Shown: positions 1 to 64,000, counted from the first letter of the stretch. The stretch: 64,000 bases of DNA from Arenicellales bacterium (GCA_965206345.1 OZ242211.1:1018758-1082757); one strand, 5' to 3'. Notes: generated by a model from the letters alone, not told the origin. Made by a program: numbers and translations.

Positions 1-230
1 TCAGTTATCTGATCATAATTTCGGACATCCGCGCTAAACCCGAGAACTTCACCACCTGACTGACTCAAAAACTCAACAGCAGATTCTACTTTTTCTGGTG
101 AACGACTGATGACCCCGAGTCTTGCACCCGAATCGGCGAAATTTTTAGCTACACCGAGGTTGATGCCACTGGTACCACCGACCACAATAACAGTGTTAGC
201 GGAAAAGTTGAAATCAAGACTTTCGCCCAT
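1..230 (-). CDS. Short-chain dehydrogenase/reductase (SDR), N-terminal part; gene runs off the window edge
   Basis: Reverse translation from ATG (complement of 228-230) gives MGESLDFNFSANTVIVVGGTSGINLGVAKNF..., a Rossmann TGxxxGIG-type dinucleotide motif. Not in the ORF track because it is truncated. Confidence 0.6.
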   Translation of the reverse strand, partial: MGESLDFNFSANTVIVVGGTSGINLGVAKNFADSGARLGVISRSPEKVESAVEFLSQSGGEVLGFSADVRNYDQIT

Positions 231-291
231 GACTGACAATCAGGTCAAAAGGCTGGTTTTGAAAATGAAAGAAGAGGAGATCGTATAAGAT

Positions 292-459
292 TCAAGATGT
301 TGTGGAATCTTTTCCTTCGACTGTAGAAAGAATCATGTAGAGGACCGACATACCAACGCCCCACCATGCAACATTCGATAAAACTGACCCTGTAAACGTA
401 TCAAAAGACACCAAAATGAGACAACAAACAATTGAAACAATTCCCAATAGATAATTCAT
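292..459 (-). CDS. Hypothetical small membrane protein (55 aa)
   Basis: Hand translation gives MNYLLGIVSIVCCLILVSFDTFTGSVLSNVAWWGVGMSVLYMILSTVEGKDSTTS, with two hydrophobic segments. It is below the ORF-track cutoff and I recognise no homolog. Confidence 0.2.
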   Translation of the reverse strand: MNYLLGIVSIVCCLILVSFDTFTGSVLSNVAWWGVGMSVLYMILSTVEGKDSTTS

Positions 460-873
460 GTCCAAACTCCAATAAATTCACTAACGATTCAATCAAACTG
501 AATTTGATTTTATCAGACATGGAGGTCTAAATCTTCGAGCGCTCGCTGATTATCAGAAGAGCGTTCACTAGTCCGTACAGTAGTAATTCCAGTTCGCACA
601 CCTGAATCAACCCATCTGCAGGTTCTCGAGCAGAAATTCCAGGGGATTATGAAAGTGCGTTGATTCAGATTTGAGGTGGACTTCCCATAACCAAGTCGAA
701 TATAGAGTCAGGCACTCACAACTTCGGAATTTCCAAATGGATCTGAAACAGCGTCGAATTACGAACTTTACTGCATACAATATGCAGGTATATTTGAGTT
801 ATTAATTTTTGCACCTTCGCCCTAAAAGGAATTTAGCAACTGCAAATCTTTACTATGTTTTCAGGGAGTGATC

Positions 874-1872
874 ATGGAAGTTCTTGACCTGTCACACGAA
901 TGTAGCACTCAAAAACTCCACCTTCAGGTAGCTGGCGGATTCGCATGGACCCGCGATAGTGTCGATCCGAAATCTTGCGTCGTTGCGATTAGAACCGCAG
1001 CGCGGAATGAATTAATGCAGGTAGTCGACATCATGGAATCGAATCCACTGCCCACACTGCTTAGACGATTGGAAGATTTTGAAATCCCTCACACCCTGCA
1101 GATGATGGCAGAAATTAAGCGTCGACTTGATGAACCACCCGGGGTAGCAGTGATCAACAGTCTGCCGCTAAATCAAATGAGCGAAGAGCAGGCAATTAAT
1201 CTATTCTGGGTAGTCGGCCAAAAAATCGGGCGAAATGTTGCACAAAAGTGGGACGGAACAATGATTTACCACGTCCGAGACACAGGTGCAGAATATGCAT
1301 ATGGCGTACGCGGCTCCTATACCAGTGTTGAACTATTGTTTCACAACGATAATGCGTTTGGAATCGCCCTGCCTCATTATGTAGGTCTGATGTGCTTAAA
1401 ACCTTCAGCGCAAGGAGGTTTGAGTCGATTTTGCAGCCTCTACACTGTGCACAATCGAATGCTTGAAAAGTACCCGAAAGAACTTGATCGTCTTTACGAA
1501 CCCGTTTACTGGGACAGACAGGCAGAACATACTCCTGGTGCACCGTTGGTGGCAAAAGCACCTGTATTCCGTTTTGACAATGAACGCCTATGGACCCGTG
1601 CAAATCCGAGTCTCATCATGAAAGGCTATGAAGTGGCTGAAACCAAAATGGATAGCGCAACAGAAGATGCAGTACTTGCCCTGAAAGAGGTTTCCGAAGA
1701 TCCATCACTTTGGTTTGAGTTGCCAATTGAAAGAGGGCATCTGCAGTACATCAATAACATAGACATTGCGCATTACCGCAGTGAAATAGTTGATGATCCA
1801 AATCCAGACAAAAAGCGCCATTTAGTTCGTACCTGGCATCGCGACACGGGCAAGACCATCTACGACGGCTAG
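874..1872 (+). CDS. TauD/TfdA-family Fe(II)/2-oxoglutarate-dependent dioxygenase
   Basis: HxD facial-triad motif (LLFHNDNAF) and a distal His/Arg region (RTWHRD), with size typical of the family. I prefer ATG 874 because an AGGGAG RBS sits at 863-868; the ORF track starts at GTG 868. Confidence 0.6.
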   Translation: MEVLDLSHECSTQKLHLQVAGGFAWTRDSVDPKSCVVAIRTAARNELMQVVDIMESNPLPTLLRRLEDFEIPHTLQMMAEIKRRLDEPPGVAVINSLPLNQMSEEQAINLFWVVGQKIGRNVAQKWDGTMIYHVRDTGAEYAYGVRGSYTSVELLFHNDNAFGIALPHYVGLMCLKPSAQGGLSRFCSLYTVHNRMLEKYPKELDRLYEPVYWDRQAEHTPGAPLVAKAPVFRFDNERLWTRANPSLIMKGYEVAETKMDSATEDAVLALKEVSEDPSLWFELPIERGHLQYINNIDIAHYRSEIVDDPNPDKKRHLVRTWHRDTGKTIYDG

Positions 1873-2136
1873 CTAAACTCCGTCATTCACCTCCTTGTCC
1901 TTGGCAAGTTCTGTGCGGAGAGTTCTAACTCAACCAGCGTAAATTCTGGTATCACCATGTTTTCTGTTCATAGACAACGGCTCGCCAGTGTCTAGTAGTT
2001 GTTTCTGGGTAAACCATCGGCTCCAAAAACCTGCTCTTGTTCTGCATTGAACCGTTCACAAATTTTCGATAGAAAGTCGAATTCTCCATTGACGGAGATT
2101 CGCGTAAAATTTCGTTTAATCACATTGGTGCAATCA

Positions 2137-2874
2137 ATGACCAAACTAAGCATTAATCTGAACAAAATTGCATTGCTGAGAAACGCAAGAGGCATGAATT
2201 TCCCTAAGGTACTCGACTTTGCTGAACTTTGCGTCAAAAACGGTACCCACGGCATAACCGTACACCCGCGCCCAGACCAGCGTCATGCCACTTATCGGGA
2301 CGCTTTCGAACTAGCAGAATTCTGTCAGGACTACCCTGATGTTGAGTTTAACGTTGAAGGTTACCCGACTGCAGATTTTTTGGAGGTCGTCAAATCCGCC
2401 AAACCCGATCAGTGTACTTTAGTACCGGATGCGCCAGATCAAATCACATCCGATCACGGTTGGAACACTCAATCAGAAAACCATTTTCTGCGACCGCTTC
2501 TTGCCGACCTCAGAGAACATGGCATTCGAACCAGTATTTTTCTTGACCCAGATCCATCTTTGATTCCTTCTGCAGCAGAAACCGGTACTGACAGAATTGA
2601 ACTCTACACCGAAGAATACGCCCGGACCTACAACACTGAAAATCACGAACAGGTTTTTGAACAATACCGAAAGGCTTCAGTCAGGGCACAGGAGCATGGA
2701 CTTGGCGTCAATGCTGGCCACGATTTGAATCAAAAGAACTTAGGGAAATTTTTGACTATCCCAGATATTCTTGAAGTGTCGATCGGGCACGCTCTGACGG
2801 TTGAAGCCTTACTCCAAGGCTTTGAAACGACAGTTCGATCTTACGTATCAATTGTGGAAAAGTCAGCGGCTTAG
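2137..2874 (+). CDS. pdxJ: Pyridoxine 5'-phosphate synthase
   Basis: MTKLSINLNKIALLRNARG...GITVHPRPDQRH...GHDLN matches the PdxJ family pattern. The internal ATG at 2137 gives a normal 245-aa length; the 46-aa upstream extension in the track looks non-coding. Confidence 0.88.
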   Translation: MTKLSINLNKIALLRNARGMNFPKVLDFAELCVKNGTHGITVHPRPDQRHATYRDAFELAEFCQDYPDVEFNVEGYPTADFLEVVKSAKPDQCTLVPDAPDQITSDHGWNTQSENHFLRPLLADLREHGIRTSIFLDPDPSLIPSAAETGTDRIELYTEEYARTYNTENHEQVFEQYRKASVRAQEHGLGVNAGHDLNQKNLGKFLTIPDILEVSIGHALTVEALLQGFETTVRSYVSIVEKSAA

Positions 2875-2961
2875 CGTTTGCGTCACAAGGGATATCCAAT
2901 TTTGACCATCCCAGTCGTTACGACGGAATGGTCTTCCTGAATTTCAGATGGTTAGCTGTGG

Positions 2962-3810
2962 CTACCTCTGGAATTCAACCACGTTCTGCAACTGCTCGCC
3001 TAATCCCTCAACCCCAAGCCTGACTTGATTACCCGGTCTAAGAAATACCGGTGGATTCAATCCAAATCCGACGCCTGATGGTGTACCAGTTAGAATCAAG
3101 TCTCCAGGCATCAGCGTCATGTATCTGCTCACGTAACTAACGAGATGTGCCACCTCAAATATCATGTCATCTGTTGAACCGTCTTGATATCGCTTACCGT
3201 TCACATCCAGCCACAAATGGAGATTCTGTGGATCGGGAATTTCATCGCGCGTGGCAAGAAATGGTCCCAAAGGGCAGAAAGTGTCTGCACTTTTACCCTT
3301 TACCCACTGCCCGGTTCCCTCAATTTGAAATGCTCGTTCGGAAACATCGTTCGCAATGCAGTATCCGGCAACATAGTCAAATGCCTCGCTTTCCTCGACA
3401 TACCGCGCGACACGTCCAATGGCGACAGTCAATTCAACCTCCCAATCTGTTTTTTTACTTCCCTTTGGTAACATTAAGTCGTCATTCGGTCCGACGATTG
3501 ATGTCGTTGCCTTCATAAACAGGATAGGTTCTTCCGGGATTTTCAAACCCGCTTCTTCAGCGTGCAGGCGATAGTTGAGACCGATGCAAACCAGCTTACC
3601 GACATTCGCAACAGGCGGTCCAATTCTAGGTGCACCTTCAACACGACTCAAGTCGTTTAAGTTAAGACTTGCCAGTTTGTCCAGGCTATTAGGTGCCAGC
3701 ACTGATCCATCAATATCATGAACGTGTTCGGACAAATCTCGAATGTTGCCCTCTTGGTCAAAAATACCAGGTTTCTCCTGGCCTGCTTCGCCGTATCGCA
3801 CGAGTTTCAT
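2962..3810 (-). CDS. Fumarylacetoacetate hydrolase (FAH) family protein
   Basis: MKLVRYG...GIF N-terminus, CIGLNYRLHAEE and GDLILTGTPSGVG motifs typical of FAH-family hydratases/isomerases. Confidence 0.85.
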   Translation of the reverse strand: MKLVRYGEAGQEKPGIFDQEGNIRDLSEHVHDIDGSVLAPNSLDKLASLNLNDLSRVEGAPRIGPPVANVGKLVCIGLNYRLHAEEAGLKIPEEPILFMKATTSIVGPNDDLMLPKGSKKTDWEVELTVAIGRVARYVEESEAFDYVAGYCIANDVSERAFQIEGTGQWVKGKSADTFCPLGPFLATRDEIPDPQNLHLWLDVNGKRYQDGSTDDMIFEVAHLVSYVSRYMTLMPGDLILTGTPSGVGFGLNPPVFLRPGNQVRLGVEGLGEQLQNVVEFQR

Positions 3811-3872
3811 AAAATTCTCCTAATGTTTTTTGGTGAAAGGCTCTCGATCTGCACCAGATTCAAACAATCTAA

Positions 3873-6185
3873 TTAATTCGCATTTTGAATTAATCGCCAT
3901 ATGCTTTCCGAAGTTACTGGCATTTGCACCTCTTCGATTCCCAACGGCCGCAACGCATCAACTATGCCATTCATAATTGCTGCAGGCGCCCCCGTTATAC
4001 CTAATTCTCCAACGCCTTTGGTACCGAGTGGATTTTCATCGGTATCAACAGGATTCCACAAACTTTCAAACATCGGCAAGTCGTCAGCCCTCGGGAGTGT
4101 GTAGTCCATGAAGCTACCACTTAACAGCTGCCCCGTGGATTCATCATAGTGCGCTTTTTCCAGCAATGCATGTCCAGCACCTTGGGCAACACCACCGTGA
4201 ATTTGTCCTTCACAAATCACTGGGTTGTAGATTTTGCCGGGATCGCTCACTGTTAAAAATCGGCAGATGCGAACCGTACCCGTTTCAGCATCAATCTCAA
4301 CTTCACAGGCTTGAGCACCGCTGGCGAATATCCCTGCTTGAATAAAGTGTTCATGTTCCACTCTAAGTGGTTTGCCCGTTTCTTTGATCATCAATTTGGT
4401 TATTTCACCCAGACTGACCTGCCGATCAGTTCCAGAAACAGTAAACAATCCATGAGCATATACCAGGTCGTTTTCTGCAACTTCAAGATGCTGTGCGGCA
4501 TACCCGCGTGCCCTTTTCAGTACTTTCTTAACTCCGAAATGAATTGCTGAACCACCCATACGAAGAGATCGGGATGCATGAGTACCGCTACCAGTTCGAA
4601 CCCGGTCGGTATCGCCATCGACTATCCGAACCCTGTCAAGAGGAAGTTGCAAACGACTTGCCAAGAGTTGTGCGAATACAGTTTCGTGCCCGACACCAAT
4701 CGATTTAGTACCGACTCTCGCCTCGACAACATCGCCCAGAACCGATATTTCTGCAAACTCATTGGGCGAACCGCCGACACTGTCGAGATAAACCGAATAA
4801 CCCAATCCGCGATACTTGCCCTGCTGGGCACAAGCACGCCTTCGAGTCTGATACTCATTCATATCGAGATGCTCCAACAGCATGTCAAAGTTAGCCGGAT
4901 AGTTACCTGCAGAATAATGAGCACCACTTGGCGCTATCCAAGGCAATTCACCGGCCTGAATCATATTCATTTTCCTGAAGCGAACAGGATCTATACCCAT
5001 TTCATAAGCAGCCTTATCGACGACTCGTTCCAGTGCAAAAGATGCTTCTGCTCGGGCTACCCCTCGAAAGGCTCCAATATTTGCAGTATTGGTAAAGACA
5101 CCCTTGATCTGAAAGTTGCTGGCTGGTATCCGATAAACGCCACAATTGACTAGGTGCATATAAGACGCGTGAAGCCAGATACTGCGTTGATTCAAGTAAG
5201 CCCCAAGGCGCCACGCACTCACAAGTCGAATTGCAGTCATCTTGCCTTGATGATCAAGTGCAAGTTTGGCAGTTAAGCGTTGATCCCGTGATTGAGAGTC
5301 GGTCAGAAAGCTTTCAGATCGTTCCAGAGTGCATCGCACTGGCGCACCTGTTTGCTGAGCAAGCCAAGCCAGCACAGCAAAATCCGGGTAGGGTGATGTT
5401 CGCGCGCCAAAGCCTCCTCCTGTATCTGGCGAAATGAACCTGACTTTTTCGGGCGGTTCATTCAGAATGTCAGCAATTCCCTGTTGGTGCCAATGAACCG
5501 ACTGACTGCCACAAATAACCTCGTATCGATCTGTTTCTTTGTCAAATCGAGCGATCACAGCCCGCGGCTCTAAGAAGGCGATCACATGCCGAGGATAGTC
5601 GACCGTTACCGAAACCACCTTGAAAGCTTTGCCAAACGCATCATCGACAGCCTGTGCATCTCCATATTCGGCGTCCACACAGATATTGCTTTCAAGTTCA
5701 TCCCACACCAGCGGTGCCTCGGACTTCAATGCTTGCTCGACATCAACGACAACTTCAAGCGAGTCGTACTCCACATCGACCGTCTCCGCTGCATCCCGCG
5801 CAGCTAGGCTGCTCTCTGCAACGACCACTGCGACGGGTTCCCCTACCACTCGAACCTTCTCCCTAGCAAGTGGCCATCGCGACACGACGGGAAGCTGACT
5901 ACCGTCTTTATTGATAATTGGAAAGTCTGGGCTACGCGTCAGAGGATCAATCGGCTTCAGACCAGCTTTAGCGAGTGTTTCACCAGTCGCAATCATGCGG
6001 ACACCTGGCATTTTCACTGCATTGGAAGCATCGATAGAAACTATGCGCGCATGGGCATAGGGGCTACGTACAAAACAGGCGAACAATTCACCCTCAAAGC
6101 GCAAGTCGTCCGTGAAGGAGCCATTGCCGGTGAGCAAACGCTCATCTTCGACACGCAATACCGGTTTACCGATCAAATCATCCAT
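3873..6185 (-). CDS. Molybdopterin-binding large subunit of a xanthine dehydrogenase / CoxL-type molybdenum hydroxylase
   Basis: 770 aa. The N-terminus GKPVLRVEDERLLTGNGSFTDDL...FVRSPYAHARI is the classic aldehyde oxidase/XDH a/b-hammerhead start, and the core contains GAFRGV. Confidence 0.8.
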   Translation of the reverse strand: MDDLIGKPVLRVEDERLLTGNGSFTDDLRFEGELFACFVRSPYAHARIVSIDASNAVKMPGVRMIATGETLAKAGLKPIDPLTRSPDFPIINKDGSQLPVVSRWPLAREKVRVVGEPVAVVVAESSLAARDAAETVDVEYDSLEVVVDVEQALKSEAPLVWDELESNICVDAEYGDAQAVDDAFGKAFKVVSVTVDYPRHVIAFLEPRAVIARFDKETDRYEVICGSQSVHWHQQGIADILNEPPEKVRFISPDTGGGFGARTSPYPDFAVLAWLAQQTGAPVRCTLERSESFLTDSQSRDQRLTAKLALDHQGKMTAIRLVSAWRLGAYLNQRSIWLHASYMHLVNCGVYRIPASNFQIKGVFTNTANIGAFRGVARAEASFALERVVDKAAYEMGIDPVRFRKMNMIQAGELPWIAPSGAHYSAGNYPANFDMLLEHLDMNEYQTRRRACAQQGKYRGLGYSVYLDSVGGSPNEFAEISVLGDVVEARVGTKSIGVGHETVFAQLLASRLQLPLDRVRIVDGDTDRVRTGSGTHASRSLRMGGSAIHFGVKKVLKRARGYAAQHLEVAENDLVYAHGLFTVSGTDRQVSLGEITKLMIKETGKPLRVEHEHFIQAGIFASGAQACEVEIDAETGTVRICRFLTVSDPGKIYNPVICEGQIHGGVAQGAGHALLEKAHYDESTGQLLSGSFMDYTLPRADDLPMFESLWNPVDTDENPLGTKGVGELGITGAPAAIMNGIVDALRPLGIEEVQMPVTSESIWRLIQNAN

Positions 6186-6399
6186 TTACAAAGTAATTCT
6201 GTTAGTTCGAAAATTTTGCCAGTGTTCCCCAAATTGATTGTCGGTTCGTGCAAGTGGATTGAAACTCAATTCGATGAGTACTCAGCGCTACTTAACTGCA
6301 GATAATTCGCATCTCGAAACGCTTGAATTCTGGTAATTACACACTAACTATAAATGCCAAATACGACAAATCATGTTTTCGGTTACATGGAGTACCTCG

Positions 6400-8304
6400 A
6401 TGTCAGAAGAAACAACAATAGACAAAATTGATTTTCAGGCTGAAGTTCAGCAACTGCTGAACCTCGTCATTCACTCTTTGTACTCGGAACGGGAAGTATT
6501 CCTGCGAGAGTTGATTTCCAATGCCTCAGACGCCTGTGGACGACTCCGTTTCGAGTCTTTAACCAATCCCGAAATGCTGGAGTCAGAACACACGCCAGCC
6601 ATTGAATTGGAAATTGCCAAGAGGCCAAAGACCATCACGATCCGAGATAACGGCATTGGAATGACCCGCGAAGAGGTCGCAGAGAATATCGGAACAATTG
6701 CCCGGTCAGGTACCAAGAAATTTGTTGAAGCACTCACTGGAGAACAGTCCGAAGATGCCAATCTGATCGGACAGTTTGGAGTCGGCTTCTATTCTGTATT
6801 CATGGTCGCCGAAAGAGTCATCATGAAAACTCGCAAAGCAGGTACTGCAAAGGAACAGGGTGTCGTTTGGGAGTCAGATGGAGTAACCGGCTACACAATT
6901 GAAGATCAGTCAATTGAAAATCATGGCACCGAGATCATTATCACCCTGCGTAAGGATGCCAAAGAATTTGCGGATACAGGGCAGGTTTCAAGCGTCATCA
7001 AGAAGTATGCAGATCACATCTCTGTTCCAATTCGACTTCGGGCTGCACCAACTGCCAAGAAAGAAGAAGAGTGGGAACTCGTAAACGACGGTTCTGCGCT
7101 CTGGACCCGGGCGCGAAAAGACATTTCCGATGAGGAATATGACAATTTCTACAAGTCACTAACCTTCGACTTTGAAAATCCGCTGTTAAGACTGCACAAT
7201 CGTGTCGAGGGGCGGCTTGAGTATTCCGCTCTTGTTTTTATCCCAGCACATGCACCGTATGACCTGTGGGATGCCGACCGTCAGCGAGGTATCAAGCTCT
7301 ACGTTCGCCGCGTATTCATAGCGGATGACACAAAAAACCTGATGCCAAGTTACCTTCGGTTTGTACGCGGCGTCATCGACTCCGATGATTTGCCATTGAA
7401 CATTTCACGGGAGTTTCTGCAGAAGAACAAACAAGTCGAACGAATTCGTGCTGGTGTGGTCAGGAAAATACTTGGCGAGCTCAAGCGAGTGGCCAAGAAG
7501 GACAGCGAGAAATATCAAACCTTCTGGAAAGAGTTCGGCCGGGCGTTTAAAGAAGGAATCACAGAGGACGCGGACAACCGGCAGACAATTGCCGAACTGC
7601 TTCGATTCGCCACAACAAAAACCGAAGGTGATGAACAGACTGAGTCACTGCAGCAATACATTGATCGCATGCATGAAAAACAGGATGCAATTTACTATAT
7701 CACCGCTGACAGTCACGCTTCAGCTCAAGGCTCTCCACATCTTGAGATTTTCAAAAAGCATGAGATCGAAGTCATTCTGATGAGCGACCATATTGATGAG
7801 TGGGTGGTGATGCATTTGACTGAATTTCAGGACAAGCCTCTAAAATCAATTGCCAAAGGCGACCTTGAACTGGACTGGCTCGATTCCGAAGAAAAAACTG
7901 AAGAACAGCCCGATGAAAAAGTGGAGGCACTGGTTGGCAAACTGAAAGATGTATTGGGCAGTCGAATTACTGATGTCAGAATCACATCCAGACTGACTGA
8001 TTCACCAGCATGCCTAGTGGTTGGAGATTACGGACTCAGCCGAAATTTAACGCGTATTCTGAAAGCCACCGGTCAGAGCTCCTACAACGTGCCACCAATC
8101 ATGGAAATCAATCCGAATCACCAGATTATTCAAAATTTGGTGGAATCAGATGACAATCTGGATGACTGGGCACATGTCCTGTTTGATCAGGCTGTCCTGA
8201 GCGAAGGTTCTGCGCTGGATGATCCTGCCGACTATGTTCGACGGATCAATACCCTGCTCTCAGGCGCTTCCGGCGAGAAAAGCCCAATCATACTCGCCCC
8301 GTAA
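6400..8304 (+). CDS. htpG: Molecular chaperone HtpG (Hsp90)
   Basis: FQAEVQQLLNLVIHSLYSEREVFLRELISNASDA and GQFGVGFYS are Hsp90 signatures. I prefer ATG 6400, which has GGAG 8 nt upstream. Confidence 0.95.
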   Translation: MSEETTIDKIDFQAEVQQLLNLVIHSLYSEREVFLRELISNASDACGRLRFESLTNPEMLESEHTPAIELEIAKRPKTITIRDNGIGMTREEVAENIGTIARSGTKKFVEALTGEQSEDANLIGQFGVGFYSVFMVAERVIMKTRKAGTAKEQGVVWESDGVTGYTIEDQSIENHGTEIIITLRKDAKEFADTGQVSSVIKKYADHISVPIRLRAAPTAKKEEEWELVNDGSALWTRARKDISDEEYDNFYKSLTFDFENPLLRLHNRVEGRLEYSALVFIPAHAPYDLWDADRQRGIKLYVRRVFIADDTKNLMPSYLRFVRGVIDSDDLPLNISREFLQKNKQVERIRAGVVRKILGELKRVAKKDSEKYQTFWKEFGRAFKEGITEDADNRQTIAELLRFATTKTEGDEQTESLQQYIDRMHEKQDAIYYITADSHASAQGSPHLEIFKKHEIEVILMSDHIDEWVVMHLTEFQDKPLKSIAKGDLELDWLDSEEKTEEQPDEKVEALVGKLKDVLGSRITDVRITSRLTDSPACLVVGDYGLSRNLTRILKATGQSSYNVPPIMEINPNHQIIQNLVESDDNLDDWAHVLFDQAVLSEGSALDDPADYVRRINTLLSGASGEKSPIILAP

Positions 8305-8483
8305 TATTTCCGGTTGACACTGTCGACCTGATGAATTCGAAGGAGAGTACGGCCGCTCCGTCTAATGATCGGTGTTTGAAAAACCACGTCCTTGACTAGG
8401 GCACTGAAACAATGTGACGCTGACGGAGGTTAAAACTATGTTTCGGTCAAAAGTGAACTCTGAATGTCGGTCTCCTTGAGAGT

Positions 8484-8840
8484 TCAATTGTTGTCGTGGT
8501 TGGAATTGGAAAGTCTGGATTCTAGACCAGAGTAGTACGCCGAAATATCTTCAATATCCTTGTCGCTTAAATTAGCAGTGAGTTCATTCATCACTTGATG
8601 TTTACGAAGCCCGGATCTGTAATCACTTAGTGACTTAATCAGATAGTCCTGATGTTGTCCGGATATGATTGGCGTCTTCTCACCGAGTACAACGTTGCCT
8701 TTTCTGTGGCAGGTCAGACACGGTTGCGCTTTGTTTCTGCCTGCTACAGCGTCACCCGTCGCTAAGCAATCATTAGGAACAGCGAATAGGAATAATGCAC
8801 CAAACAGAATCTGTGCCGCGAATGGAATTACTTTTTCCAA
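8484..8840 (-). CDS. Periplasmic class I c-type cytochrome
   Basis: N-terminal signal peptide, a single CLTCH heme-binding CxxCH motif, a downstream Met candidate (HQVMNEL), and 118 aa. Confidence 0.8.
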   Translation of the reverse strand: MEKVIPFAAQILFGALFLFAVPNDCLATGDAVAGRNKAQPCLTCHRKGNVVLGEKTPIISGQHQDYLIKSLSDYRSGLRKHQVMNELTANLSDKDIEDISAYYSGLESRLSNSNHDNN

Positions 8841-9079
8841 AGTCGTGCAATGTCTGAATCAACCAATTCGGAATAAGGAAATCCGAAACCAACATTTAAA
8901 TCACTACAAGCCATATCGCCTAGCGTGGAAATATGGCTTGCAGTGAATATAGAACCGTCTATGTACTTCCCACGTAAAACCGACAAAATTCGATATTACG
9001 AGAAATCAAAAGTGTCGTTTTTTGGCCGTGATCAGTTTCGTATGTTCGCTAATACTCGCTGATATGCAGCGGTTGGACT

Positions 9080-9526
9080 TTACTGCCCCACAATATCGTC
9101 ATGCATACCACCTAACACACCCATAATCGTGTCATGCTCCTCCTGACCAACACCAGACGACATCATAGCTTTCGACATTTGTTCAGCAAGTGCTCCGAAC
9201 TCCGCTTCCGTGATATCCATTCCTTTGTGAGCTTCCAACATATTCATTCCGGAATAGGTACAAGGACCACCTGTCGCTTCACAAACCTGCTCTATTAATA
9301 ACATCTTTAGTTTATCAAGATCCGTATTTGCAAAACGCGCATTGATTCGATCATCCCCGCCAACGTTGGTCAAAAAAACCTCCACAACGGTAGTAATTCC
9401 TTCTGTACCGCCAATTTTGTCATATAGGCTTTTTTCGTCTGCAAGAAGATTATCCGATGAAGTCGAAACAAATAGACAAAATGAAAATGCGGCGATACCC
9501 AATACCAAATGTTTTAGCTTAATCAT
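9080..9526 (-). CDS. Group 1 truncated hemoglobin (trHbN-like) with N-terminal signal peptide
   Basis: SLYDKIGG...GGP.TYSG.NM..AHKGM.IT..EF pattern of bacterial 2-on-2 globins. Start placed at the ATG at 9526, preceded by GGAGAAGG. MIKLKHLVLGIAAFSFCLFVSTSS looks like a Sec signal. Confidence 0.7.
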   Translation of the reverse strand: MIKLKHLVLGIAAFSFCLFVSTSSDNLLADEKSLYDKIGGTEGITTVVEVFLTNVGGDDRINARFANTDLDKLKMLLIEQVCEATGGPCTYSGMNMLEAHKGMDITEAEFGALAEQMSKAMMSSGVGQEEHDTIMGVLGGMHDDIVGQ

Positions 9527-9696
9527 CGATCCTTCTCCATAATTAGTTTTTTTAATGACGTTCGATTTAGTCATTCGAACGGTATGCTTATTCCAATTCC
9601 ATAATAACACAAAAAACACATGGTAATTTTGGAAGCATTTCCAAAGAAATCCTAGGTCGGTAAATTGCTTTATGGTAGGATTTAAGAGATTCGTCA

Positions 9697-9788
9697 ATGA
9701 GCACGAATATGATCACGAAGAGAGAATTGTTGATGATTCTCGAACTGAAGAACGAAGGACTTTCGACCAGCGAGATTGCGCGCAAGCG
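9697..9788 (+). pseudogene. About 30-codon stump resembling a transposase/recombinase-type HTH N-terminus
   Basis: MSTNMITKRELLMILELKNEGLSTSEIARKRR then loses meaning exactly where the GC content jumps (about 9785). Confidence 0.3.
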
Positions 9789-10058
9789 CAGGTCAATATT
9801 GACGGCTACGCCACCGCCTATGCTGCTTTTGCAACAGGTGATACCACATTTGCCAATGGTTACACGGACATTCCCTGCCCATTTCTGGCCATGACCGGCG
9901 GTCTTGATCTGAACTCAACCCCAGCCATATCGCAAAATATGGCCGAACTGGTTCAGAATGGCTGCACTTTTATTTTGCAAGGGTATGGTTACATGACAAA
10001 CCTGACCACACCAGATAAGGTGAATGCGATCTTGTTGGACTGGCTGAACACTGGCTAA
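9789..10058 (+). pseudogene. C-terminal fragment of an alpha/beta-hydrolase (enol-lactonase-like)
   Basis: ...DIPCPFLAMTGGLDLNSTP...LVQNGCTFILQGYGYMTNLTTPDKVNAILLDWL resembles only the last ~90 aa of the fold. The expected catalytic His position reads Tyr (GYGYM), and the nucleophile elbow and N-terminal 2/3 are absent. Confidence 0.5.
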
Positions 10059-10069
10059 GGAGACCGGCC

Positions 10070-18178: not shown

Positions 18179-19213
18179 TCAGCACGACTCTGCCCCAACA
18201 GCGTCCGATTTATGCTTTTCTTTCTTGTTGTTGACCATGCGAAGCCAATTGCGATAAAGAAGTTCAGCATGGGCACGCCACGTGTTGTCAATCAGTGGAA
18301 GGATTTCTGACTCCGGCAGTTCTGGCAAGTCCAAACCCTGCTCCAAAGCAAGCAGAAAAATAGCGCGGTATTTTTCAAGGCTCTTCTTCGCTGAGTCCGG
18401 TAAATAATTGAGTGGATAATCAGGGTAGTTGACCCGCTCACCTAGTCTGAAGCGATTAATTTCACGCTTGTATTCTTTTAACAAGCTGACTGAATCGTAT
18501 TCCGGGTGCCCCTGTAGAAACACCCACCTGCCTCTGTCTTCGCTCACTGCGATACCAAAGTCCGCATCCGAACTGGAGGCAAGAATCTGAACGCCATGTG
18601 GTTCCATCTGCTCGGCGGTCATTTCAAAAACATGTGATCGCGGTTCTACATACTGCTCAGGCATATCCGCCATTAGCGGATGGTTGATTTGGGTCACCCG
18701 ATGAGAGAATACACCCCACCGCTTGTCAGGCTGGCAGCGGGTTCGTTCAATTCCATGAAATATCTTCAGAATGGCATGCGATGCCAGACACGAACACAAA
18801 ATTGTCGGAACATGCACATTCGCCCAGTGCACCACCTCTTCAAAGTAAGGCCAGAACTTCTCCGCAGTGATTTCAAAGTTTCCTGGATTTGCACCAGTCA
18901 GAACCAAGCCATCCAGTTTGATTTTCGTGATCTCGTCAAACGAAATATAGGCCTTGGAAACATACTCCAGTGTATCGGCAGATCTTGGCAGGCCTTCGAT
19001 ACTAAAGGGATGGATCTGAATGACGAGGTCTCCAGCACCGGCCGCTAGCAGTCTGAAAAACTGACGCTCAGTTGCCCTAAGCGCCCGGTCTGGCATCATA
19101 TTTAAAAAGCCAATTTGAAGCGGTGATGAATCTTCATTCTGCTCCGTAATTTCAATGTTCTCGCGGACAAGACGCTTCCAGGAGTCTAGATCGCGATAGC
19201 GCAACAAAGGCAT
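18179..19213 (-). CDS. metA: Homoserine O-acyl (succinyl/acetyl) transferase, MetA family
   Basis: IGFLNMMPDRALRATERQFFRLL, GLVLTGANP and the ILCSCLASHA region match the MetA/HTS fold pattern. Confidence 0.8.
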   Translation of the reverse strand: MPLLRYRDLDSWKRLVRENIEITEQNEDSSPLQIGFLNMMPDRALRATERQFFRLLAAGAGDLVIQIHPFSIEGLPRSADTLEYVSKAYISFDEITKIKLDGLVLTGANPGNFEITAEKFWPYFEEVVHWANVHVPTILCSCLASHAILKIFHGIERTRCQPDKRWGVFSHRVTQINHPLMADMPEQYVEPRSHVFEMTAEQMEPHGVQILASSSDADFGIAVSEDRGRWVFLQGHPEYDSVSLLKEYKREINRFRLGERVNYPDYPLNYLPDSAKKSLEKYRAIFLLALEQGLDLPELPESEILPLIDNTWRAHAELLYRNWLRMVNNKKEKHKSDAVGAESC

Positions 19214-19246
19214 GAGTTAAATTTGAATTTTCAGCCTGAGATTTAT

Positions 19247-20086
19247 TCAGTCGTCCAAGACGATGCAGACAAGATCAACAAAATCCTGTTCATCACGCAC
19301 ACTATCCAGCTCATCCGCTGCAATGGTGTAGCCGTACTTTTTGGCTATGCGTTCGTACTTTGGTCGCCGGGAGTGCACCAGCTTCGGAAAAATCCATCGA
19401 ACGAACTGATTGGGGTCAATTTGGTCGGATTGCGTCAACTGATTTATCTCCAAATACTCAGCCAACTGCACTTCAAGAAAATTCGCTTCATAGTAGAGCG
19501 GTTTTGGATGCTTAATTTGTCGTTCAATTATTTCAGTCTCAAACTCCAGACTCACGTCAATCAACAAAATTAGCGTCTGTCGAGCGAGTTCTTCAAGTAC
19601 GCGCTCGTCGCCCAATTCACACAAACTACCGCTTGAATCATTGACAAAATGGTCATAGCCGTATATCGACTTTGCTTTGCTGACAAACTCTCTGACGTCG
19701 TACATGGACTGGATTTCGGCCTCGCAGTGCAAGTCTTGACGCCGCTTGAACTCTTCCAGCGGCAATCCTCCTTTCTCACCGTCACCCAGCATTCCGACGA
19801 ATTTGGATAGTAGGTCCAAATTATCAAATGTCATGGCACTTTGGATGCTAATGGAATCGCTGCGCAACAAATCCCTGAGAAAACCAATTTGCATCGCCTT
19901 TTCCTTGATGTTATCAATGATTGGTTCATCCAGGTAACGAGTGCCAATGCGATAGTCTGCAGAATAGTGAAACCAGGAAGTATTGGGGAGTTTGCGCGCC
20001 AGTGTTGTCTTTCCGCAACCCGACATACCCATCAAGGTTACGATCTTGCGCTCGGCACTTCTAAACTGTTTTTTAGTTAATCTCAT
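19247..20086 (-). CDS. P-loop NTPase/kinase-like protein of unknown function
   Basis: Walker A GMSGCGKTT near the N-terminus; I recognise no other motif. It lies 33 nt upstream of metA on the same strand. Confidence 0.55.
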   Translation of the reverse strand: MRLTKKQFRSAERKIVTLMGMSGCGKTTLARKLPNTSWFHYSADYRIGTRYLDEPIIDNIKEKAMQIGFLRDLLRSDSISIQSAMTFDNLDLLSKFVGMLGDGEKGGLPLEEFKRRQDLHCEAEIQSMYDVREFVSKAKSIYGYDHFVNDSSGSLCELGDERVLEELARQTLILLIDVSLEFETEIIERQIKHPKPLYYEANFLEVQLAEYLEINQLTQSDQIDPNQFVRWIFPKLVHSRRPKYERIAKKYGYTIAADELDSVRDEQDFVDLVCIVLDD

Positions 20087-20169
20087 AACAGTAACTAGGT
20101 TGGATTCGCCAATAGCTTCTCAAGCATTCGGCATAGCATCGCGCCCGAATCATTCATCAACTGATTTGA

Positions 20170-20430
20170 TCAGTCAGAATTCAGCTGTTTGCGGAGCAAC
20201 TCGTGAATATCCAGCCGGGAAAGATCATCAAATCCACCAACGCTGACACCATCAACAAAAATTTGGGGGACTGTGCGCTTACCAGCACTTCGTGTCAACA
20301 TCTCACCTTTTCGTGTAGAGTCAAAGAATACGTCGTATTCTGTAAACGCAATTCCCTCCTTGTTGAGCAAACCCTTAGCTGCCTGACAATATCCGCAAAG
20401 GGGACTGGTGTAAATTTCAACCCTCTCCAT
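20170..20430 (-). CDS. grxC: Glutaredoxin 3
   Basis: 86 aa. VEIYTSPLCGYCQAAKGLL active-site CxxC and TVPQIFVDG...GGFDDL. Confidence 0.85.
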   Translation of the reverse strand: MERVEIYTSPLCGYCQAAKGLLNKEGIAFTEYDVFFDSTRKGEMLTRSAGKRTVPQIFVDGVSVGGFDDLSRLDIHELLRKQLNSD

Positions 20431-20436
20431 TATCTT

Positions 20437-20892
20437 CTAACTAACACCTGTACTTCCAAATCCACCAACTGCTCGGGCAGTTGGTTCAAATTCATCAACT
20501 TGAATCAAATTTGGCCGAATGACAGGAACAAATACCATCTGTGCAATTCGGTCGCCGGGTTGAATTTTGAAATTTTCACCACCCCGATTCCAACATGAAA
20601 CAAAGACCTGGCCCTGATAGTCGGAATCAATCAATCCAACCAGATTACCCAGTACGATGCCATGTTTGTGACCCAGACCTGAACGCGGCAACAAGATTGC
20701 GGCAATCCCCGGATCGCGGATATCTATGGCAATGCCGGTCGGAATCAGTTCACAATCTGAGGGTTGAAGAATTAATTCAGTTTCTATACAGGCCCGAAGA
20801 TCCAATCCCGCTGCACCTTCGGTTGAACGTTCAGGTAAAGGTATCGACTGACCGATCCTGTTATCGAGTACTTTGTAGCGTACCTCTTGCAT
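20437..20892 (-). CDS. dut: dUTP diphosphatase
   Basis: KVLDNRIG...[10 protein letters not shown]...[14 protein letters not shown]...IDSDYQG...FGSTG motifs. Confidence 0.95.
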
Positions 20893-22108
20893 GGAATCGT
20901 GCCGAAATCTCTTGGATCAAGTCTACTGCAATTCTGGTTTTCAATGCTGGTCCTAGTGACACCACACCCGTTCGATCAATAAGCTGCAGGGTATTGTAGT
21001 CCGAACCCAGTGCGTCTGATTCGCCGCCGACTGTATTTGCTGCAACCAGGTCTGCACGTTTGGCCAACAATTTCTTTCGAGCTTCCGAGATAAGATTGTC
21101 TGTTTCTGCCGCAAACCCAACACTGAACAAATCAGGAGCTTTTTCTTTAACTTTTGTCAAGATATCGGGATTTCTTACAAATTCCATTTTGAGAATTTCC
21201 TCACCCTGTTTCTTGATTTTGCTCGCTGCCTGAGTCTGAGGCCGATAGTCAGCAACCGCTGCAACTGCAATAAAAATATCCTGTCCATCAAGATGCGTCA
21301 TGACTGCTTTCAGCATTTCCTTGGCACTGGTAACCTTAGTGACAGTGGCAACCCTAATGGGCAATGGCTGTGTCGCTGGCCCTGTAACCAGTGTCACATC
21401 CGCACCGGCATGGGCTGCGGCGTCGGCGATCGCATACCCCATTTTTCCGGAACTTAAATTTGTGATGCCACGCACCGGATCAATTGCTTCCCAGGTAGAG
21501 CCAGCTGTAACCAGAACGCGCAGACCGCCTAACGCTTCACTACTGAACAATTCACTAACCTGTCTGACAATTTCTTCAGGCTGCAGCATGCGTCCTGGCC
21601 CAACTTCACCGCAGGCCTGATCTCCACTATCGGGCCCCATCACTGTTATTGCGCGCTCTCGTAATTGATTGACGTTGCTTTGAGTCGCTGGACTTGACCA
21701 CATGACGCGGTTCATAGCTGGGGCGATAGCAATTTTGGATTCAGTCGCCAGACATAATGTCGTTAAAAGATCATCTGCAAAACCATGCGTCAGGCGCGCA
21801 ATAAATGCGGCAGTTGCTGGTGCGACAACAATCGCATCTGCCCAACGTGCTAGTTCTATGTGACTCATACCCGCTTCAGCTTCCTCATCGAAAGTTTCAC
21901 TTCGAACCGCATTTCCGCTCACTGCCTGCATCGTAAGACTTGAGATGAACGCCTCGGAGTTCTTGGTCATAACGACGCGTACTTCAGCGCCGACTTCACA
22001 CATCCTGCGTGCCAATTCCGCCGATTTGTAGGCCGCAATTCCACCCGTCACACCAAGCAAGATTCGCTTACCGTGCAAAGAAACGGGGTGACTATCTGGG
22101 TTGTTCAC
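20861..22108 (-). CDS. coaBC: Bifunctional phosphopantothenoylcysteine decarboxylase / phosphopantothenate-cysteine ligase
   Basis: [19 protein letters not shown] and SSGKMG motifs. I prefer GTG at 22108, because the track's ATG at 22174 would leave only 19 nt to the divergent rpmB start. The 3' end overlaps dut by 32 nt. Confidence 0.88.
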
Positions 22109-22193
22109 AGTATTTATCGCTTTGATTTTTTCAACTAATAGTATAGAATGTGCGCCTTTATTCACACATTTCAATCTTCAGGTTCTGGGAACG

Positions 22194-22430
22194 ATGCCAA
22201 GGATTTGTCAGGTTACTGGAAAAAAGACGATTAGCGGAAACAACGTTTCGCATTCGCACATCAAAACCAAACGCAGGTTTCGCCCCAATTTGCATTATCG
22301 GCGCTTTTGGGTTGAGAGCGAAAATCGCTGGGTTAAGCTTCGGGTCAGTCGAAAGGCGATTCGCACCATCGACAAAAATGGCATCGACAGTGTGTTGGAA
22401 GACTTGCGCGCCGATGGCGTCAAGGTCTAA
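22194..22430 (+). CDS. rpmB: 50S ribosomal protein L28
   Basis: [52 protein letters not shown] is collinear with E. coli L28. The ORF-track N-terminal extension is rejected. Confidence 0.95.
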
Positions 22431-22446
22431 CTGGAGAATCTGAATC

Positions 22447-22602
22447 ATGCGTGAGAAAATTAAACTTGAGTCATCCGCCGGAACCGGACACTTCTACACA
22501 TCCTGGAAAAACAAGCGCAACACCGAAAAGAAACTTGAATTGCGTAAATTCGATCCGGTAGCCGGAAAGCACGTTATCTACAAGGAAACCAAACTGAAGT
22601 GA
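22447..22602 (+). CDS. rpmG: 50S ribosomal protein L33
   Basis: Hand translation gives [51 protein letters not shown] (51 aa). It is below the ORF-track cutoff and sits in the expected position after rpmB. Confidence 0.9.
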
Positions 22603-22646
22603 GCTGCGGCTACGGCTACCTTCAGATTCCCACTACTGACAAGTAA

Positions 22647-23822
22647 TCAGTTAGCAGTAGCGCCTTTCAGTCGGGCGGAGAATTTCATTAAAGCATCGAT
22701 GTCAGATTCTTCTGCTCGCTGACACCACTCCTCCAGCGACTGACGCACCTGTTCGTACGAATTTGACGAACGCGTAGCGATGAGCTGTAAAGACTCTTTC
22801 ATCGCATAAACTGTGGCAATTCTTGAATTTGTCTCCAGAACTTTGTTCAACCATTCCTTTTTCAGATCGCTCAGTCTTGAGTGATCTGAAGCTAACAGTC
22901 GCTTAGCCTGTTTGAGCAAACGACGCGTTTCTCCAGAAGCTGATCGAATCTCCTCGCGGCAAACCCCTTTCATTACTTCGTTGGCATACTTTGACATCAC
23001 CTGAAAGCGATTAGCCACAAACACTTTAACTGTTTCAAAATCACAGTGCTGTTTATTCTGGTTAAACGTCAGTTTCGGAATTTTTCGCTGAATTTTTACA
23101 AGTCTGAACTTGTTCAGCAACCGTACATAGCACCATCCAAGATCAATTTCCCACTTTCGCGCAGAAAACTGAGCTGAAGACGAGTACGCGTGGTGATTAT
23201 TGTGCAGTTCCTCACCGCCAATGACGATCCCCCACGGAACAATGTTGCGACTGGCATCAGGCAAATTAAAGTTCCTGTATCCCAGATAATGCCCGACACC
23301 ATTGATCACACCGGCAGCCCAAAACGGAATCCACACCATTTGAACAGCCCAAATAAATACCCCCGCGACAAGCCCAAAAGCAAAAATGTTGATCAGTAGC
23401 ATCAAAATCAAACCCGTATTGGGGAACTTTGCATAGACCTGCCGTTCCAGCCAGTCATCTGGTGTACCGACACCGTACTGATCCAGAATTCCCGGAAGCC
23501 GTGCAGCACGGCGATACAAAATCAACCCTCCCCATAGTACGCGGTTAATTCCAACCTTCTGTGGACTGTGCGGGTCGTCATCACTTTCGACCGTAGCATG
23601 ATGTTTCCGATGGACCGCTACCCACTCTTTAGTGATGATTCCGGTCGTAAGCCAGAGCCAGAAACGAAAGAAGTGGCTCAGTACAGGGTGCAGTTGTAGT
23701 GCTCCATGAGCTTGATGTCGATGGAGAAAAATCGTAACTGATACAATCGTAATATGGGTAAGTGCCAGGGTGACGAGGATATAGCCCCACCACGGTAGTT
23801 GAAACAGGAAAAATTCAAGCAC
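22647..23822 (-). CDS. Membrane acyl-CoA/phospholipid delta-9 fatty acid desaturase (DesA-like)
   Basis: Three His boxes (HRHQAH, HRKHHA, HNNHHA), N-terminal TM helices, and a C-terminal helical tail as in Pseudomonas DesA-type enzymes. Confidence 0.85.
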   Translation of the reverse strand: MLEFFLFQLPWWGYILVTLALTHITIVSVTIFLHRHQAHGALQLHPVLSHFFRFWLWLTTGIITKEWVAVHRKHHATVESDDDPHSPQKVGINRVLWGGLILYRRAARLPGILDQYGVGTPDDWLERQVYAKFPNTGLILMLLINIFAFGLVAGVFIWAVQMVWIPFWAAGVINGVGHYLGYRNFNLPDASRNIVPWGIVIGGEELHNNHHAYSSSAQFSARKWEIDLGWCYVRLLNKFRLVKIQRKIPKLTFNQNKQHCDFETVKVFVANRFQVMSKYANEVMKGVCREEIRSASGETRRLLKQAKRLLASDHSRLSDLKKEWLNKVLETNSRIATVYAMKESLQLIATRSSNSYEQVRQSLEEWCQRAEESDIDALMKFSARLKGATAN

Positions 23823-23845
23823 TCAGATTGCCTCAGATTGATGGT

Positions 23846-24064
23846 CTACCGTTCTCGGTAAACGATGCGACCCCGGGTCAGGTCGTATGGAGTCAATTGA
23901 ACCACAACTCGATCACCGCGCAGAATGCGAATGTAGTTTTTGCGAATCTTGCCGGAAATATGGGCAGTTACAATGTGATCGTTATCCAATTTGACTCTAA
24001 AATTAGTATTTGGCAGTGTATCAAGTACAGTACCGTTCATTTCTATTTGATCTTCTTTAGCCAC
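23846..24064 (-). CDS. infA: Translation initiation factor IF-1
   Basis: [51 protein letters not shown] is near-identical in pattern to IF-1. Confidence 0.95.
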
Positions 24065-24176
24065 AATATTCGAGATTTCCCTCCGAGTTTGTCAAAGTCA
24101 TATTAAGTATATGACAAATGTAACTGCTTTCATTAGTCTGTAATTTTTCCGATTTGGCAATTGACGGGATGTAAAA

Positions 24177-24590
24177 ATGCTCTGGATAAAAACATTTCAC
24201 ATCGTTTTCGTGGTCACCTGGTTCGCTGGTCTTTTTTATCTGCCGCGACTTTTCGTCTATCACGCAATGACTGAAGATGAAATCAGCAATCAGCGGTTTA
24301 AAGTCATGGAACGAAAACTTTACTTTGGAATTGCAACACCAAGTGCCCTATTGGCACTTGGTACGGGACTGTGGCTATGGTTGGGCTACGGGTTTGGAGG
24401 GATGTGGTTGATGTACAAACTACTGCTGGTGCTGATCCTCATCACCTACCATTTGTGGTGCTGGCGATACCTTGCAATGTTCAAAACCGACCGCAATGTT
24501 CGCTCGCATGTATTCTTCCGACTGTTCAATGAACTGCCAGTCGTACTTCTAATCGTTATCGTAGCGCTGGTTGTTTTAAAGCCCTTTTAG
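24177..24590 (+). CDS. hemJ: HemJ-type protoporphyrinogen IX oxidase (UPF0093/CopD-like membrane protein)
   Basis: MLWIKTFHIVFVVTWFAGLFYLPRLFVYH N-terminus and about four TM helices in 137 aa. Confidence 0.75.
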   Translation: MLWIKTFHIVFVVTWFAGLFYLPRLFVYHAMTEDEISNQRFKVMERKLYFGIATPSALLALGTGLWLWLGYGFGGMWLMYKLLLVLILITYHLWCWRYLAMFKTDRNVRSHVFFRLFNELPVVLLIVIVALVVLKPF

Positions 24591-24611
24591 TGCTTGAACG
24601 TCACTCTTGAA

Positions 24612-25376
24612 TTACGCAGACTCACACTTGGCGGCACCCAGAATGGGTCCGGTGATGCGTGCTTGAAACGCGTTGTACTGCTGAATGATGATTGCGCAGC
24701 CCTGATTGTCCGAAAGCGGTTCAAGTTCTGTTTCAATCACAAGGGGTTCACCCTGCCACTGACCAATTGACCGAAAGTCGCGAACAACATTTGAATTCGT
24801 GAGAGTTTTACCCATGTTTTCGCCCGATGGAATTTCAGTGACATGGTGCCTGTCAAATGTGACCAGCCAGACATCGGCGCTTGCCGATTGATCACCGTTC
24901 ACCTTTATGGTCAACTGACCATCTTCAGATACCTTGGCAGACGCTTGCAGCCGAAGTTCAGATTCTTTGCTTATCAGATTATGTGCATGCAAAGACTTGC
25001 TGCCAACAAATGCGTAGGAGCCATTAACGACCATTTGTGGTGTGTACACACCTGTGCGACCAGCTAATCGCATTCTGTTGTAATTACGCTGTCTTTGACT
25101 ATATTCGGGCGAAGAGAATGGATCTTTCCATTGCCCGGCGGAACCGTAAACCAAGGTGTCCCAGTAATCGACATGAAATTCCAGCGCCAACACTTCTTCG
25201 TTCTCTTCCACAATTCGGGTGAGTAGAGACTCAGCAGGCGGGCAGGAATAACACCCTTGTGAAGTGAACAATTCAAAAACATGTTTGGTTTTGGAATCCG
25301 CATTGGATGCGGGTAGGTAAGCAAACATGACCAAGACCGCTGCAAAAATTCCAAAGATGCGAGTTCGGAAAGACAT
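24612..25376 (-). CDS. DUF1223 thioredoxin-fold secreted protein
   Basis: ELFTSQGCYSCPPAE motif after a signal peptide (MSFRTRIFGIFAAVLVMFAYLPASNA). The ATG at 25376 is preceded by AAGGGGA. Confidence 0.7.
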   Translation of the reverse strand: MSFRTRIFGIFAAVLVMFAYLPASNADSKTKHVFELFTSQGCYSCPPAESLLTRIVEENEEVLALEFHVDYWDTLVYGSAGQWKDPFSSPEYSQRQRNYNRMRLAGRTGVYTPQMVVNGSYAFVGSKSLHAHNLISKESELRLQASAKVSEDGQLTIKVNGDQSASADVWLVTFDRHHVTEIPSGENMGKTLTNSNVVRDFRSIGQWQGEPLVIETELEPLSDNQGCAIIIQQYNAFQARITGPILGAAKCESA

Positions 25377-25563
25377 AATTACCATCCCCTTGATTACGAT
25401 TGATAGCTGATTAGACAGGTTAAAGAGCCTTTTGTTTGGGACTTGGACATTTTTCATGAAGAGGGTCAGCCAAAAACCAACTAACGTGTCAATGGGTAAT
25501 CCAGCGGCTTCCCATTACCAAAGTTTCATTTCTTCTCACACTCTCAGATTACTATAGCCTCTT

Positions 25564-26031
25564 ATGTTCAACATCGTTCTGGTTGCACCTGAAATTCCCC
25601 CAAACACCGGAAATATCATACGGCTTTGCGCAAACACTGGCTGCAGATTACACCTGATTGAACCGCTCGGCTTTGACATTAGCGATGCCCGCTTGAAACG
25701 AGCTGGGCTAGATTACCGGGAAGGCGTCCAAATTGAGACTTATTCGACTTTTGAAGACTTGACTCGGTCTTACCCCCAAAGTCGCAAATTGATTTTCTCG
25801 CGACGCTACAGCAGGTTCTACACTTCTGTGAGATATTTGCCCGACGACCTTTTGATTTTTGGCTCAGAAACAGCGGGCTTGCCGGAACACATTCACCAAA
25901 TTGTCAGAAAAGAGCAAAAATTGACATTGCCCATGCTACCTGATAATCGCAACCTCAACCTGTCCAACTCCGTTTCGGTCGTAGTCTATGAGGCATGGCG
26001 CCAACACGGGTTTCGGGGATCTTCGCGCTAG
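25564..26031 (+). CDS. trmL: tRNA (cytidine/uridine-34 2'-O)-methyltransferase, SpoU/TrmL family
   Basis: [35 protein letters not shown] and [14 protein letters not shown] (SPOUT knot). Confidence 0.85.
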
Positions 26032-26085
26032 GTGACTGACCGTATGAAATTGGTGCGGCTAACACAAACAGCGCACCCGAGTTCC

Positions 26086-26505
26086 TTACCAATCGCCAGT
26101 ATTCGGCATTGACTGCCAAGGCTCTTTTGGTGGAAGTGCTTCGCCTTTTTGCAAAAGTTCAACAGAGATTCCATCCGGCGATCTAACGAAAGCCATGCGA
26201 CCATCTCGAGGTGGGCGGTTTATTGTAACGCCTCCCTTGTCCAATCGCTTACATGTCTCATAAATGTTGTCCACCTCATAAGCGAGGTGTCCGAAATTTC
26301 GTCCGCCAGAATACTCCTCGGGGTCCCAGTTGTAAGTCAGTTCAATTTGTGCATCCTCATTGCCTGCCGCAGCCAGAAATATTAGGGTAAACCGTCCCTG
26401 CTCATAGTGCGAGCGACGCAACTCAGTAAGCCCCAGATTGTCGACATAAAACTTGAGGGATTCATCGATGTCAGACACCCTGACCATCGTATGTAAATAT
26501 TTCAT
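26086..26505 (-). CDS. gloA: Lactoylglutathione lyase (glyoxalase I)
   Basis: [26 protein letters not shown]...ELTYNW...GHLAYEVD...IEL is collinear with GloA. I prefer the ATG at 26505 over the TTG at 26520. Confidence 0.85.
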
Positions 26506-26635
26506 ACTTCTGTACTTCAATACGTTTGTAATTGATTCGCTGTTTCGCTACAGTTCTGGTGCCGCACTGAGTGTCTCAAAAACTTGGTCAAATATAATTT
26601 AGAGAACAAATTATTTTTTTTGTACGGCGACCAGA

Positions 26636-27052
26636 TCAGGATTCAACAGGCAAATTTTCTTTGGTCCAAGCTGCCATTCCGCCGTGAAGCGTACGAATAT
26701 TCGTAAATCCGTTCTTCTTGAGAATACCGGCCGCTTTAGCGCTCCTGTTGCCGACTCTGCAGCAAACTACAACCGGTCGAGACTTAAACTTGTTGATTGT
26801 TTGGATGTCAGAATCAAGACGGCTGATTGGAATATTGCGCGCCTTGGCAATATGACTGCCAGCAAATTCTTTCGCATCGGATACATCAAGAATCACAATT
26901 TTCTCATCGCGCATGACTCTTGGCAGTTCATCGGCAGTGACCGAACGAACGCCACCTCGCCGCGCACGAAGCGGTTCAAAGGCCAGTAGCGCAATGATTG
27001 CAAACAGTGCAAGAAACAGGTGCCAGTTGAGCTTTACAAATTCAAGGTACAT
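26636..27052 (-). CDS. Membrane-anchored single-domain rhodanese (YibN-like)
   Basis: N-terminal TM helix and a rhodanese active-site loop CCRVGNRS. It is divergent from envC, as in enterobacterial yibN/envC. Confidence 0.75.
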   Translation of the reverse strand: MYLEFVKLNWHLFLALFAIIALLAFEPLRARRGGVRSVTADELPRVMRDEKIVILDVSDAKEFAGSHIAKARNIPISRLDSDIQTINKFKSRPVVVCCRVGNRSAKAAGILKKNGFTNIRTLHGGMAAWTKENLPVES

Positions 27053-27130
27053 CGCTGTCTTTCAAGCTAGCTAGGTCGATTGTCCATGCTGGAACTAGAT
27101 TTGCAAAAAATTAACACAAATCGGAAGACT

Positions 27131-28252
27131 ATGAGAAATTCACTACCCCGGCTACATACTGTGTTTGCCGTACTTTTGTTAAGCACAACCTTATCAGCCG
27201 GTTCAGCAATTGGGCAAACTGATTATAGCGGAGACATTGCCCAAGTGCGTTTGCAAATCATGGAGATACAAACTGAATCAGGCGAATTGGCAAATAAAGT
27301 CAAGCAGGTTTCAGAAGAGCTTTCTGCGATTAACGAGGAAATAGCGGCTACTGAAGAAAAGAAACGGAACGCTCTGGACTCACTGAAAGAGAAAGACCTG
27401 ACTCAGCAGGATTCACGCCGCGCCAAATTCATCCAATTGAAAGAATATGAACAGCGTACGGTCGCGATTCAAGTGGCCATGCCTGTTTATATGAAAATGA
27501 CGAATCACGATAATCTGACAATCGCAATTCGAGACAATGACGTCAATAGCCTATCACGGTCGCAGGCATACCTGCGATACCTCACAAAGAACCAGTTGAG
27601 TCGAATAGAAGAGCTTTATCGCTCGATGGACACCACTGCCGGTGATAACTCCGATGCTGCAAAACTCGTTCTACACACAACAGACCTGAAAAATCAGCTA
27701 GTCAAACAAAAAGCGGTCAGATCTGAGATTAAGCAGCAGCTTGATGTGCTGGTAACACGACAAGTCACCTTGGCTTCGAAGCTCGACCAATTACGCGAAG
27801 AGGAAGAACAGCTCACCAGCAATCAGGTAACAATCAGTAAAAAGGCAATCGCTCAAACCGTCAGCAGCCAGGACATCAGGTTCCAACCGCCAATTGACGC
27901 ACCGATTTGGCGCAAGTTTGGAGACCCAAAAAAATCTTCTGGCAGTCAGTGGGAGGGTTTACTCTATCAGGCCAAAGAAGGTCAAGGTGTCAAGGCGCCT
28001 GCGGCAGGCGTGGTTAAGTTTGCGAAAGATCATAAGACTTTAGGCAAACTTGTCATCATTGACCATGGAAACAACCTCTACACCCTGTTTGCACACAATG
28101 ATCAACTGGAGGTCAAATTCGGTGAGTTGGTCGTTGCTGGACAAACCATAGCCAAAGCAGGTCAGACTGGTAACTTGGATGACACAACACTCTACTTTGA
28201 GTTGCGTGTAGATGGAGAGCCGGTGGACCCACTGCTGTGGATTGACGGTTAG
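27131..28252 (+). CDS. envC: EnvC-like murein hydrolase activator (coiled coil + degenerate LytM/M23 domain)
   Basis: Signal peptide MRNSLPRLHTVFAVLLLSTTLSAGSA, a long heptad-rich region, and a C-terminal M23-like domain (VIIDHGNNLYTLFAHN..., TLYFELR). Start chosen at the ATG at 27131 (GGAAG upstream); the track starts at TTG 27080. Confidence 0.75.
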   Translation: MRNSLPRLHTVFAVLLLSTTLSAGSAIGQTDYSGDIAQVRLQIMEIQTESGELANKVKQVSEELSAINEEIAATEEKKRNALDSLKEKDLTQQDSRRAKFIQLKEYEQRTVAIQVAMPVYMKMTNHDNLTIAIRDNDVNSLSRSQAYLRYLTKNQLSRIEELYRSMDTTAGDNSDAAKLVLHTTDLKNQLVKQKAVRSEIKQQLDVLVTRQVTLASKLDQLREEEEQLTSNQVTISKKAIAQTVSSQDIRFQPPIDAPIWRKFGDPKKSSGSQWEGLLYQAKEGQGVKAPAAGVVKFAKDHKTLGKLVIIDHGNNLYTLFAHNDQLEVKFGELVVAGQTIAKAGQTGNLDDTTLYFELRVDGEPVDPLLWIDG

Positions 28253-28279
28253 CGCTATCGCAATGGTCCGACTGAATCT

Positions 28280-29416
28280 TCAGTCGATGCCAACCAAAGT
28301 TTCCTGCACGATAAACTTCACAACATCCAATAAGGCAAGAGCCTCTGGTCGGCCTGACTCCAAGGATTCGTTGTAGACATGAATCTGTCGGTGAGCGCTT
28401 GTGCCTCGCTCGAGAATGGTGCGAACATGTTCAACTTCTTCGACACAGCCCAAAGCCTTTGCATCTACCTCGGTGAGTTCAATCAACTCTTCCACCAGTT
28501 CTTTGAGACTGACTATTTCACGTCGGCCAAAGTCGATCAGCCCTGTATCTATCCCATAACGCTGTGCTCGCCAGCGATTTTCCTTGATGAGGAAATCTGA
28601 GTAAGCTCGCCAGCGCTGGTTCTTCATTTTCAAGCGATTGAGCATGCTTAACCAGCATCGATAAACAGCCGCAACTGCGATCGTATCGTCGATGTTGGTG
28701 CACATGTCACAGATTCGAAGCTCCAGTGTCGGATAACGCCAACTTGGTCTCAGATCCCACCAGATTTTTGTGGCATCCTCAATCACGCCACAATGCACCA
28801 GCACATCGACATGTTTCATGTAGTCAGCATAGCTGTTGAATACTGGGGGCAGCCGAGTTCGCGGAAGTTGATCGAAAACGGATACACGGTAGGACTTAAG
28901 TCCGGTATTTTCACCTCTCCAAAATGGGGATGAAGTGGTCAGTGACAGCAAGTGAGGGATGAAATAACTCGCCTGGTTCATCAAATCAATGCGCAACTCG
29001 TCATTCGAGATGCCTACATGGACATGCATACCACTGATGTAGAGTCGTTCCACAACGTGTCGCAGTTCTTCAGCCAGATGAAGATAGCGCTCATCGTCGG
29101 TTAGTTGTGTTAAACCATAGGAAAAAGGGTGTGTCGATGCGGCCATCAAGAGACAGTCATGATTTCTGGCAATTCGCGAAACGGTGGCACGAAGCTTCGC
29201 CAGATCCTCCCGCACTTCCTGCATGGAATTGCAGACCTTTGTGCCGACTTCAATCTGACATTGCAGAAACTCCTTGGCAACCTGAGAACCAAGTTCTTCA
29301 GTGCACTCCCTCATCAGGTCAGGGGGCATCTGTGCCACCAGGTTCATGGTGGCCATGTCAACAATTAAGTACTCTTCTTCAATACCAACTGTAAAAGGTT
29401 CTGAGCTGGTCATCAC
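28280..29416 (-). CDS. ybdK: Carboxylate-amine ligase, YbdK / GCS2 family
   Basis: FTVGIEEEYLIVD N-terminus, HVHVG, and a 378-aa length. Confidence 0.85.
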   Translation of the reverse strand: MMTSSEPFTVGIEEEYLIVDMATMNLVAQMPPDLMRECTEELGSQVAKEFLQCQIEVGTKVCNSMQEVREDLAKLRATVSRIARNHDCLLMAASTHPFSYGLTQLTDDERYLHLAEELRHVVERLYISGMHVHVGISNDELRIDLMNQASYFIPHLLSLTTSSPFWRGENTGLKSYRVSVFDQLPRTRLPPVFNSYADYMKHVDVLVHCGVIEDATKIWWDLRPSWRYPTLELRICDMCTNIDDTIAVAAVYRCWLSMLNRLKMKNQRWRAYSDFLIKENRWRAQRYGIDTGLIDFGRREIVSLKELVEELIELTEVDAKALGCVEEVEHVRTILERGTSAHRQIHVYNESLESGRPEALALLDVVKFIVQETLVGID

Positions 29417-29558
29417 GTCAACCCTATCATCCTTGACCTAAATCTTATTTCGCAAAGTTTATATCAACTGTATGAATTCAAAGTTGAACTTTCGACAGTC
29501 CTTATAATTTGCCAATACTCAGTAGACTGTTTGACCGAATGCAAATCGAGGTGTTTGA

Positions 29559-30662
29559 ATGAGTCTGGACTTTCGCAGTGATACCGTAACCCGACCAAGC
29601 GAAGCTATGCGTAAAACAATGTATCGTGCCGAAGTGGGGGACGACGTTTATCGAGACGACAAAACGATCAACCGACTGCAGGATGTTATGGCCGAGCGGT
29701 TTGGTATGGAAGCGGGCCTTTTTGCAACCAGCGGGACTCAGGCGAATCTGGTTGCACTGATGGCTCATTGCCAGCGCGGCGATGAATACATCGTCGGCCA
29801 GCAGGCTCACACCTATAAATACGAAGGTGGTGGGGCTGCGGTGCTTGGCAGCATTCAGCCACAACCCATTGAATTCAGTGAAGATGGTTCAATTGATCTC
29901 GAAGCTGCCAGAGCAGCAATCAAACCGGATGATCCACACTTCGCCAACACCAAGCTGTTCTGCCTTGAAAACACCCATGCCGGTAAGGCACTGTCAATGG
30001 ATTACCTAAAAAAGGCCAAACAGTTTGTGCAGTCAAAAAATCTTGCGTGTCATCTCGACGGTGCGCGGGTATATAACGCAGCCATTTTTCATGGTGTTGA
30101 TGTCGCTGAAATAACTGCTCCATTTGACAGTTCAACCTGCTGTTTTTCAAAGGGTCTCGGAGCACCGATGGGCTCGGTGACTGTTGGCACCCGCGAGTTC
30201 ATTCAGGAAGCGCACCGCTGGAGAAAGTTACTCGGTGGCGGCTTGCGACAGGCCGGGGTGGTTGCAGCCGCAGCACTCTACGCTGTCGACAACAACGTCG
30301 AAAGACTTGCTGAAGACCACGAAAATGCGAAGTGGATCGCAGATCAGCTTTCTCAAGTTGAGGAACTTGATGTGCGGTATCACAAAATGCAGACCAATAT
30401 GGTTTTTGTCTCAATGCCAGGGTACGATCCTCGTGCACTCGCGGCATACCTGCTCGAGCGGGACATCGTAATCACCCCCGGTGCTACAACGCGAATTGTT
30501 ACCCATTTGGATGTTGACCGCGAGGCTGCAAAAATCCTGGTCGACGGCATCAAGGATTACTTTGCCTCAATAGGATCAGGTCTTTCGGCTACCAACCGAA
30601 TCCGCGACTACACAGAGGATCTCGAACATCATGGTGGCACCTACCAAGGCAGTGTTGCCTGA
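29559..30662 (+). CDS. ltaE: Low-specificity L-threonine aldolase
   Basis: DFRSDTVTRPS..M......GDDVY..D.T.N.L, FCFSKGLGAPMGS-type PLP lysine region (CCFSKGLGAP), and THLDV. It carries a ~28-aa C-terminal tail beyond the usual end. Confidence 0.85.
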   Translation: MSLDFRSDTVTRPSEAMRKTMYRAEVGDDVYRDDKTINRLQDVMAERFGMEAGLFATSGTQANLVALMAHCQRGDEYIVGQQAHTYKYEGGGAAVLGSIQPQPIEFSEDGSIDLEAARAAIKPDDPHFANTKLFCLENTHAGKALSMDYLKKAKQFVQSKNLACHLDGARVYNAAIFHGVDVAEITAPFDSSTCCFSKGLGAPMGSVTVGTREFIQEAHRWRKLLGGGLRQAGVVAAAALYAVDNNVERLAEDHENAKWIADQLSQVEELDVRYHKMQTNMVFVSMPGYDPRALAAYLLERDIVITPGATTRIVTHLDVDREAAKILVDGIKDYFASIGSGLSATNRIRDYTEDLEHHGGTYQGSVA

Positions 30663-31532
30663 TGGGTCAAAAGGTGGTGCAACTTCAACAACATCACCAC
30701 CGACCAGGTTGAGTCCCTGTAGAGCGCGAATCATCAACTGAGCCTCAAGGCTGGTGAATCCGCCAACTTCCGGAGTGCCTGTACCTGGCGCAAAAACCGG
30801 GTCTAGACCATCAACATCGAAACTGATGTAAGTTGGACCGTCTCCAACAATTTGCCTAGCCTCCTGAATCACTTCGCTCCAGCCACGTTCATCGAGTTCT
30901 TCCATGTAGACGACGCGCATTCCGGTATCGTGACTGAATTTCCAGATATCGAGATCGTTCAAGCTGCCACGAATACCGATCTGCACCGTGCGTTTGGGAT
31001 CGAGCAGCCCTTCTTCTACCGCTCTCCTGAACGGGGCGCCGTGATGAAATTTGGATCCGAGGTAATCATCTCCGGTGTCGCAATGGGCATCGAAGTGAAC
31101 CATTCCAACTGGACGCTCGCTGGCAATTGCTCGAAAAATGGGCAAAGTGACGGAGTGATCACCGCCGGCTGACACCGGAACAATACCGCGCTTGTGAACC
31201 TGCCGGAAAAACTCCGCTATCTCATCCAGACTTTCTTCAAGATGAAATGGTTTTTGAACCCAGGCATCTCCGAGATCAGCAACCCGACAGACATCGTAAG
31301 GACAGATACCTGATGACTGATTCTTACGACGCATCAGACTAGACTGATTTCGCATCTCCCGAGGACCGTGTCTCGCACCGGTGCGATTTGTGACGCCACC
31401 GTCGAATGGCACACCAACCAGTCCGATATCTACGTTATCCCAAGTCTCGGAGTGCGGAGCCCGCATGAATGTCGGTATTCCGGTATATCGAGGTCGCTGT
31501 ATCGGGTCTTGAAACTCTTCGTACTCATACAT
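30576..31532 (-). CDS. Ureohydrolase (agmatinase / guanidino-acid hydrolase family)
   Basis: Mn-binding motifs GGDHSVTLP, HFDAHCDT and SFDVDGLDP. Substrate cannot be assigned from sequence alone. Confidence 0.85.
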   Translation of the reverse strand: MYEYEEFQDPIQRPRYTGIPTFMRAPHSETWDNVDIGLVGVPFDGGVTNRTGARHGPREMRNQSSLMRRKNQSSGICPYDVCRVADLGDAWVQKPFHLEESLDEIAEFFRQVHKRGIVPVSAGGDHSVTLPIFRAIASERPVGMVHFDAHCDTGDDYLGSKFHHGAPFRRAVEEGLLDPKRTVQIGIRGSLNDLDIWKFSHDTGMRVVYMEELDERGWSEVIQEARQIVGDGPTYISFDVDGLDPVFAPGTGTPEVGGFTSLEAQLMIRALQGLNLVGGDVVEVAPPFDPSGNTALVGATMMFEILCVVADSVGSRKT

Positions 31533-31664
31533 GATTCTGACTCTCTGTGATCTTTATCAATCTGTCCGCAGTCTGCCTGCTACCAAACCCAAATTATTTT
31601 AATGTTGGAGATGGGCTTTGTGTTGCATCACATGCGAATATATGCTGACGTTCAACCAGCTCCG

Positions 31665-32681
31665 TTACAAATCAGCAGATGGGCGGATAATTCCCGCCGG
31701 ACGATTGGCAACTGTTGTGACTTCAGGCTGAAGCCAAGGCTGCATCTGATCCAGCTCAGCAGCTGTCAATCCGCAAAATTTTGCGACGAGCCAAGTTAAC
31801 GCAACTTCAGCTGCACGTCTAGACCCATCGTCAATTTTCAGGGCAAATCCAATTGGATTCGAACCCATGGCAAGGCCGGTGTAGACACCTTCAGCACCGA
31901 CTTTAACCAGCACGCGGCGTTTTGTTGCCAGCGGAACCGCAGTACACAATCGACCTGTACCACCTACGATCTCAGGAAACTTTGCCATTGCCTGACAGAT
32001 GCGATCAGCCGCTTTACTTCGTCGCGCCGAGGAAAATCTCTTGCCGCCAAGCGACGCGAACGCGCGGGCGATTCCCTTTAGCGACATTCCGACAACCGGA
32101 ATGCCACATCCATCCAGCCCCGCTGGTGCAGTCGTAACTGTCTCCTCGGTGACTTTCTCCAAGACATCCAAAACGAGTTGCTGTACTGGATGCTCGCGTT
32201 CTATGTATCCTGCAACCGAGACACCACGATGACAGGCTTCGGTAATGAACCCGGCATGCTTACCGGAACAATTGTTGTGCGCGGGCGTAGCATTGATACC
32301 TTCCCTTGTCAATGAAATTCGGGTGTTGCGGTGAGTGGGATAGTGTGTGCCGCATTCCAGCACTGATTCGTCAAGATTCAGAAGATTCAACCATCGACGC
32401 ACACCGTCTGTGTGAACAGCCTCTCCTGAATGAGATGCACAGGCAAGCGCAATCTCTGTTTCACCCAATCCAAAATGTTCCAATGCGCCAGATTCGACTA
32501 GAACAATCGCTTGAAGCGGTTTAATGGCAGAGCGTGGGTAGATTGGACGCTCAATATCACCAAAAGCAGCAATTTCGCGCCCCTTTGTGTCGACAACAAC
32601 CGCTGCACCGCGATGAAAACTCTCCACCATATCACCGCGCGTTGCTACTACCAGAACGGGGTTCGCTAAAGAAAAATTCAA
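31665..32681 (-). CDS. Asparaginase II (PF06089-like) family protein
   Basis: ESFHRGAAVVVD..G......G....PIYPRSAIKPLQA and NCSGKHAG motifs. Confidence 0.7.
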   Translation of the reverse strand: MNFSLANPVLVVATRGDMVESFHRGAAVVVDTKGREIAAFGDIERPIYPRSAIKPLQAIVLVESGALEHFGLGETEIALACASHSGEAVHTDGVRRWLNLLNLDESVLECGTHYPTHRNTRISLTREGINATPAHNNCSGKHAGFITEACHRGVSVAGYIEREHPVQQLVLDVLEKVTEETVTTAPAGLDGCGIPVVGMSLKGIARAFASLGGKRFSSARRSKAADRICQAMAKFPEIVGGTGRLCTAVPLATKRRVLVKVGAEGVYTGLAMGSNPIGFALKIDDGSRRAAEVALTWLVAKFCGLTAAELDQMQPWLQPEVTTVANRPAGIIRPSADL

Positions 32682-33027
32682 TTGAGTAAGAAGCTGGTTT
32701 GAGGTTTGGTTGAATAGATAACTCGTTCAATTAACACACAGTTCTGCAAATACAGAGTACCCATTACCCCACGAAATTTTCTAGTTGAGCGCAAAATCTG
32801 GCTGCCAGGTGCAGAATCTCTAATTTTCACCCCTGCTGCATAGGGAAACACCATTTGAGTGATATCACAATCAATTGACTGGATATTCAATGATGGTTTT
32901 ATTGATTATGACCATTTTGCCGTCAACTATTCAGACAATTGCGAAATCATTAACTAGAGTTCGATAGTAGCATATAATTCATCCATTGAGTAATTTTACT
33001 AAAGAGAATAATTTTACTTCCGTAACT

Positions 33028-34311
33028 ATGTTTGAACGGGAACAGAAAACTACATTAGTTCAGCGTTTGAGAGAACCACCTCGGTCTCTGATTATTGTAA
33101 ATGGCCCGCGTCAATGCGGCAAAACAACGGTTTTACTTCAAGCACTCAAGGCAAGCCATGTTCAACATCTTTATGTTGCTGTCGATCGAATGGAAGTTAA
33201 CCCCGATTTGTCAATTGAGAACATTGATTCAATTCGCGCACCGGATGCTCCGGAAGATTATTTTGCGGAACCTCGTGTCAATCAAGCCGATGCAGAGTGG
33301 CTGATCAGGGTATGGCAAGATGCGAGGGCAAGGGCTGATCAATCCGAATCTGGCTATATCTTTGCACTGGACGAAATTCAAAAAGTTCCGAACTGGTCGG
33401 AAATCGTAAAAGGACTGTGGGATAAGGACCAAATGGAAGGTCGAAAAATGCATGTAGTGCTGCTAGGGTCTGCACCACTACTGATGCAACAGGGATTGAA
33501 CGAGAGTCTCGCTGGCAGATTTGAGACCATCCGACTTAATCACTGGTCGTTCTCTGAAATGGCTGCAGCATTTGACTTTGACTTGGATAAGTTTGTATTC
33601 TTCGGGGGTTATCCAAAATCCGCATCATTAATTGACAACGAGGATCGTTGGCGAAATTACATTCTTGACGCTTTAGTCAATACGAGCATAGAACGAGATA
33701 TTTTGGCTCTGCAACGCATCGATAAGCCGGTCCTGCTGAAACGTCTATTTGAATTGGGCTCAACTTTCTCTGGACAAGAACTTTCCTATACCAAGATGCT
33801 CGGTTCGCTTCAGGATGCTGGCAACACGACTACTTTGGCGCGTTATCTCGACTTGATGTCGCAGGTGAAACTAATTTCTGGCCTTTCTAAATTTTCATTG
33901 AACTTATTGCGAAGAGGTTCCTCTCCAAAGTTAATTGTGCACAACACTGCTTTAATGTCTGCGAGTTCTGGATATACGTTCGAAGAAGCGAAATCTGATC
34001 GCACATACTGGGGGAGACTCGTGGAAAGTGCGGTAGGAGCGCATCTGTTGAATTCCCTCAGTCCCCGTGCTGAACTTAGTTACTGGCGGAAAGATAATTT
34101 TGAAGTGGATTTCGTAGTCGCTCGTGCCAACCACCTCACTGCTATTGAAGTAAAAAGCGGTAGGCAACGGTTTCGCACGAAAGGCATTGACAAATTCGAA
34201 GAGAATTTCTCAAGTCGTACACGCTCTATCAATCGCTTGGGAATCGGTGGAAGTGGAACTGAGCTTGCAGAGTTTCTTGCAACTCCAGCTTCAGAACAGG
34301 TTGAAAGTTGA
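33028..34311 (+). CDS. AAA+ ATPase of the COG1373 type (AAA_14 + DUF4143) with C-terminal PD-(D/E)xK-like motif; first gene of the candidate defence pair
   Basis: Walker A GPRQCGKTT, Walker B FALDEIQ, LLGSAP, SLAGRF. C-terminal NFEVDFVVARANHLTAIEVKSG (D at 34108-10, E at 34147-49, K at 34153-55). ATG 33028 gives the same N-terminal spacing to the P-loop as the paralog at 12234; the track starts at TTG 32986. Confidence 0.8.
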   Translation: MFEREQKTTLVQRLREPPRSLIIVNGPRQCGKTTVLLQALKASHVQHLYVAVDRMEVNPDLSIENIDSIRAPDAPEDYFAEPRVNQADAEWLIRVWQDARARADQSESGYIFALDEIQKVPNWSEIVKGLWDKDQMEGRKMHVVLLGSAPLLMQQGLNESLAGRFETIRLNHWSFSEMAAAFDFDLDKFVFFGGYPKSASLIDNEDRWRNYILDALVNTSIERDILALQRIDKPVLLKRLFELGSTFSGQELSYTKMLGSLQDAGNTTTLARYLDLMSQVKLISGLSKFSLNLLRRGSSPKLIVHNTALMSASSGYTFEEAKSDRTYWGRLVESAVGAHLLNSLSPRAELSYWRKDNFEVDFVVARANHLTAIEVKSGRQRFRTKGIDKFEENFSSRTRSINRLGIGGSGTELAEFLATPASEQVES

Positions 34312-37300
34312 TGACCTATTTTGCTCCCCGTACCTGTCATTATTTTAGCAAAGGTGGCCGTTTATCGGAATCTCATCAACCATTCGAGGAAAGTAAAGAA
34401 TTCACTTCGACCGACGCATCGTTACAGAAAAACAAAGAAGCACCTTCTAACGAATCTCTTTCGCTTGAACAATTGCGTGAAGTTGAAGCATTTGTTTTGC
34501 TTGGACCGCCTGGAGCAGGGAAAACAGAAATATTCAAAAAAGAAGGGGGAAATTCGAATTGTCATTGCACAACAGTTCGCAAATTTGTTAATCTCAATCA
34601 AACTGGAATAAATTCCAAAACGACGTTATTTATCGATGCGCTCGACGAACAACGGCTTGAATTTCAGGACGGGAGAACAGCACTCGATGAAGTATGTCGG
34701 AAACTTCAGATGCTGGGCAACCCTCGCTTTCGTTTGTCCTGTCGAGAAGCAGATTGGTATGGAACCAGTGATCGCACGCACCTGAAATCTGTTTCTCCAG
34801 ATGGTCAAATCAGTGTATATCGCCTCGACCCTTTAACAAATGAGCAAGTGCTCCAATTGTTAGCTAGTTTGAAAATTGAACATCCTGAAGCGTTTGTAGA
34901 ATCAGTTATTAACAATCAACTTGCTGAATTGCTTCACAACCCACATACACTAAAAATGCTGGTTGAAGCATTTCGTGAATTAGGCGAACAGAAGTTTCCT
35001 CGAACACGCACCGAGACGTTCGAATTGGCCTGTCTGAATTTACTGAAAGATCCTGATAGAAAAAGGCAACAGGCATATCAAACCCTCGAAATTAATCTCA
35101 AAGATCTTTTGGACAAAGCAGGAAAGCTGTGCGCCATTCAACTTTTGTCCGGTAAGCAAGGTTACACTCAGGTTGGCGGAATAGCTGGTCCTGATTTCCC
35201 TGACTTGAATCATATCTTGTCAGGCGATGGAACGGAAGTGCATCGGATAGTACGCTCCAATTTATTTCACACACCGTCAGAAAACCGTGTTGTCCCCATT
35301 CACCGGCACGTTGCAGAGTTTCTCGCTGGGCGTTATCTTTGCAAACTAATTGATGAAGGACTGCTTTTGAGCCGAGTGATGTCACTCATTATTGGCTACG
35401 ATGATTCGGTCGTTTCCGATCTGCGAGGTCTTTCAGCATGGCTTGCGGCGCATTGCGTGTCTCGAAGAAAACAAATTATGGAGTGGGACCCCTTGGGTAC
35501 ATTGCTGTATGGCGATGTCAAGTCTTTCTCGATCGACGAAAAAATTTATCTGCTGAAGTTACTGCCTCAGAATCTAGGGGAAGATCTTTGGCACGTGCGA
35601 AAGCATGGAATAGATGTGCGTTTTGGCGACATTGCTACACAAGATTCAGTCAACGAAATTCGAAGGATTTTTTGGGAATCTGTGGAAGCTAACACTAAGT
35701 CATCGTTATGTTGGATTGTTAGCGCAATGCTTCGATATAGCGAGCCACTTCAAGGGCTATCCGAGTTTCTGCTTGCGATTCTAAAACATGATTCAATATC
35801 GTCAAGTATCAAGACTAACGCAATTGATGCGATTGAGCACCAATGTGGCGGCATTACAAATATTTATGCTGAACTGAAAGGATTGTTTGACGATGTATAC
35901 GATGGAAATATTCGCGATCCAGATTGTGAACTGACAAATGGAATATTGATCAAACTGTACCCAGAATATTTAAAAGCGTCTGAATTATTGAAGTACTTCC
36001 GAATGCCAGATGTGGCGAGTATCTCGATTGATTACCATTACTTCTGGCGTAAATATGTGCCCGAAAATTCAACCGCGGAGCAATTGGCTTGTCTTCTTGA
36101 CCAGCTTACACAGAAAAAAGAAAAAATTAGGTTGCCAGTGCGGTTTGCAAACCGTTGGCCTTTCTCCTGGCGAAACTTGGCTCGAATTTGGCTACGAAAA
36201 TACTTGGACAAGTTTGAGGGGGAGGTTGATCGTTATCGACTGTTCGATTGGTTGGGGTTTGCTTCCGGTGTCGATGATTGGGAGGAATACTCCGTTCCCA
36301 ATGGGGAAGATTCAACTTTCATTAGATCTTGGATCGAAAAACACCCTGATTTACACAAATGGCTACTAGAACGGGGGTTGTCAATTTGCATTGAAAATCA
36401 GAATTGTAATGGGGGACATGCCTTCGGGCAGTGCGTAAATTCACAGTGGAAAAGACAGTTTGGAGCTCAAAAACCAGAAAACTATGGACTCTGGTGCATT
36501 GAAAAAGGGATTCAGCTGTCTAGTGAAGATGCGAAAACTTGGCTCGTACACGAAGCAGCAAACTGGATCGGCGATTTCGACCGAAGTCAAGGAGATACCA
36601 CGAATAAAGTCAATAGGCTTTTTCAGCAAAGCCCTGAGCTAAAGAAAGAGTTCGATGAAGCACAAGGCCAACTCGAATCAGAAAGACAACAATTCTTGGA
36701 ACAGTCGCGTAAACAGGGTGATCAACAGCGTCAGAAAGAATGGCAGGAATTTCTTAAACCATACGAAACTGCATTACGAGAAAATCGAGTTGAAATTCAA
36801 TTGCTTTCGAAGTTGGCGTCGGTCTATCTTGGTGGCTTCCTAGATGTTTACGGCGATAAACCCGAGAACAGAGTGTACAACTTAGTGGGAGATGACCACA
36901 ACCTAGTGAATGCTGTGTTGCAAGGTTTGCGTAATTCAATCAATCGAATTGATGTTCCAAGCGACGACGAAGTCATAAGTCTTCATTGTGAAAATAAAAG
37001 GCATTTTCTCGTCTTTCCCATTCTTGCAGGAATGATTGAACTGACTGCCAATGTGCACGAATACGCAATCAACCTGGATGAAGAAAAGTTACGCCTGTTA
37101 ATTGCCCTCCATTACACGGAACCATACTGGAGAACACCTAAAGATATCGATACACTTTCCGAACCGAAATTTCGATGGTTCTCTGGATTGTTAACAAACC
37201 ATCCAGAGTTGGTGGCCACGGTACTGTTTAAATTTGCCAGTGCCCAATTTCAAAAGGGTAAAGGCGGAATTGAAGGCTTATATGAACTCGCATATTCGGA

Positions 37301-38531
37301 AGATCATAAACAGCTGGCACAACTCGTATCACTTCGATTGCTAAAAACATTTCCTATACGTTGCCGGGAGTCGCAGTTTCGAGACTTGCGCAATTTGCTG
37401 ACTTCAGCACTGCTTCTGCACAATGAAAGGAACAGGTTAACAGAGTTGATCGAAAAGAAACTTTGTCGCAAGAGTATGAATGCCGGCCAGAGGGTTTTTT
37501 GGTTATTCGCTGGTATGCTAATTTCATCCAACAATTTTGTAGACAGACTGAATGCACACGTTGTCAGTTACAAAAATGGACCTGTTGATCTTGAGCGTTG
37601 CCTTGTCGAATTTTTCTATGGTTCGACTAAGTTGTTTGGATGTCTTAAACCTGAGGGGATCAAGCTGCTAGTTCGACACGTTGGTCCAATTTCTCCGACT
37701 GGCTTTGACGGTTTGGATACTCACACTCACCAAAATCGATCATCATCGCGAAGAATGAGTGCTGGAGATTGTGTGCGAGAATTAATTGAACAACTAGCCT
37801 CTAACTCGTCTGTGAACGCGACTACAGCACTTCAAGAACTAACTGAAGACGACAATCTGATTGGGTGGAGAGAAATGTTGTTGAATGCGGCGAATTTACA
37901 GCAAAGAAAGAGAAGGGAGGCAGAATATCGCCATCCGAGCCTCGAACAAGTTTGTGAAACGCTGCGAAATTGCAAACCAGCCAATCCTGCCGATCTAGCG
38001 GCTTTAGTCGAGGATAAGTTACGACAAATCGCAAACGAAATTCGTAATGGACCAGCTTCAGGCTGGCGACAGTATTGGAATGTCGATAGCCACAAACATC
38101 CAATCGATCCAAGACACGAGGATGTATGCCGGGATTCGCTTATGTTGGACTTACGCAACCACATTCGTTCTTTAGGAATTGATGTTCAGCCGGAGGGACA
38201 ATATGCCGACGGTAAACGATCAGATATTCGCGTTTGTTTCAACAACTTAAACGTACCTGTCGAACTTAAGAAAAGTGACCATAGAGACGTTTGGAGCGCA
38301 ATTCTTAATCAGTTGGCAAAGAAATACACCCGTGACCCTGGTGCAGATGGATACGGAATTTACGGTGTTTTCTGGTTCGGTTATTCGGAATATTCGAGAC
38401 CCAAACCAGGAGTCAGTGGATTACCCAAAAGTCCCGAGGATTTTGAGAGGAGTCTCAAGGAAAGTTTGCCCGTGGAATTGCAAAGAAAAATTTCAGTATG
38501 TGTAATCGATGTTTCTCAGCCCGAAGAATAG
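34311..38531 (+). CDS. Large (1,406 aa) NACHT-like STAND P-loop NTPase with ~1,000-aa uncharacterised helical region and C-terminal PD-(D/E)xK nuclease-like motif
   Basis: Walker A GPPGAGKT (34503-34526), Walker B LFIDALDE (34626-34649), then RFRLSCRE, YRLDPLTNEQV and NPHTLKML in NACHT-like order. C-terminus reads HEDVCRDSLMLDL...GKRSDIRVCFNNLNVPVELKK (D at 38223-25, E at 38262-64, K at 38268-70). The ATG shares one nt with the upstream TGA (TGATG). Confidence 0.75.
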   Translation: MTYFAPRTCHYFSKGGRLSESHQPFEESKEFTSTDASLQKNKEAPSNESLSLEQLREVEAFVLLGPPGAGKTEIFKKEGGNSNCHCTTVRKFVNLNQTGINSKTTLFIDALDEQRLEFQDGRTALDEVCRKLQMLGNPRFRLSCREADWYGTSDRTHLKSVSPDGQISVYRLDPLTNEQVLQLLASLKIEHPEAFVESVINNQLAELLHNPHTLKMLVEAFRELGEQKFPRTRTETFELACLNLLKDPDRKRQQAYQTLEINLKDLLDKAGKLCAIQLLSGKQGYTQVGGIAGPDFPDLNHILSGDGTEVHRIVRSNLFHTPSENRVVPIHRHVAEFLAGRYLCKLIDEGLLLSRVMSLIIGYDDSVVSDLRGLSAWLAAHCVSRRKQIMEWDPLGTLLYGDVKSFSIDEKIYLLKLLPQNLGEDLWHVRKHGIDVRFGDIATQDSVNEIRRIFWESVEANTKSSLCWIVSAMLRYSEPLQGLSEFLLAILKHDSISSSIKTNAIDAIEHQCGGITNIYAELKGLFDDVYDGNIRDPDCELTNGILIKLYPEYLKASELLKYFRMPDVASISIDYHYFWRKYVPENSTAEQLACLLDQLTQKKEKIRLPVRFANRWPFSWRNLARIWLRKYLDKFEGEVDRYRLFDWLGFASGVDDWEEYSVPNGEDSTFIRSWIEKHPDLHKWLLERGLSICIENQNCNGGHAFGQCVNSQWKRQFGAQKPENYGLWCIEKGIQLSSEDAKTWLVHEAANWIGDFDRSQGDTTNKVNRLFQQSPELKKEFDEAQGQLESERQQFLEQSRKQGDQQRQKEWQEFLKPYETALRENRVEIQLLSKLASVYLGGFLDVYGDKPENRVYNLVGDDHNLVNAVLQGLRNSINRIDVPSDDEVISLHCENKRHFLVFPILAGMIELTANVHEYAINLDEEKLRLLIALHYTEPYWRTPKDIDTLSEPKFRWFSGLLTNHPELVATVLFKFASAQFQKGKGGIEGLYELAYSEDHKQLAQLVSLRLLKTFPIRCRESQFRDLRNLLTSALLLHNERNRLTELIEKKLCRKSMNAGQRVFWLFAGMLISSNNFVDRLNAHVVSYKNGPVDLERCLVEFFYGSTKLFGCLKPEGIKLLVRHVGPISPTGFDGLDTHTHQNRSSSRRMSAGDCVRELIEQLASNSSVNATTALQELTEDDNLIGWREMLLNAANLQQRKRREAEYRHPSLEQVCETLRNCKPANPADLAALVEDKLRQIANEIRNGPASGWRQYWNVDSHKHPIDPRHEDVCRDSLMLDLRNHIRSLGIDVQPEGQYADGKRSDIRVCFNNLNVPVELKKSDHRDVWSAILNQLAKKYTRDPGADGYGIYGVFWFGYSEYSRPKPGVSGLPKSPEDFERSLKESLPVELQRKISVCVIDVSQPEE

Positions 38532-38879
38532 TGATTGCGCGTGAATAGGTTTCAAAAGTACATGCGTGGACAAATTTTTGAAAGCGATTGGATTCATTTC
38601 ATCATGCCATCTAGGACCTGAGCAAACTCAACGCGTCTGGAACTCGCCGCAATCGCCTGCGTGACCAATCTGTTCCCGCGTTTAATCCGTTAATGATGCG
38701 AAAATTGGGGCTAGCGTATAAATCAACTGTTCAAGCAATGCCATATACCAGCAGCAGAGAAATTCAAACCGAGAGTGTCGCGCCAACTCAAAACCCTCGA
38801 TTTGGGTTCTCCGTAAGTTATGTGTCTTGATTCGTATATGATAAGCGACCACTATTTTTAACCCGACAAATCAAAGCTG

Positions 38880-39626
38880 ATGAACGTACTGATTGTAGAA
38901 CGACAGGATTCGCTGAAGTTTCTGACACTTAATCGCCCTGAACGCGGCAACGCGCTGAATGCGGAGTTAGTTGACGCGCTTTCAGAAGAAATTGAAAAAT
39001 CAGGGAGCGATGGCACGCGTACACTCATACTGCGCGGCGCTGGAAAGAGTTTTTCTACTGGCTTTGATCTGAATGAAATTGAGAGTCTTTCTGATTCGGA
39101 AGTGGCTCATCGCGTGTTGAACATCGAACGTATGCTACAGGCTGTGTATCATGCACCGATGCTTACGATTGCACTGGTTCGTTCGATGGCATTTGGCGCA
39201 GGCGCGGACCTGGTCTGCTGCTGTCACCGTCGTATTGCAACCGAAGACAGTCGGTTCTGCATGCCAGGACTCAATTTTGGCATTCTATTGGGTACTCGAC
39301 GCCTAACTCAGCGGGTTGGCGTGGATAATGCTCTTGGCATACTCACTGATACACGCGTGTTCATGGCGCACGAAGCACTTGAGATGGGATATCTGACTGC
39401 CATATCAGCTGAAGACTCATGGCCCGACCATATTGAAGCTGCCAAACAAAGCGGTGCTGCCGTTGCCAAAGAACATGTAAGCCGCATGTTTGAAGTGGTG
39501 ATTCCCGATACCCGCCAAGAGGATATGGCGGACCTCCAGGCGTCGGTCAGTGAACCGGGACTGGTCGACCGAATTCTCGAATATAGAGATCGCATGCGCG
39601 CAAAGTCCGGTAAGAAATCGAGTTGA
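38880..39626 (+). CDS. Enoyl-CoA hydratase/isomerase (crotonase) family protein
   Basis: LTLNRPERGNAL...ILRGAGKSFSTGFDL...AFGAGADL pattern of the crotonase oxyanion-hole fold. Confidence 0.75.
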   Translation: MNVLIVERQDSLKFLTLNRPERGNALNAELVDALSEEIEKSGSDGTRTLILRGAGKSFSTGFDLNEIESLSDSEVAHRVLNIERMLQAVYHAPMLTIALVRSMAFGAGADLVCCCHRRIATEDSRFCMPGLNFGILLGTRRLTQRVGVDNALGILTDTRVFMAHEALEMGYLTAISAEDSWPDHIEAAKQSGAAVAKEHVSRMFEVVIPDTRQEDMADLQASVSEPGLVDRILEYRDRMRAKSGKKSS

Positions 39627-39631
39627 TCACA

Positions 39632-39964
39632 ATGAATTCTGTTTTGAAATTTTGGAAGTATGTTGGGCCGCTTCGCGGCATGCTCTATCTTTTGATTCTG
39701 ATTCTTAGTTTTACCGCGGTCTTTTCAATGGGCGGCACCCAGAAATCCGGATTCATGATGTATCCGACTCTGATTGCGCCCGCAACCGTTCCGATGATAT
39801 TCTTTGTGCTTCCGCTCGATATGACCATGTGCGCAATCATGATGTCCGGCCGCGAGGCGCCGGTGCGCAAACGCTATCAGCACATGATCCTGCTGGATGC
39901 ACTCGCTTTTCTGATATTGCTCGGCGCCTGGTTTCCGTTCTATTACCGATTAATTACCGGATGA
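39632..39964 (+). CDS. Hypothetical small membrane protein (3 predicted TM segments)
   Basis: Hydrophobic composition. It abuts the crotonase stop. I recognise no family. Confidence 0.4.
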   Translation: MNSVLKFWKYVGPLRGMLYLLILILSFTAVFSMGGTQKSGFMMYPTLIAPATVPMIFFVLPLDMTMCAIMMSGREAPVRKRYQHMILLDALAFLILLGAWFPFYYRLITG

Positions 39965-39970
39965 GGTCAA

Positions 39971-40477
39971 TCAGTTCGCAGGTGAACTGATCGGATTGGC
40001 GAGCCCCTCAACGATTTCAGAATTGGGAATGGATTCGAATAGTTTCGGTGTGGTAATAACCTTCCATGACCGACTGCCGCCACCCAGAATTATCTGCTGA
40101 CGCGCCATGACTGCGCTGTCAACCCAGAGTGGCAGCATGTCAGGAAGCCCGACCGGTGTAACACCGCCAACCGTCATTCCAGTTAGCTCCATCGTTTCCT
40201 CAGCACCTGCAAAAGAGACTCTTCGAGCACCCAGTTTTTTCCGAATTGTGCGATTCACATCCAACCGGCAGGTAGCAAGCACAACACAAGCGGCATATTT
40301 TGCTTCACCTGTCTTGGACTTAACCAAAATTGTATTGGCACAATCTTCAAGTGAATAATCGTAGTGCTTGACGAAAGTCTGGGTGTCAGCCAAATCGGGA
40401 TCACAGGGAATGATTTCGTAATGCAATCCCAAGACATCAAGTTCCCTGATTAACATGCTTTTTTCATGATCAGGCAT
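39971..40477 (-). CDS. YbaK/ProX-type aminoacyl-tRNA trans-editing deacylase domain protein
   Basis: TILVKSKTGE...VVLATCRLD...FAGAEE..ELTGMTVGGVTPVG pattern. It overlaps the lgt stop by 8 nt. Confidence 0.65.
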   Translation of the reverse strand: MPDHEKSMLIRELDVLGLHYEIIPCDPDLADTQTFVKHYDYSLEDCANTILVKSKTGEAKYAACVVLATCRLDVNRTIRKKLGARRVSFAGAEETMELTGMTVGGVTPVGLPDMLPLWVDSAVMARQQIILGGGSRSWKVITTPKLFESIPNSEIVEGLANPISSPAN

Positions 40478-41261
40478 TTTGTTCTTTACGTTTCGCGTGC
40501 ATTAAGAGTGCAATTCCAGCCACAAAGACCGGAACCGAGAGAAGGTGTCCCATCGTAACCCAGTTGAAGAATATAAATCCAAGATCGGCATCCGGTTCTC
40601 GAAAAAACTCAACAAATACCCGAAAAGCACCGTAGCCAATCAGAAAAACTCCCGACACGGCGCCAGTTGCTCTAGGTTTTGCAGAATAAATCCACAGAAT
40701 CAGAAATAACGCAATCCCTTCCAATGCCGCCTCATAAAGCTGGGATGGGTGTCTTGCCAGATGAGATGGGTCGGCTGGGAAAACAACACCCCAAGCGAAT
40801 TCGGTCGGGAGTCCCCAAAGTTCCTGATTGACAAAATTTGTAATTCGGCCAAAAAACAGACCCACTGCACAAAATGGAGCCAAAAAATCCGTCAGTTTTA
40901 ATAGAGGGATCGACAGTTTTCTTGCGAATGCCCAAACACCTCCAATGGCGCCGAGCAAGCCACCATGAAATGACATGCCGCCTTCCCAGACTTTCAAAAT
41001 TGCAATTGGATTGGAGATGTATTCCCAAAACTGATAGAAAAATACGAAACCCAGCCGTCCGCCAATGATTGCGCCGAGTGCACAGTACAGTACCAGGTCA
41101 AGAACAACCGGGCGCGGTATCGGTGAATGAGGCTGCCGTGCACGAATGCGCCCTAGAACAATCGCACTGACAATTCCGATCAAATATGCCAGCCCATACC
41201 AGTGAATGTCCAAAGGACCAAGATGCAGCGCGACGGGGTCAAAGTCTGGTAAAACAATCAT
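40470..41261 (-). CDS. lgt: Prolipoprotein diacylglyceryl transferase
   Basis: LGPLDIHWYGLAYLIG, GGRLG, WEGGMSFHGGLLG and PSQLYEA motifs. Confidence 0.92.
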   Translation of the reverse strand: MIVLPDFDPVALHLGPLDIHWYGLAYLIGIVSAIVLGRIRARQPHSPIPRPVVLDLVLYCALGAIIGGRLGFVFFYQFWEYISNPIAILKVWEGGMSFHGGLLGAIGGVWAFARKLSIPLLKLTDFLAPFCAVGLFFGRITNFVNQELWGLPTEFAWGVVFPADPSHLARHPSQLYEAALEGIALFLILWIYSAKPRATGAVSGVFLIGYGAFRVFVEFFREPDADLGFIFFNWVTMGHLLSVPVFVAGIALLMHAKRKEQNA

Positions 41262-41502
41262 CTATCAATTTAATCATTTAAAACTAAGAATTACCCGATG
41301 TTTTTGAATCTTGTATATCCAGGTTGATTGGGAGATTCATCTGGACAACCAAAGCACCGCACAATCAGTCGTTAACATAAAATTTAGACAGCGGGACGAT
41401 ATTGGCAATTTCGAGCAGCCAAACTGCCCAACTATTTTAAGCAAACTGAGACGCGACAACGGCACCGTAAACGCTGGCATCTCAAGTAACTGAGACTTCT
41501 CC

Positions 41503-43596
41503 ATGACCGAAAACTCCAATCTCCAACCCAATCGGCTGATCAACGAAACCAGCCCCTACCTGCTTCAGCACGCCCATAACCCCGTCGATTGGTATGCCTG
41601 GAATGAGGAAGCTCTTGAGCGGGCTCGACGTGAAGACCTGCCAATTTTGCTGTCAATTGGCTATTCTGCCTGTCACTGGTGTCACGTCATGGAACGCGAA
41701 TCATTTGAAAGCGAAGAAATTGCCAAAATCATGAACAGCAATTACGTTTGCATCAAAGTTGACCGAGAAGAACGCCCCGACCTTGACAAGGTGTACCAGA
41801 GTGCTCATCAGCTCTTCAACAAAAGGGGAGGTGGCTGGCCACTCACCGCGATACTGACACCGGATGAATTGATTCCCATCCATGTCGGCACCTACTATCC
41901 TCCCCAGCCGCGACACGGAATGCCGGGTTTCGGTGAACTGCTGAACAGAATTGCTGAAGTTTATAAGGAAAAGGATCGATTCCTCCCGGAACACACAGTA
42001 GCGGTAAAAGATGCCTTTGCCCGGCTTTCTGCAACCAGTGGAAACGCTGAGTCCGCACTCGACGGAGAGTTGATGAAACGGGCTGTAGAACACCTGATCA
42101 GTGACTATGATCCAGTCTTTGGCGGGTTTGGTGAAGCCCCTAAATTTCCGCACCCAACCCAAATCGAAATTCTGTTGAGCTATTGGCAACGAACAAATCA
42201 CTCCGACACGTACGCTGAAAATCGATCAATTGGCATGGCGGTCCACACATTGGAAGCAATGGCCGGCGGTGGTATGTACGATCAGCTGGGTGGAGGGTTT
42301 TATCGGTATTCAGTCGATGCCAGGTGGGAAATCCCTCACTTCGAAAAAATGCTCTACGACACAGCACAGCTGATGCCCATTTACGTTGATGCGGGATTTT
42401 TAGCCGGACGCAAAGACTTCCACGAAGTCGCCATTCAGTCGGGGGAATGGGTGATGCGAGAAATGCAATCCTCAGAAGGTGGTTACTTCAGTGCCATTGA
42501 TGCTGACTCCGAAGGTGAGGAAGGAAAATTCTACGTTTGGACTTTGGATGAGCTGAATTCCCTATTAAGCAGAGAGGAACTGGATGTTCTGACGGTTCGC
42601 TATGGTTTGCGGGGTGCACCCAATTTCGAAGGCAAATGGCATCTTCAAATTGTGAACTCAATTGCTGATGTTGCGCATCGTGTCAGCCGTGAAGAGGATG
42701 TGGTGATTCAACTGCTTGAGCAGGCAAAACAAAAATTGTTCGAGACTCGCAGTGAGCGAGTTCCACCCTTATGCGATGACAAGGTGCTCTCCTCCTGGAA
42801 CGGGCTGATGATTAAGGCGATGGCCAGAGCGGGTCGATATCTCAAACGGAGTGATTTTGTTGATTCGGCTGAGCGCGCATTGAACTTCATTCAGAACAAT
42901 ATGTGGCAGAATGATCGGCTGCTTGCAACGGCCCGGGATGGTCGGGCTCACCTCAATGCATACCTGGATGACTATGCATTTGTCGCTGATGGAGCAATCG
43001 AACTGCTACAGGCGCGCTGGAGTGATACCCATCTTGACTTTGTAGAGCAGCTGGTTAAATTACTTTTGACCCACTTTAAAGATCCAGACACTGGTGCGTT
43101 TTTCTTCACTTCAGATGATCATGAAAAACTGCTGTATCGCGCCCTGCCCACCCACGATGATGCCACCCCTTCGGGTAATGGCGTTGCCGCGCAAGTGCTG
43201 CTTAAACTAAGCTATCTGATAGGTGAGCAACACTACCGTGAATGCGCAATCCGAATCAGTCAGGCGTTGCAAAACTCCGCCCATCAGATTCCTGCTGCCT
43301 TCGGTTCCAGTCTTATTGCAATTGAAGAATCCATTGCACCTGGCCCAACATTGGTCATTCATGGCGATTCCGAGGAAGCGAAATCATGGGTTGAAGAAGG
43401 TATTGAGACAGGTTCGCAAAGGCTTAGCACTTATTCAGTGCCGCTTTCTGCAAAGCGAGTACCAGCAACGATTCCAGCGACCCAGTCCGATTCATCAGAT
43501 CTGGTCGCCTACTTGTGCGAGGGCTTTACCTGTTCGCCTCCTTGCCGTGAACGAAAAGAACTGCTCAATCTGCTTCCAACTCGCAAAACTCGCTAG
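41503..43596 (+). CDS. Thioredoxin-domain (DUF255) / six-hairpin glycosidase-like protein, YyaL/SSP411 family
   Basis: [53 protein letters not shown]-terminal signature, ~700 aa. Confidence 0.8.
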
Positions 43597-43863
43597 CGGC
43601 TTGCCAAAACTCGAAGCATTACGCTTAGATCATCAGGGGATTCGCCGATTCCCAACGCAACATTATTTCTTGACTTTGGTTGCGTTGGATTGTAAATGAT
43701 TGATTCTATTGCACCATGGTTTCCATAGAACACTGCATAAAGAAGATGAACCGTTATTCAAATTAAGCGACGGGCAGGTACGATAGCCTGGTTGCGGGAA
43801 AGTTTTGGTTCTTCGCATATGTTGGACCTTGCTGTCGGTGAAACGTTTGAACTTCAGTGCTCC

Positions 43864-44682
43864 TCACTGTTCGACATCACTGGCTTCCTCACGCATCATG
43901 TGCAGAATTTTGCGTTCAATTTCCAGATAGCCCGGTGTCTCAAGCAATTCTTCCTTGCTGGGAATCCGGCGTCCCGCTTTGAATTCCATCGTCAGTATCT
44001 CCCGAATTCTGCCAGGGTGTCTCGACAGGAATACAATTCTATCGGCGAGAAACAATGCTTCGGAAATATCGTGAGTGACCAAAACCACAGTCATCTGCGT
44101 TTCATCAATAATATCCAGTAGCAATTCCTGCATATGCCAGCGCGTTTCTGCATCAAGCGCGCCGAACGGTTCATCCATCAAAGAGATTTCAGGTGAGTTA
44201 GCCAACATTCGCGCGATAGCAACGCGCTGTTTCATACCTCCGGACAGATGCTTTGGATACGCTTTACGAAATCGTGCTAGCTTTACTTTATTGATAAAGA
44301 AGTCAACCCGCTCGCGGCGTTCCTTTTTGGGCACCTTGTTCAGACGCAATCCGTACTCAACGTTTTCTTCGACAGTCAGCCATGGAAACGAGGTGTAACT
44401 CTGGAACACCATTCCGCGTTCTCGACTGGGACCGACAATCTCCTTATCATTGAAACTGAGAAGACCAGTGGTGGGATCGACCAGCCCAGCCATCATATGC
44501 AGGACTGTTGTCTTTCCGCAACCCGAAGGACCGAGCAACACACAAACCTCGTTGTCGAAAACCTCTAACGAAACATCGCTCACAGCCAAAACAGTCTCAT
44601 TGCGCTTGAGCTGATATTCCTTTGAGACATGATCCAGCACCAGTTTACTGCGGCGTTGCGCCTCTGAGTGTCTAGTACTCAT
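43864..44682 (-). CDS. ABC transporter ATP-binding protein (NitT/TauT/SsuB type)
   Basis: Walker A GPSGCGKTT, signature LSGGMKQR, Walker B LMDEPFGALD. Confidence 0.85.
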   Translation of the reverse strand: MSTRHSEAQRRSKLVLDHVSKEYQLKRNETVLAVSDVSLEVFDNEVCVLLGPSGCGKTTVLHMMAGLVDPTTGLLSFNDKEIVGPSRERGMVFQSYTSFPWLTVEENVEYGLRLNKVPKKERRERVDFFINKVKLARFRKAYPKHLSGGMKQRVAIARMLANSPEISLMDEPFGALDAETRWHMQELLLDIIDETQMTVVLVTHDISEALFLADRIVFLSRHPGRIREILTMEFKAGRRIPSKEELLETPGYLEIERKILHMMREEASDVEQ

Positions 44683-44745
44683 GGTGCTGAAAAACTAGTC
44701 AGGTGCTGCGCAGAGCGTTCATTACTCCGCGCAGCAAGCAGTTCT

Positions 44746-45798
44746 CTAGCCTCGATATCCCGAATCGTAGAGTTCCTTAAGCAGGCCACAGTTGACACCT
44801 TTCTCAACAGGGCTGCGTGTTTCAAGGAAACCAAACTTAAGCCACCAGTCCGACATCAAATCGTAGTGTACATTCATCTGACCGTTTGATTGATTGAATG
44901 GTGGGTCACCAGGAGCTGAACCACAAAAGCGCGCAGCTTCCAGGAAATCGTAGATGTATAGTCCTCCGTCAAGCCCGGTTCCATCCTTTCCAATCACCAG
45001 TTCGACGTCCGCAATGCTCATCTTCATCCCTTCGGCGATGATTTCATTACCCTCTGTGGAATTTTCTTTCCACCAAGCAATGGCATCGTAGAGCGCACGC
45101 ATCGTGTCCAATGCAACATCGTGACGTTCGTTGATGAATTTTTCATTCATGTAGAGTCCGTCTGCAATCACTGCCTGGGAAGTCCAGTAGTCTTCTCGTG
45201 ATTGTGACAAGACTTTGGAGCCCTCTAGCGCTTTGAGTACGTTGCTACCATAGGGTTCCCAGAACTCAGATGCCGCGACATCGCCCCCGATCATGGCTGC
45301 GAATGCGTCATCTGCGATGATGTTGGAATACTCGACCGAGTCAAACGGAAACCCGTTTCGTTCCAGCCACATTGCAACGTAAATTTGAGCGAGGCCGCCT
45401 TCAACAACGGCAACCTTTTTGCCTTTGAGGTCGGCAGGCCCATCGATCCCCGGGGCGACTACGATCTTGTCTGTGCCATAGGACAGGTTGGCAAATGCAA
45501 CCAGTTTGAGTGGCATATCGCGCTCGGCCGCAATCGGAGAAAACTCGACAGTACTGGAAACCACATCCATTCTGTCAGCGGTAACAAGGTTGTAACTTTC
45601 ATAAGGGTCTTCGATCGTCTGGTATTGAATATCGAGATTGGGTGCAAGGTTTTTTTCCTTGGCAATAAACCAAAAACCGTAACCCGGCCAAGTGAAACCG
45701 GAAATTTTGACTTCTTCAGCCGCATTCGCTGGCAAAACAAAAGTCAGCAGGCTCGCTAATGCAAGGGCAAAACCTAGGATAATTTTCCTGATATGCAT
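44746..45798 (-). CDS. ABC transporter periplasmic substrate-binding protein (NMT1/NitT/TauT-like)
   Basis: Signal peptide MHIRKIILGFALALASLLTFVLPANA. The ATG at 45798 is preceded by GGAGG. It lies between the permease and ATPase genes. Confidence 0.7.
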   Translation of the reverse strand: MHIRKIILGFALALASLLTFVLPANAAEEVKISGFTWPGYGFWFIAKEKNLAPNLDIQYQTIEDPYESYNLVTADRMDVVSSTVEFSPIAAERDMPLKLVAFANLSYGTDKIVVAPGIDGPADLKGKKVAVVEGGLAQIYVAMWLERNGFPFDSVEYSNIIADDAFAAMIGGDVAASEFWEPYGSNVLKALEGSKVLSQSREDYWTSQAVIADGLYMNEKFINERHDVALDTMRALYDAIAWWKENSTEGNEIIAEGMKMSIADVELVIGKDGTGLDGGLYIYDFLEAARFCGSAPGDPPFNQSNGQMNVHYDLMSDWWLKFGFLETRSPVEKGVNCGLLKELYDSGYRG

Positions 45799-45904
45799 AT
45801 TGAATTTCCTCCAGTGTGTTGGATGACAAAAAAGGTTAAATCGTTCGTTTCGGGTGTCAATTCTGGTAAAACGTGAACCGGTCTTCGTCGCTTGTAACGA
45901 AGGT

Positions 45905-46747
45905 CTATTCACTGTCAAGATACGGGAACAGCATGCGCCGCAAGCGGCGAAGCAATATGTCAAACACCAGTCCGAGCAGCCCGATTGTAATAATGCCAGC
46001 CATAATCTCGTCGATGTGCACAAACCGCTTGGCACGCATCATCATTGCACCAATGCCGGAACTTGCCGCAACGATCTCGGCGATAACTAGGTAAGTCCAG
46101 CTAACCGCGAGCATTTGCCGCATGGCGGTCAGTATGTCGGGCAACATTGCCGGCACAACCACTGTCCACAACACCTGCCTTCGATTGCCTCCTAAAGTTA
46201 ACGCTGAATTGACAAAATCAGCGGGCAGGGACTTTGCGTAGTCCATGATGAGTGTAATCAGAAACCAAACCACACCCAAAAACAACAAAGCCAGTTTCTG
46301 TCCTTCGCCGGCACCGAGCCACATCAGCAACAAAGGAATAAACGAAGGGGCCGGTAAATAGCGAAACGCTGATACTAGTGGATTAAAGAATGCCTCGACA
46401 CGGCGAAATGTCCCCATCAGTATGCCCAGTGGGATCGCAAGCATGCAAGCAAGTGTGAAGCTGACAACAATTCGGAAAAGACTCATGCCAACGTCGTACA
46501 GGTAGTTTTTGACGGTAAACAACTCAACGAAACTGGCAAGAACCGTGAATGGACCCGGTAAAAGTACGGCATTGGTCAGTTTCAGCAAAACAGCCAGTTC
46601 CCAAATTCCAAAAAAGATAAACCAAGCGGCAAAACCCAGCCGCAGTACGCTGCCGAACGGTATAGATTGATTGAACTCGAAAAGTCGAGACTTGCGCCGC
46701 ACAGCACGTGCTGTGCGCTGCGTACTGCTTAAACTGTACTCACTCAT
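45905..46747 (-). CDS. ABC transporter permease (TauC/SsuC type)
   Basis: Six hydrophobic segments and an EAA-like loop (...AKSLPADFVNSALTLGGNRRQVLWTVVVPAMLP). Confidence 0.8.
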   Translation of the reverse strand: MSEYSLSSTQRTARAVRRKSRLFEFNQSIPFGSVLRLGFAAWFIFFGIWELAVLLKLTNAVLLPGPFTVLASFVELFTVKNYLYDVGMSLFRIVVSFTLACMLAIPLGILMGTFRRVEAFFNPLVSAFRYLPAPSFIPLLLMWLGAGEGQKLALLFLGVVWFLITLIMDYAKSLPADFVNSALTLGGNRRQVLWTVVVPAMLPDILTAMRQMLAVSWTYLVIAEIVAASSGIGAMMMRAKRFVHIDEIMAGIITIGLLGLVFDILLRRLRRMLFPYLDSE

Positions 46748-47158
46748 ATCCTATCAACCGGATAAAGACACTTAAATGACTGTTGTCAGGCCAATTCAGT
46801 CTCAGGTATTCTTGGACTTCCAAAATTTCGATCTTGTCCTCAAACAAGCATGAATTACAGCAAGTATCCAACATCGTAACCAAAGACCTAATCGCGCGGT
46901 CGCAGACCGTTCAGTAGATCGATGTCAATTGCCTTGACTGAATTGCCGTTCTCGTCGTATCGCATCGCAATAAGCTCTGGTTCAATCCCACCATGTAACC
47001 AACTTCCTCGACATCACATACTTAACACCTTCGGTTTCAAGTTGCTCGCGTACCTCTGCAATACGCTCATCTGAAAGCAATTCGTCGGCAAGGTTATCAA
47101 GATGGTTTTTTAGCTTCGCTCCCTGTATTGTTGTAAGCCCAGTGCATCGTTTTCAGTT

Positions 47159-47665
47159 CTAGTCATACTTGAGCAAAAACTGGTTCTTGAAGTTCTTAAG
47201 TCCCGACATGACTTCACTAGATGCAATGTCGGGCTGAAGATGAATTTCTGTTTCCAGGAATTCGTGAAAGCTACGCAAACTATCAGTAACTATTTCGACC
47301 AGCAAATCAAATCGTCCAGTTACCCAAAGGATGTAAACGACATCGGACGACTGTCCGAGTCGTTTCGCAATCTCATCGACTGAATGGTTGGCTGCTACTT
47401 TGATACCAATGATCGCATCCGCCTGATAGCGGACTTCAGTCGGGTCAACCAGTGCAACGATTCGAAGAGCACCGGCTTTTTTCATCAACTGCACCCGGTT
47501 GCGCACAGTGCCCTCAGAAACTCCAAGGGCCGTAGCAATTTCCTTGTATGGTCGTCGCCCGTCGGTTTGCAGCATTTTCACAATCTGACGATTAAGATGG
47601 TCGTCAATTGCCGCAATACCGTTCTGCTTTTGCTTCACAGAGTGCGATAATTCATGCTTTATCAC
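47159..47665 (-). CDS. Lrp/AsnC family transcriptional regulator
   Basis: LNRQIVKMLQTDGRRPYKEIATALGVSEGTVRNRV HTH plus a C-terminal RAM-domain-like region. Confidence 0.85.
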   Translation of the reverse strand: MIKHELSHSVKQKQNGIAAIDDHLNRQIVKMLQTDGRRPYKEIATALGVSEGTVRNRVQLMKKAGALRIVALVDPTEVRYQADAIIGIKVAANHSVDEIAKRLGQSSDVVYILWVTGRFDLLVEIVTDSLRSFHEFLETEIHLQPDIASSEVMSGLKNFKNQFLLKYD

Positions 47666-48052
47666 TGTGATATCGTCAAAATTGATATCTTATTGTTGCT
47701 GAAACGTGATTATAAACATGAAATACTACGAATTATGAATATATTCACTGGTTTTGGCTACGAATAACGAAACTATCGAAGAACCGATATCATTTCCGAA
47801 AAGGGGAGTCGCAGTGTAATTCATTGCGGCATTGCGGTATTAGTTGGAAAATTCAGGTGAAACTCCCCATGGCTTACCAAGCGCAGCCTACACTGAAGAA
47901 AGTTTGTTCACCTCCAACAGATTAGGATTGTTGCAAGGGAATGGGTACTTTCCGGTGAAACTCATAAGTCGGCAAAGTGGCCGGTTTGATTGCTGTTGTT
48001 TGAAGAGTACAGCTGGTGCGGTCAAATCGACCTCCCTATCCAGCGAAATAGC

Positions 48053-49222
48053 TTACCGTCTTGCATATCTGGCCCGGATGATTGCCAATATCAAAAATGC
48101 AACAACCGCACTAACCAAGATATAAACGAATCCGTTCGGCCCCCACGCGGTCATGCCCAGACCACCTAGCCCCGGCGCAATTGTACCGGATACACCCCAC
48201 ATCAATCCGAATGCGGCATTTCCAGCCGCCAGTTGAGCACCACGAAATCGGGAGCCCATAATTGTAAGCGCAACAGTGTAGATCGCTGCGATTGCACCAC
48301 CCCATATAAACATCACTACCCACAGCATAATCTTCGTTTGAATGATGAATGGCAGCAAGATTGCTCCAACTAGAATCAACAGTGTGCAGAGAAACAATAG
48401 CAGATTGCGATTCATGCTGTCGGCAAGCCTGCCTACCAGAGGCTGCGCGGCCATCGAACCGATCGCCGCAACTGTCAGTATCAATGCTGCCGAAGCCTCG
48501 GACAAACCATTGCGTAGTGCGTACACCGGCATCAGCGTTACCACTAAAGACTCCTCAAACGCCATCAATGCCGTGGCGCCAACCAGCGTTGGTGCCAACA
48601 GACAGAACATAAGCACATGGGACGCCTTGCCACCCGAAAAGTCGGGGGTCGCGCCGCGTGTCCATCGAAGTGGAAACAGCCCGGCTGCAATAATGACAAG
48701 CGCGACGATGAACGGCAGATTCCCCTGAGCGCCCAGAACTACGATAAATAGCGGTGAAATGCCCAACGTGGCACTGAAGACGAACGTGTAAAGTCCCATG
48801 ACGCGTCCACGATAATGGTCTTCGGCAACTTCATTGATCCAAGTTTCACTGACAACAAACAAAATAGTCCCGGCAACGCCCATCATGAAACGGGAAACGA
48901 ACCAAATGTAGATGTTCTCAAACAAGATCATCAAGCAAATGAAGAAAATGTCCGAGCAAATGGAGACAAACACCCACCGTCGAACGTCCATAAATCGCAT
49001 GATGAATGGAATCATTGGAGAAACAATAATGGACGCCAGGAATGGCAGCGCGCCCATCAAGCCAATCAGTGAGGACGAATATCCGCGAAGCTCCATGTTC
49101 AGGCTGATAAGTGGGTAAAAGAACCCGACTGTCAAACCATAAATGGACAGTAAGCTGATGATTGCCAGCAGGACCCGTCTGCGCTCAGGGTCCGGAATTA
49201 ATCCGCGAAGAAAGTACTTCAC
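48053..49222 (-). CDS. MFS transporter
   Basis: About 12 hydrophobic segments in 389 aa. Its start overlaps the stop of the upstream ggt-like gene by 4 nt. Confidence 0.75.
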   Translation of the reverse strand: MKYFLRGLIPDPERRRVLLAIISLLSIYGLTVGFFYPLISLNMELRGYSSSLIGLMGALPFLASIIVSPMIPFIMRFMDVRRWVFVSICSDIFFICLMILFENIYIWFVSRFMMGVAGTILFVVSETWINEVAEDHYRGRVMGLYTFVFSATLGISPLFIVVLGAQGNLPFIVALVIIAAGLFPLRWTRGATPDFSGGKASHVLMFCLLAPTLVGATALMAFEESLVVTLMPVYALRNGLSEASAALILTVAAIGSMAAQPLVGRLADSMNRNLLLFLCTLLILVGAILLPFIIQTKIMLWVVMFIWGGAIAAIYTVALTIMGSRFRGAQLAAGNAAFGLMWGVSGTIAPGLGGLGMTAWGPNGFVYILVSAVVAFLILAIIRARYARR

Positions 49223-50739
49223 GCGACTTCGACCCAGACTCCACCACGGCGCGTATCGCCAAAGCCTTCTACAGTCCGAGCCCGTTGTCGCGCTGTATGC
49301 GCACCGCCGAAGAAAACATTGTTTGTTCTGAATGTAGTCGCATCCCCATAGCGACTGAGAATTTCAGACAGTTCTGGATTGCCAAACAGATTCTCCGCGT
49401 AAGCTGCATTCCTGTGGTAGTGAAGCCGTGGCGCCCGAACCGCATCCTGAACGCTCATGTCATAGTCCAGAAGATTGATCAGTACTTGCTTGACTACGCC
49501 AGGGATACGGTTGGAACCACCGGTCCCAATTACAATCTGAGAACCCTTGTCGTCAATTGCGACTGTTGGGGACATCAATGAACTTAAGCGCCTGGCCAGC
49601 GGCCACTGAGTCAGACCATAGGGATTGACATCGTGCTCGCCCATCATGTTGTTCATCATTACCGATGTGCTGGGAATCATGGTGCCGCAGCCTTCTCCGT
49701 TACTGACTGATACGGCCACTGCGTTTCGTTCTCGATCTATGATCGAAATATGAGTGGTGCCGTTTGGTGACAACCACTCCTGATTGGCTTGATAAATTTG
49801 TAAAAGCTCGGAATCAAACCCGACCTCAGGACTCGGTGAAGCACTCTCTTCAAGCCGCGCACACTGGACAAATGACTCCATAACCGCACTCAAATGTTCC
49901 GAAGACCCGAATCGATACTGCGCGAGCTTGAGCGAGGATAGTCGGCTCATTGCTAGACCGATCGCAATCCCACCACTTGAAGGTGGCGGATTCAAAAGCA
50001 GGGTGTGATCTCTATAGCGCACCTTAAGTGGTTTTCTAAGCTCAACGCGGTAGTTGGTCAGGTCATCGTAAGTTACCTGCCCACCTTCAAGGCTTACTTC
50101 ATGAATCGACTTCGCTATCTCACCGCGGTAGAACAGCGCCTCACCTTCAATTGCCAGTGTTTCGAGCAAATCATCGTAATTTGGAAAATAAGTAGTTTCA
50201 CCTTTCCGAACCGTGTGCCCAGGCGTTTTTCTACTTTCAAAAATTGGCCGTGCATCTCCAGAGAGATAAATTGGTGTCAATATGTCCAGTACATACGCCT
50301 GCATCTCATTGATTTCGATACCCTCTTTCAGAATTTGAAGTGCTGGCTGAATCAAAGCATTCATGGGCATTTTTGAATAGCGTGTAGCCACTTTGAAGAT
50401 GCCTTTCACGTAGCCCGGTACCGCACAGGTACCGGAACCAATGATGAACTCCTGTTGTGCATCTCCAAAATCACAAATGAATTTTTCGGTTTTGACGTCT
50501 GCGATGGGCTTTCGCCGGCGCGGAGTTTGTACAAAAAAGTCAAACAGAACGGGTTGATCGGAACTTGGTCTCGCCATCAAGAAACCACCGCCGCCTAAAG
50601 ATGCAAGAGCCGGTTCAGTAACACAAACAGAAAACAGCGCGGCGATAGCTGCGTCAAATGCATTGCCGCCCGCGGATAAAATTTGAGCAGCAGCGGCTGC
50701 CGTTTGAGGATGTCCAGCAGTTACAATTCCTTTACTCAT
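49219..50739 (-). CDS. Gamma-glutamyltransferase family protein (no obvious signal peptide)
   Basis: GGNAFDAAIA, nucleophile region NGTTHISIID, GGSNRIPG. Confidence 0.8.
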   Translation of the reverse strand: MSKGIVTAGHPQTAAAAAQILSAGGNAFDAAIAALFSVCVTEPALASLGGGGFLMARPSSDQPVLFDFFVQTPRRRKPIADVKTEKFICDFGDAQQEFIIGSGTCAVPGYVKGIFKVATRYSKMPMNALIQPALQILKEGIEINEMQAYVLDILTPIYLSGDARPIFESRKTPGHTVRKGETTYFPNYDDLLETLAIEGEALFYRGEIAKSIHEVSLEGGQVTYDDLTNYRVELRKPLKVRYRDHTLLLNPPPSSGGIAIGLAMSRLSSLKLAQYRFGSSEHLSAVMESFVQCARLEESASPSPEVGFDSELLQIYQANQEWLSPNGTTHISIIDRERNAVAVSVSNGEGCGTMIPSTSVMMNNMMGEHDVNPYGLTQWPLARRLSSLMSPTVAIDDKGSQIVIGTGGSNRIPGVVKQVLINLLDYDMSVQDAVRAPRLHYHRNAAYAENLFGNPELSEILSRYGDATTFRTNNVFFGGAHTARQRARTVEGFGDTRRGGVWVEVA

Positions 50740-50845
50740 TGACGGTGTCCCGGAGCAGGCTTACAGTATTCGCCTCGCTCATTCATTAGATAATTGACAC
50801 AACTGGCCATACGAACACTTTAAGCACGAAGGGAAGTCAGCAGAA

Positions 50846-52096
<1,251 letters not shown>

Positions 52097-52160
52097 TTCA
52101 TCCGGGTTCATTTCAGAAATTCAGTCCCTACGGTACTGCTGTTGGGACCAGATTCTTGAT

Positions 52161-52808
52161 TTAAGCACTCTCAGCGCGAAACTTTGGGCTCGCAGCCTGC
52201 CACAGGTACCAGCTGGCCACGCTACGAAACGGTTTCCAGCACTCGCCGTGCTCCGACAACTCATTCGGTGTTGGCAACTCTCCGGTTTCGTATGCAAAGG
52301 AAAAGCCGCGTCTCACCCCAAGGTCTGTCACAGGAAGAATGTCTGGGCGCCCAATATTGAAGATCAACAGCATCTCAACTGTCCACGGACCGATGCCACG
52401 AACGGTCGAAAATGCCTTAATGATTTCCTCGCTGGACATCCCGGCGATGTCCTTTGGTGCTGGCAATAGATTCTCACTGGTCTTGTCTGCGAGATCATTA
52501 ACTGCACGAATTTTTGACCAGGATAGTCCACAGGAACGCAACTGATCGTCGGCGGTTTTCAGGAGCGAAGTGGGTGTCGGAAAGTCACCACCGAATAACC
52601 CCAACACTCGATTCAGAATGCTGTCAGCCGCATGGCCCGATAACTGTTGATAAACTATAGAGCGCAAAAGTGCTTGGAATGGATCTAAGTCTGCTCTGAA
52701 GTCTAGACCACATTCACCAACCTCCGCTGTCAGTTCAGCCATAATGGGGTCAGCGTTACTCAGATGCCGTACCGCCGCAACGGGGTCATAAGGCAGACAA
52801 TTCGACAT
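52161..52808 (-). CDS. DNA-3-methyladenine glycosylase II (HhH-GPD, AlkA-like)
   Basis: VYQQLS..AA..I, RGIGPWTVEMLLIF (HhH-GPD) and a catalytic Asp region (PVTDLGVRRG). Confidence 0.8.
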   Translation of the reverse strand: MSNCLPYDPVAAVRHLSNADPIMAELTAEVGECGLDFRADLDPFQALLRSIVYQQLSGHAADSILNRVLGLFGGDFPTPTSLLKTADDQLRSCGLSWSKIRAVNDLADKTSENLLPAPKDIAGMSSEEIIKAFSTVRGIGPWTVEMLLIFNIGRPDILPVTDLGVRRGFSFAYETGELPTPNELSEHGECWKPFRSVASWYLWQAASPKFRAESA

Positions 52809-52813
52809 TGTCT

Positions 52814-55033
52814 TTAGTTTTTTGCCCTTTGCAGTTCCGGAACCAAATGAATTTCTATTCGGCGATTCGAGCGCCTGCCTCTTTCAGTTTCATTGGATAC
52901 AAGAGGTCGCCGCGAACCAAATCCGACGGCTCGAAGACGATCTGCGGGCACACCTTGCTCAACCAGATAGCGAGTTGCAGCAGCTGACCTTGCCATCGAC
53001 AACTCCCAGTTGGAGGGATAGTAGGTTCGCAAACCCCCTTTGATCGGCACATTATCTGTATGTCCTTCAACACTCACTACGCGGTTGTTGAAAGTTTCCA
53101 AGTCAATTGAGTCAGCAAACTCCTTCAAATCTTCTTTGCCTGCTTCTGTCAGCACTGCTGAGCCTGATTCAAACAATATGTCTGTAGAGTACTCCATAAC
53201 GGTGTAACCAGAAACGAGTTCAGAGATTTCACTGGCTTTTTGAGCAATACTTATATCCATGGTTTTACGCAAGTCACCGATCAACTGTCCTAATTGCTCG
53301 TTTTCTTGAGTAATTGATTGCGCCAAGGTTTCCATGTTTTCAGTTCGTCGTTCCGAAGCTTGTAATTCTGTAGTCAACGAATCAACTTTGTTAGTGAGGT
53401 TGATGAGATCCTCTTGCATATTTACGTTTTGACTGATTGAATTTGAAAGCTGCAGATCCAATTCTGCGATTCGGGATTCAGCATCGGAGAGGGCCGAAGC
53501 ACTAACCTCCGACTGGCTAAGTCTCTCCTGCAATTCGCTAAGCCGTGCGAGCAGTTGATCGGTTCGGTCAGCAGAAAGTGTTTCACTGCTATCCCGGTCT
53601 TGAGTCGAATCTGTTTCTGCAGAATCCGTCATTTCTGTCGCTGGCTCGCCTGGTGCTGAGACAGGTGGTTGTTCACCTGAATATTCGGAGTCGACAACCA
53701 GAGCAACTGCCTGATTAAGCTTTTCGACCAATCCTTCAATGGCGCGTTCGTAGTAAGCGCGTTCACTATCGTAGCCCGATTTAAGTTCGTCAATTTGTAC
53801 AGTCAAGCGCTCGACTTCTTTGTTCGACCGCAGCTTTTCGTTGTTGGAATGTTCCAGTTCTTTTTCCAAAGTAGCAATTTGGCTTGCCGTCGCTGAGGGT
53901 TCGGAATCTGTTTGCTGCCTTTCACCTCTGGCATATTCCAGTTGCTGTTCAAGACGGGCAATTCGAGTTTGGGCATCCAAAAGTTCTGCATCCAGTCGCT
54001 GCCTTTCGGTCCTGGCAGCCTCCAACATTTGCTCCAGACCAGCAACTTGATCTGTGGCTGTGGGAAGTTCCGAATCCGACTGCTGCTGCATTTCGTTTCT
54101 AGCGGATTCCAGTTCCTGTTCCAATGCGGCAATTCGAGACTGGGCGGCTGAGAGTTCAATATCCAGCTGTTGCTTTTCGCTTCTAGCGGATTCCAGTTGC
54201 TGCTGCAGACTGGCGATTCGATTTACGGCAGTCGATGTTTCAGATTCTTCCGTTACAGCAGATACTTGGTCTTCCTCAGTCATTAAAGACGAGTCGGCTT
54301 GCTTTTCGCCAGATAGAGAATCTGTTTCTGACAACTTGCCAGCAATTTGTTCATTTGCTTCTTTAAGAGATGAGGCTAGGTGTCGATTTAGAGCGCGTTG
54401 CCGCCGGATTTGTCTGGTTGCATGTTTCAGTCTAGTAGCCAAGTAAGTTTCTCTACCGTATGGAAAGCGGGAAACTCGTTCTTCAGCTGATACAAGCGAC
54501 TTGGACTCCTCGCTCGTGACAGAACTTTCAGCATTCGCTGCAACGAGTTCTCCATTCAATTGCTCATTTTGAACAGCCTTTTCTTCAGAGTCTGCCATGT
54601 TGGTAGCATTTTGTTCCCTGGCTTCAGTGAGTGACATTGTCAATTGTTTATTCTGAGCGCGTTGTCGTCGCAGTTGCTTGGTGGCCTGTTCCAGTCTGGT
54701 AGCCAAGAATGTCTCGCGGTTAACCGGCAACCGGAAAAAGCCTTCTTCACCTGATGTACTTACAGCAGACTCTTCAGACGTCTCACCACTTTCACTCAAC
54801 ATCCGAAGTGCAATGGTTTCCTGCAGTAAACCCTCGTGGTCAGCTTGAAGCTCAATCAATTGAGCCTGTAGTTCAGTCATATTCTGCTCCAATTCAACGG
54901 CCGCCTGGTTTGCTCTCTCTAAATCTTGATCAGAACGGTTAACGGCAAAAATTAAACTTATCCAGCCAACAATTGCTGCGAGAATCAAGATAGTGAGGGC
55001 TAGTGGGTGTCTAAGTAAAGATAACAAAATCAA
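52814..55033 (-). CDS. Membrane-anchored coiled-coil protein with C-terminal OmpA/MotB peptidoglycan-binding domain
   Basis: N-terminal TM helix, ~550 aa of Q/E/L/R-rich heptad sequence with internal repeats, and a C-terminal VEGHTDNVPI...NWELSMARSAAATRYL...GFGSRRP OmpA_C motif. Confidence 0.7.
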   Translation of the reverse strand: MILLSLLRHPLALTILILAAIVGWISLIFAVNRSDQDLERANQAAVELEQNMTELQAQLIELQADHEGLLQETIALRMLSESGETSEESAVSTSGEEGFFRLPVNRETFLATRLEQATKQLRRQRAQNKQLTMSLTEAREQNATNMADSEEKAVQNEQLNGELVAANAESSVTSEESKSLVSAEERVSRFPYGRETYLATRLKHATRQIRRQRALNRHLASSLKEANEQIAGKLSETDSLSGEKQADSSLMTEEDQVSAVTEESETSTAVNRIASLQQQLESARSEKQQLDIELSAAQSRIAALEQELESARNEMQQQSDSELPTATDQVAGLEQMLEAARTERQRLDAELLDAQTRIARLEQQLEYARGERQQTDSEPSATASQIATLEKELEHSNNEKLRSNKEVERLTVQIDELKSGYDSERAYYERAIEGLVEKLNQAVALVVDSEYSGEQPPVSAPGEPATEMTDSAETDSTQDRDSSETLSADRTDQLLARLSELQERLSQSEVSASALSDAESRIAELDLQLSNSISQNVNMQEDLINLTNKVDSLTTELQASERRTENMETLAQSITQENEQLGQLIGDLRKTMDISIAQKASEISELVSGYTVMEYSTDILFESGSAVLTEAGKEDLKEFADSIDLETFNNRVVSVEGHTDNVPIKGGLRTYYPSNWELSMARSAAATRYLVEQGVPADRLRAVGFGSRRPLVSNETERGRRSNRRIEIHLVPELQRAKN
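53795..54217 (-). repeat. In-frame tandem repeats (~84 nt / 28 aa, five units) inside the coiled-coil gene
   Basis: Units: IASLQQQLESARSEKQQLDIELSAAQSR / IAALEQELESARNEMQQQSDSELPTATDQ / VAGLEQMLEAARTERQRLDAELLDAQTR / IARLEQQLEYARGERQQTDSEPSATASQ / IATLEKELEHSNNEKLRSNKEVERLTVQ. Confidence 0.8.
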
Positions 55034-55463
55034 ACCTCAGTAAAGAAGTTCGCCTGAAACAGGGAATGGGTGCGATAGGGATTCAGAGGTAAAACCATAC
55101 GCTGTTGATAATTCTGCACCCTGCAATGTGGAAAAGTGATTTGCGAGCTAAAAGGGGAATTAAACAATCACGGTTTCTAGATGAAGTGCAACTCAATTGG
55201 AGCAGATTATAGCAAGTTCGCAGGTGTTCGCAGATTCATGCCAAATCATTTTTTTCTTCACTTCAATCTGACTTAGGAGTGCGATCTCTTCAGACTAATT
55301 GATTCAGCCATCAAGAAGTCAATGTTGCGACTGACATTGTTTATCGCTAATGCCGAACAGTCCACCCAAGAATTCGAATTCGCAAAATTAATTTAGAACA
55401 TAATTCCAATTTCACTGGTCTAAACAACGACGCCCTGACCTGACTCATTCGCGTGAAGCATAG

Positions 55464-57593
55464 ATGAAAAAGATCCTGATACTAGCAGTTATCGCCGCTC
55501 TGCTGGTCGTTTATTTTGTATTCGACCTCGGACGATATCTTGATGTGAACCTTTTCCTGGACAACCGAGATCGAATCATTGAGTTTCGAGATGCCTCGCC
55601 CTTGAAAAGTGCACTCATTTACTTCGCAGTTTACATCCTGATAACTGGCCTATCAGTACCGGGGGCAGCAATTGCCACACTTGTCGGGGGAGCGATTTTC
55701 GGATTATTGTGGGGTACTGTACTGGTGTCTTTCGCCTCGGTCATTGGCGCATCGTGTGCATTCCTCGTCTCGCGGCACATTCTGCGCGATGCAATTCAAA
55801 GCCGCTACGGCGATCGGCTTCGAACAATCAACGAAGGCATTCGCAAAGATGGCGCGGTTTATCTTTTCACGCTTCGAATGGTGCCTATTTTTCCGTTTTT
55901 TATCATTAACCTGGTCATGGGACTGACTCCCATGCGAATTCGCACCTACTTCATCGTCAGCCAGATCGGCATGCTCCCCGCTACCATTGTGTACGTTAAT
56001 GCAGGAACGCAATTGGCCAAGATTGATTCGGTTGGTGCAATTCTTTCACCGGCACTCGTGGCATCCTTCGTTCTATTGGGTATCTTCCCGCTCATTTCAA
56101 AGAAAATTATCGACATCATGAAGAGTCGTAAAACTCTTAGCAAATTCAGCAAACCCAAAAAGTTCGACTTCAACACAGTCGTCATTGGTGCAGGATCCGC
56201 GGGTCTGGTAGCAGCCTATATTTCCGCTGCAGTAAAAGCCAAAGTTGCTTTGATCGAAAAAGGCAAAATGGGCGGTGACTGCCTTAACACCGGCTGTGTT
56301 CCTTCAAAGGCAATCATTCGCACCGCGAAATTTATGTCGCACATCAAACGCAGCGAAGAGTTTGGGGTGCATACCGCAAGTGCAAAATTTGATTTCAAGG
56401 ACATCATGAAGCGCGTGCATGGCATCATCGGTGTCATTGAGCATCACGACTCAGTCGAACGGTACACCTCACTTGGCGTCGACTGTTATACCGGTCACGC
56501 AACAATCGAATCACCCTACTGTGTAAACGTTGATGGCCAACGGCTGACGACTCGCAGCATCATCATTGCAACTGGTGCAGAACCGGCAGTTCCGCCACTA
56601 CCCGGAATAGAGAACATCGAGTTCTACACGTCGGATACGATCTGGGAAATTGAACAACTGCCTGAGCGCTTACTGGTTTTGGGTGGTGGTCCAATCGGCT
56701 GTGAACTGTCTCAGGCTTTCGCCCGACTCGGTTCAAGTGTAACTCAGGTTCAAAAACCACCGAGACTCATGCCGAAGGAAGATCCCGAGTACTCACAAAT
56801 CGTGTTGGATCGTTTTGTTGAAGAGGGCATTGATGTACGCCTGGAACATCAGGCAAAAGAATTTGAGATTGATAACGGTCAAAGGATTCTGATCTGTGAC
56901 TATAACGGTGAAACAGTTCGAATCGAGTTTGATGTGCTGTTGATTGCAGTCGGACGCAGTGCCAGACTTGAGGGGTACGGAATTGAAGCACTTGGAATCG
57001 AAATCTCCAGCCACGGCACGATTGAGGTCAATGAATTTCTGGAAACGAACTACCCGAACATTTATGCAATCGGTGACGTTGCAGGGCCTTTCCAGTTTAC
57101 ACACTTCGGGGCACACCAGGCAACCACGGCCGCGCCTAACGCATTGCTACGGCCTTTCTTCCGCCGCCGAGTGAACTATTCTGTCATTCCGTGGGCGACT
57201 TTCACCGATCCTGAGGTTGCGAGAGTCGGCTTAAATGAACAGGAAGCTGAGGCGCAAGGCATTGCATTTGAAGTGACCCGCTACGACTTTAAGGACTTGT
57301 CGCGAGCCATTACAGACAGCGAGGCACACGGTGAAATCAAGGTGCTGACACCACCCGGGAAAGACAAGATTCTAGGCGTAACAGTAGTTGGAGAGCACGC
57401 CGGTGATCTGATTACCGAATTCATTCTCGCTATGCAGAATGGTCTGGGGCTTAACAAAATTCTCGGCACCATTCATATCTATCCGACGCTTGCGGAGTCT
57501 GCCCGGTTTGTTGCAGGAAACTGGCGTCGCAAACAGGTCTCAGAGCGGGCAACAAATTTTTTGACCCGATTCAACCGATGGCGGCGGCGCTGA
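55464..57593 (+). CDS. Fusion protein: DedA/VTT (TVP38/TMEM64) membrane domain + class I pyridine nucleotide-disulfide oxidoreductase (mercuric reductase/dihydrolipoamide dehydrogenase-like)
   Basis: Residues ~1-215 are multi-TM with a DedA-like core. These are followed by VVIGAGSAGLVAA (FAD), GGDCLNTGCVPSK (redox CxxxxC), LVLGGGPIGCE (NAD) and a C-terminal dimerisation region. Confidence 0.8.
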   Translation: MKKILILAVIAALLVVYFVFDLGRYLDVNLFLDNRDRIIEFRDASPLKSALIYFAVYILITGLSVPGAAIATLVGGAIFGLLWGTVLVSFASVIGASCAFLVSRHILRDAIQSRYGDRLRTINEGIRKDGAVYLFTLRMVPIFPFFIINLVMGLTPMRIRTYFIVSQIGMLPATIVYVNAGTQLAKIDSVGAILSPALVASFVLLGIFPLISKKIIDIMKSRKTLSKFSKPKKFDFNTVVIGAGSAGLVAAYISAAVKAKVALIEKGKMGGDCLNTGCVPSKAIIRTAKFMSHIKRSEEFGVHTASAKFDFKDIMKRVHGIIGVIEHHDSVERYTSLGVDCYTGHATIESPYCVNVDGQRLTTRSIIIATGAEPAVPPLPGIENIEFYTSDTIWEIEQLPERLLVLGGGPIGCELSQAFARLGSSVTQVQKPPRLMPKEDPEYSQIVLDRFVEEGIDVRLEHQAKEFEIDNGQRILICDYNGETVRIEFDVLLIAVGRSARLEGYGIEALGIEISSHGTIEVNEFLETNYPNIYAIGDVAGPFQFTHFGAHQATTAAPNALLRPFFRRRVNYSVIPWATFTDPEVARVGLNEQEAEAQGIAFEVTRYDFKDLSRAITDSEAHGEIKVLTPPGKDKILGVTVVGEHAGDLITEFILAMQNGLGLNKILGTIHIYPTLAESARFVAGNWRRKQVSERATNFLTRFNRWRRR

Positions 57594-57606
57594 GCTATCA
57601 CCAAGC

Positions 57607-59385
57607 TCAGTTCTGCCCTTCCGTCTCTTTGTAGACTGTGTAGAGTTGGTAGTAGTGCCCCTCACGCGCCAGCAGTTCCTGGTGTGTGCCGTCTTCCACA
57701 ATTCGACCCTCACTTAGCACCACAATCCGCTCAACATGCTCTATCGACGCCAGCCGATGGGCAACGATAATCACCGTTCGGCCTTCACCCAGAGCGTCTA
57801 GCGCCTTACGCACTTCGAATTCAGATTTGGTGTCCAGCGACGAAGTTGCCTCGTCGAAGATCAGTATCGGCGCATCCTTGATGAAGGCACGGGCAATTGC
57901 AATCCTTTGTTTTTGTCCACCAGACAGGCGAACACCGCGTTCTCCAATCTGCGTGTCAAATCCATTTGGCAGGTTTTCGATGAAGTCAAGTGCGTAAGCG
58001 GATTTGGCTGCCTCGTGAATTTTCTCATCCGTTGAATTTTCGATGTTTCCATAAGCAATATTGGCGGCTACCGTGTCATCAAACAGGAAAATATCCTGAC
58101 TGACCAGCGCTATCTGACTGCGGACATCCGCCAGCGTATATTCGCGAATATCAACGCCATCAATCAGCAGGGTGCCATCCTGAATCTCATAAAGACGTGG
58201 AATCAGTGAAGTGAGAGTGCTCTTGCCGCTACCGGATGATCCAACCAGTGCGACGGTCTGACGAGGCTTGATGTCCAAACTGACATCATTCAGCGAACTC
58301 GCATCCGATTTTGGGTACTTGTAGGTAATGTTCCTGAACTGAATTTCACCATCAACTTTCTTATTGATCATCGAACGTTTGCCTTCGTCGATTTCTACCT
58401 CCTGATCGATGAGGAAGAAAACCCGCTCTGATGCCGTTAGCCCGGCCTGAAGCATTTCATTGACTCGGAGCAGCTTTTTCAATGAGCTTGAAATTAGTGC
58501 CAGAGCAGCCATAAATGAAACGAATCCCCCGACAGTTAGCGGGTCGGTCAGATCACGGGTTAGACTGAAGTAGACTGTACAAGCGATCACTACCGTTGAA
58601 ATAAACTCAGCAGCAGGCACGGTAAGCTGGCTGGCGACCGCCTGCTTCAGCTTCAGCTGCCGAACGCGGTTGGCGTAATTGTAGAGTCGCTCGCGTTCAT
58701 AATCCTGAGTCTGGTAGAGTTTGACCAGCCGGTGATAGGCAGTCACTTCCTGCAGATGCGCTAGTAGACGCTCACCCATTTGCATAAAATCGCGGTAAAG
58801 TTTACGCAGACGTCTGGCGATAAAGGCGACTATTGTCGCAATCAACGGAGTTGCAATCAATAGGATTAGACTCAATGCCCAGTCCAGAATAAATATCCAA
58901 ACAAGCAAGCCGAGAATGGTGAGGGATTCACGAATGATAGTGATGACCACTGTTGAAGCGGTGTCTGTTAGCTGATTGACATCCGATGAGATTCTAATAT
59001 TGATTTGAGCGGCCGAAATGTCATCGTAAAACTGGGTAGGAAACGCAATCATGCGATCAATCATTTGAGTCTGAAGGTCGTAAACGACGTAACCGAGTAC
59101 CCAACTCATGCACACGCCATGCAGGTAGCTTGCGATGCCTCGAATGGCGAAGAGAATTATCAGTATGATCGGAGTCCAGAGAATGTAGTCCGGATCACGC
59201 TGTACGAAGCTGCCGTCGAGCAGAGGTTTCAATAAAACTGCAACAGCAGGAGTCGTCAGGGCGAAAATCGCAACCAGGGAAAGACCCAGAAAGAAATACC
59301 ATTTGTAAACCATGACATAGCGCAGCAGGCGTCCGTACAGCCTGACGTCCTTGAACAAGGAAAATCTAGAGCGTTTGTTAGTCAC
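57607..59385 (-). CDS. msbA: Lipid A export ABC transporter permease/ATPase
   Basis: Six-TM ABC exporter domain plus NBD: GSSGSGKST, LSGGQKQRIAIARA, ILIFDEATSSLD. 592 aa. Confidence 0.8.
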   Translation of the reverse strand: MTNKRSRFSLFKDVRLYGRLLRYVMVYKWYFFLGLSLVAIFALTTPAVAVLLKPLLDGSFVQRDPDYILWTPIILIILFAIRGIASYLHGVCMSWVLGYVVYDLQTQMIDRMIAFPTQFYDDISAAQINIRISSDVNQLTDTASTVVITIIRESLTILGLLVWIFILDWALSLILLIATPLIATIVAFIARRLRKLYRDFMQMGERLLAHLQEVTAYHRLVKLYQTQDYERERLYNYANRVRQLKLKQAVASQLTVPAAEFISTVVIACTVYFSLTRDLTDPLTVGGFVSFMAALALISSSLKKLLRVNEMLQAGLTASERVFFLIDQEVEIDEGKRSMINKKVDGEIQFRNITYKYPKSDASSLNDVSLDIKPRQTVALVGSSGSGKSTLTSLIPRLYEIQDGTLLIDGVDIREYTLADVRSQIALVSQDIFLFDDTVAANIAYGNIENSTDEKIHEAAKSAYALDFIENLPNGFDTQIGERGVRLSGGQKQRIAIARAFIKDAPILIFDEATSSLDTKSEFEVRKALDALGEGRTVIIVAHRLASIEHVERIVVLSEGRIVEDGTHQELLAREGHYYQLYTVYKETEGQN

Positions 59386-59698
59386 GTGATTAGCAGAAAA
59401 TAAATTGAACGGCTGTCATTTTCAATTTAGCACACAGACTCCGTGTTGGGTTCCTGCCCGGACAATAGAGTCAGTGGAAAACAGCGATGACTATGTGGTT
59501 GAATTATTTGTATGACCACGTTGAAGTGTAAGTGGATGCGGGCCAAGCGGATTGACTTGTCAAGTGATTTGCATACACGACAAAAACGCTACATTAATCA
59601 AGTTTTACACTGCATCGCGTGGATATTCAACACAGGCTATGCCCGTTTCAACCGATGTGAAGCAGATATCGCAAAACTAGGGTAATTGGGACTTGCAA

Positions 59699-60655
59699 TC
59701 AACATGGGTGCCTTTCGGAACCTAGTGTAGCATTGATAATCTTCCTCGCCAATGCAAACTCCATTCTCCTTCGATAATAGCCATCTTTACGGATGCCTTT
59801 AAATGGTGTCAGAAAAATATCTTGAGTTTCATCGCGGAATGTGTTCAATCTCATATTAAGAATTTTCACCAGTTCCGGTATTTCTTCAAACTCCCCGCTG
59901 ATTCTGGTAAAGAATCTTGAAGAAATTTTGATGGAATACTCGTCAATTTCCTTGACTTCGCAAAATCGAATTGAAGGCTCGCGAACATTATCAAAAGAGA
60001 TAAATCCCAATTCACCGTTTGGGTCGTTAAATCGAATTTTTTTGTGCTGTGAAGGACTCGGTATCTTGCTTTCCAAGTCATCAAGCAATCCAATAAATTT
60101 CTGGTCGTAGTAGATTTTGATTTGAGGACTTGGTCGATCACCGAACAGAGCCAAGCAGACTGGATTGTCTGTGTCATTGAACATCCCCCTGTCGTGCAAG
60201 AGAATGTAGACTGACAGCCTGTCGCGAAACAGTCCGCTCTGAAGATAACTCGCTGGAATCAATGCCGCAACGTACCCACAATTGAGCAGGCATAGCTCAA
60301 GACAATGTTTGTAAAGATCATCATGAATGGTGTCTGGATAATCTAACTCTCTTCTGGTCGCTGAATTTCTTGCCAACCAGGGAGGGTTTGTAATACAGAC
60401 TTCAAATCCTTGTGGGAAGGATTTGATCGTATCTCTTTGCTCTACAAAGCTGTCGACCGGCTCGATGTCGTAAGCGCTGAACTGATTACAGAGTCCTATT
60501 TTTTGCAAAGATTTTATGATGTTGTTGGACCCTGCAAAAGGTTCCAACACAACTTTAATTGACAAAGAAATTTGTTCAGCCCACTCCAGGAACGGACTCA
60601 GCGTGAACGGATTGCCTTGTGTGTAATACTGACCTTTAGACCGTTTCTCGGCCAT
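59699..60655 (-). CDS. Gamma-class N6-adenine DNA methyltransferase (orphan)
   Basis: Motif order X-I-II-IV: GQYYT, LEPFAGSNN (FxGxG-like), AYDIEP, then ITNPPW (NPPW catalytic tetrapeptide). The ~190-aa C-terminal region is a possible target-recognition domain. Confidence 0.7.
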   Translation of the reverse strand: MAEKRSKGQYYTQGNPFTLSPFLEWAEQISLSIKVVLEPFAGSNNIIKSLQKIGLCNQFSAYDIEPVDSFVEQRDTIKSFPQGFEVCITNPPWLARNSATRRELDYPDTIHDDLYKHCLELCLLNCGYVAALIPASYLQSGLFRDRLSVYILLHDRGMFNDTDNPVCLALFGDRPSPQIKIYYDQKFIGLLDDLESKIPSPSQHKKIRFNDPNGELGFISFDNVREPSIRFCEVKEIDEYSIKISSRFFTRISGEFEEIPELVKILNMRLNTFRDETQDIFLTPFKGIRKDGYYRRRMEFALARKIINATLGSERHPC

Positions 60656-60962
60656 ATGTAAGCCTGCTGTATATCCTTGATAGAAGTGAATAATATTACA
60701 CTCGTATGCAAAACCTTTCGGCTTATTTTTCCATAACGATCTCGGTCGGCTTTGCCATTAGTGTCAGGAAGCAATTCCCAGAAATCAATTTGCAAGCTTA
60801 TTGGTATCCACAAGATTAGCTGAAAGAAGTCAATCTCTTTTACCTGAATCGAAAATTCTACGTTACTTCAATCTGTCAACAGTTTAAGCAACAACTTTAT
60901 ATAATTTCCGCTTTTTCAAACATAGGCGCATCTAAAGAGAGCCAGACTTGGTCAGAGGAACA

Positions 60963-61391
60963 ATGAAGACGATTTCAGCGAAAGCCAGCGATGTGAAACG
61001 CGAATGGTATCTGATTGACGCGTCGGACAAGGTATTGGGGCGGATGGCAACAGAAATTGCGATTCGTCTGCGCGGCAAACACAAACCGATCTACACACCG
61101 CATGTTGACACAGGGGACTATGTGGTGGTTATCAATGCCGAGAAAGTGATCCTGACCGGAAACAAGGATAATGCCAAAGTCTATCACCGACACTCTGGTC
61201 GACCTGGTGGCTTGACCACTGTCCCAGTCAGCACAATGCGAAAAAGACACCCGACCCGCATCATTGAACTTGCCGTCAAAGGCATGATGCCCAAAGGTCC
61301 TCTCGGTCGGGCAATGATGTCCAAACTGAAAGTCTACGCCGGCCCAGATCAGCCGCATAAGGCGCAGTCTCCGAAGCCGCTTAATTTCTAG
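60963..61391 (+). CDS. rplM: 50S ribosomal protein L13
   Basis: [52 protein letters not shown] is collinear with L13. ATG 60963 chosen. Confidence 0.95.
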
Positions 61392-61402
61392 AGTTAGTGA
61401 TC

Positions 61403-61801
61403 ATGGCAACATCCAGCGAAACGTACTACGGAACCGGTCGAAGAAAGTCTTCAACAGCTCGAGTCTACCTGACCAAAGGAAGCGGCAGCATAGTCGCGAA
61501 CAACCGTCCAATTGAAGAATATTTCGGACGGGAAACCTCTCGAATGATTATCCGTCAGCCACTTGAGCATCTCGGTATGATGAACACAGTCGATGTGAAG
61601 GTTAACGTATCTGGCGGTGGCCAAAGCGGGCAGGCAGGCGCAATTCAACTGGGCATCGCCCGAGCACTGGTGAATTACGATGAAGCTAATCGGCCTGCGC
61701 TTCGAAAGGGTGGATTCCTGACCCGCGACGCCCGTGAAGTCGAAAGAAAGAAAGTCGGTCTGCACAAAGCAAGAAAACGACCGCAATACTCCAAACGATA
61801 G
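61403..61801 (+). CDS. rpsI: 30S ribosomal protein S9
   Basis: [16 protein letters not shown]...GGG.SGQAGA...G.ARAL...LTRD.R.VERKK.G..KARK..Q.SKR. Confidence 0.95.
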
Positions 61802-61849
61802 TTGCTAAAACAATAGCGCTGTAGTTTTATCGTTAGGGGTTCCAGATTC

Positions 61850-61923
61850 TGGGGAATCGTCTAACGGCAGGACAACGGACTCTGACTCCGTCAATCTAGG
61901 TTCGAATCCTAGTTCCCCAGCCA
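61850..61923 (+). tRNA. tRNA-Gln (anticodon CUG)
   Basis: Acceptor TGGGGAA/TTCCCCA, anticodon stem ACGGA/TCCGT with loop CTCTGAC, T-loop TTCGAAT, discriminator G, encoded CCA. Collinear with E. coli tRNA-Gln. Confidence 0.9.
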
Positions 61924-61959
61924 TTCCTTTGCCATTGAAACTGATTGTTGATTCCAGTT

Positions 61960-62736
61960 TCAGTCGCGTATGCCGTAGCCTCGTTCCAGCAGAACCAAGC
62001 AGAGGGTAAACAGAATTGCAGCAGCAACAAGAATCACCGTAAACGAGACTCCTATCCCGACATCACTGGACCCCAAGAAACCGTAGCGGGCGATATTGAT
62101 TACGTAAAGAATTGGGTTTGCCAGAGATACGAGTCGCCAGAATTCTGGCAGCAGCTGCACCGAGTAAAACACACCTCCAAGATAGATCAGAGGGGTCAAA
62201 ACAAAGTTGGGAATGATGGAAACATCGTCGAATTTTTTTGCGAACATTCCATTCAACATTCCGCCCAAAGCAAACACTACTGATGTCAGCAGTACGACCA
62301 GGGCAGTTATTATCGGGTGGACTATATCGACCGTGGCAAACAGCGTTGCCACAAGCAGAACCACAATTCCCACCAGTACCCCACGACAAACGCCTCCGGT
62401 TAGGTAACCAATCAATATCACCGAGCTGGGAACTGGTGAAACCATAATTTCTTCGATAAACCGCTGAAATTTCGCCGAGAAGAATGAAGAAGCTACATTC
62501 GTGTAACTTCCCGTGATGACAGACATGAGAACCAGACCAGGAACAATGAAATCAATGTAGGTGTGACCTTGCATCGGTCCTATTCGAGGTCCGATCAAAT
62601 TGCCGAATATCAGAAAATACAGACAGGTTGTGATAACCGGCGGGATCAGTGTCTGCGTCCAAATTCTCATGAAACGCGTGATCTCCTTGCGACACAAGGT
62701 GTAAAGTGCAACGGAACTGTGTAGTGACCTGTTCAT
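61960..62736 (-). CDS. ABC-2 type transporter permease (YadH-like)
   Basis: 258 aa with six hydrophobic segments. It overlaps the upstream ATPase gene stop by 4 nt. Confidence 0.8.
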   Translation of the reverse strand: MNRSLHSSVALYTLCRKEITRFMRIWTQTLIPPVITTCLYFLIFGNLIGPRIGPMQGHTYIDFIVPGLVLMSVITGSYTNVASSFFSAKFQRFIEEIMVSPVPSSVILIGYLTGGVCRGVLVGIVVLLVATLFATVDIVHPIITALVVLLTSVVFALGGMLNGMFAKKFDDVSIIPNFVLTPLIYLGGVFYSVQLLPEFWRLVSLANPILYVINIARYGFLGSSDVGIGVSFTVILVAAAILFTLCLVLLERGYGIRD

Positions 62737-63701
62737 TCCGATTGATTCACCTGCATTTCAATGGCCTCTCTCCTCAATAGTTCCATAAATAGCGTCTCCA
62801 GACGGTTGGACTTGGTTTGAATGCTGATGGCGTGGATATCGTGTTTCGATAGTGTCTCAAAAACTGCATTGATGCTACTGTTCCGGGCGATATCCACTTC
62901 AACTGTCGTTGGGTCGACCAATCGAACAGAATCGTTCAACTCGTGTGGCAGCACTTGTGAATCAATCGGCTGTACCAGATCAAGAACGTAGGTTTCCTGG
63001 TTGAGTTGTTTGAACAAGGACTTCATGTCAATATCCAGAATCAATTCACCAAGCTCAATAATCCCTACGTTGCGGCACAATTTTTCCGCTTCCTGGAGGT
63101 AGTGTGTCGTCAGAATGATGGTGACACCCTTCTGGTTAAGTTCCTGCAGGAATTCCCACATCGACAGCCGTGTTTCAAAGTCAATGCCGGCAGTCGGTTC
63201 ATCCAGTATCAGCAATCGGGGTTCATGCATAAGTGCGCGAGCAATCATCAGTTTTCTTTTCATGCCACCTGACAGCCTGCGCGCCGTGTTATTGCGGTAA
63301 TCCCACAAATTCAGAGTTGTCAGGTACTTTTCAGCCTGAAGAAGCGCTTTGGAGCGCGGGACTCCGTAGTAGCCGGCGTGATTGATCACGATATTCCATG
63401 GTGTTTCAAACTGGTTGAAATTGATTTCCTGTGGTACCAGGCCAATATTTGACTTGGCGCGACCAAAGTCCTGATCGATATCTACACCAAATATGTAGAC
63501 CTTGCCGGATGACTTGGTCACCAGCGAACAGGCAATGCCAATGGTTGTTGATTTACCGGCTCCGTTTCTTCCGAGCAGTGCATAGAAATCCCCCTCTTCA
63601 ACCGAAAAGGATACTCCCTTCAGTGCGATTCTGCCGTTAGAGTAGGTTTTCTTAAGGTTGGATACGGAAAGCGCCTGATTTGAGGTGCCTGATTGAATCA
63701 C
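62733..63701 (-). CDS. ABC transporter ATP-binding protein (YadG-like)
   Basis: Walker A GRNGAGKST, signature LSGGMKRK, Walker B LILDEPTAGID, plus a C-terminal accessory domain. Confidence 0.85.
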   Translation of the reverse strand: MIQSGTSNQALSVSNLKKTYSNGRIALKGVSFSVEEGDFYALLGRNGAGKSTTIGIACSLVTKSSGKVYIFGVDIDQDFGRAKSNIGLVPQEINFNQFETPWNIVINHAGYYGVPRSKALLQAEKYLTTLNLWDYRNNTARRLSGGMKRKLMIARALMHEPRLLILDEPTAGIDFETRLSMWEFLQELNQKGVTIILTTHYLQEAEKLCRNVGIIELGELILDIDMKSLFKQLNQETYVLDLVQPIDSQVLPHELNDSVRLVDPTTVEVDIARNSSINAVFETLSKHDIHAISIQTKSNRLETLFMELLRREAIEMQVNQSE

Positions 63702-64000
63702 TTAAAGTCGGAAACTGAAGAATATTGAAAAAGTTATTTTTTGAATCTGTATCGATTCAGTATCGGAAGAGCATAGGTCTACAGGTACTGAATGTTCACA
63801 TGTTTCAATTGCAAGGTAAACAGAAAGACCAAAAATCCCTCACAGCCTGCATTCGAAGCAACAGGGGGTTGCATAGATTTGAAGTCATATGATATTCAAA
63901 TTAGCCGTCCTGCAAGCACTTCTTTTCAATCTCTGTATAGGTCGAATTAATCGCAATAAGTGATTAACACTACTTCAGGCAGGAGCACATTCCAAGCACT

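What the first reader, a model, noticed from the sequence alone, without database searches (positions are those of the whole stretch)
33028..38531. Translationally coupled AAA+/DUF4143 ATPase plus 1,406-aa NACHT-like STAND NTPase with a C-terminal nuclease motif: candidate unnamed anti-phage module
**Seen in sequence**
- Two same-strand genes whose stop and start share a nucleotide (TGATG at 34309-34313). This argues for co-translation.
- Gene 1 carries GPRQCGKTT, LDEI and SLAGR AAA+ motifs, plus a C-terminal EVD...IEVK motif.
- Gene 2 starts almost directly with a P-loop NTPase. Its motif series is GPPGAGKT, LFIDALDE, RFRLSCRE, YRLDPL and NPHTLKML. That order matches what I know for NACHT/STAND NTPases.
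- The NTPase is followed by ~1,000 aa with no motif I recognise, and then a D...ELK restriction-endonuclease-like motif.

**Established knowledge**
- STAND NTPases fused to nuclease effectors and long helical sensor regions are the logic of the Avs/bNACHT antiviral proteins.
- COG1373/DUF4143 ATPases are uncharacterised but carry a REase-like C-terminus.

**Inference**
- The pair is a conflict/defence system.
- I cannot match it to any named system I know. The NTPase-first, nuclease-last layout and the obligate-looking ATPase partner differ from Avs1-4 as I remember them.
Basis: partly seen in the sequence, partly recalled or inferred. Interest (0 to 1): 0.85.

Follow-up and report, generated by a model that had tools for sequence, protein, structure and literature searches.

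The report
Erebus-like NACHT defence gene with ATPase partner
The two overlapping genes are real and look like an anti-phage module, but the large protein belongs to the already named Erebus (EruA)/Avs10 family of bacterial NLR-like immune sensors. What appears to be new is its tightly conserved, co-translated partner, an ATPase-nuclease of the untested PDC-S01/DUF4143 type.

Summary
**Observation:** confirmed. Gene 1 (33028-34311, 427 aa) and gene 2 (34311-38531, 1,406 aa) share one base (TGATG).

**Gene 1:**
- It carries Pfam AAA_14 plus DUF4143.
- It matches the PADLOC candidate PDC-S01 over its full length (E 1e-155).

**Gene 2:**
- It is not an unnamed family. It matches NCBIfam 'NACHT domain-containing antiphage protein EruA' over its full length (852 bits, below the 1000-bit equivalog cutoff) and Pfam DUF8371.
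- EruA is Erebus, grouped in 2026 as Avs10, a family activated by phage major capsid protein.
- An AlphaFold2 model of residues 1-560 matches NOD2, NLRC4 and NLRP3. The middle is an alpha-solenoid.
- The C-terminal domain has invariant E...D...ExK residues and an alpha-beta-beta-beta-alpha-beta topology. No significant profile or fold hit confirms a nuclease.

**The pairing:**
- In 79 related genome loci from about 14 lineages, only these two genes are conserved.
- Stop and start codons overlap in 76 of 78 loci.
- Pairwise identities of the two proteins co-vary (r = 0.90).
- Cut-off-passing EruA in Pseudomonas, Burkholderia and Bradyrhizobium, and a Luteimonas relative, lack the partner. Five alphaproteobacterial EruA genes have a degenerate DUF4143 gene directly downstream instead.

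**Verdict:** a new two-gene variant of a known defence family. Interest is moderate.

The parts
32950..32978 (+). Promoter-like site (TTAACT-17-TATAAT) about 50 nt upstream of gene 1. Candidate operon promoter.
   Evidence: 10 of 12 consensus matches. The number of such sites in the region is not above the shuffled expectation, so this is weak. No promoter-like site lies between the two genes.
33028..34311 (+). Gene 1: 427-aa ATPase-nuclease of the PDC-S01 type (AAA_14 plus DUF4143).
   Evidence: PADLOC model PDLC04791 E 1.3e-155, residues 1-423 against model 1-392 of 395. Homologues align from residue 1-2, which supports ATG 33028 as the start.
33085..33561 (+). Gene 1 AAA_14 P-loop ATPase domain (aa 20-178): Walker A GPRQCGKTT, Walker B LDEIQ, SLAGR arginine.
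   Evidence: Pfam PF13173 E 6.9e-24. G31 and D115 are invariant. K32, T33, E116 and R164 are at least 90% conserved in 28 homologues.
33691..34161 (+). Gene 1 DUF4143 domain (aa 222-378) with a PD-(D/E)xK-type motif, EVD(361)...IE(374)VK(376).
   Evidence: Pfam PF13635 E 1.3e-28. D361 and E374 are invariant and K376 is at least 90% conserved. DUF4143/COG1373 is listed in the PD-(D/E)XK superfamily survey PMC3424549.
34309..34313 (+). TGATG stop/start overlap, the translational-coupling junction.
   Evidence: The same kind of junction (ATGA in 58 loci, TGATG or TAATG in 18) is present in 76 of 78 related loci.
34311..38531 (+). Gene 2: 1,406-aa Erebus (EruA)/Avs10-like NACHT protein (Pfam DUF8371).
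   Evidence: NCBIfam NF058535 EruA, 852.1 bits (cutoff 1000), residues 39-1402 against model 4-1318 of 1318. HyoA scores 184.5 bits. PF28130 is DUF8371.
34311..34487 (+). Gene 2 N-terminal short strand (aa 8-12; R7, T8 and C9 at least 90% conserved) followed by a low-confidence linker (aa 14-46).
   Evidence: AlphaFold2 model and alignment. Stand-alone homologues carry a similar N-terminal 'RRV.V' peptide, so this is not specific to the partnered clade.
34488..35600 (+). Gene 2 NACHT NTPase module (about aa 60-430: nucleotide-binding domain, helical domain, winged-helix region).
   Evidence: AlphaFold2 model of residues 1-560: pLDDT 80.2, pTM 0.81. Foldseek top hits are NOD2 (E 7.6e-9), NLRC4, NLRP3 and NAIP5. 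This is among the best-conserved regions of the protein: 0.48 identity for aa 60-230 and 0.52 for aa 331-430.
35601..38060 (+). Gene 2 all-helical alpha-solenoid (about aa 431-1250), the presumed sensor.
   Evidence: AlphaFold2 model of residues 561-1406: pLDDT 85.1, all helices. Only weak HEAT/ARM-type hits, E above 3e-3. This is the least conserved part, 0.17-0.35 identity in several 50-aa windows.
38061..38528 (+). Gene 2 C-terminal alpha/beta domain (aa 1251-1406), the presumed PD-(D/E)xK nuclease effector: E1270, D1305, E1318-x-K1320, Q1334, Y1339.
   Evidence: Predicted alpha-beta-beta-beta-alpha-beta order with D at the start of beta 2 and ExK in beta 3. E1270, D1305, K1320, Q1334 and Y1339 are invariant in 32 sequences including stand-alone EruA, and E1318 is at least 90% conserved. 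This is the best-conserved region, 0.55-0.64 identity. There is no significant database hit. A weak PADLOC LmuA match occurs in 17 of 32 members, best E 2e-4.

Best explanation
The pair is a horizontally mobile, two-gene anti-phage module built around an Erebus/Avs10-type bacterial NLR.

**Gene 2, by homology to Erebus/Avs10 (inferred)**
- Its variable alpha-solenoid binds a phage protein. Published Avs10 members are activated by the HK97-fold major capsid protein.
- Binding releases the NACHT module to bind ATP and oligomerise.
- Oligomerisation brings the C-terminal D...ExK domains together into an active DNase. This kills the infected cell or destroys phage DNA.

**Gene 1 (role inferred)**
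- It is an ATPase fused to a winged-helix/PD-(D/E)xK-like DUF4143 domain, and all its catalytic motifs are intact.
- It is made from the same mRNA by coupled translation.
- It most likely acts with the NACHT protein as an accessory co-effector or co-sensor, for example a second, DNA-directed ATP-dependent nuclease recruited or licensed by the activated sensor. Acting as an unrelated neighbour is less likely.

**Shown here:** family membership, the NACHT fold, the domain order, and the conservation, coupling and co-evolution of the pair.

**Inferred:** the trigger, the oligomerisation, the nuclease activity and the partner's role.
For: **Family of gene 2**
- Gene 2 matches the EruA model over its full length.
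- EruA is Erebus, grouped as Avs10, which is activated by the major capsid protein. Effector mutations abolished cell death in the Avs representatives tested in that study.
- The N-terminal model matches NACHT domains of known NLRs.
- The solenoid is the least conserved part, while the NTPase and C-terminal domains are the most conserved.
- The C-terminal E, D and K catalytic-type residues are invariant, and E1318 of the ExK motif at least 90% conserved, with a fitting predicted topology.

**Family of gene 1**
- Gene 1 is PDC-S01 with AAA_14 plus DUF4143 and conserved Walker A, Walker B and D...ExK motifs.

**The pairing**
- A gene 1 homologue sits directly upstream in nearly all of the 79 loci. 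Identity is 52-57%, higher than the 35-40% of gene 2.
- Stop and start overlap in 76 of 78 loci.
- No third gene is conserved. Any other family is shared by at most 6 of 79 loci.
- Pairwise identities of the two proteins correlate at r = 0.90, with 0 of 999 Mantel permutations reaching this value.
- The pair is shared at 70-90% (gene 2) and 91-94% (gene 1) identity between MAGs assigned to different phyla.
- EruA is linked a second time to the DUF4143 family, in the opposite gene order, in Paracoccus, Sulfitobacter, Leisingera, Pseudophaeobacter and Methylorubrum.

**Defence-type neighbours of homologues**
- TIR and toxin-antitoxin genes.
- RES and integrase genes.
- SIR2 and ParE/RelB genes.
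- A PglX-like methyltransferase.
Against: - There is no experiment on this clade. Gene 2 and all sampled partnered homologues score 852-976 bits, below NCBIfam's 1000-bit EruA cutoff.
- The nuclease fold of the C-terminus was not confirmed by any significant profile or structure hit.
- In the window the flanks are housekeeping genes.
- EruA proteins that pass the cutoff exist without any DUF4143 neighbour in Pseudomonas aeruginosa, Burkholderia and Bradyrhizobium. A Luteimonas relative, not scored against the model, also lacks one. PDC-S01 genes occur alone on many plasmids. The partner is therefore not needed by the family as a whole.
- In the close relative L001, gene 1 is split by an insertion sequence while gene 2 stays intact.
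- No partner-specific insertion or docking domain was found in gene 2.
Confidence: 0.6

Rival explanations
1. Two independent single-gene defence systems (a PDC-S01 ATPase-nuclease and an Erebus-like NACHT protein) travel together as a mini-island. They share an operon for expression only and have no physical or functional interaction.
For: - Each gene type exists alone elsewhere: stand-alone EruA and stand-alone PDC-S01 at about 45% identity on Thermus and Coxiella plasmids.
- PDC-S01 is listed by PADLOC as a single-gene candidate.
- L001 carries an IS-disrupted gene 1 with an intact gene 2.
- No partner-specific feature was found in gene 2.
Against: - The overlapping stop and start are kept in 76 of 78 loci across about 14 lineages.
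- The two proteins co-vary tightly.
- No locus in the sampled clade lacks the partner, apart from truncated or degraded copies.
- An independent second association of EruA with a DUF4143 protein has a degenerate Walker A, so that protein is unlikely to be a self-sufficient ATPase system.
Confidence: 0.2
2. Gene 1 is a safeguard or negative regulator (antitoxin-like) that keeps the NACHT nuclease inactive until infection, or the reverse.
For: - Coupled translation fixes the stoichiometry, as in many toxin-antitoxin and abortive-infection pairs.
- Gene 1 is more conserved than gene 2.
Against: - In L001 gene 1 is interrupted by a transposase-bearing insertion while the gene 2 homologue is full length.
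- Stand-alone EruA genes are tolerated in many genomes.
- Gene 1 keeps the full ATPase and D...ExK catalytic motifs. That is not expected for a simple inhibitor.
Confidence: 0.1
3. The pair is not an immune system. It is a selfish or DNA-maintenance module, for example a mobile-element helper or a repair ATPase-nuclease pair.
For: - The window flanks are housekeeping genes.
- PDC-S01 has no experimental validation.
- The clade falls below the EruA equivalog cutoff.
Against: - Full-length homology to an experimentally named antiphage family.
- No integrase or transposase is conserved with the pair.
- The variable middle region with conserved enzymatic ends is typical of immune sensors.
- Homologues have defence-type neighbours.
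Confidence: 0.05

Closest known systems
Erebus (EruA; NCBIfam NF058535), grouped with Hypnos (HyoA) and bNACHT64 as Avs10 (van den Berg et al. 2024 as cited in PMC13581612; Nature 2026, PMC13581612)
   Same: - Full-length collinear homology (residues 39-1402 against model 4-1318).
- The same order: short N-terminal peptide, NACHT, alpha-solenoid, C-terminal E...D...ExK domain.
- The same invariant C-terminal residues in stand-alone EruA proteins.
- The NACHT fold.
   Different: - It scores 852 bits against a 1000-bit cutoff. Identity to plasmid EruA-type proteins is about 25-32%.
- It always comes with a translationally coupled upstream AAA_14-DUF4143 gene. This gene is absent next to the P. 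aeruginosa (1478 bits), Burkholderia (1326 bits) and Bradyrhizobium EruA genes, and next to the unscored Luteimonas relative.
- The trigger is untested.
PADLOC candidate PDC-S01 (AAA_14 plus DUF4143, COG1373)
   Same: Gene 1 matches model PDLC04791 end to end (E 1.3e-155) and has both Pfam domains.
   Different: - PDC-S01 is catalogued as a single-gene candidate with validation pending (PMC12988326).
- Here it is an obligate-looking operon partner of a NACHT protein.
Alphaproteobacterial EruA plus downstream DUF4143 gene (Paracoccus, Sulfitobacter, Leisingera, Pseudophaeobacter, Methylorubrum)
   Same: An EruA-family NACHT gene is directly adjacent to, and in two cases overlaps by 4 nt with, a DUF4143-family gene that keeps D...ExK.
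   Different: - The gene order is reversed.
- The partner is only about 24% identical to gene 1 in the DUF4143 region.
- It gets no AAA_14 hit, and in Pseudophaeobacter it has a degenerate Walker A (PRAGRTS) and Walker B (DAIQ).
Avs1-4 (AVAST) and most experimentally studied bNACHT proteins
   Same: STAND NTPase plus repeat sensor plus nuclease-type effector logic. Activation by direct binding of a conserved phage protein is the family paradigm.
   Different: - In those proteins the effector is usually N-terminal and the sensor C-terminal. Here the NTPase is first and the effector last.
- I saw no ATPase partner gene described for them in the texts I could read.
Eukaryotic sensor-helper NLR pairs (NAIP-NLRC4; plant sensor NLR-NRC)
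   Same: A receptor with a large ligand-binding region is paired with a second NTPase-containing protein. NOD2, NLRC4 and NAIP5 are structural matches of gene 2.
   Different: - Gene 1 is not a NACHT protein. The profile comparison aligns only the Walker A region (probability 12%).
- This is an analogy only.

Membership tests
Erebus / EruA (NCBIfam NF058535) | Whole-protein score at or above the curated equivalog cutoff (1000 bits) | tested here: not met
   852.1 bits. Seven partnered homologues score 855-976 bits. P. aeruginosa 1477.9, Burkholderia 1326, Paracoccus 1321 and Bradyrhizobium 1035 bits all pass.
Erebus / EruA (NCBIfam NF058535) | Full-length collinear homology to the model (same domain order) | tested here: met
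   E 1.1e-255, one stretch, residues 39-1402 against model 4-1318 of 1318. Pfam DUF8371 is precomputed on the identical protein.
Erebus / EruA (NCBIfam NF058535) | Works as a single gene (NCBIfam has no EruB; the best-scoring P. aeruginosa locus has no conserved partner) | tested here: not met
   A conserved coupled upstream partner is present in 76 of 78 loci of this clade. P. aeruginosa neighbours have no NCBIfam or Pfam hit and no DUF4143. The original Erebus paper was not readable here.
Avs10 (Erebus/Hypnos/bNACHT64) | Activated by HK97-fold major capsid protein; confers phage defence | not testable with these tools
   Taken from the literature only. It needs co-expression or plaque assays, or complex modelling.
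NACHT-clade STAND NTPases (bacterial NLR-related proteins) | NACHT-type NTPase fold (nucleotide-binding domain, helical domain, winged helix) with Walker A, Walker B and a sensor arginine | tested here: met
   Foldseek hits to NOD2 (E 7.6e-9), NLRC4, NLRP3 and NAIP5, TM about 0.45-0.5. GxxGxGK, D109, D112, E113 and R141 are invariant. The Pfam NACHT model PF05729 itself gives no hit at E up to 0.1.
NACHT-clade STAND NTPases (bacterial NLR-related proteins) | Repeat or solenoid sensor region | tested here: met
   The AlphaFold2 model (pLDDT 85) is all-helical with weak HEAT/ARM-type matches. This is the least conserved region.
PD-(D/E)xK nuclease superfamily (C-terminal domain of gene 2) | alpha-beta-beta-beta-alpha-beta core with D at beta 2 and (D/E)xK in beta 3 | tested here: met
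   The predicted secondary-structure order fits, with D1305 at the start of a strand and E1318-x-K1320 in the next. E1270, D1305 and K1320 are invariant and E1318 is at least 90% conserved. This rests on a model, not a solved structure.
PD-(D/E)xK nuclease superfamily (C-terminal domain of gene 2) | Significant profile or fold similarity to a known member | tested here: inconclusive
   - No Pfam hit (Mrr_cat in 1 of 32 members at E 0.2).
- No PDB sequence hit.
- Foldseek against PDB was dominated by the solenoid.
- Foldseek against viral structures gave only non-significant endonuclease hits.
- PADLOC LmuA was weak, in 17 of 32 members.
- hhalign against DUF4143 lines up the D...ExK motifs but with probability 1.2%.
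PDC-S01 (PADLOC) / COG1373 | Match to a PDC-S01 HMM, with an AAA_14 ATPase followed by DUF4143 | tested here: met
   PDLC04791 E 1.3e-155 over full length. PF13173 and PF13635 both score above their cutoffs.
PDC-S01 (PADLOC) / COG1373 | Anti-phage activity | not testable with these tools
   The literature states that validation is pending for most such candidates.
Avs1-4 (AVAST) | N-terminal effector, central STAND NTPase, C-terminal TPR sensor | tested here: not met
   The NTPase starts at about residue 60. The conserved enzymatic-type domain is at the extreme C-terminus.

The most novel reading that the evidence does not exclude
The DUF4143 ATPase is a dedicated helper of the Erebus/Avs10-type sensor, making this a bacterial sensor-helper pair. 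The phage-bound NACHT protein would recruit or activate the ATPase-nuclease, possibly in a hetero-oligomer, so that the partner carries out or directs DNA cleavage.

This would give the first mechanistic role to PDC-S01/COG1373. That family is reported as the fourth most common predicted defence gene family in prokaryotes and is still uncharacterised. The reading fits the two independent EruA-DUF4143 gene arrangements. One of them has a partner with a dead ATPase motif, which could only work as a subunit.
Probability: 0.25. Interest if true: 0.7.

Novelty: new variant of a known kind. Interest (0 to 1): 0.5.

Why it matters
- Erebus/Avs10 proteins are treated as single-protein pattern-recognition receptors. 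A large clade that has kept a co-translated ATPase-nuclease partner through repeated horizontal transfer suggests an accessory layer of bacterial NLR signalling that has not been described in the literature I could read.
- It offers an experimental handle on DUF4143/PDC-S01, a very abundant family with no known function. The NACHT partner supplies a likely trigger (a phage structural protein) and a read-out.
- The spread of the pair across about 14 lineages of uncultured marine MAGs shows that these communities exchange it as a unit. Many of these MAGs carry names typical of sponge or coral symbionts; that habitat link is my own knowledge and was not tested here.

Tried and rejected
**Literature**
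- Searches for EruA, HyoA and DUF8371 found nothing relevant.
- The link came only after guessing that Eru and Hyo stand for Erebus and Hypnos.
- The original Erebus paper (PubMed id 39094584) is not held, and the Nature paper has no supplements held.

**Sequence and structure searches that gave nothing useful**
- Pfam-A gives no hit for gene 2. A profile against PDB sequences gives only spurious hits.
- Searching the C-terminal model against PDB and viral structures did not isolate the nuclease domain.
- Profile comparisons of gene 2's C-terminus against gene 1, and of gene 1 against gene 2's NTPase, were not significant.
- blastn of the Pantoea homologue against E. coli genomes, meant to find an annotated EruA locus, found no match.

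**Ideas rejected**
- The N-terminal 'PRTC' peptide is not a partner-specific docking motif. Stand-alone homologues have an equivalent 'RRV.V' peptide.
- A search for partner-clade-specific insertions in gene 2 found none of 5 or more residues.

**Look-ups that failed**
- The exact window protein P0001 and P0237 are not on record for a context look-up.

Full report
**1. The observation**

Two same-strand ORFs occupy 33028-34311 (427 aa from the ATG) and 34311-38531 (1,406 aa). The TGA of the first and the ATG of the second share base 34311.

**2. Gene 1**

- Pfam assigns AAA_14 (aa 20-178, E 6.9e-24) and DUF4143 (aa 222-378, E 1.3e-28).
- PADLOC-DB model PDLC04791 of the candidate system PDC-S01 matches end to end (E 1.3e-155).
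- PDC-S01 is a single-gene 'putative defence candidate' found by a guilt-by-embedding approach. It is described as an ATPase fused to a PD-(D/E)xK domain, very abundant in bacteria and archaea, with validation pending (PMC12988326).
- DUF4143/COG1373 is listed in the PD-(D/E)XK superfamily survey with function unknown (PMC3424549).
- Walker A (G31 invariant; K32, T33 at least 90%), Walker B (D115 invariant, E116), R164, and D361, E374 and K376 are conserved in 28 homologues, including distant paralogues. Both activities are therefore probably intact.

**3. Gene 2**

The local Pfam-A copy gives no hit. NCBIfam matches NF058535 'NACHT domain-containing antiphage protein EruA' over the whole length: 852.1 bits, E 1.1e-255, residues 39-1402 against model 4-1318 of 1318. 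That is below the curated 1000-bit cutoff. It also matches HyoA more weakly. The identical database protein carries PF28130, which is DUF8371.

EruA and HyoA are Erebus and Hypnos. A 2026 Nature paper and its preprint group Erebus, Hypnos and bNACHT64 as Avs10. They report that Avs10 is activated by, and is modelled to wrap around, the HK97-fold major capsid protein. They cite van den Berg et al. 2024 and Kibby et al. 2023.

Structure predictions:
- The AlphaFold2 model of residues 1-560 (pLDDT 80, pTM 0.81) has NOD2, NLRC4, NLRP3 and NAIP5 as its best PDB matches (E 7.6e-9 to 3e-4). The NACHT call is therefore supported by fold.
- Residues 561-1406 (pLDDT 85) are an all-helical solenoid with only weak HEAT/ARM-type matches. 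They end in an alpha/beta domain (aa ~1250-1406).
- In that domain the predicted order of elements is alpha-beta-beta-beta-alpha-beta. D1305 opens one strand and E1318-x-K1320 lies in the next.
- E1270, D1305, K1320, Q1334 and Y1339 are invariant, and E1318 nearly so, in 32 sequences that include stand-alone EruA proteins from cultured bacteria.

Conservation is highest in the NTPase, the winged-helix region and the C-terminal domain. It is lowest in the solenoid. That is the pattern expected for a sensor flanked by enzymatic modules.

The nuclease assignment remains an inference. Pfam, PDB-sequence, PDB-fold and viral-fold searches gave nothing significant. Only a weak PADLOC LmuA match recurs, in 17 of 32 members with best E 2e-4. 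A profile comparison with gene 1 lines up the two D...ExK motifs but without statistical support.

**4. The pairing**

A scan of one genome per species found at least 558 loci encoding relatives. The 79 closest loci come from MAGs labelled Gammaproteobacteria, Alphaproteobacteria, Binatia, Nitrospirales, Latescibacterota, Gemmatimonadota, Acidobacteriota, Dadabacteria, Nitrospinota, Spirochaetia, Thermodesulfobacteriota, Rhodothermales, Opitutales and others.

- In 78 usable loci a gene 1 homologue lies directly upstream on the same strand. Identity is 52-57%, higher than the 35-40% of gene 2. Two copies are degraded.
- The stop and start codons overlap in 76 of the 78 loci: ATGA in 58 and TGATG or TAATG in 18.
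- Clustering all flanking ORFs shows that nothing else is conserved. The next most common family occurs in 6 of 79 loci.
- Pairwise identities of the two proteins correlate at r = 0.90 over 2,485 pairs. None of 999 Mantel permutations reaches this value, and r is 0.81 among distant pairs.
- Some pairs from MAGs assigned to different phyla are 70-90% (gene 2) and 91-94% (gene 1) identical. Several of these sit on short contigs, so binning error is possible.
- Two genomes carry two divergent copies of the pair.

The pair therefore behaves as one horizontally transferred unit.

**5. Window context**

The flanks are housekeeping genes:
- Upstream: asparaginase II, arginase, beta-eliminating lyase, glutamate-cysteine ligase family 2 and an M23 peptidase.
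- Downstream: enoyl-CoA hydratase, a tRNA-editing domain protein, Lgt and a DsbH-like protein.

The pair is slightly GC-poorer than its surroundings (0.44 against 0.46-0.51). Two close relatives (about 90% nucleotide identity) carry it at the same site. A 57%-identical pair sits between different housekeeping genes. This is not a defence island, but it is a variable insertion.

**6. Is the partner part of Erebus?**

NCBIfam has no EruB-type hit for any neighbour tested.

| Group | Genomes | DUF4143 neighbour |
|---|---|---|
| EruA proteins that pass the cutoff | P. aeruginosa (1478 bits), Burkholderia ambifaria (1326 bits), Bradyrhizobium (1035 bits) | none |
| Close relative of Paracoccus EruA (43% identity; not scored against the model) | Luteimonas | none |
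| Sub-threshold plasmid relatives | Vibrio, Pantoea, Agrobacterium, Ralstonia | none |
| Alphaproteobacterial EruA genes (only Paracoccus was scored: 1321 bits) | Paracoccus, Sulfitobacter, Leisingera, Pseudophaeobacter, Methylorubrum | a 373-413-aa DUF4143 protein directly downstream |

Several of the genes without a partner sit beside TIR, RES, SIR2, Schlafen-like, toxin-antitoxin or integrase genes.

In Pseudophaeobacter and Methylorubrum the downstream DUF4143 gene overlaps EruA by 4 nt. The Pseudophaeobacter protein has degenerate Walker motifs but keeps D...ExK.

The EruA-DUF4143 link therefore exists in two gene orders and is absent from other branches. I found no mention of it in the texts I could read, and I could not read the original Erebus paper.

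**7. Mechanism**

The best-supported reading is an Erebus/Avs10-type receptor. Its solenoid binds a phage protein. NACHT-driven oligomerisation then activates the C-terminal nuclease-like domain. The co-translated ATPase-nuclease acts as an accessory subunit or co-effector.

Family, fold, anatomy and linkage are shown here. The trigger, the oligomerisation, the nuclease activity and the partner's role are inferred.

- The IS-disrupted gene 1 in relative L001, with an intact gene 2, argues against an antitoxin-like role. It is compatible with either an accessory or an independent role.
- No partner-specific insertion was found in gene 2.
- The ATPase domains of the two proteins are related only at the Walker A level.

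**8. Verdict**

The module is real and very probably a defence system, but it is not an unnamed kind. It is a two-gene variant of the Erebus/Avs10 family combined with the PADLOC candidate PDC-S01. The novelty class is 'new variant of a known kind'. The interest lies in the conserved partner, which could give DUF4143/PDC-S01 its first functional context.

Noticed in passing
L001:6530-9026 (Arenicellales MAG CBDCQQ010000005.1, syntenic with the window): The gene 1 homologue is split by a 2.48-kb insertion bounded by 21-nt inverted repeats. The insertion carries a 783-aa transposase (Pfam Transposase_29, E 1.7e-97). The gene 2 homologue downstream is intact. This is a natural gene 1 knock-out.
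   Followed up: yes
window:43672-48014: About 4.3 kb present in the window but absent from both close relatives L001 and L002. It encodes an ABC-transporter ATPase, an NMT1-like binding protein and an AsnC-type regulator. This is a metabolic indel unrelated to the finding.
   Followed up: partly
L085:9011-10132; L092:8014-9243; L094:8110-9255; L096:8011-9231; L097:7517-8758: In five alphaproteobacterial genomes EruA (Paracoccus 1321 bits; the other four not scored) is followed directly by a 373-413-aa DUF4143 protein, with a 4-nt overlap in two cases. The Pseudophaeobacter copy has a degenerate Walker A (PRAGRTS) but keeps D...ExK. This is a second, reversed EruA-DUF4143 arrangement.
   Followed up: partly
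L003 and L006 (both OZ250159.1); L001 and L020 (same MAG, CBDCQQ01): Two divergent copies of the whole gene pair occur in one genome. This looks like an expanded receptor repertoire.
   Followed up: no
L039/L040, L022/L024, L058/L068: The pair is 70-90% (gene 2) and 91-94% (gene 1) identical between MAGs assigned to different phyla: Spirochaetia/Thermodesulfobacteriota, Latescibacterota/Acidobacteriota and Latescibacterota/Nitrospinota. This is either recent cross-phylum transfer or mis-binned short contigs.
   Followed up: partly
L012:14254-18342 and three other loci: A 1,362-aa PglX/type IIG-like adenine methyltransferase lies directly downstream of the gene 2 homologue.
   Followed up: partly
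L088:10217-14204 (Pseudomonas aeruginosa): The best-scoring EruA gene is followed on the same strand by two large ORFs (864 and 482 aa) with no Pfam or NCBIfam hit, conserved in four assemblies. This may be another uncharacterised system.
   Followed up: partly
L087:1-311; L054:7429-8532; L038:6791-7786 and 19017-19799; L050:22396-23211: Additional, distant AAA_14/DUF4143 paralogues (about 23-25% identity to gene 1) lie within 10 kb of the pair in several genomes.
   Followed up: no
record titles (79 loci): Nearly all of the closest relatives come from uncultured marine MAGs: Candidatus Rariloculaceae, Binatia, Latescibacterota, Dadabacteria, Nitrospinota and Arenicellales, with isolate labels such as RHO, CAR, SB and Plut. 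From my own knowledge these are typical of sponge and coral microbiomes. The habitat was not verified with the tools.
   Followed up: no
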